DNA of 16,705 nucleotides from Octopus sinensis (Eukaryota): contig NW_021825114.1 of assembly GCF_006345805.1 (NCBI RefSeq), forward strand, positions 1 through 16,705. The letters run 5' to 3'. Below are positions 1 to 16,705 of this stretch, one piece after another (the stretch's first letter is position 1; each line of letters opens with the position of its first letter). The position numbers were made by a program, and so were the translations under genes. The notes beneath the pieces are model-generated. The model saw nothing but the letters and a program-made list of their open reading frames with translations. It ran no database searches and was not told where the DNA came from.

Positions 1-6
1 ATATAT

Positions 7-130
7 GTGTGTGTGTGTGTGTGTGTGTGCGTGTGGGGTGTGAGAGTCTGGTGTATGTGTAAGTGCGTGCGAGTGTGTATGCCTGCGTGTGTGTGCTTGT
101 GTACGAATGGGTGAATGTTTGTATTTGCGT
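7..130. repeat. (GT)n microsatellite with degenerate GT-rich extension
   Basis: Near-perfect GT run from 7 to about 30, then degenerate GTGT/GCGT units. Confidence 0.9.
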
Positions 131-430
131 ATTGAATGGGAAACAAGTCATCAGTCAAAGTTGAGTTGTAATAAAATATTTACAACACGAAGGAATAAAC
201 ATCCACGTTGAAATGTTTCATGCTTTTATAAATATAGATTTATGTGTTTCTATTTAATATGTGTGCTTTTATATATATATATATACATATATACATACAT
301 GAATATGTAAATATTTATATACATATACACATAAACATAAACATATGTACACTTACACACACACATATATATTTACAAATGCGCATAGTGACCACTTCAT
401 TTACGTACATGTTCATCTGCATCCCTGATA

Positions 431-542
431 TGCCTGCCTGCCTGCCCGCCCGCCCGCCCGCCCGCCCGTCCGTCCGTCCGTCCGTCCGTCCGTCCGTCCG
501 TCCGTCCGTCTTGCCGTCTGTCCGTCTGTCCGTCTGTCTGTC
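431..542. repeat. Compound tetranucleotide microsatellite (TGCC)n-(CGCC)n-(CGTC)n-(TGTC)n
   Basis: Directly visible; it produces the PARP/PSVR and DGRT/GGRA repeats in ORFs 244..549 and 397..801. Confidence 0.95.
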
Positions 543-559
543 TCACTAATACACTCTGC

Positions 560-1100
560 ATTTGTTCACCCATCAAACGAAATGCTTTTCCCTGCAAAAT
601 CCAAATCCTGTTCTCTAATCCCGCAACCGCTGTGATCTTGACCCCCGACCTCTCGCCTCCCTTCAAGAAAAGCCTGAACCTCTGCAAATTCTTAAAAATG
701 CACGTCACCCTGTCGCACAAAACAAACAACCGGACAATTCTAAATGCGTTCACAAGAGATGTAGCACATTCCAAACACAATATAAACAAAACCACTACCA
801 TCTTGGTTTCATGTTTCGTGCACTTATCTTCTCCAGGTCCTCATCTATATACTCATGTTTCCTCTTCTACACACTAAGATATCTGTTTCCCATAATACTT
901 CCCATCTATGTGCTTTCACATTGTTTGTGCCTTTATTATTGATGTAAGTCAAAAAATGCCTTCCATTTCTCTCCCTCATTGTATCAGTCACGAAAACAAG
1001 ATGTCCGAAATATTGGAAAGTCTAATTCACATAAATTTAACGCTTAGTTAATATAAAATTATTTTGTGCATATCTACAAATTAATCATTGGTTTTCTGCC
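560..1100 (+). mobile_element. Possible highly decayed Penelope-like element fragment (RT-to-GIY-YIG linker plus terminal-repeat remnant)
   Basis: Plus-strand translation at about 600-695, QILFSNPATAVILTPDLSPPFKKSLNLCKFL, resembles the PLE linker pattern (IL..DP.T..IF...P...F(K/R)R..NL.D.L). A decayed HHR-like motif follows at 987-1014. Similarity judged by eye only. Confidence 0.35.
987..1014 (+). ncRNA. Degenerate minimal hammerhead-like motif (probably inactive)
   Basis: GTCACGA-AAACA-aga-TGTCC-GAAA-TA-TT: the GAAA and palindromic ATAT stem III are present, but CUGANGA has two mismatches and stem II is only partly paired. Confidence 0.3.
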
Positions 1101-1496
1101 TCGTTGCTTACTCTTTTAACAATTTATTAGTAGCAGCATGAGAAAAGTGACCATACCATGGCGCGACTAACGAAATCTTGCTTGCTGTTTGGCTTTTGAT
1201 GAATGCAAATCGGAGTTTAATGCAAATCATTACAACGTACAATGCCAGGTCTATGATGAAGGAATAGTCTCAATTAGCAGAGTTCTCCCCTTAAAAGATG
1301 AACTGTGTTTAGTCTACCAATGGTTTCTGGTATCCATTTTGATTGTTCTGTCCTTCCCCAAATCTTATTTGATGACAGCCAAGTATAATGCTCTGAGAAG
1401 AAATATAGGATATTTCTTACAGTTCTATATTTAAGAGATGTGAAATTATCTACATTATTTACATTTGACGGATATTTGTCTTCATCTTGTTTGTTA

Positions 1497-1540
1497 ACAC
1501 AACATTTCGGCTGATATACCCTCCAGCCTTCATCAGGTGT
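1497..1540 (-). ncRNA. Minimal type I hammerhead ribozyme (Penelope/retrozyme type)
   Basis: Minus strand reads ACAC-CTGATGA-A-GGCTGG-agggtata-TCAGCC-GAAA-TG-TT-GTGT: stem I ACAC/GTGT, intact CUGAUGA and GAAA cores, 6-bp stem II, vestigial stem III (ATGT, one change from palindromic ACGT), UH = UU. Confidence 0.75.
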
Positions 1541-1706
1541 CTTGACAAAAATTTGGAACTTGGGTTCTCATTCCTAAGGTATTTTACGATGTTATTATTA
1601 TTATTATTATTATATTATTATTATTATTATTATTCAGGTCACTATAATAATAATAACATCGAAGAATACCTTAGGAATGAGAGAACGGGTTCGAAATTTC
1701 TCCAAG

Positions 1707-1750
1707 ACACCTGATGAAGGCTGGAGTATATATCAACCGAAATGTTGTGT
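1707..1750 (+). ncRNA. Minimal type I hammerhead ribozyme (second, inverted copy)
   Basis: ACAC(1707)-CTGATGA(1711-1717)-A-GGCTGG-agtatata-TCAACC-GAAA(1739-1742)-TG-TT-GTGT; one stem II mismatch relative to the minus-strand copy. Confidence 0.7.
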
Positions 1751-2636
1751 TAACAACAAACAAGATGAGGACAAATATCCGTCAAATGCTTTTTAATCTT
1801 CAGTGTTTTTTATAAAAATAAGCCGTCGTTCTAATTGATGAAACAAGTTGAGAGCATTATAGTCGTTGTTTGGATAAAGAATTATTTGTCGTTGAAGGGC
1901 ATGCTGGACATGAAAACATTCTATGAAATGATTTCATTCTTTAGCTGAATTCGAAAATTCTTCAACCTGATTTAGATGATCTGAAATACCTGTAATTTTC
2001 CAATTTAATGATCTCATCATACTTATTTGCACCACTGATATATATATATGCGGACACATCATTCTTCTTTTTTGATTGAAATGCTCTTAACATAATATAT
2101 ATATATATTAAATTTGCTTTCGGTGACGCCAAAAATCTCATAAAAAAAGCTTAATAACACAGCAGTAATTTTGCATTTTGTATATAAGAGTGTCGGTGCT
2201 TAGTCCCAAAATAAACTATTCTTTAATTTAATCCAAGTACATGTCTACTTGCATTCCTGCCTGTATAATTAAATATATTGAACGCATTTGGTATTTTCAA
2301 TATATGGAACATATTTGCTTAGTTGTGGAAGAATTATTAAATTTATTAGAGTTGTATGTTCTGCAGGCACTCCTTATTGGAACTTTCAGTAGTTTTAATG
2401 GAACCTTCCTTCCAGATCAGAATGGCAAGACGATGTCTCTTATTACTTTCTTCTTACTCAAGCTAAACGGTAATAGAGGGAAGCGGCTAATATTTTGTGT
2501 CAGTTTTTATTCTAAATAAATGGCGGTTGTCACAACGAGGTGAAAATTACCAATAAGATACTCGCCTGCAAACTGATGTGTTAAAAGGAACTGCAGCAGC
2601 AGCAGCAGCAGGAACAACAACGACAACAACAATAAT

Positions 2637-2774
2637 ATTCTTTTCTACTAAAAGGCACCACGCCTGAAATTTGCAGGGGGGGGTAGTCGATTACATCAAC
2701 CCCTGTGTTTCACTGGTAATTAATTTATTGACCACGAAGGATGACGGGCAAAGTCGACCTCTACGGAATTTGAA
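2637..2774 (-). mobile_element. 5'-truncated tRNA-derived SINE, same family as 5752-6314
   Basis: Shares ttctact...gaaattt...agtcgattacatc.accc...ctggta...gaaggatga..ggcaaagtcgacct...ggaatttgaa with the 5752-6314 element; it breaks off within the B box into (AAT)n. Confidence 0.8.
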
Positions 2775-2870
2775 TAATAATAATAATGATAATAATAATA
2801 TATATTAATAATAATAATAATAATATAATAATATATATTAATAATAATAATAATAACAATAATAATAATA
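2773..2870. repeat. (AAT)n microsatellite, interrupted
   Basis: Directly visible. Confidence 0.95.
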
Positions 2871-3151
2871 AAGCTATTGAAATGCATACAGCTCAAATCC
2901 TTAGAAAAAGAAAGCATTGTTAACTTGAAAACACCTGTTTCTCTTAACTATCAAAAGAGAAATATTACAAACTTTACAGAATTTTAGATCTAAATATCTG
3001 GCCTCCCTCATGTACCGTTGTTAATCATAGACAAAACTCCCAATAAGACTTGCTGCTACTTGATGTATCTAGGAGAAACTTGGAATAACCCATATTAAAC
3101 AAAACAACCATAAAATAATCGTAATAATAATTATTATTGTCCTTATGATTA

Positions 3152-3745
3152 TGAGAGCAGCACACGCCATCAAAGTGACGCTGGGGTATGGGGTACAGAT
3201 ATACGAAGCCCAACATAACCATCAATACTACCCGTCAGATACGGGTACTCCTGGCACACGCATCACATCCATATGTACGTGACATGGTGACCTCATGAAG
3301 AGGAACAGCGCATAAAATTGCATATAGGGCTCAGAATTTTCTTCTTGCCGAGTAGGCCATCTCCCTCAAAATGTCCCTGAATGAGGCTTGTTTAAGGATG
3401 ATGAACAAAACACCTATTGTTTCCAGATTTGAATTCTTCAAATAAATCCTTTAAAATGTTTTAGCCCGAAGGCCGCGGCCATGTTGTTTAAGGATTCCTC
3501 TTAACACATGGCTATGATGCTCCCCACCAAAATCCTGCAAGTGATCAGAGATACACATTCTGTCATCCACAAAAGAACATGCTCAACTGGTTAAGGTCAA
3601 ACAACTAACAAGCAAATCTGTGGTATTGAGCAGAGTATTTGCTGTAGCGAATCTTTTTATACCAAGTCAAACATGTACATGAAAACACTTCCAATCAGTT
3701 AAGATCCGAAGCCATTAGAGCCACTGCCTGGTATTGTGTTGGTGC

Positions 3746-3747
<2 letters not shown>
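3152..3747. mobile_element. Probable interspersed repeat of unknown class
   Basis: About 600 bp of higher-complexity, more GC-rich sequence bounded by (TAA/TTA)n tracts on both sides. No recognisable protein motif. It resembles an abundant octopus repeat from memory only. Confidence 0.35.
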
Positions 3748-3781
<34 letters not shown>

Positions 3782-3893
3782 CATTATTATTATTATTTTA
3801 TGTTTGACTTTTGCTTTGCATTTGTATAAGTTGGCTTCAAGTCTCACCCAGGGACCTCAAGAGACAAGTTAGAAGTTCATGTTGGTGCTATCA
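3748..3893 (-). mobile_element. 3' end of a non-LTR retrotransposon with (TAA)n tail (R4/Dong-like)
   Basis: Minus strand reads ...caccaacatgaacttctaacttgtctcttgaggtccctgggtgagacttgaagccaacttatacaaatgcaaagcaaaagtcaaacataa(aat)n. The 3'UTR-like segment runs directly into a TAA tract, and Dong elements are known to target TAA repeats. Family assignment is from recollection. Confidence 0.45.
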
Positions 3894-3899
3894 TCGTCA

Positions 3900-4205
3900 C
3901 TGGAATATCATCCCTTCGGCCCCATGAAAGAGGGTCTGAGGGGCAAGCCTTATTCCAGTGACGACGAAGTGAAAACTGTACTGAAGAAGTGGCTAAAAGA
4001 ACAGTCAACAGAATTTTACGGTGCTGGGATACATACTCTCATTCGAAGGTGGAACATTGCTATTGAGAGAAACGGTGACTATGCTGAGGAGTAGGGATGT
4101 GATCCACAGAGGACCAGCTTCATTTTGATGTATGATGCATGTCCCTGTGTTGGTAATTATACCTGTCCTAAACAAAATGGCATCACTTTTTGACTCACCC
4201 TGGTA
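3900..4205 (+). mobile_element. Mariner (Tc1/mariner DD34D-type) transposon 3' fragment: transposase C-terminus, right TIR and TA
   Basis: ORF 3879..4094 contains YHPFGPMKEGLRGKPYSSDDEVKTVLKKWLKEQSTEFYGAGIHTLIRRWNIAIERNGDYAEE*, matching the mariner C-terminus after YSPDLAP.D (YHLF..(M/L)K..L.G..F....EV......W......F...GI..L..RW......GDY.E). It ends in a TIR-like cactttttgactcaccctgg followed by TA at 4204-4205. Confidence 0.9.
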
Positions 4206-4724
4206 TTTCTAACACAGTGTCAATTTGATGGCATGCGCTGATCTCTCACTGAATAAGGATAATGATGAGGACGATAACAACAGCAATGACAAGAACAATA
4301 ATATTTGCCTCAAGTTTTGGCACAAATTCAGCAATTTCCAGCATCCTGCTGATCAACTCAACCTTTGTGAAGGTTACACTTGCCTGCGAGATACTCATCC
4401 ACTTCCAAGTTAATTTAACGAGTAGATGTTTCATTAGAATAACCCAACGTCGAAACCGACGGAGGTCCTCTACTTACAAACAATATCAGAGTTTTCTTTG
4501 TGTGTGTTTATGCGTGTGCTGATATTGTATCGATACTCGCGCTGTCTATTGAAGAATCTAGTCTTTTAACGTATGTGTGTGTTTGTTTGTATATACGTGT
4601 ACGCACGTGAGTTTGTGCGTATGTGTGTGTTATATTTGGTTATATTTGAACGCAGACAGACAGTGATAAGCGCACAAGTTCATGATAAAAGTAGAAAGAA
4701 ATAAGAGAATATGGTCATATTTAA

Positions 4725-4915
4725 CCGAAAGAGATAATGAAAGAGAGATAGAAAGAAAGAAATAGAGCGAGAGACAGACCAAGTTAAGAGAAATGAGGAG
4801 TGAATTAGAAGACAAGTGAGAGATAGCCAGATAGATAGATAGATAGGGGGAGAGAGATTGAGAGAATGACAGAGAAAGAGAGAAAGAGAAGGAGAGGGAT
4901 AGAGAGGAGATTCGA
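4725..4915. repeat. GA-rich / (GATA)n polypurine low-complexity tract
   Basis: Directly visible; source of the SLSLSFS-type ORFs on the minus strand. Confidence 0.9.
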
Positions 4916-5139
4916 AGAACAGCGGCAAAGATATAATTTCGCAAAGAATGGTATACAAATATGTGTGAGATAAGACTGAATTGTGAAATGTTGAAAAGAA
5001 GAGGTCTGGAGACAGGTCAAAACTGGACAGATGACTGGATAAAATTGTTTAACCAGTTAGCTGATTGCTGGCTTTTTAACGCTGATAACCGCGGAGATTT
5101 CACTCCTATGTAAACTAATTCACACAGACTCGAAGCAAT

Positions 5140-5750
5140 AACTCTACGATAACGATGACAACAACGAATATAACAAAAGCAATAATAATAATAATAATAA
5201 TATAATAATGGTAGCGGTATCATGAATTGTAAGAATAAGAGAGGCTGCGACAAAAGGTAGAAAAACATCAATAACGATGAAGTGGCGGGTGGGAACGGGG
5301 TAGGAGACACAACATCGTTAATAGCAACAGCAACAACGAGAATAAGAAAGTAAAAATGGGTAACAATGACAAGGGATATCATAGAAATAGCAACAATGCG
5401 ACCAAGAGACAATAAAAATAGCAAAAACTGTATCAAGAGATACAACAACAACAACAACAGCAGCAACAATAGCAAGAACGACAAATATGAATAGGAATCG
5501 TGGCACCTTTGACTGGAATCGGGAAAAGAATGGTAGGAAGGAGAGCAAGAAGCAAATGAGAATTAATTGTGGAAACGAGGATTGAAATGAACCAAGAAGA
5601 GCAACTGAGGTAAGAATGGTAACGGTGCGAACAAGAGAGGACATCAGCAATAGCATCAACGAGGACAAAGGTCATGAGATTGAACAATTGCAACAACGGA
5701 GTCAAGGGACGCAACACCAATTAGCAACAACGAGGACAAGAGGGAACATC
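5140..5750. repeat. Old degenerate trinucleotide (AAC/AAT/AGC/GAC)n low-complexity region
   Basis: Strong A-rich strand bias with recurring 3-nt periodicity; it resumes at about 6330-6480 after the SINE. Confidence 0.75.
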
Positions 5751-5751
5751 A

Positions 5752-6314
5752 ATAATTCTTTTCTACTCTAAGCACAAGGTGTGAAATTTGTGGCGAGTGG
5801 CCAGTCGATTAGATCGACCCCAGTGCGTAACTGGTACTTATTTGATCGATCCTGAAAGTATGAAAGGCAAAGTCGATCGCTGCGGAAATTGAACTCGGAA
5901 CGTAGCGGCGAACGAAGTACGTATTTCTTTACTACCCTAGAAGTGGCTAAACATAGAAAGGACAAATAAGGACAGACAAGGACAGTGCGTAACTGGTACT
6001 TATTTAATCGACCCTGAAAGGATGAAAGGCAAAGTCGACCTCGGCGGAATTTGAACTCAGAGCGTAACGGCAGACGAAATACCTATTTCGTTGTTCCCCA
6101 CAAGGGGATAAACACAGGGAGGACAAACAAGGACAGACAAACGGATTAAGTCGATTACATCGACCTCAGTGCGTAAGTGGTCCTTAATTTATCGACCTCG
6201 AAAGGATGAAAGGCAAAGTCGACCTCGGCGGAGTTTGAACTCAGAACATAACGGCAGACGAAATACCACTAGGCATTTCGCACTGCGTGCTAACGATTCT
6301 GCCAGCTCGCCGCC
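5752..6314 (-). mobile_element. tRNA-derived SINE with internal triplication (one head, three B-box/central-domain units, one tail)
   Basis: Minus-strand head GGCGGCGAGCTGGCAGAATCGTTAGC (A box) starts at 6314. B-box-like GAGTTCAAA(C/T)TCC and central motif GACTTTGCCTTTCATCCTTTC..GGTCGAT...GTACCAGT occur three times (anchor cagtgcgtaa at 5821, 5983, 6167). Tail ...cttgtgcttagagtagaaaaagaattatt. Confidence 0.85.
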
Positions 6315-6659
6315 TACAGAGAGCCAGAACATCAATAAGAACAACAATGACGACAAGATGTATCAACGATAACAATGACAGGGTCAAGACACACTTACGT
6401 CAATAACAGCAGCAATGAAAGTAATAGGAAAACCGAGGGCAAGGGACACAACAAGAATAACAACAATCATAATATCGATAAGATTTACATCAAAACTCTC
6501 CGCCAAAACAAGAGCACTGGTTTGTGTGTGTGTGTGTGTGTATGCGTGCGTGCATACATATATGTACGTATGTATATTTTGTATCATGTACACATTACGT
6601 ATATGTATAATATAGATATACATGCTGCTAAAGCTGATGGTATTATTTCTGTTCTTTCA

Positions 6660-7400
6660 GAGAGCACCGGGTGATGAGATCTCCAACATGTACCATTCCT
6701 AACCAAACTACATCTTTCTTCTCACGTGACACTCATTTCTGTCAAGACTTACCCCTACAGACTTTGCCACCGCATCCACGGTTCGCTCTCTCATTTTCTC
6801 TCCTCCTCTTCAGCGCTTATCCTTGCTCGACCCCCCGACAGTAAATGCAAATCATGGCCAAGCATCTACCTTCATGTAGCTACGATGATGTATTGCAGTT
6901 TACTTAAGCTAGCTCTTTTCAGTTTCATCGATTGTAATCTGGTCACACAGGGTAAACTTTAGAATATTTCTAAGACCCCAGCGATGAAAACAAATTGACC
7001 ATTTTGGAAATCCTTTCTGCCCGCCTCCATGTACCTCTTGCATACAATACCCCATGAAGAATAATGAATCCGTAAAACTGAAGTTTAATCTCATGATCAA
7101 TGGAAGAGCATGATCATATTGGCCTAAATTGTTGGAAAACTGCCATCGCATTGCCAAGTCTAGACTCGACATCAATTCCTACTTTTCCGTTTCTGCCAAT
7201 GTTAATGCACAGATATGTAAAAGAACCGACAAATGGCATTCTGTGAGGCTTTTGTCTGTTACAGTTGATACGGAGTCGGAAGCTGTTGTCACAAAGACTC
7301 ACTCTATGATCTCTTGAATGCTTTCGGGATTAACACTGAGGCAGACTGCTCTCATCTACAAAGAAACGATTCGTTAGTTTGGTGTGCATCCAGGTGGTCC
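6660..7400 (-). mobile_element. Decayed RTE-clade LINE, RT C-terminal region and 3' end
   Basis: Minus translation 7302 to 7027 includes VGSFTYLCINIGRNGKVGIDVESRLGNAMAVFQQFRPI*SCSSIDHEIKLQFYGFIILHGVLYARGTW, matching the RTE pattern V..F.YLGS.I...G....DV..R(I/L).KA...F..L..IW....I....KL..Y...V...LLY..ETW. Contains stops and frameshifts; boundaries approximate. Confidence 0.75.
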
Positions 7401-7559
7401 CAGTGATCGAATTATTTATGGAAGGCGTCATAATAAAGTCGATAACTAACAGGACAGAACACACCCTTATCTTGCTCACATGGCAGTATCGAAAATAGAA
7501 GCGTTTCCGTTTTTTATTTCTGACACAGCCAATAGACTTCCGCTAGAGCGAGCAACTTG

Positions 7560-7612
<53 letters not shown>

Positions 7613-7640
7613 ATGTATATATATATATATATATATATAG

Positions 7641-7691
<51 letters not shown>

Positions 7692-7703
7692 CATATATAT
7701 AGT

Positions 7704-7770
<67 letters not shown>

Positions 7771-7790
7771 TATATATATAATATATATAA
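7560..7790. repeat. Compound (CA)n/(TA)n/(GT)n microsatellite with about 62-bp higher-order duplication
   Basis: The junction atatAGTTgtgtg recurs at 7639 and 7701. Confidence 0.95.
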
Positions 7791-7987
7791 AGATAAGGTC
7801 AATGATTTTAAATAAAATAATGACTTATCAAGTGGGCAGCATAGACAAAAAACTTTAAAAGGTAATAATAATTAAAATCATAAATTAGGGTATCTCCGAG
7901 ACACCACCATGCTGGAAATAGCAGCCATGATCTGACTCTAAAACCACCTTAATTGTCCATACTTATATATATATAAATATACAAATT

Positions 7988-8076
7988 TAGATCTGTTTCG
8001 GCAGGCTTTCAGAAATAGACAAGGATGTTGAATATATCAAAAGAATAGACACCACTTGTTATACTGCTTCATCTAT
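7988..8076 (-). ncRNA. Degenerate hammerhead-like motif with long stem II loop
   Basis: Minus strand reads tAGATGA-AGCAG-[about 60 nt]-CTGCC-GAAA-CAGATCTA: GCAG/CTGC stem II sits next to GATGA and GAAA; the first core bases are mutated. Confidence 0.4.
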
Positions 8077-8590
8077 GCAGACTTTCCCTGGTGATTCAAA
8101 CTTGTCAATGTACTACAATATTTTTAATTTCAAATTACAATATATTAATACCTTTGTATACTTTTGTTCTGTCTCAATTTGAAAAGCAAAGTATTATGGG
8201 TTACTATGACGATGAAGTTAGCGAGCGTAAAATTGTCTAATCCGTTTGGATTCCTCTTGCAACAATCAATAGAGTGATTGGACAAGTAAACCGCAAAGAA
8301 CAGTATTCAAGACATCCCAATCAAAGTTCTTGGGTCGCCATTTTTTGAACTAAAACTCTTCAAGATTCCAAGACGATGAGGGAGTATGACTACAGTTCAG
8401 AGACTGAATCAATTAATACATACATACACATATATATGTATACATACATACATGCAAGCATGCATGCATGCATGCATACATACATACATACATACATAGC
8501 TTTTTATATTCAATCATAATAAATACAGTTTTATATTACTCTGATGGTTTACTCTTTACTTTTTTGTAGAGTACAAATTCATTACTCTTA

Positions 8591-8699
8591 TAGAAGAATG
8601 TTGTTGACAGTGACATCGAAGTTTCGACCAGTTAAGCCATCGTCGGACTGCGACTTAGGTGACCGAAACGTCGAAGCCATTGTCGACATTCTTCTTCTA
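8591..8699. repeat. Imperfect inverted repeat made of two head-to-head decayed HHR-like termini
   Basis: 8591-8636 tagaagaatgttgttgacagtgacatcgaagtttcgaccagttaag versus reverse complement of 8654-8699 tagaagaagaatgtcgacaatggcttcgacgtttcggtcacctaag. Minus strand has CCGACGA-T-GGC-ttaactg-GTC-GAAACTTC; plus strand has GAAACGTC at 8665-8672. Confidence 0.7.
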
Positions 8700-8702
8700 A
8701 AA

Positions 8703-9408
8703 TATTATTATTACTATTCTTATTACTATTATTATCCTTATTACTATTACCCTCATCAACATTACTATTATTATTATCATTATCATTTTATTACTACTAC
8801 TACTATTATTAATATTTTTATTACTACTACTACTACTACTACTACTATTATTAATATTTTTATTACTACTACTACTACTACTACTACTACTATTATTAAT
8901 ATTTTTATTACTACTACTACTGCTACTACTATTATTATTAATATTATTTTTATTACTACTACTACTACTATTATTATTATTATTTTTATTACTACTACTA
9001 TTATTATTATTATTATTTTTATTACTACTACTACTACTATTATTATTATTATTTTTATTACTACTACTACTACTATTATTATTATTATTATTTTTATTAC
9101 TACTACTATTATTATTATTATTATTATTACTACTACTATTATTATTATTATTATTATTACTACTACTATTATTATTATTACTACTACTACTACTATTATT
9201 ATTATTATTTTTATTACTACTACTACTATTATTATTATTATTATTTTTTACTACTACTACTAATATTATTATCATTATTATTTTTATTACTACTACTACT
9301 ATTATTATTATCATTATTATTTTTATTACTACTACTACTATTATCATTATTACTATTATCATCATCATTACTATTATTATTTTTATTATTACTATTATTA
9401 TTATTATT
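8703..9408. repeat. Compound (ATT)n/(ACT)n satellite with higher-order units TTTATT(ACT)n(ATT)m
   Basis: Directly visible; generates the poly-I/T and poly-N/S ORFs 8544..9263 and 8697..9452. Confidence 0.97.
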
Positions 9409-9744
9409 GCACAGACAAGGCTGCAAAACGGTAGTATTCCTAGGTTTGGCAAGTATTTATATAAATATAGTCACTTCTTATACCTCTGATCACCCTTTTA
9501 TATGTTTGCTGAAATCGGAATTGAGGAAGACACGCTTTAACCTTGCCTGAATGTTTGAAATAATGAGGTCTTACAGTAAAGGTAACCGAGGACCTGTTGT
9601 CACGCTCGGCTGGTCAGAGGACTAAATCGACCCTTCGAAAATGCAACACTGGGATTTGAACAGTCAATACAAAGAGACAGAACAAATAAGATGACAAAGA
9701 AAAGTACTTCTTAATACTTACTGATTGTACTAGTTTATATATAT

Positions 9745-9876
9745 AAGTACTTATTGATCTCAGGAGGAGGAAACGCAAAATTAACCTCGGCAGAGATCGA
9801 ATTCAGAGATCAAGAAGCTTAAATAAATACAGCAATGTATTATGTTCGGCGCCTCAACGACCCTGACAGCTCGCTG
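9745..9876 (-). mobile_element. Old diverged SINE copy related to 5752-6314
   Basis: agtacttatt...gatc..aggaggaggaaacgcaaaattaacctcggcagagatcgaattcaga...aaatac...aacgaccctgacagctcgc aligns by eye with ggtacttattt...gaaaggatgaaaggcaaagtcgacctcggcggaatttgaactcaga...aaatac...aacgattctgccagctcgc. Confidence 0.65.
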
Positions 9877-9939
9877 TGTATATTTAACTTGGACGTTATT
9901 TGCTGAGCTTTTAAATTAACGTAATTGAATGAAATATCA

Positions 9940-10050
9940 TTAGTTACTTTTACAAATATTAGTAATACTCTGAACTAAAATCCTGTTGTAGGTGTCACTG
10001 TTAATTTCATACAAATTCTTGGCTTTGATCGAGTGGACAAAAACGTTCAT
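9940..10050 (-). mobile_element. Penelope-like element ORF fragment, region just N-terminal to the RT core
   Basis: The C-terminal part of ORF 9940..10329, NVFVHSIKAKNLYEINSDTYNRILVQSITNICK, matches the PLE motif (I/V)FV.(A/S)DKT.NLY......Y..(I/L)L...IT..YK. Confidence 0.6.
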
Positions 10051-10059
10051 TGAATGTCG

Positions 10060-10392
10060 CATACGTTCAGAAAGAAAAAAAAATCTGGTTGAGTTATTGA
10101 AAGATTTACACCTAAATATTATTGCTGAAAGAAATTTCCATATAGTTAATTCCTTAGATATCACCTGAGATTTAGAAGCCAATAAATACCATATATTTAG
10201 AAAGCAACATGAAATGTTAGAGAACATAAATATTGCTTCAATCCAAACGCCTGACGTTATAAATAATTCAAAGAAAACGGTTAGTTTACGGTTACCCAGT
10301 ATTTCATCTGATAAATAGTACTTCTTCAAAGTGATAGCTTATTATTATGGAGTGGTATAACGCAGTGGTTTTAATGATAAGATTAATTGCGT
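10060..10392 (+). mobile_element. Penelope-like element RT C-terminal/thumb fragment (pseudogenised)
   Basis: Plus translation KKNLVELLKDLHLNIIAERNFHIVNSLDIT*DLEANKYHIFRKQHEMLENINIASIQTPDVINNSKKTVSLRLPSISSDK*YFFKVIAYYYGVV*RSGFNDKI matches the Penelope/Poseidon pattern KK.L...FK..GL.I..E.N...VNFLDVT.DL....Y..YRK......YIN..SNHP...I......IS.R.S..SS....F.....YY..AL..SGF...I. Three in-frame stops. Confidence 0.8.
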
Positions 10393-10762
10393 GAATAAAA
10401 ATATTAAATCTAAGGCATGTGTGGCTGGTTGTGATGGAGAATAGAGTTACTACGAGGTTTGTAGTGGAATCGGTGTTTCGTGAGCGATGAAAGATTACAG
10501 ATATGAGTAATAGGAAATATAATGGAAAACGATGGAAGGTTTATAACGGTCTCAGTAAATGTTTGTGAATATGGTATGCAGCTTTTAACGTGGAACCGTG
10601 GACTCTTTCTGTTGTCGGTAGGAGGACGACAGCTCATGTGTTGGGTTAAAGTAGACAGTGGGCGACTAGGATATACATTTACATAGTGAAAGTTCGCACT
10701 TCAATCTCGCCGGGTGAACCAGCATTATATATATATATAATATACATATCATATATACATAT

Positions 10763-10805
<43 letters not shown>

Positions 10806-10806
<1 letters not shown>

Positions 10807-11195
10807 TTTTTTTTTTTACTTGTTCAGTCATTTTGACTGCGGCCATGCTGGAGCACCGTCTTTTATCGAGCAACTCGACCCCGGGACTTATTCTTTGTAA
10901 GCCCAGTACTTATTCTATCGGTCTCTTTTGCCGAACCGCTAGGTGACAGGGACGTAAACACACCAGCATCGGTTGTCAAGCAATGCTAGGGGGACAAACA
11001 CAGACACACAAACACACACATAAACATATATACGACGGGATTCTTTCAGTTTCCATCTACCAAATCCACTCACAAGGCTTTGGTCGGCCCGGGGCTATAG
11101 TCGAAGACACTTGCCCAAGGTGCCACGCAGTGGGACTGAACCCGGAACCATGTGGTTGGTAAAGAAGCTACTTACCACACAGCCACTCCTGCGCC
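10806..11195 (-). mobile_element. Full-length tRNA-derived SINE (second family, CORE-like central motif)
   Basis: Minus head GGCGCAGGAGTGGCTGTGTGGTAAG (A box), GGGTTCAGTCCC (B box), then CACCTTGGGCAAGTGTCTT (CORE-domain-like), an internal GT-rich tract, and an A-rich tail (poly-T at 10806-10817 on plus). Embedded in (TA)n on both sides. Confidence 0.88.
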
Positions 11196-11309
11196 TACAT
11201 ATGTATGTGTATATATATATTTATATGTATATGTATATATATATTATATGTATATATATATACACATACACATATAAATATATATATATACTTATCATAC
11301 ACCACCACC

Positions 11310-11340
<31 letters not shown>

Positions 11341-11365
11341 ATATATATATATATATATTATATAT

Positions 11366-11407
<42 letters not shown>

Positions 11408-11416
11408 TTCTATATA
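11196..11416. repeat. (TA)n/(GT)n compound microsatellite (continuation of the tract at 10726-10805)
   Basis: Directly visible. Confidence 0.95.
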
Positions 11417-11587
11417 TGGGATGCATTGATATCCTGGAGACTCAAGGAGAAAGGTAAGGAGATGTGAGTGCTACGGAAGGACCATAGTTAGGATCTCGGT
11501 TCGATAATGATACGAATGATGCGTCTATCATGGGTCTTGTGTGAGTATGTATTTGTTAAATAAAATGAGACAAGGCTGTGTGGAATT

Positions 11588-11633
11588 TTTACGGCTGTTT
11601 CTGGGATATTAGGGATAGCACTTCATCGGAGAC
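11588..11633 (-). ncRNA. Degenerate minimal hammerhead-like motif
   Basis: Minus strand reads GTCT-CCGATGA-AGTGCTAT-cctaa-TATCCCA-GAAA-CAGCCG-TA: one change from CUGAUGA, stem III one change from palindromic CAGCTG, UH = UA; stem II is eroded. Confidence 0.5.
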
Positions 11634-11820
11634 GATGTGAGAGATTTCAATGGATGGATATAGTAGAGCTCAATATAACTGTATAAATCTATAATAGTTT
11701 CCCGATGGTTATCATTTAAATATATATGAACATGTCAAGATATGTAACTATATGTATGGCAATACATATATAAAACAAAATATACAAATCTGCACATATA
11801 CATACATATATACAAACAAA

Positions 11821-11931
11821 AATACTCTGTTGTTGATGTTGAAACTCCAATGATGAAGCCTTGAATTTAGGTTAGAAACCGGTTCTTTCCCCATTGGCAA
11901 GAAATCTCGTTAATAAAACTGAACAATGGCG
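11821..11931 (+). mobile_element. Short insertion in a (TACA)n tract carrying a hammerhead-like motif (11847-11897)
   Basis: ccaATGATGA-AGCCT-tgaattt-AGGTT-A-GAAA-CCGG-TTC-tttcccc-attgg: stem II AGCCT/AGGTT, palindromic ACCGGT stem III, possible CCAAT/ATTGG stem I. CATA/TACA repeats flank both sides. Confidence 0.5.
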
Positions 11932-13623
11932 TACATACATACATACACATACATAAATACGGAGTCTTATATAGCAACAGAATAACAATCAACTTTCTTT
12001 TTGTTAAGGGGTGTATTTGACTGTTGCAATTATTTCGGTTTCTCTTTGAGAATTAGTCGTTAGCTACGTGCTCCGAGCGCAAAGGGTATGTTTACTTGAG
12101 GATATTCCAGATTATACTTGGTGCAACTCCCACCCCACAGCTAATTCACGCAAAAATATTATACATTCTTCAATGCACGAAATATTCATGTCAGTTCCTC
12201 TTGCATAAACATTATCGCATCCCACATCGCGAAGTTCTGCATAAATAACATATAGCTATCCTATCCTCGCCGCTGGCACACTCATGGAATTGCCGATATC
12301 AAGTCATCTTGCAAATACGAAATTTTCGCCTTTCTAATGGCTGTTCTGCAAGTTCATTCTTAGCGACTGGGTCGGATTTCAAATTACCACACATGCCTCA
12401 CAGCTACGATGTCAATGAAAATTTTATGCAACATTTGCACACCAGCGAATCAAAGAAGAGAAAACTGCTGGACAAGATAAATGAGCAACTCAGTAAAACC
12501 CGGTGCCATCTCAACAACGCCTTCATTCTAAAAGCTCTCAATGTCCTCATTAATTTTTTCATGATAAAGTATTCTGCTCTTTGCCTTTTGTAATGACTTA
12601 ACGCTATTCTTCCTGTTCTTAACTCGTTTTTCTCTATCTTATTTACTGGTTTCGTTTTCCCGCTAAAACGTCAGAATAAAACCTTAAAAAACCTTTTCTC
12701 TTTTCTTTGTTAAACGAACCAAACTGAACGATATAAAAGAAAACTACGTAAACGATGTATACTCTATAAGAATAAAGCATAGTGTACCTAAGAAACGAGA
12801 ATATTCTAGACTAACAATTAAATTATATGTATTTTCGCATATACACTCTTACACATTTAGTAAGAAAGCTGGAGAAAAAGAGAGAGAGAGACGTGATACC
12901 AAGAAAGAAATTAGGAGCAAGGAAGTGGGTACGTTGCGAATAATAAAAGTAAAGAGAGGGACATTTAAACAAACAAATATTTACTATCTCGGTTTAGATT
13001 TTCAAACAATATTAAATATTTTATTGCTGTTGTTCATAATAGAGAGAGGGGTTGAAGAGAACGGATATGGTAGCCAAATATTTATTATAGCAGACATAAT
13101 AAATTACGAAGTTGTCATTACAGAGAGAAATTAATAATCAACGAACTCTGAGTGGTCAGGAAGGTTGGGCCAGTGTGGGTTGGGATAGATTTATGTGTTT
13201 GGTTGAAGTTAGTTTAGAGGTTTTTGCACTTGGTGTCTTGAACACAACTATTTAATTGCAATGCACGCACAAAGTCACAAACACACACGCACGTGTATAC
13301 ATATGTCTGCGTGCGATTCCGTATGTATGTATGTATGTGTGTATGTACGTATGTATGTAGGTATGTATGTGCGACAGCGTGTTCCGGAATTAGTGGACAC
13401 AGGCAATGTCAAGTGATAAGTTCTATTTACAATCACGAGTTCCATCTCCTAAAGAATTTTGGTCTTTTACAAAACCCTTGAAATAATCCAGGCAGGCGAT
13501 TGATTGTATCTGTTCTCCGACCGCATCGCCTTATAGGACATTGTATGAAGCTCTTTCTGTCTGTGAATTTACGTTGAGGGTACATGCATAGTGAGTATAT
13601 ATATATATATGTATATATATATG

Positions 13624-13790
13624 AGGAGACCTCATTCGGTCAAGGATGACAATGGGATTGCACCCAGAAAGTTGCCATCCGAAGCACATATCCGGGCAAG
13701 GTTGTTTATGGAAGGCCAGCAGTCGCCCATGCATACCAGCCTCTCCTCTCTACACCACTGATGTTCTTCAAAGGAAAGGCTAAGGCCATT
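13624..13790 (+). mobile_element. Probable RTE-LINE-related non-coding (5'UTR-like) repeat fragment
   Basis: GC-richer block ...cagcagtcgcccatgcataccagcctctcctctctacaccactgatgttcttcaaaggaaaggctaaggcc resembles RTE 5' regions from memory; it begins abruptly after (TA)n. Confidence 0.4.
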
Positions 13791-13794
13791 ACAC

Positions 13795-13915
13795 CACAGA
13801 TTCTCTCAACGAAATCCACTCACAAGGTGCTCTGAGTGTATAACATATGTTATAGCGTCTTACACAAGATTGTTCACAGTCGGATTGAACCTGGAACCAT
13901 GACACGATTCGAAGC
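13795..13915 (-). mobile_element. Old diverged copy of the 10806-11195 SINE family (head region)
   Basis: Shares aaatccactcacaagg exactly with about 11063-11078, and cacagtcggattgaacctggaaccatg with cgcagtgggactgaacccggaaccatg (B box region). Confidence 0.7.
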
Positions 13916-14511
13916 AGGACATTGTTATTTGCAGCACATACAGCAAATGCAGCAAATTTTAATTTCTTTACCTTTGATATATATTTCTTTCTGAAATGAA
14001 GAACCCAGGAATCACCGCAAAATCTAGTTTAAGTAAAGCGTTAGGTAACCGATAGCATATTTCTCAGAGCCATATTTGGTTTCTTCTTGAAAGTGTTAAT
14101 TTGACTCTATTTCATTTGATTTATATAAACGAAGCGTAACGTTAACAAAAACATGGGAAGTCGAGAGAACTCCATAGATAACACTTGATTTAGTGCAAGG
14201 TAAACATATGGAAAAATGTTTTAAAATATATTGAGTAACGTTTTGTTGGTAACAATAATATATTCATAATACCCCGCTCAACATCACCAGGTATATAATT
14301 CCATAAACACACATACAAACACATATCTTCAATGACTTAAAGTTTCCTGTGGTAAGTAATCCGTATTTATCTATTATTTAAAATGTAAACGAAATATATC
14401 ATATTCCAGCGTAAGTTCTTCAGAAACTCCTATAAAAGAAATATCCAGAAAATAAGCGGAATCAACTCTACCCACGCTCCCCACTCTTTATCAACATATA
14501 CACACATACGA

Positions 14512-14579
14512 GTATATATGTATTTATATATATGCATATGTATATATATATTTGTATGTATATATGTATGCATATATAC

Positions 14580-14619
<40 letters not shown>

Positions 14620-14892
14620 TTCATATATATGCATGTATATATATGCAATATACATACATAATATATGCATATATACATATATGTATATATATATGTACAT
14701 TGATATATATGTATCTGTATATGTATATATGCATGTATATATATGCATATATACATACATATATATATGCATATATACATATATGTATATATATATGTAC
14801 ATTGATATATATGTATGTGTATATATATATACATATGTATATATCTATATATTATCATATGTATATATATATACATATGTATATATATATAC

Positions 14893-14932
<40 letters not shown>

Positions 14933-14950
14933 ATATATATATATATATAA
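14512..14950. repeat. (TA)n-derived degenerate satellite with 102-bp higher-order duplication
   Basis: The 54-nt block atatatgcatatatacatatatgtatatatatatgtacattgatatatatgtat occurs at 14661-14714 and 14763-14816. Confidence 0.92.
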
Positions 14951-14956
14951 ACATAC

Positions 14957-14986
14957 ATAGATATAGATAGATAGGCAGATGGATAG

Positions 14987-15041
<55 letters not shown>

Positions 15042-15075
15042 AAGATAGATAGATAGATATATAGATAGATAGATA
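14957..15075. repeat. (GATA)n microsatellite
   Basis: Directly visible. Confidence 0.97.
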
Positions 15076-15409
15076 TGGCACTTTGCTAGAATTATATTAG
15101 CGTCAATAACTTCCGCGTCGTCGCCATCTCAAGAGCAAACATGTCGTGCGCTGCGTTGTATGGTAAAAACAAAAGGGAACTGTTCCAGTAACGGAATATA
15201 ACATTACAATATTTATATAAATAAAATGCCTTAGAGGCATCGGGTTATTTATTCAGGCTCGAAGTCATTATTTACACACACACATATATATATGAAGTGT
15301 TTGAGTGCGTGAATATCGATGATGTAAATCAATCAGTGAAACACCCGAACAGGTTAATTAGGAAATATATTGTGGTTCGGAGATATTGTGTTTCGTTTAT
15401 TATATATGT

Positions 15410-15414
<5 letters not shown>

Positions 15415-15460
<46 letters not shown>

Positions 15461-15590
15461 GGGAGAGATAGAGATAGAAAGAGAGCGAGATATATATAAT
15501 ATATATATATATATTATATATATATATGTATATGATATATATATATGTGGTGGTGTGTGTATATATATATACACACAACTGTATATGTAT
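15415..15590. repeat. (TA)n/(GA)n/(GT)n compound microsatellite
   Basis: Directly visible. Confidence 0.93.
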
Positions 15591-15903
15591 GCCTTTTATG
15601 AGTACATTTAGCGTTTCTATATGATATGATGTTTAGGTGAGGGAATCGAGGGCGAGAGAGATAGATGGATTGATAGAGAAAGAGAGAAATATAGAGACAA
15701 GAAAGAATGTTGGTAAGGAGGGAAAGAAAGAAAGCAAGTAGATATCAAATATTGGAATGGTTTATCTCCACATAATAAAATATTTTTATGCCTGCTTCAG
15801 GAGATGAATCTCAATTTACGATGTATGAATCCTACCTTTAGTTAATACACACACTCACACATTTATAATTATACATATATATATATATTTATTTATTTAC
15901 ATA

Positions 15904-16705
15904 CAGGGCACTGTTTTGGGACCACTACTGTTCATAATGGCCCTCTCAGACATGCCCTCAGCCACGCGGAGAGCCACGATCACAAGTTATGCAGATGATA
16001 CAAAAGTTTCACAGGCAATACAGAACCCTGAAGACACTAGGCACCTGCAATATGAGCTGGACGAAATTTACAAGTGGGCTGAAAAGAATAGCATGCAGTT
16101 CAATGCTGAAAAGTTTCAAGCTTTATACTATCAGCATGCAAAACTGAATGCAATACCCAAGGAATACACTGGACCCGGAGGGATTGCAATCCCAGAGGCA
16201 CAATCAGTGCGTGACCTGGGTATTCACATGAGTGATGACGCGACCTTTCATGTACATGTTGCTAAACTGACAGTGAAATGCAGACGCCTGGCTGGATGGA
16301 TTCTTAGAACCTTTAGAACAAGAGAACAAAAACCATGATGGTCCTCTGAAGACACTTGTCCTAAGTCACTTTGACTATTGCTCTCAGCTATGGTCACCAT
16401 CCAGTGTCAAGTTGATCACAGAACTTGAGGCGATCCAACGAAGCTACACGAAGAAGATAGCCTCTATGCAGATGTAAGCTACTGGGAAAGACTCAAGAGA
16501 TTAAAATTATATTCCCTGGAGCGTAGGCGGGAAAGATATGCCATAATATACATCTGGAAGATCCTGGAGGGAAGTGTCCTGAACTTGGCATCGAGAGTTA
16601 CGCAAACGCCAGAACTGGGTGCCACTGCGTGGTGCCTAGGAGTCCAAACTTGCCATCAAGATGTAGGACAAGATTCTGTGATAGCCTGGGCTTCCGAGGC
16701 CACAG
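15904..16705 (+). mobile_element. 5'-truncated CR1-group LINE, ORF2 reverse transcriptase (frameshifted as given; runs off the window end)
   Basis: QGTVLGPLLF (15904 on), YADD (15988-15999), W...N.MQFN..K and DLG motifs. After frameshifts it continues as LVLSHFDYCSQLWSP...LEAIQRSYTKKI...SYWERLKRLKLYSLERRRERYAIIYIWKILEG, typical of CR1-group ORF2 C-termini. Confidence 0.93.

What the first reader, a model, noticed from the sequence alone, without database searches (positions are those of the whole stretch)
1462..1788. Palindromic twin-hammerhead cassette: two outward-facing HHRs in a 330-bp inverted repeat
Seen: arms of about 140 bp in inverted orientation, each with a complete CUGAUGA/stem II/GAAA/UU/stem I hammerhead layout (1497-1540 minus, 1707-1750 plus). 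Known: minimal type I HHRs with a vestigial palindromic stem III occur in Penelope terminal repeats and non-autonomous retrozymes, and cleave mainly as dimers. Inference: a transcript from either strand carries one sense ribozyme preceded by its own antisense, so it would fold into a long dsRNA hairpin that masks the ribozyme. That makes it a candidate self-inhibiting ambisense ribozyme unit and an ADAR or Dicer substrate. Both copies share ATGT rather than ACGT in stem III, suggesting one arm was copied locally from the other by fold-back.
Basis: partly seen in the sequence, partly recalled or inferred. Interest (0 to 1): 0.75.

Follow-up and report, generated by a model that had tools for sequence, protein, structure and literature searches.

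The report
Penelope retrotransposon ends joined head-to-head

Summary
The inverted repeat and both minimal hammerhead motifs are there, but the unit is larger (1419-1788). It is one insertion of a Penelope/Poseidon-type retrotransposon with roughly 27,000 ribozyme-bearing ends in this genome. Long copies join the same terminal repeat to an RT plus GIY-YIG-like ORF. Of 70 sampled copies, 44 carry a head-to-head inverted piece and none a tail-to-tail one. In 35 of 38 pairs exactly one arm has the 33-nt tail, as here. Opposite-strand hammerhead pairs, inverted repeats and one-sided tails are published Penelope features. The shared ATGT is ordinary CpG decay, so it does not show local copying, and it weakens both ribozymes. 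The cassette has no promoter of its own, so a dedicated self-inhibiting switch is not supported. Two family-level points are of interest. A tRNA-like A/B-box segment sits inside the repeat of the protein-coding element; 18 of 39 solo copies start at its 5' edge, and the sense strand lacks T4 runs. In 15 of 35 pairs neither arm contains the other, which favours twin priming over fold-back. Expression, editing and cleavage were not tested. This scan noted the same family before on other DNA.

The parts
1419..1643 (-). Left arm: 5'-truncated terminal repeat (pLTR) of the Penelope-like element, with tail
   Evidence: matches family positions -56 to +120 around the hammerhead core, then the (AAT)n tract
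1419..1451 (-). 33-nt optional tail, on this arm only
   Evidence: left arm ends at +120, right arm at +77; 3' ends cluster at 83-96 and 113-120
1496..1541 (-). Minimal type I hammerhead motif; stems I and II intact; ACGU palindrome decayed to AUGU; predicted cut after 1501
   Evidence: cut site inferred from hammerhead numbering, not tested
1592..1634 (-). (AAT)n tract between the tRNA-like segment and the body
   Evidence: TTA array; same tract in family copies
1632..1643 (-). Last 12 nt of the family's tRNA-like segment; A and B boxes are absent from this insertion
   Evidence: sequence against family majority
1644..1788 (+). Right arm: 5'-truncated pLTR starting in the AAT tract, no tail, ending a few bases short of the usual tail-less end
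1706..1751 (+). Minimal type I hammerhead motif; C-A mismatch in stem II; AUGU in place of ACGU; predicted cut after 1746
   Evidence: cut site inferred, not tested

Best explanation
The cassette is a single decayed insertion of a Penelope/Poseidon-type retrotransposon, made of two 5'-truncated copies of its hammerhead-bearing terminal repeat joined head-to-head, likely produced when the element's protein primed reverse transcription from both strands of one cut, and its ribozymes are predicted to be silent passengers. Shown: the family identity, the head-to-head geometry, the tail on one arm only, and target-site duplications around whole pairs elsewhere in the family. Inferred (about 65%): the protein makes a staggered cut in AT-rich DNA and starts one cDNA at each of two internal RNA sites, giving one tailed and one tail-less arm from the same template lineage, whose 5'-most ends are then joined. 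Inferred (about 60%): most short copies come from transcripts that start at a tRNA-like polymerase III promoter inside the terminal repeat. This insertion kept only 12 nt of that segment. Each ribozyme here lies on its own strand, so the two cannot form the active dimer in one transcript.
For: Copy number: an exact 32-mer of the core has 2,632 genomic matches, reversed control 0; 12 of 122 arms sampled at another anchor carry it, giving about 27,000 arms; 2 insertions were seen in 200 kb of evenly spaced sample. Autonomous link: copies run upstream into a GIY-YIG-like C-terminus and an RT with YVDD and DKG motifs. L200 and L211 show the repeat running into the ORF's N-terminus. The C-terminal part is 32% identical over 291 aa to an 836-aa Anolis protein (E 9e-42). 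A 52%-identical relative keeps the peptide that the hammerhead encodes (1 of 90 proteins scanned). Geometry: 44 of 70 with a head-to-head piece, 0 of 70 tail-to-tail; 35 of 38 pairs tailed on one arm, 18.9 expected, p 3e-8; solos 13 tailed, 13 not. Duplications of 6 bp or more flank 19 of 38 pairs against 2.1 in permutations. Arms of a pair share non-CpG variants, 40 vs 10.3 +/- 3.0 in 66 pairs. Tail-less arm longer in 15, tailed arm longer in 7, equal in 13 of 35. Neutral decay: 52 of 122 arms have a broken core. In print: opposite-strand min-HHR pairs 100-700 bp apart (PMC4209133); inverted 5'-truncated copy and one-sided tail (PMC8557442; PMC3846280); two internal RT starts and extension of both strands by PAc (PMC11167929).
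Against: No clear target-site duplication at this locus (best match 3 bp), and the right arm ends at +77, short of the 83-96 cluster. Here the right arm is a subset of the left, so fold-back fits this locus. Asymmetric deletions in palindrome centres could mimic the 15 non-nested pairs, and gene conversion could explain shared variants. Pfam GIY-YIG does not hit the endonuclease, and no tree was built. ARAGORN and Rfam do not call the head a tRNA. A weak palindrome covers the same -7 to +4 positions where 5' ends cluster.
Confidence: 0.85

Rival explanations
1. Same element, but the second arm was made by fold-back: the first cDNA self-primes at a short palindrome or microhomology and copies itself until it is cut or joined near the tail-less site.
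For: Arms share non-CpG variants. Junctions cluster at a palindrome at the head's 5' edge, and 5 of 11 short copies scored have the inverted loop letters there. Self-priming was proposed for Adineta Penelopes (PMC3846280). At this locus the right arm is nested in the left.
Against: In 15 of 35 pairs the tail-less arm has 5' sequence that the tailed arm lacks, while lacking the tail; this needs a later deletion in each case. Tail-less ends fall at the same place in solos and in pairs.
Confidence: 0.3
2. The short copies are a separate tRNA-headed SINE that borrows Penelope enzymes, and its head merely inserted into some Penelope copies.
For: A head 20-mer has 4,938 exact matches against 852 for a 20-mer just upstream. 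5' ends pile up at the head.
Against: All 30 copies fetched by a query made mostly of the endonuclease end (with about 45 nt of the head) carry the head at the same offset, about 35 nt after the stop codon. Copies fetched by an RT query that reach that far carry it too. The short unit's body is the ORF's own 5' end. The head is a fixed part of the autonomous repeat.
Confidence: 0.15
3. One reading: a selected ambisense cassette in which the hairpin masks the ribozyme and feeds ADAR or Dicer.
For: The hairpin is very stable and buries both cores. Any read-through transcript would form about 140 bp of imperfect double strand.
Against: Thousands of such pairs arise as by-products. The arms are 88.5% identical, no closer than the family's pair average of 90.4%. 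Both palindromes and one stem II have decayed. There is no promoter in the cassette, and no host gene was recognised in the window.
Confidence: 0.05
4. Assembly fold-back artefact.
For: The window is a whole small unplaced contig, and no listed contig spans the centre.
Against: The arms differ at 14 positions plus gaps; both flanks enter the arms in 3 of 4 runs; the design is family-wide with target-site duplications.
Confidence: 0.01

Closest known systems
Penelope/Poseidon-clade PLEs, e.g. PAc (Poseidon_Ac) of Anolis (PMC11167929, parts 1-2 of 4 read plus passages)
   Same: Single RT plus C-terminal endonuclease ORF, hammerhead overlapping the ORF's 5' end, two 3' ends separated by a 30-40 nt tail, AT-rich targets. 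An 836-aa Anolis protein, probably PAc, is 40% identical to the RT part and 32% to the C-terminal part.
   Different: The repeat here holds a tRNA-like A/B-box segment and an (AAT)n tract; the ORF's first ATG lies 34 nt before the hammerhead core. That paper's main text has no occurrence of 'tRNA' or 'polymerase III' and does not discuss inverted insertions.
Minimal hammerheads of metazoan PLE repeats (Cervera and de la Pena 2014, PMC4209133, parts 1-2 of 4 read)
   Same: Short helix I, extra nucleotide between 9 and 10.1, G10.1-C11.1 pair, palindromic 15.2-16.2, and pairs on opposite strands 100-700 bp apart.
   Different: Helix II is 5 bp with a 10-nt loop; the window copies have lost the perfect palindrome.
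Inverted pLTR insertions of Adineta Pen2a and Naiad/Penelope (PMC3846280 and PMC8557442, passages read)
   Same: Head-to-head inverted 5'-truncated copy, tail at one end, about 9-10 bp target-site duplication, palindromes at junctions.
   Different: Here most insertions are reduced to the two repeat ends, and the sample is large enough to count tail asymmetry and non-nested arms.
Schistosoma hammerhead SINE-like repeats (review PMC6765202, passages) and TRIMp3 elements Cassandra, Helenus, Ajax (PMC10886601, passages)
   Same: A polymerase III-type promoter coupled to a hammerhead, or placed inside a terminal repeat.
   Different: Those elements are non-autonomous; here the tRNA-like segment is part of a protein-coding element's own repeat.
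Non-LTR retrozymes (bioRxiv 10.64898/2026.07.22.740005, part 1 of 5 and passages read)
   Same: Type I hammerhead in PLE-derived non-coding units.
   Different: Retrozymes are head-to-tail tandem arrays; these copies are solo or head-to-head.

Membership tests
EN+ Penelope-like element (Penelope/Poseidon type) | RT with C-terminal GIY-YIG endonuclease in one ORF | tested here: met
   RVT_1 hit E 1.2e-9; YVDD and DKG motifs; C-terminus aligns to the Anolis protein, E 9e-42. Pfam GIY-YIG itself gave no hit. All copies read are broken by stops or frameshifts.
EN+ Penelope-like element (Penelope/Poseidon type) | Pseudo-LTR at both ends of the ORF, holding a hammerhead | tested here: met
   Repeat follows the ORF end and precedes the ORF start in L200 and L211
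EN+ Penelope-like element (Penelope/Poseidon type) | Inverted 5'-truncated copy and optional 30-40 nt tail at one end | tested here: met
   44 of 70; 35 of 38 pairs; the window shows the same
EN+ Penelope-like element (Penelope/Poseidon type) | Target-site duplication around the unit | tested here: inconclusive
   Met in 19 of 38 family pairs against 2.1 by chance; not found at this locus
EN+ Penelope-like element (Penelope/Poseidon type) | Phylogenetic placement in the Poseidon clade | not tested
   No tree built; placement rests on similarity and on lack of similarity to the other PLE family seen
Minimal type I hammerhead | CUGANGA and GAAA core with helices I and II | tested here: met
   the commonest non-CpG variant inside the core is at the free N7 position (18 of 197)
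Minimal type I hammerhead | Palindromic 15.1-16.1 segment for dimer formation | tested here: not met
   Family majority ACGU; both window copies AUGU, which would allow only wobble pairs
Minimal type I hammerhead | Self-cleavage | not testable with these tools
tRNA-derived SINE / polymerase III unit | tRNA-like head with A and B boxes | tested here: inconclusive
   Family majority has both box motifs (box consensus recalled); best score against 27 distinct tRNA calls from 30 host loci 41.5 vs 28.3 +/- 1.9 in 300 shuffles; ARAGORN and Rfam negative. Absent from this insertion.
tRNA-derived SINE / polymerase III unit | Copies begin at the head's 5' edge | tested here: met
   18 of 39 solo copies end at -8 to +4, a 14-fold higher rate per base than elsewhere (window chosen after seeing the data)
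tRNA-derived SINE / polymerase III unit | Non-autonomous origin separate from the partner element | tested here: not met
   The head is a fixed part of the protein-coding element's repeat
tRNA-derived SINE / polymerase III unit | Transcription by polymerase III | not testable with these tools
   Indirect only: no T4 run on the sense strand
Non-LTR retrozyme | Head-to-tail tandem array of hammerhead units | tested here: not met
   Arms are inverted; the family is mostly solo or head-to-head

The most novel reading that the evidence does not exclude
A protein-coding Penelope retrotransposon is driven by RNA polymerase III from a tRNA-derived promoter inside its own terminal repeat. The promoter makes both the terminator-free full-length RNA and tens of thousands of short SINE-like copies, and each insertion is made by twin priming from two internal start sites, which explains the long-unexplained head-to-head structure of Penelope insertions.
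Probability: 0.3. Interest if true: 0.75.

Novelty: new variant of a known kind. Interest (0 to 1): 0.42.

Why it matters
The cassette itself is ordinary: it should be annotated as a Penelope insertion, not as a ribozyme switch. The family matters for two reasons. First, how Penelope elements make head-to-head insertions with a one-sided tail is described as undefined in the papers read. The counts here (35 of 38 one-sided, 15 of 35 non-nested, shared variants, one duplication around the pair) give a testable twin-priming model that fits the two start sites shown for PAc. Second, a tRNA-type promoter inside an autonomous element's repeat would be a route by which a retrotransposon sheds its own SINE. 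Thousands of such hairpins could also be a source of double-stranded RNA in the host, which was not tested.

Tried and rejected
Rfam gave no hammerhead match and no tRNA match on one head copy. ARAGORN found no tRNA in 12 loci or in the family majority down to threshold 80. A Pfam GIY-YIG search of the genome returned mainly another PLE family; none of 30 plus 15 loci matched this repeat. The RNA lay was placed by my error on the 3' part of the ORF in L200, not on the repeat. It shows only reads 85-95% alike in both orientations in two runs of one study of another organism, with no pile-up of ends. A metagenome scan with P0008, meant to see whether relatives carry a tRNA-like segment, found no relative. 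The copy estimate of 139,000 was rejected: I had left out ten loci already fetched, all with the exact core; restores them. Conservation of hammerhead parts among copies showed no sign of selection and is biased by the anchor. The 1994 paper on octopus tRNA-derived SINEs is not held, so whether the head equals one of those families is open. Paper searches that found no description of a tRNA-type promoter in a Penelope repeat; of twin priming in Penelope: (listings only). Subscription journals, Repbase and Dfam were not searchable, and no supplements were read; a repeat library in the supplement of PMC13282606 may hold this family.

Full report
Observation. The arms at 1462-1604 and 1644-1788 align as an inverted repeat with 128 identities in 142 aligned bases, and fold far better than shuffles (z -25.7). 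Each arm has a minimal hammerhead layout: 5-bp stem I, CUGAUGA, an extra A, 5-bp stem II, GAAA and UGUU. Rfam reported no hammerhead. The right flank is essentially single-copy. Contigs from 3 of 4 public runs carry each flank 29 letters into its arm, slightly under the tool's bridging rule.

The family. One arm had 3,239 first-look candidates in the 2.72-Gb genome. An exact 32-mer of the core occurs 2,632 times, control 0. Among 122 arms sampled at a different anchor 12 carry it, giving about 27,000 arms; 2 insertions in 200 kb agree roughly. All anchored samples come from the first 111 Mb of contig C1. Copies are about 94% identical to their majority. That the host is an octopus is my inference from recalled repeat families, not a tool result.

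What the family is. Of 70 hammerhead-anchored copies several continue upstream into a reading frame that ends like a GIY-YIG endonuclease. Walking further gave an RT with YVDD and DKG motifs, RVT_1 by Pfam, and ~830-aa homologues including an Anolis protein that is probably PAc. In L200 and L211 the repeat runs straight into the ORF's N-terminus, so the arm is the pseudo-LTR and the hammerhead overlaps the first codons. One 52%-identical relative keeps the matching peptide (1 of 90 scanned). Every copy read has stops or frameshifts.

Why a palindrome. 44 of 70 copies have an inverted piece directly upstream and none downstream. 3' ends fall in two groups, 83-96 and 113-120 bases from the core. 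In 35 of 38 pairs one arm is long and one short (18.9 expected, p 3e-8); solos split 13 to 13. Direct repeats of 6 bp or more bracket 19 of 38 pairs against 2.1 in permutations, so a pair is one insertion. The window has the tail on the left arm only but no clear duplication. All this is described for Penelope elements: opposite-strand minimal hammerheads 100-700 bp apart (PMC4209133), and inverted truncated copies with a one-sided tail (PMC8557442; PMC3846280).

How the arms were made. In 66 pairs (from 70 plus 86 loci; L272, L284, L286 and L287 dropped as duplicates) the arms share 40 non-CpG variants against 10.3 +/- 3.0 when shuffled, but CpG changes at chance level, 23 against 18.6 +/- 3.7. 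So the arms come from one template lineage, or were later homogenised, and the shared ATGT proves nothing: a random pair shares at least one CpG change 24% of the time, and T at that site was on one arm in 20 pairs and on both in 1. It is the only variant the window's arms share. Fold-back predicts that the tailed arm contains the other. In 15 of 35 pairs the tail-less arm reaches further 5', in 7 the tailed arm does, and 13 are equal. PAc cuts and extends both strands and starts reverse transcription at two sites that bound the tail (PMC11167929). I therefore infer twin priming, one start site per strand (about 65%). Later asymmetric deletions in the palindrome centre are the main caveat, and this locus alone fits either model.

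The tRNA-like segment. About 35 nt after the stop codon the repeat has a 78-nt segment with A-box and B-box motifs (box consensus recalled). It scores 41.5 against host tRNAs, shuffles 28.3 +/- 1.9, maximum 36 (only some isotypes were sampled, best hit Arg). tRNA finders do not call it. It is at a fixed offset in 30 of 30 endonuclease-end copies (the query held part of it). A 20-mer in it has 4,938 exact matches against 852 just upstream. Of 100 head-anchored matches (3 tandem duplicates dropped), 39 were solo; 18 of these begin at -8 to +4, 14 times the rate elsewhere (window chosen after the fact). The majority line has no T4 run over 2.4 kb: 2.5 +/- 1.3 expected by synonymous shuffling (p 0.05; 0.08 by triplet shuffling), while two other PLE ORFs in the genome have 9 and 10. 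This fits a polymerase III promoter but is indirect. A short palindrome covers the same positions and could cause the ends by itself, as palindromes mark repeat starts in Adineta. The window insertion keeps only 12 nt of this segment.

Function of the cassette. The two ribozymes are on opposite strands and cannot pair in one transcript. Both have lost the ACGU palindrome and one has a stem II mismatch. In the hairpin the cores are fully paired. Published minimal hammerheads are inactive as monomers and weak as dimers, and PAc's needs its protein. 52 of 122 family arms have a broken core. No host gene was recognised in the window. Expression, editing and cleavage are untested because my RNA lay missed the repeat.

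Earlier notes of this scan, read after my own tests, reach the same family and promoter reading on other DNA. They are unchecked AI notes and add no evidence. A search by sequence found none.

Verdict. Real observation, known design, ordinary locus. The family is a new variant of a known kind through its tRNA-like segment, and it offers a countable test of how Penelope inversions form.

Noticed in passing
L151-L165: A second, younger PLE family with uninterrupted ~780-aa RT plus GIY-YIG frames; in L151 and L155 a ~479-aa frame lies upstream and overlaps it. No similarity to this repeat.
   Followed up: partly
G000 C1:110-116 Mb: About 30 exact core matches in 5.3 Mb, against about 70 in the preceding 110 Mb: a local hot spot of the family.
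   Followed up: no
L059, L070, L132, L139, L008, L011: Many solo copies start in an (AAT)n tract that is the tail of another, LINE-like repeat, suggesting insertion into or joining at AAT microsatellites.
   Followed up: no
P0008 residues 17-32: A distant relative keeps the peptide encoded by the hammerhead's core and stem I, so ribozyme and protein share the same bases across a deep split.
   Followed up: partly
window 5821-6283: Three 73-100% similar units of another interspersed repeat, 162 and 184 bp apart; recalled as an abundant SINE-like family, not tested.
   Followed up: no
window 15904-16335: Fragment of a LINE-type reverse transcriptase, RVT_1 E 3.4e-9.
   Followed up: partly
L283, L284, L286, L287: The same inverted pair recurs in four nearby loci, a local duplication.
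   Followed up: no
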